Origin: a virus
Length of the DNA: 17,411 bases
Virus record (IMG/VR): IMGVR_UViG_3300037126_000158
Location: 1-17,411 of that record
Reading direction: 5' to 3' (one strand)
The notes under the pieces were generated by a model that was given only the letters and a program-made list of their open reading frames with translations, had not been told where the DNA came from and did no database searches. Shown here one piece after another: positions 1-17,411 of the stretch (position 1 is the stretch's first letter; each line of letters starts with the position of its first letter). A program made the translations under genes and the position numbers.

Positions 1-1467
1 GAGCAGGAGGTTGATGTCAACGCCGTGCTGGACGGCATCGAGGGCATCGACGGTGGCCCGTCGGAGGGTGGCTTCAGCTGGCACACCCTCGAGGTCTGCA
101 TGAAGTGCTGGCGGAGGGCCTACTACGCCTTCATCATGGGGCTCGTCCCCAAGATTCAGTCCAAGGCCCTGCAGTACGGCTCCCTCTACCATGCCTTTTG
201 GGAGCTCTGGTATCGGTATGGTGGCTCACGACCCTACGACGAGGTGTTCGACGCCGTCCGCCGGGCCGGGGCGCCAGAGCTCGCCGGCCACTGCCAGCGG
301 CTCGTCTACCAGGAGCTGCAGCTGTTCGCCCAGCAGGAGGCCCAGGAGTGGGACATCAGGGCCGTCGAGAACAACGCCGTGTTCTTCGCCGAGCCGCAGC
401 GCATCGGAGGCAAGACGGTGCATCTGCCCTTCTCCTGCCGCCACGACGCGCTGATCGCCAAGAAGCAGCCCGGGCAGGCCAACGCGCCGCTGGGCCCCGT
501 GGCCACAGGCGTCCACATCGTCGACCGCAAGACGACCTCGGCGCTGACCTACGATCTGACCAAGGGCTACGCGATGGACGGCCAGTTCCTGATGAACGCC
601 CTGGTCTACAAGCGCTCCGGGGAGGAGCAGGAGTTCGGCCCGCTGGTCGGAATGATCTTCAGCGTGGCGGCCAAGCACAAGGACCCGTCGGCACGCTCGT
701 TCCACCGGGTCGAGACCATCACCGAGGACACGGTGCTGGAGCGGTTCCTGCAGGACGAGCTGATCCCCTACGGCACCGAGTTCTGGCGTCGGCTCGCCTC
801 GGAGGAGCACCGCAAGGACATCCGGCTGTGGCACAAGAACCACTCGCAGTGCGTCGGCCGCTACGGCTGCTGCGAATACTTCGACCTGTGCGACGTCGGC
901 GGCGAGAACCTCGTTGACGTGGCCTTCAAGGTCGACCCGCGACGGGTCTTCACCATCGACAAGCTGGCCGAGCCCTCGACGGACACGAAGCGCGCAGCCA
1001 AGATGGCCGACCCCAAGAAGGCCGCGTCCGAGGTGAAGCGCCAGCAGCGCACCGCGTACCGCAAGAAGCTCGCCGAGCTGGTGATGGCGACCTTCTGCGA
1101 CGTGGCGTCCTCGATGGAGATCTTCGCGTCCGACAAGTACCTGGTGCCGGGCCACACCGAGAAGTCGGTCAAGGAGAAACTGGCCGACACCCTGCGGGCG
1201 AGCTGGGAGCAGGGCATGGTCTTCCCGTTCGGGCCGGACGGCGAGGGCAACATGTACGAGATGGAGGTCAAGGAGAAGGGCATCGCCTGGAAGCACGAGC
1301 TGCCCTTCACCCCGGAGGAGCAGGCGAAGAACGCGGAGCTCGTTGCCAAGGGCAAGAAGGCAAAGGCGCCGCAGACGTTCAAGGGCACGATGAACTTCAA
1401 CACCATCGCGGCAGCCATCTGCAAGGACTGGTGGGACATGTCGCAGCACCCACCGCAGGGCAAGTAG
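1..1467 (+). CDS. Cas4/RecB-family PD-(D/E)XK exonuclease (5'-partial; frame is open and GC3-rich from base 1; first in-window start is GTG 25). Has an N-terminal C-x2-C, RecB motif III-like 'IVDRKTT', a Q-x3-Y motif 'GQFLMNALVY' and a C-terminal 'C-x5-CC-x5-C' cluster (4Fe-4S-like). Followed by a ~170-aa Lys-rich C-terminal extension of unknown function.
   Basis: Motifs read directly from the translation (EVCMKCW...VHIVDRKTT...GQFLMNALVY...CVGRYGCCEYFDLC). GC3 is high from position 1. Stop TAG at 1465-1467. Confidence 0.6.
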   Translation, partial: EQEVDVNAVLDGIEGIDGGPSEGGFSWHTLEVCMKCWRRAYYAFIMGLVPKIQSKALQYGSLYHAFWELWYRYGGSRPYDEVFDAVRRAGAPELAGHCQRLVYQELQLFAQQEAQEWDIRAVENNAVFFAEPQRIGGKTVHLPFSCRHDALIAKKQPGQANAPLGPVATGVHIVDRKTTSALTYDLTKGYAMDGQFLMNALVYKRSGEEQEFGPLVGMIFSVAAKHKDPSARSFHRVETITEDTVLERFLQDELIPYGTEFWRRLASEEHRKDIRLWHKNHSQCVGRYGCCEYFDLCDVGGENLVDVAFKVDPRRVFTIDKLAEPSTDTKRAAKMADPKKAASEVKRQQRTAYRKKLAELVMATFCDVASSMEIFASDKYLVPGHTEKSVKEKLADTLRASWEQGMVFPFGPDGEGNMYEMEVKEKGIAWKHELPFTPEEQAKNAELVAKGKKAKAPQTFKGTMNFNTIAAAICKDWWDMSQHPPQGK

Positions 1468-1480
1468 GAGAGAGACCCGC

Positions 1481-3838
1481 ATGAATGCCCCCGCACCCAG
1501 CCCGTACAGCCCGGAGCTGCAAGCTCTGCTGAACAGGCTCAATCCCTATCAGGTCGAGGCCGTCAACGTCGGCGAGGGCCAGGCTTGCCTCGCCGGGGTT
1601 CCCGGCGCAGGCAAGACCGGCACCATCGTGGCGCGTGTCGCCAGGATGGTCGCCGACGGCCTCGACCCCGAGTACATCCTCTGCATGACGTTCACCCGAG
1701 CGGCGGCGCAAGAGATGAACGAGAGGCTCAAGCAGCTCGGCATCGTCGGTGCGCGGGTGGGCACCATCCACTCCGTGTGCCGGCAGATCATCGCCGCCGA
1801 CACGCATCTGCTCGAGGAGTTCGACCTCGACGAGAAGAACAGGCTGCCGATGGAGCTGAAGAAGACCCTCGGCGACCTGAGGAAGAAAAAGAAGATCCCC
1901 AACGCCGGGGTGGACCTCGAGGGCGTGTCCCGGTACGTCGAGGCCTGCAAAGCCAAGGGCCTCTGCTACATCTACTCCGACCCCTTTGGCCTGAACATGC
2001 GGGCCGAGGAGTTCTTGCTGCGCCAGGCCGAGAAGTGGACCATGCTGGCCGGGCTGCCTCGCCAGATCCTGATGGACGTCTACATCGAGCTGGAGCGGCG
2101 CCGAGGCATCGCCGGGCTCTACGACTTCAACGACATGCTGCTCTGGTCCTGGATGGTCCTGCTCACCGACGAGGATGCCCGGGAGCGGTGGCGAGGTCGC
2201 TGGTCCGTGGTCATCGTCGACGAGGCGCAGGATTCCAACCCCGTGCAGTGGGACATCGCCCGGTTCCTCGTTGGTCTGAACTCCTGCATGAAGGAGGTCG
2301 ACGAGCTGCCCATGGCGCCGCGGGTGCGGGACTGCGCGCACAACCTGATGGTCGGCGGGGATCCCTCGCAGTCCATCTACGCCTGGCGCTCGGCCGAGCC
2401 CTCGCTGTTCGTCGAGTTCGCCAAGAACAAGAACGTGGATGAGCTGACCTTGCCCATCAACTACCGCTCCAACCCGATGATCTGCGCCATTGGCACCGGG
2501 CTGGTGCAGGGCAAGCCGTGGCACATCACCGGGGAGATCAAGGCAGCCTCGGAGGACATGACGACCGACGCCGTGGCCATCGACCGCTACGACGACGCCG
2601 CCTCCGAGGCCGAGGGCGTCATCCAGCAATGCGTCGAGATCGCCGAGAGCGGCGAGGGGCTCAGGTCCTGCGCGGTGCTCTCGCGGCTTCGGGTGGCGCT
2701 GGACCTGGCGGAGATCGCCTGCATCTCCCGGCGCATCAAGTACGTCAAGATGGCCAGCGGCTCGTTCTTCGAGTCGCGAGAGGTGCGGGACATCCTCGCC
2801 TACCTACGCGTGGCCTCGGGCTACGACCCCGACGGGCGCTGGGTCGCCCACATCATCAACCGTCCGTTCCGCTACATCGGCAAGGGCTTCATCAACAAGT
2901 GCTCGGCCGACGCGATGAACCGGGACATCTCGCTGCTCGACGCGATGATCGCCAACGAGGATGACCTGAGCTACAGACAGCGCGGCTCCATCGAGGACCT
3001 CTACAAGCTGCTGCAGCGTCTGAATCAGATCGCGGCCTGGGCCGAGCAGCGCGAGGCCTACCACCGCGAGAAGCTGGAGAAGGCCAAGCAGGCGGGCGAC
3101 CCGCTCGAGGAGTTGCTCAAGCTGAGGGACGAGGTGCCCACCGAGCTGCTGGACACCCTGGCCGACGCCCGGGGCGACATCGAAGGCATCGGCATGGGCG
3201 GGATGGGGGCACGGCGCCGGGCACGGCGAGCCCGGGAGGAAGCCAACCCGGAGGACGTGGCCGAGGAGTTGAACAGCGCCGGGCCGGCGGAGATGATCGC
3301 CCTGGTCCTGCGGGAGACCGACTACCTGGAGGAGCTACGCCGGGAGGAGGGCCTGCTGGGCATGGACGAATCCAAGGCGGCGATGTTGGCGGCGCTGCAG
3401 CGCATGGCTCGGTCCTTCAAGACCACGAAGGAGTTCCTGGCCTACGTGGACAAGCTGACGGTGGCGGTCAAGCAGGCACGCAAGACTGGCCTGAAGGTGC
3501 GAGAGGGCTCGAACACGGACGCCCTGGTGCTCTCCACCATCCACCGGGCCAAGGGCCTGGAGTGGAAGCACGTGTTCCTGATGGACGTGGTGCAGGGCCG
3601 ACTGCCCAACGCCCGGGCCGAGGACCCGGATGAGGAGCTGCGCCTGTTCTACGTGGCGATCACCAGGGCCATCAAAACCTGTAGGGTGTCTTACACAATG
3701 CCGCCCGAGCCAGAAGACCAGGAAGAGGGGGCAAGCGCCCCCCGCCGCCGGACGGAACAGGTGGGCAAGTCGTCTTATATAACTCGGCTGGAGCAAGAAA
3801 TAGACAAGTTCGCAAGGGGTGTAAGCGAGACCAGATAA
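1481..3838 (+). CDS. UvrD/PcrA-like superfamily-1 DNA helicase
   Basis: SD 'TAGGAGAGAGA' 6 nt upstream of ATG 1481. Walker A 'GVPGAGKTGT', motif II 'VVIVDEAQDSNP', motif IV 'INYRSNPMI', motif V 'LSTIHRAKGLEWKHVFL', motif VI 'LFYVAITRA'. The last ~55 codons show an abrupt drop in GC3 (AGA, ATA, TAT, TCT codons). Confidence 0.85.
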   Translation: MNAPAPSPYSPELQALLNRLNPYQVEAVNVGEGQACLAGVPGAGKTGTIVARVARMVADGLDPEYILCMTFTRAAAQEMNERLKQLGIVGARVGTIHSVCRQIIAADTHLLEEFDLDEKNRLPMELKKTLGDLRKKKKIPNAGVDLEGVSRYVEACKAKGLCYIYSDPFGLNMRAEEFLLRQAEKWTMLAGLPRQILMDVYIELERRRGIAGLYDFNDMLLWSWMVLLTDEDARERWRGRWSVVIVDEAQDSNPVQWDIARFLVGLNSCMKEVDELPMAPRVRDCAHNLMVGGDPSQSIYAWRSAEPSLFVEFAKNKNVDELTLPINYRSNPMICAIGTGLVQGKPWHITGEIKAASEDMTTDAVAIDRYDDAASEAEGVIQQCVEIAESGEGLRSCAVLSRLRVALDLAEIACISRRIKYVKMASGSFFESREVRDILAYLRVASGYDPDGRWVAHIINRPFRYIGKGFINKCSADAMNRDISLLDAMIANEDDLSYRQRGSIEDLYKLLQRLNQIAAWAEQREAYHREKLEKAKQAGDPLEELLKLRDEVPTELLDTLADARGDIEGIGMGGMGARRRARRAREEANPEDVAEELNSAGPAEMIALVLRETDYLEELRREEGLLGMDESKAAMLAALQRMARSFKTTKEFLAYVDKLTVAVKQARKTGLKVREGSNTDALVLSTIHRAKGLEWKHVFLMDVVQGRLPNARAEDPDEELRLFYVAITRAIKTCRVSYTMPPEPEDQEEGASAPRRRTEQVGKSSYITRLEQEIDKFARGVSETR

Positions 3839-3978
3839 TCATGTACTTTTTCGTTGGAAGCAAATCTCCAGGGCCTCGCTTGCGGAGACTCGTAACAAGT
3901 GAGCGGAATCATGACTGATCCTGCAAGAAAAATCGTTACGCATCGGGCAATTCCTCTCTCTATGGATAAAGGAAAGAC

Positions 3979-4447
3979 CATGGGCGTAAGAGAACAGCCA
4001 ACGGTGGGCCTCGGTCCACCCAAGGTCACCATCGGCTCAGCGATCCGCGGCTGGGCCGCCCTGGTGCTGGCCGTGACCAGCAAGACCCGGGTCTCTCACA
4101 TCGACCTGCTGCGCCACGAGGGCCGGTCGAGCAAAGAGCTGGCAGACGCCCGGCGCCTGCTGGTCTGGGCCTTCCTGGAGGTGGTAGACGTCGACGACGA
4201 CATGGCCATCGCCTGGGTCGAGCAGTGCGTGGCCCTGGGCCGGCGCAGCATCATGGACGGCCTGAAGGGCGACCCGCCGGAGGAGCTGGAGGAGGTCGTG
4301 GTGACCTACAACCGGCTCATGCGGGAGATGGGAGACGAGGACGTTCGAGAGGCCGTGGCAGCCGGCCTGCTGGGCGAGCGCAAGCCACGAGCCCGGGTGT
4401 GGCCGCGGGGCTTCCTGCGGCGCCTGGGGCTCACTGAGCAGGAATGA
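3979..4447 (+). CDS. Hypothetical protein (156 aa from ATG 3979; alternative upstream starts GTG 3899 / ATG 3911 lie in low-GC3 sequence and are less likely)
   Basis: High GC3 begins about 3990. 'AAAGGAAAG' SD-like purine run just upstream of ATG 3979. No recognisable motif. The 3' end overlaps the convergent minus-strand ORF by 17 nt. Confidence 0.45.
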
Positions 4448-4733
4448 GCGTCAGGGCGGGGCCCTTCGCCAGGTCCCTCGCCCGCACCCACTGCGGCTGG
4501 TCCAGCTGGGCCATGAAGAGCTCCAGCAACGCCCGGGCCAGTGGGATTCCCGGGGCGGCCTCCACCGACAGGCAGGCCTCGAAATCATCTGGCAGCTGAT
4601 GTTTGGAACGGAGCGCGTTGATGCGCTCAGTGCAGAACCTGTGGAAGGATGGGTCCCGACGTGCCTCCAACAGGGCGTACTCGACTTGAGTCTGATGTGT
4701 CAGCATTTGGTTCAGGTAGCTCGGGCACCACAA
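4431..4733 (-). CDS. ORF in the coding frame (GC3 about 85-90%) downstream of the RepA-like gene. Most likely the C-terminal continuation of that gene through a +1 frameshift at an A4 run (4774-4777); alternatively a separate small gene starting at TTG 4733 or ATG 4706.
   Basis: Minus-strand frame with codon tops at 4775, 4772, ... is open from 4775 to the TGA at 4431-4433 with about 90% GC3, but has no ATG/GTG/TTG start before 4733. The annotated RepA frame has only about 47% GC3 across the same bases. Confidence 0.4.
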   Translation of the reverse strand: MWCPSYLNQMLTHQTQVEYALLEARRDPSFHRFCTERINALRSKHQLPDDFEACLSVEAAPGIPLARALLELFMAQLDQPQWVRARDLAKGPALTLIPAQ

Positions 4734-5874
4734 CGTGCTCTTGCAGCTCCTCCTCGAGAATTGCTTCCTCCTCTTTTACCATGTATTCCGCGAGGTCGAC
4801 AAGGCTGATCTTCTTCAAGGCCTGCCACGCCGGGACCATGCGTGTGCGGGAGCCGTCGGGACCGAAGGGCTTCGGCAGCTCTGCATTCTTGTCGGCCAAG
4901 CCTTCTTCCTCCAAGGCCATCAGGGCCTGCAGTATCTTCTCGGGGCGAACGCCGAGAGTCGCAGCGACGTCCTGGTTGGTCATCGGGACCGTCGCGTCGC
5001 GCAGCACCTTGTAGCAGGCATGCTTCCAGTATTCGAGCACGACGCCGGAGTGGTCCTTGTCGTTATAGAAAGCAAAGGTGACCTGCTTCAGCTCGTCGTC
5101 GTTGCGTGGGACAGCCGAGAACACATGCCCCTTCTTCCCGTTGCGCTGCTTGAGACTCTCGACGGTGACGATCTCCGTCTCGCCGGAGGGGAGCCCGAGC
5201 TTCTTCTTCCAGGTCTTGACGTGGAGCACAGCGTCGGCCCAGCCGTACCAAGCCGAAGAGCCGCGGGGCGTGGGGTCCTTGCCCTTCGTCTCGTGGTGAA
5301 TGATGATGAACGAGGTCTGGTACTCGTCGACCATCCGGTCTACTGCCCGACGGAGAGCCTTGGTCTCCTTCGACGAGTTCTCGTCGCCGCTGAAGAACGA
5401 GTCGAGGGGGTCGAGCACGACCACGATGGGCTCGATGGTCTTGATGACTTGCTCAAGCTCCTCGGTGTCGAGGGCATCGTCGAGGCAGAAGGGCTGCTGG
5501 CAGAAGTAGAGGGGAAGCTCAGCCGGGTTGACCGCATGGGCTCTGGCGTGAGCGAGGAGCCGGTCCTTGTTGTCGAAGATGGACCCCTCCGTGGAGTTGA
5601 GCAGGACCGGCCCGAACTTGTTGACCGTAAACTGCCGCAAAAGCATGCGTTCGGCGCTCAGGGCCACACAGAGGTCGAAGATTATGGTTGACTTGTACGT
5701 GCCCCCCTGGCCAAATACTAAGGTTCGGCCCGCTCGGGGGATCATGTTTTCAACGATCCAGCGGTCCGGGTCGTCCTTGAGCGCCAGCAAATCCTTAACG
5801 GTGTAAATCTGGTGGGACCTGCGGGCCAAGTTGCCTCCTGTCTCTACCGTAGAAGTTGCTGTGCGGTGCGTCAA
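4627..5874 (-). CDS. RepA-like replicative ATPase/helicase (AAA_25, RecA fold) with C-terminal winged-helix DNA-binding region and acidic linker; probable frameshift near its 3' end
   Basis: Walker A 'GQGGTYKST', Walker B 'IVVVLDPLDSF', 'FIIIHHETKG' (RepA/DnaB-like sensor region), then an HTH-like segment 'MTNQDVAATLGVRPEKILQALMALEEEGL'. TTG start at 5874; an alternative TTG at about 5826 is preceded by 'AGGAGG'. Codon usage is less GC3-biased than in neighbouring genes. Confidence 0.7.
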   Translation of the reverse strand: MTHRTATSTVETGGNLARRSHQIYTVKDLLALKDDPDRWIVENMIPRAGRTLVFGQGGTYKSTIIFDLCVALSAERMLLRQFTVNKFGPVLLNSTEGSIFDNKDRLLAHARAHAVNPAELPLYFCQQPFCLDDALDTEELEQVIKTIEPIVVVLDPLDSFFSGDENSSKETKALRRAVDRMVDEYQTSFIIIHHETKGKDPTPRGSSAWYGWADAVLHVKTWKKKLGLPSGETEIVTVESLKQRNGKKGHVFSAVPRNDDELKQVTFAFYNDKDHSGVVLEYWKHACYKVLRDATVPMTNQDVAATLGVRPEKILQALMALEEEGLADKNAELPKPFGPDGSRTRMVPAWQALKKISLVDLAEYMVKEEEAILEEELQEHVVVPELPEPNADTSDSSRVRPVGGTSGPILPQVLH

Positions 5875-6048
5875 GGAATCACCGGATCCGTTGGGCTCCG
5901 GCGATGGTTGACCCTTCTACCACGGCGAAGATCTTCGGCGCAACAATTTTGTGAGATTCTTGTGAGGTCTCAGGGATTTCTGAGAGATCTTGCTCCCTTG
6001 TGAAATAGTTATTGACAAGGGAGATCCAACTGAGGTATTGGTGCTGTT
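5875..6048. promoter_or_regulatory. Divergent intergenic control region with direct repeats and palindromes (candidate promoters/operators or iterons for the RepA-like protein)
   Basis: Lower GC. Perfect palindrome GAAGATCTTC at 5928-5937. AGATCT again at 5985-5990. TTGTGAG at 5949-5955 and 5960-5966 (11-bp spacing) and TTGTGAA at 5998-6004. Inverted repeat TCTCAG(5968-5973)/CTGAGA(5980-5985). Imperfect palindrome CCCTTGTGAAATAGTTATTGACAAGGG at 5995-6021, containing TTGACA at 6012-6017. Confidence 0.4.
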
Positions 6049-7874
6049 CGATGCACTCGGTCACCCTCCAAGATCCGCTGGAGGGCTGCGTTCTATCGTG
6101 GCCCACAAGATGGCCAGGACTCTGCAAGCTGGAGGCCTGCCCACCCGAGCGGTTTGACAGCCTGCGCCGGATCCCTGGGGTCCGGCCCATGGAGAACAAG
6201 AAGAAGCCAGAGGAGACAGGTTGGTACGTGCCGCAGTCGCTCCTCGACATGGGCCTGTTGCCAGCCAACCTTGAGGACTACGATCCCGAGCCGAACGACA
6301 GGACACCGTCGGGCTTGAAGCTCCGTCGGTATCAGGCTCGCACGGTGACCTTCCTTCGTCAGACGACCACGATGCGTGAGGGTAATCTGCTGTGGGCGGA
6401 CCCCGGCCTCGGCAAGACTGTCTCCTCGCTGCAAGCCAACTGGCTCGACGGCTACCTGCAGCGCCCCGGGCTCATCGTCGGACCGAACATCGCCAAGGGC
6501 GTTTGGTGCGACGACGATTCCGACGCCAAGGTGCACTACAACCTGACGGTGTTGTCCCTGGAGGGGATGAAGAACATTGACCCGGGGTTCCTCGAGCACC
6601 ACAACTGCTTCTTCTGCCACTACGAGATCCTGCAGGCGTGGCAGCCGTGGATATTCGCCACGCTCAAGCCTGCCTGGATGATTCTCGACGAGAGCCACTT
6701 CCTGATCCACCAGAAAGCCCAGCGCTCCAAGGCAGCACGGCAGCTCGCCCTGTGCAACACCATCGAGCGACGCTTCTGCCTCACGGGCACAGCCATCCCC
6801 AACGAGAGGCTGGACCTGTGGAACCAGGTGGCGACCTGCCAGCCCCGACAGTGGGGCCCCTCGCACCACGACTTCGGCGTTCGCTACTGCGGCGGCCAGC
6901 GCATGGCCCCCGAGGATGGCGGCCACTGGACCTATGAGGGTGAGAGCAACACCGACGAGCTTCGCGCCAGGCTGGCCGGCACGGTGCTGCGCTACACGAC
7001 CGAGGAAGTCGGCGACGAGCTGCCTCCGATGGAGCGCCACGTCATCGAGGCTGAGGGCATCGAGGAGCACCTGCTCGACGACTACTCGCTGGCTCAGCGC
7101 GACACCATCGGCTACCTCAAGCTCAAAGGCAAGATTCCCGACGAGGCGGCCACGATCACGCTCGGCAACACGACCATCAAGCTGTCGAAGAATGACCGCA
7201 AGCCGGGCGCCGCGCGACTGGTCTGCCTGACGACGCTGATCGGCATCCTGTCGGAGATGAAGCAGGCCGCCGCGATCAAGGCTGTCATCTCCATCCTCGG
7301 CCAACACAACCGACTCGTCGTGTTCACCTGGCGACGGAAGACGGCAGAGTATATATACGACAAGATCGCCGGCATGGTTGCCTCCGGGGTGAAGATCTCC
7401 GGCAAGAGCCCGATGGTCTACGGGCCGGTCCACGGCGAGATGGACATGAAGGAGCGCAAGGCGCTCGCCAAGGAGTTCGCCAAGGACGAGTGCAGCATCT
7501 ACATCGCCACGATGGGCTCGGCCGGCACCTCCATCAACACCCTGTCGGCAGCCTCGGCCTGCTTGCTGGTGGACCTGCACTGGAACACCTCACAGCTGCG
7601 CCAGGCCGAGAAGCGGGTGCACCGCGATGGCTGCACCGCGGAGAAGGTCGACATCTACTACCTGGTGGTCAGGCAGACGGTGGACGATCTCTTCATCGAG
7701 AAGCTGGAGCAGAAGGCCAGGGAGGCGATGAAGATTGCCCCACGGGACGAGAGTGACCTGTCGCTGGTCCGCGACTTGACACCTGAGAAGGCCTCGGGCG
7801 AGTTCGATTTCGAGCTGCTGTGTGCGAGGCTGATGGACTACGACGCAGAATGGGAAGAAGGAGTTATGGCATGA
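6012..7874 (+). CDS. SNF2/DEAH-box superfamily-2 helicase (start uncertain: TTG 6012, ATG 6049 or ATG 6189)
   Basis: Q-motif region 'LRRYQARTV', Walker A 'DPGLGKT', motif II 'ILDESHFL', motif III 'LTGTAIPN', and a C-terminal helicase domain with 'QLRQAEKRVHRDG' (motif VI-like). GC3 about 75% before 6189 and about 90% after. Confidence 0.8.
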   Translation: MTREIQLRYWCCSMHSVTLQDPLEGCVLSWPTRWPGLCKLEACPPERFDSLRRIPGVRPMENKKKPEETGWYVPQSLLDMGLLPANLEDYDPEPNDRTPSGLKLRRYQARTVTFLRQTTTMREGNLLWADPGLGKTVSSLQANWLDGYLQRPGLIVGPNIAKGVWCDDDSDAKVHYNLTVLSLEGMKNIDPGFLEHHNCFFCHYEILQAWQPWIFATLKPAWMILDESHFLIHQKAQRSKAARQLALCNTIERRFCLTGTAIPNERLDLWNQVATCQPRQWGPSHHDFGVRYCGGQRMAPEDGGHWTYEGESNTDELRARLAGTVLRYTTEEVGDELPPMERHVIEAEGIEEHLLDDYSLAQRDTIGYLKLKGKIPDEAATITLGNTTIKLSKNDRKPGAARLVCLTTLIGILSEMKQAAAIKAVISILGQHNRLVVFTWRRKTAEYIYDKIAGMVASGVKISGKSPMVYGPVHGEMDMKERKALAKEFAKDECSIYIATMGSAGTSINTLSAASACLLVDLHWNTSQLRQAEKRVHRDGCTAEKVDIYYLVVRQTVDDLFIEKLEQKAREAMKIAPRDESDLSLVRDLTPEKASGEFDFELLCARLMDYDAEWEEGVMA

Positions 7875-7950
7875 ACCGGAGGAGCGCACGCGACCCACCT
7901 GGAGCAGAACAGAAACCCATCGACCACCAACGTGAGGAGAGGAGTAGGCC

Positions 7951-17411: not shown

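Follow-up and report, generated by a model that had tools for sequence, protein, structure and literature searches.

What is the function of the DNA between two helicase genes that point away from each other in the replication module of a phage? In the 17,411-nucleotide stretch of viral DNA analysed here (the window), a RepA-like gene on the minus strand and a SNF2-family gene on the plus strand are separated by a repeat-dense spacer, which a sequence-only reading had taken for a divergent control region or, given its direct repeats beside a RepA-family gene, for an origin of "classic" iteron architecture. The first of these proposals holds, in that both promoters are kept in relatives. Judging from the sequence, the reading I favour, at a little better than even odds (about 0.55), is that the 221-bp spacer controls transcription of the replication module through divergent promoters and an upstream protein-binding site. 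It would thus be an ordinary control region, one that may also have a role as an origin.

The phage lineage and its relatives

The lineage is uncultured, high in GC and without a close relative among sequenced phages or genomes. A DNA-level search of cultured phages gave no match, representative genomes, scanned twice, contained no relative, and the protein-level matches, to Thermus phages, actinophages and environmental phage contigs, were at most 30% identical. A look-up of the identical RepA protein, P0001, gave no record, and the literature searched yielded nothing on this family. The same divergent pair was found in 14 distinct metagenomic relatives with RepA proteins 40-66% identical to that of the window, and these relatives (handles beginning with L), whose complete contigs measure 52-154 kb, provide the comparisons below.

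Gene starts and the extent of the spacer

Homologue alignment sets the ends of the spacer at RepA TTG 5829 and SNF2 ATG 6051, so that it measures 221 bp (5830-6050) rather than the 175 bp first reported (Table 1). From TTG 5829, which AGGAGG precedes, the RepA N-terminus aligns with those of the relatives, and I place the start there. The TTG at 5874, which opens the longest reading frame and had been mistaken for its start, belongs to the -35 hexamer of the repA promoter. On the other side, the N-terminal 46 amino acids of SNF2 are conserved in relatives. The spacer is among the two lowest-GC zones of the window (42-45% versus 64%), and the mean column identity of its alignment with relatives is 44%.

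Table 1. Features of the RepA-SNF2 spacer and its flanking genes, in window coordinates.
Feature	Position	Strand	Remarks
RepA-like gene	4627..5829	-	400 aa; AAA_25 RecA-fold helicase domain and C-terminal winged helix; start TTG 5829
RepA Shine-Dalgarno AGGAGG	5834..5839	-	4 nt before TTG 5829; read from sequence
P_repA -10 hexamer TACGGT	5846..5851	-	17 nt after TTGACG; TAGnnT at the same place in 7 relatives
P_repA -35 hexamer TTGACG	5869..5874	-	TTGACA/T kept in L002, L003, L015, L019, L020, L024, L025
Perfect palindrome CGAAGATCTTCG, 12 bp	5926..5937		Probably fortuitous
Tandem repeat TTGTGAG-ATTC-TTGTGAG	5949..5966	+	7+4+7, 11-bp period; candidate protein-binding site, centre about 93 bp upstream of SNF2 ATG
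TCTCAG-N6-CTGAGA inverted repeat	5968..5985		Chance level, not conserved
Imperfect inverted repeat CTCCCTTGTGAA-N7-TTGACAAGGGAG	5993..6023		Overlaps P_snf2 -35; arms 5993-6004 and 6012-6023
Third copy TTGTGAA	5998..6004	+	Left arm of the inverted repeat spanning P_snf2 -35
A/T-rich tract, UP element-like	6001..6011	+	Directly upstream of P_snf2 -35
P_snf2 -35 hexamer TTGACA	6012..6017	+	TTGACN in 14/14 distinct relatives
P_snf2 -10 hexamer TATTGG	6036..6041	+	18-nt spacer; across relatives only TA conserved
SNF2-family helicase gene	6051..7874	+	Start ATG 6051; Pfam SNF2-rel_dom and Helicase_C

Two divergent promoters and a predicted leaderless mRNA

The pattern TTGACN-N16-18-TA has only two matches in the 17.4-kb window, and they lie back to back in this spacer. 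Both recur in relatives: TTGACA-N17-18-TAGnnT stands before RepA in 8 of 12 spacers, and TTGACN-N16-18-TA-N10-14-ATG/GTG stands before SNF2 in each of the 14 distinct relatives. In six of eight cases 132-133 bp separate the two -35 hexamers. The earlier proposal that TTGACA at 6012-6017 is a consensus -35 is confirmed by this conservation. Sigma-70 rules, which may not be those of the host, are assumed throughout. By these rules the -10 of P_repA, at 17 bp, agrees with TAnnnT at 16-18 bp, and the -10 of P_snf2 is without the usual final T. A generic promoter/terminator scanner gave no match in the region, because the P_snf2 -10 lacks that T and TACGGT matches too few TATAAT positions, and an Rfam scan of 5600-6400 returned only a chance miRNA match (E=0.78).

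The A/T-rich tract upstream of the P_snf2 -35 belongs to the one stretch of the window where 13 bases include at least 11 A/T (about 15 bp at 6001-6015), and 12 relatives have an ATTT/TTTT tract at the same position. In the window 9 nt separate the -10 hexamer from the SNF2 start; in relatives the gap measures 6-10 nt. No Shine-Dalgarno-like sequence was found in the last 18 nt before the SNF2 ATG, against 9 of 12 other gene starts that have one. Because the predicted transcription start lies no more than a few bases from ATG 6051, and because a Shine-Dalgarno is missing, the SNF2 mRNA is predicted to be leaderless or nearly so. P_snf2 would then transcribe the SNF2-Sak4-...-PolA gene string from at or near this ATG, and P_repA, on the minus strand, would drive RepA and a small downstream ORF of 82 aa.

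A tandem repeat upstream of the SNF2 promoter

Upstream of P_snf2, TTGTGAG repeats had been reported at 5949 and 5960, 11 bp apart, with TTGTGAA at 5998, and these positions are correct. TTGTGAR occurs three times in the 17.4-kb window when both strands are counted, all within 56 bp in the spacer, the third copy lying 38 bp from the tandem pair; besides these three good direct copies there is a poor one at 5990 and, within the -35, TTGTCAA in inverted orientation. The possibility that TTGTGA serves as the -35 of a second promoter further upstream was considered and rejected by eye, there being no conserved -10 after it.

Are the repeats conserved? In the closest relative, L001, the tandem pair is matched at 13 of 14 bases in the same position (P<0.001), and in L001 and L024 the place of the third copy is taken by the similar TTGTAAT and TTGTTAA. 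The strict pattern TTGTGAG-N4-TTGTGAG recovers L001 only, the best matches in the other ten being at shuffle level. A degenerate form, YGAR-N7-YGAG, defined after the alignments had been viewed, occurs with constant orientation in 7 of 12 spacers, where its density is 13 times that of the flanks. Its distance upstream of the -35 hexamer is 35, 45 or 54 bp, shifting by about one helical turn, and relatives retain the 11-bp period. Block and k-mer tests made de novo gave a moderate P of about 0.013. Conservation of the repeats extends nearly exactly to L001 and in degenerate form to six more, but not in strict form beyond L001; in L027-L029, the most distant relatives examined (RepA 40-49% identical), inspection by eye showed no evident motif.

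Do the repeats do anything at all? The spacer might consist functionally of two promoters and A/T-rich upstream DNA, with the TTGTGAG pair a recent local duplication shared with L001 by descent and the wider conservation an artefact of a pattern devised post hoc. Consistent with this, the strict pattern is significant in L001 only, exact 7-mers repeated 8-15 bp apart are frequent (about 18 loci in the window, so that such a repeat alone is not beyond chance), and an EM motif search ended in a palindromic RY motif of low information, which was discarded. However, the proteins of L001 are just 63-66% identical to those of the window and the rest of its spacer is unalignable, and because of this the retention of 13 of 14 bases suggests constraint. 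The bipartite pattern also keeps its orientation and quantised position in 7 of 12 spacers, and the de novo tests point the same way. I consider functionless repeats improbable.

Because their spacing, orientation and helical phase are conserved, the TTGTGAG repeats are plausible protein-binding sites. The pair, some 45 bp upstream of the P_snf2 -35, and the third copy beside that -35 would together form the docking site of a phage protein, and a phage-encoded, sequence-specific protein docked there could set the output of one or both promoters, by either activation or repression.

The protein might instead come from the host. If a host response regulator with a winged helix (OmpR/PhoB or SARP type) bound the 7+4+7 repeat, it would tie expression of the phage replication genes to host physiology; the architecture is identical to that of Pho boxes and SARP heptamer repeats, with their 11-bp period, and several relatives have TCGAG-type heptamers. 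Nevertheless, the site does not overlap the -35 but is 35-54 bp upstream, the GC content of the relatives' spacers spans 41-54% and their hosts probably differ, and Trans_reg_C, BTAD and response-regulator domains were not matched among the window proteins scanned. A host factor seems to me very improbable.

The inverted repeat and elements at chance level

The other elements listed by the sequence-only reading are all present in the spacer, minor coordinate slips aside, although only some exceed chance. One that does so within the window is the inverted repeat at 5993-6023, which embeds TTGACA 6012-6017: its arms are complementary at 11 of 12 positions, and inverted repeats with 12-nt arms and at most one mismatch occur at only three loci in the window, this one included. 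Relatives do not keep it as such; in L019, CCCTTGTtACAAGGG lies over the -10 hexamer. The repeat is possibly a phage-specific repressor operator.

The palindromes, by contrast, are at chance level and not conserved, and a functional role for them is not upheld. The first, described as a 10-bp core, was off by one and is in fact 12 bp long; perfect palindromes of 10 bp or more number 22 in the window, and relatives lack a counterpart of this one. AGATCT does lie at 5985-5990 as described, but as a functional element it is at chance level and absent from relatives, other 250-bp stretches of the window being equally dense in GATC (Dam)/AGATCT sites. Likewise, TCTCAG at 5968-5973 and CTGAGA at 5980-5985 were correctly placed but amount to a chance-level 6-bp hairpin.

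A helicase with a predicted DNA-binding domain

Which phage protein might dock at the repeats? The RepA-like assignment of the neighbouring gene is sound. Its product matches Pfam AAA_25 (PF13481; E=6.7e-29, 101 bits), and its AF2 model (pLDDT 89 overall) has a RecA-fold domain at residues 1-256 and a winged helix at 261-337, with pLDDT above 90 in these domains. Foldseek matched the model to RSF1010 RepA (1g8y, TMt 0.79, rmsd 3.3); a PDB sequence search gave no significant match. The winged helix is made of helices at 261-308 and a beta wing at 312-337, resembles HTH_Crp_2 (E=1.4e-5) and TrmB, with both matches below the Pfam cut-offs, and has conserved helix-3 and wing residues. It is predicted from the model to be a DNA-binding domain, carried on the same polypeptide as the helicase. 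I infer that the winged-helix tail of this adjacent helicase is the likeliest binder of the repeats, an arrangement that would make repA autoregulatory. Covariation between the RepA recognition helix and repeat variants in relatives gave no signal. Through this contact the helicase might also be brought to DNA, and if the winged helix does bind the repeats, this family would illustrate how a RepA/DnaB-type helicase can be targeted to a sequence without a separate initiator.

Is the spacer an origin?

Such recruitment leads back to the origin proposal. The winged helix of RepA would bind the short iteron-like repeats, and the helicase would assemble and open the low-GC DNA alongside, perhaps with the aid of transcription from the promoters on either side, much as P4 alpha acts at ori/crr, SaPI Rep at its origin and SV40 large T antigen at its own; this role is compatible with an autoregulatory one. 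In its favour, the repeats adjoin a helicase gene whose product carries a predicted DNA-binding domain, and they are absent from the rest of the window, the spacer is one of the two zones of lowest GC, and the length between the promoters is constant.

The "classic" iteron origin, however, is not supported. The repeats are two or three good units of 7 bp, all direct, and a search of the spacer found no iterons of 17-22 bp or of 20 bp. No DnaA box within two mismatches was found save one overlapping the -35 hexamer, and there is no sizeable AT-rich unwinding element, the sole strongly AT-rich stretch (about 15 bp) being placed by the -35 as an UP element would be. The repeat element is in helical phase with the -35, as expected for a transcription site, and GC skew has no clear switch at the spacer. 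As for the proteins, the neighbour is a helicase of the AAA_25 family that has one winged helix, at its C-terminus, and not a WH1-WH2 (Rep_3-type) initiator, and the window proteins scanned gave no match to RepC or a primase family. I regard an origin role here as possible but unlikely.

A more specific version joins both roles: a RecA-fold helicase would have gained a winged-helix origin-recognition module and would load itself at a minimal origin of two or three repeats between divergent promoters, the same contacts autoregulating repA and the leaderless SNF2-PolA operon. This I hold to be doubtful, but if it were true it would be the SF4-helicase counterpart, in a bacterial virus, of the SV40 T-antigen and P4 alpha design.

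Short of this, the analysis of the transcription control region provides a corrected gene and promoter map for the replication module of this lineage, with the RepA and SNF2 starts and a predicted leaderless SNF2 operon. Furthermore, it tells the elements worth pursuing (the tandem repeats, the inverted repeat at the -35 and the two promoters) apart from the chance-level palindrome, AGATCT/GATC sites and hairpin.

Comparison with known systems

The spacer resembles divergent sigma-70 promoter regions that have operator or activator sites upstream, some of them with leaderless transcripts. It shares with them a consensus -35, a -10 beginning with TA at 16-18 bp and a repeat resembling a protein site in helical phase upstream. 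Leaderless mRNAs are known from lambda cI, transcribed from PRM, and are numerous in Actinobacteria and Deinococcus-Thermus; as in these, the start codon here follows the -10 by 6-10 nt without a Shine-Dalgarno. The differences are that the P_snf2 -10 is without a final T and that the repeat site is centred far upstream, at about -84 to -98.

Pho boxes and SARP heptamers likewise consist of two 7-bp direct repeats with a 4-bp spacer upstream of a promoter, but here the repeats are clear of the -35 region and no OmpR/PhoB-type protein was matched among the window proteins scanned. Iteron plasmids (pPS10, R6K, F, P1) combine direct iterons with an inverted half-iteron operator at the rep promoter, and the spacer is similar in having direct repeats and an inverted repeat that reuses the repeat (TTGTGAA/TTGTCAA) over a -35. 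Its unit is 7 bp, however, rather than 17-22 bp, its initiator would not be of the WH1-WH2 Rep_3 type, and its inverted repeat is not conserved and lies over the promoter of the neighbouring gene, not that of repA.

With RSF1010/IncQ RepA the protein shares the AAA_25 family and the fold described above. RSF1010 RepA lacks a DNA-recognition domain and is not known to recognise iterons itself, whereas the RepA described here has its predicted winged helix. In RSF1010 the iterons are recognised by RepC, and its oriV has 3.5 20-bp RepC-bound iterons and ssi sites for the RepB' primase, none of which is seen here.

Finally, helicase-initiator origins have at least four to six short repeats, usually in both orientations, that flank an AT-rich segment; P4 ori/crr has 8-bp type I iterons, and SV40 has GAGGC pentamers between divergent promoters. 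Compared with P4 alpha, SaPI Rep and SV40 T antigen, the RepA-like protein has a RecA-fold core (like RSF1010 RepA and DnaB) instead of an SF3 core and no primase domain, and its putative site has only two or three repeats, all direct. Like them, it would be a replicative-type helicase with its own predicted sequence-specific DNA-binding domain, its gene adjoins short repeats (5-8 bp) in a promoter region, and, as in site I of SV40 T antigen, these include a tandem pair with an A/T-rich spacer between.

Gene setting and limits of the spacer

Pfam and PHROG scans show that the window, at ~64% GC, carries a phage-type replication and recombination module. The gene for the RepA-like AAA_25 helicase (RepA) and a small ORF overlapping its 3' end form the sole leftward unit, and the other genes run rightward. 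The small ORF (~82-91 aa), presumably transcribed together with RepA, matches no family; at least five relatives encode a version of it, 26-52% identical. The vault-domain protein located within this module has no match in PHROG or NCBIfam. Directly after its stop codon comes a strong hairpin, GC-rich with 12-nt arms and a single mismatch, which is terminator-like but without a T tract. Elsewhere, a 12-bp-period tandem repeat in a 79% GC part of ORF 9080-9802 probably encodes a low-complexity peptide repeat.

A DNA-level search of cultured phages with the window gave no match, and none of the representative bacterial and archaeal genomes encodes a relative; the lineage is therefore uncultured. 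Protein-level matches, at most 30% identical, come from Thermus phages, actinophages and environmental phage contigs. By scanning viral and metagenome collections and looking up contigs for RepA homologues, I identified 14 distinct related metagenomic loci (handles L001, L002 and so on) whose RepA is 40-66% identical to that of the window. In all 14, RepA and SNF2 are divergently oriented and the Sak4-like gene comes next. Several relatives carry insertions or signs of them: an insert of ~1.05 kb in L004, L006 and L007 (~1364-2415), which may be an intein or mobile intron, splits SNF2 precisely at residue 122, the Walker A motif; the 1382-aa UvrD of L015 has intein and DUF559 matches; and in L027 (4345-5831) an IS605-type TnpB (OrfB_IS605/Cas12f-like) and a Y1 transposase lie just downstream of RepA.

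Alignment with relatives places the RepA N-terminus, MARRSHQIY, at TTG 5829, preceded by AGGAGG (5834-5839), and rules out TTG 5874, which opens the longest ORF. SNF2 starts at ATG 6051, and its next 46 residues (window 6051-6188) are kept as protein in relatives, with the conserved pattern DPLEGCVLS.PTRWPG..KLEACP...IPG and no Pfam match. These two starts therefore set the true spacer at 221 bp and 51% GC. Relatives' spacers measure 194-280 bp and can hardly be aligned (mean column identity 44%). The L015 gene call drops the SNF2 extension (561 aa called vs ~600 in other relatives), and the L003 RepA (~3001), whose frame lacks any ATG, GTG or TTG downstream of the preceding stop codon, appears to begin at CTG, 5 nt after GGAGAG.

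Features of the window and the basis for each
Feature	Position	Strand	Basis
Exonuclease-like protein	25-1467	+	Pfam/PHROG
UvrD	1481-3838	+	Pfam/PHROG
Second low-GC zone (42-48%)	3750-3970		
Small ORF	4431-4706	-	
RepA-like AAA_25 protein	start TTG 5829	-	Pfam/PHROG
True spacer	5830-6050		RepA and SNF2 starts
P_repA (predicted)	TTGACG 5874-5869, 17-nt spacer, TACGGT 5851-5846	-	pattern in 8/12 spacers
26-nt direct repeat	5882-5907 (spacer), 6167-6192 (SNF2 N-terminal coding)		73% identical
Palindrome, 12 bp	5926-5937		
Inverted repeat	5993-6004/6012-6023		11/12 complementary
P_snf2 (predicted)	TTGACA 6012-6017, 18-nt spacer, TATTGG 6036-6041, 9 nt, ATG 6051	+	pattern conserved in relatives
SNF2 helicase	start ATG 6051	+	Pfam/PHROG
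Sak4-like annealase	7951-9027	+	Pfam/PHROG
Tandem repeat	9618-9655		
UDG	10610-11185	+	Pfam/PHROG
905-aa vault-shoulder protein	11263-13980	+	Major Vault Protein shoulder PF11978, E=1.4e-15; vault repeat PF17795, E=8e-10
GC-rich hairpin	13987-14019		
PolA	14703-16709	+	Pfam/PHROG

Probable divergent promoters and a candidate phase-locked element

The best-supported reading of the region is a pair of divergent promoters with an upstream, phase-locked putative protein-binding site. TTGACN-N16-18-TAnnnn has just two matches in the whole window, which is beyond chance, and they face away from each other, one ahead of SNF2 and one ahead of RepA. Facing SNF2, TTGAC(N)-16-18 nt-TA(NNNN)-6-10 nt-ATG/GTG is present in every relative; facing RepA, the pattern is TTGAC(A/G/T)-N17-18-TA(G/C)nn(T/G). 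The two -35 hexamers are 132-133 bp apart in six of eight cases (window, 137 bp; L002, 143 bp). An A/T-rich tract directly 5' of the P_snf2 -35 hexamer, seen in 12/12 aligned spacers and in the window the sole stretch with at least 11 A/T in 13 bases, fits an UP-element-like sequence. No Shine-Dalgarno-like sequence precedes the SNF2 ATG; 9/12 other gene starts in the window have one. As the TA lies 12-16 nt ahead of the start codon, the predicted transcription start is at the ATG or 2-4 nt before it, which would give a leaderless or near-leaderless SNF2 mRNA. The divergent control region proposed from sequence alone is supported by promoter patterns kept on both sides in relatives.

TTGTGAR heptamers occur three times in the 17.4-kb window (both strands), all inside 56 bp of the spacer and beyond chance; an exact 7-mer repeat at 8-15 bp spacing is not, by itself, rare (~18 loci). 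The closest relative, L001 (RepA 63-66% identical depending on alignment), carries TTGTGAGAATATTGCGAG at a distance from its -35 hexamer identical to the window's and matches the tandem repeat at 13/14 specified positions, a score reached by 0/1000 shuffles. Conservation of the repeats, nearly exact here, does not extend further in strict form: the exact heptamer disappears beyond L001, where the top strict matches score at shuffle level. What persists is a degenerate bipartite form (GYGAR, A-rich spacer, KYGAG, 11-bp period). Defined only after the alignments were seen, YGAR-N7-YGAG occurs in SNF2-sense orientation in 7/12 spacers, always 50-69 bp upstream of the -35, and its density of 3.2 per kb in spacers compares with 0.25 per kb across 6-17 kb of flanking sequence. 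The element's position shifts in roughly one-helical-turn steps: the distance between its end and the -35 hexamer is 45 bp for the window, L001, L019, L020 and L024, 35 bp for L002, L015 and L004, and 54 bp for L012 and L016.

Pattern-independent tests give moderate support to repeat conservation at the sequence level: the best 8-mer, GTGAGAAT (at most one mismatch), hits all six first-found spacers (10 hits; equalled by 4/300 shuffle sets), and the best 17-column block of the inter-promoter DNA alignment beats all but 2/150 shuffled sets. By word count, GTCGAG and CGAGT are over-represented in the family as a whole. An EM motif search collapsed to a low-information motif, and by eye the motif is not evident in L027-L029, the most distant relatives examined (RepA 40-49% identical).

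In the inverted repeat at the -35, CTCCCTTGTGAA-N7-TTGACAAGGGAG, the third copy of the repeat, TTGTGAA, faces a near-complement of itself inside the P_snf2 -35 region. This inverted repeat is one of just three such loci in the window, beyond chance, and is specific to the window rather than a conserved feature. In L019 a perfect CCCTTGT-t-ACAAGGG lies across the -10 hexamer, and in L003 GTGAGAAT-like arms bracket the -35 hexamer; this hints at possible operators that share one half-site.

The remaining elements listed by the sequence-only reading are all present, apart from the palindrome's coordinates: given as 10 bp and off by one, it is really 12 bp, CGAAGATCTTCG. It has no counterpart in any relative, and perfect palindromes of 10 bp or longer number 22 in the window, about the composition expectation. 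GATC/AGATCT density is equalled by other 250-bp stretches and its clustering is absent from relatives, and the TCTCAG/CTGAGA hairpin is an unconserved 6-bp stem. The spacer also shares a 26-nt direct repeat, CCGGATCC..GG..TCCGG, with SNF2.

Control region or origin, and the candidate binder

That the spacer is a replication origin is possible: it is among the window's two lowest-GC zones, and P4 alpha, SaPI Rep and SV40 T antigen are helicase-initiators that use short repeats. However, the repeats are 7-bp units in 2-3 copies, no Rep_3-type initiator is found among the window proteins scanned, and the spacer has no DnaA box, no substantial unwinding element and no GC-skew switch, so the classical iteron-origin architecture once proposed is not supported. 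The second low-GC zone, between UvrD and the next ORF, contains the window's only near-consensus DnaA box (TTATCCATA, minus strand, at 3961) and is a possible alternative place for an origin or promoter. The spacer is probably a phage early-gene control region of a known kind; of the earlier reading, the observation is confirmed in part and the interpretation supported in part.

Within a control region, RepA autoregulation would be the most economical mechanism. The RepA model is confident (mean pLDDT 89), and residues 261-337, three helices and a beta hairpin, form a predicted winged helix, the sole predicted sequence-specific DNA-binding domain among the window proteins scanned. Its Pfam matches (HTH_Crp_2, TrmB, HTH_24) all fall below their cut-offs. 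The family conserves helix 3 (R.EKI..AL) as well as the wing (R.R.VPAWR), and no covariation with repeat variants was detected. The SNF2 extension and the small ORF downstream of RepA (~82 aa) are possible alternative binders. Residues 1-256 of RepA are a RecA-type core, and the structure that matches it with the best coverage is the hexameric helicase RepA of RSF1010 (1g8y, TMt 0.79). RSF1010 RepA is not itself known to read iterons. The window RepA resembles it in the core but adds the predicted winged helix.
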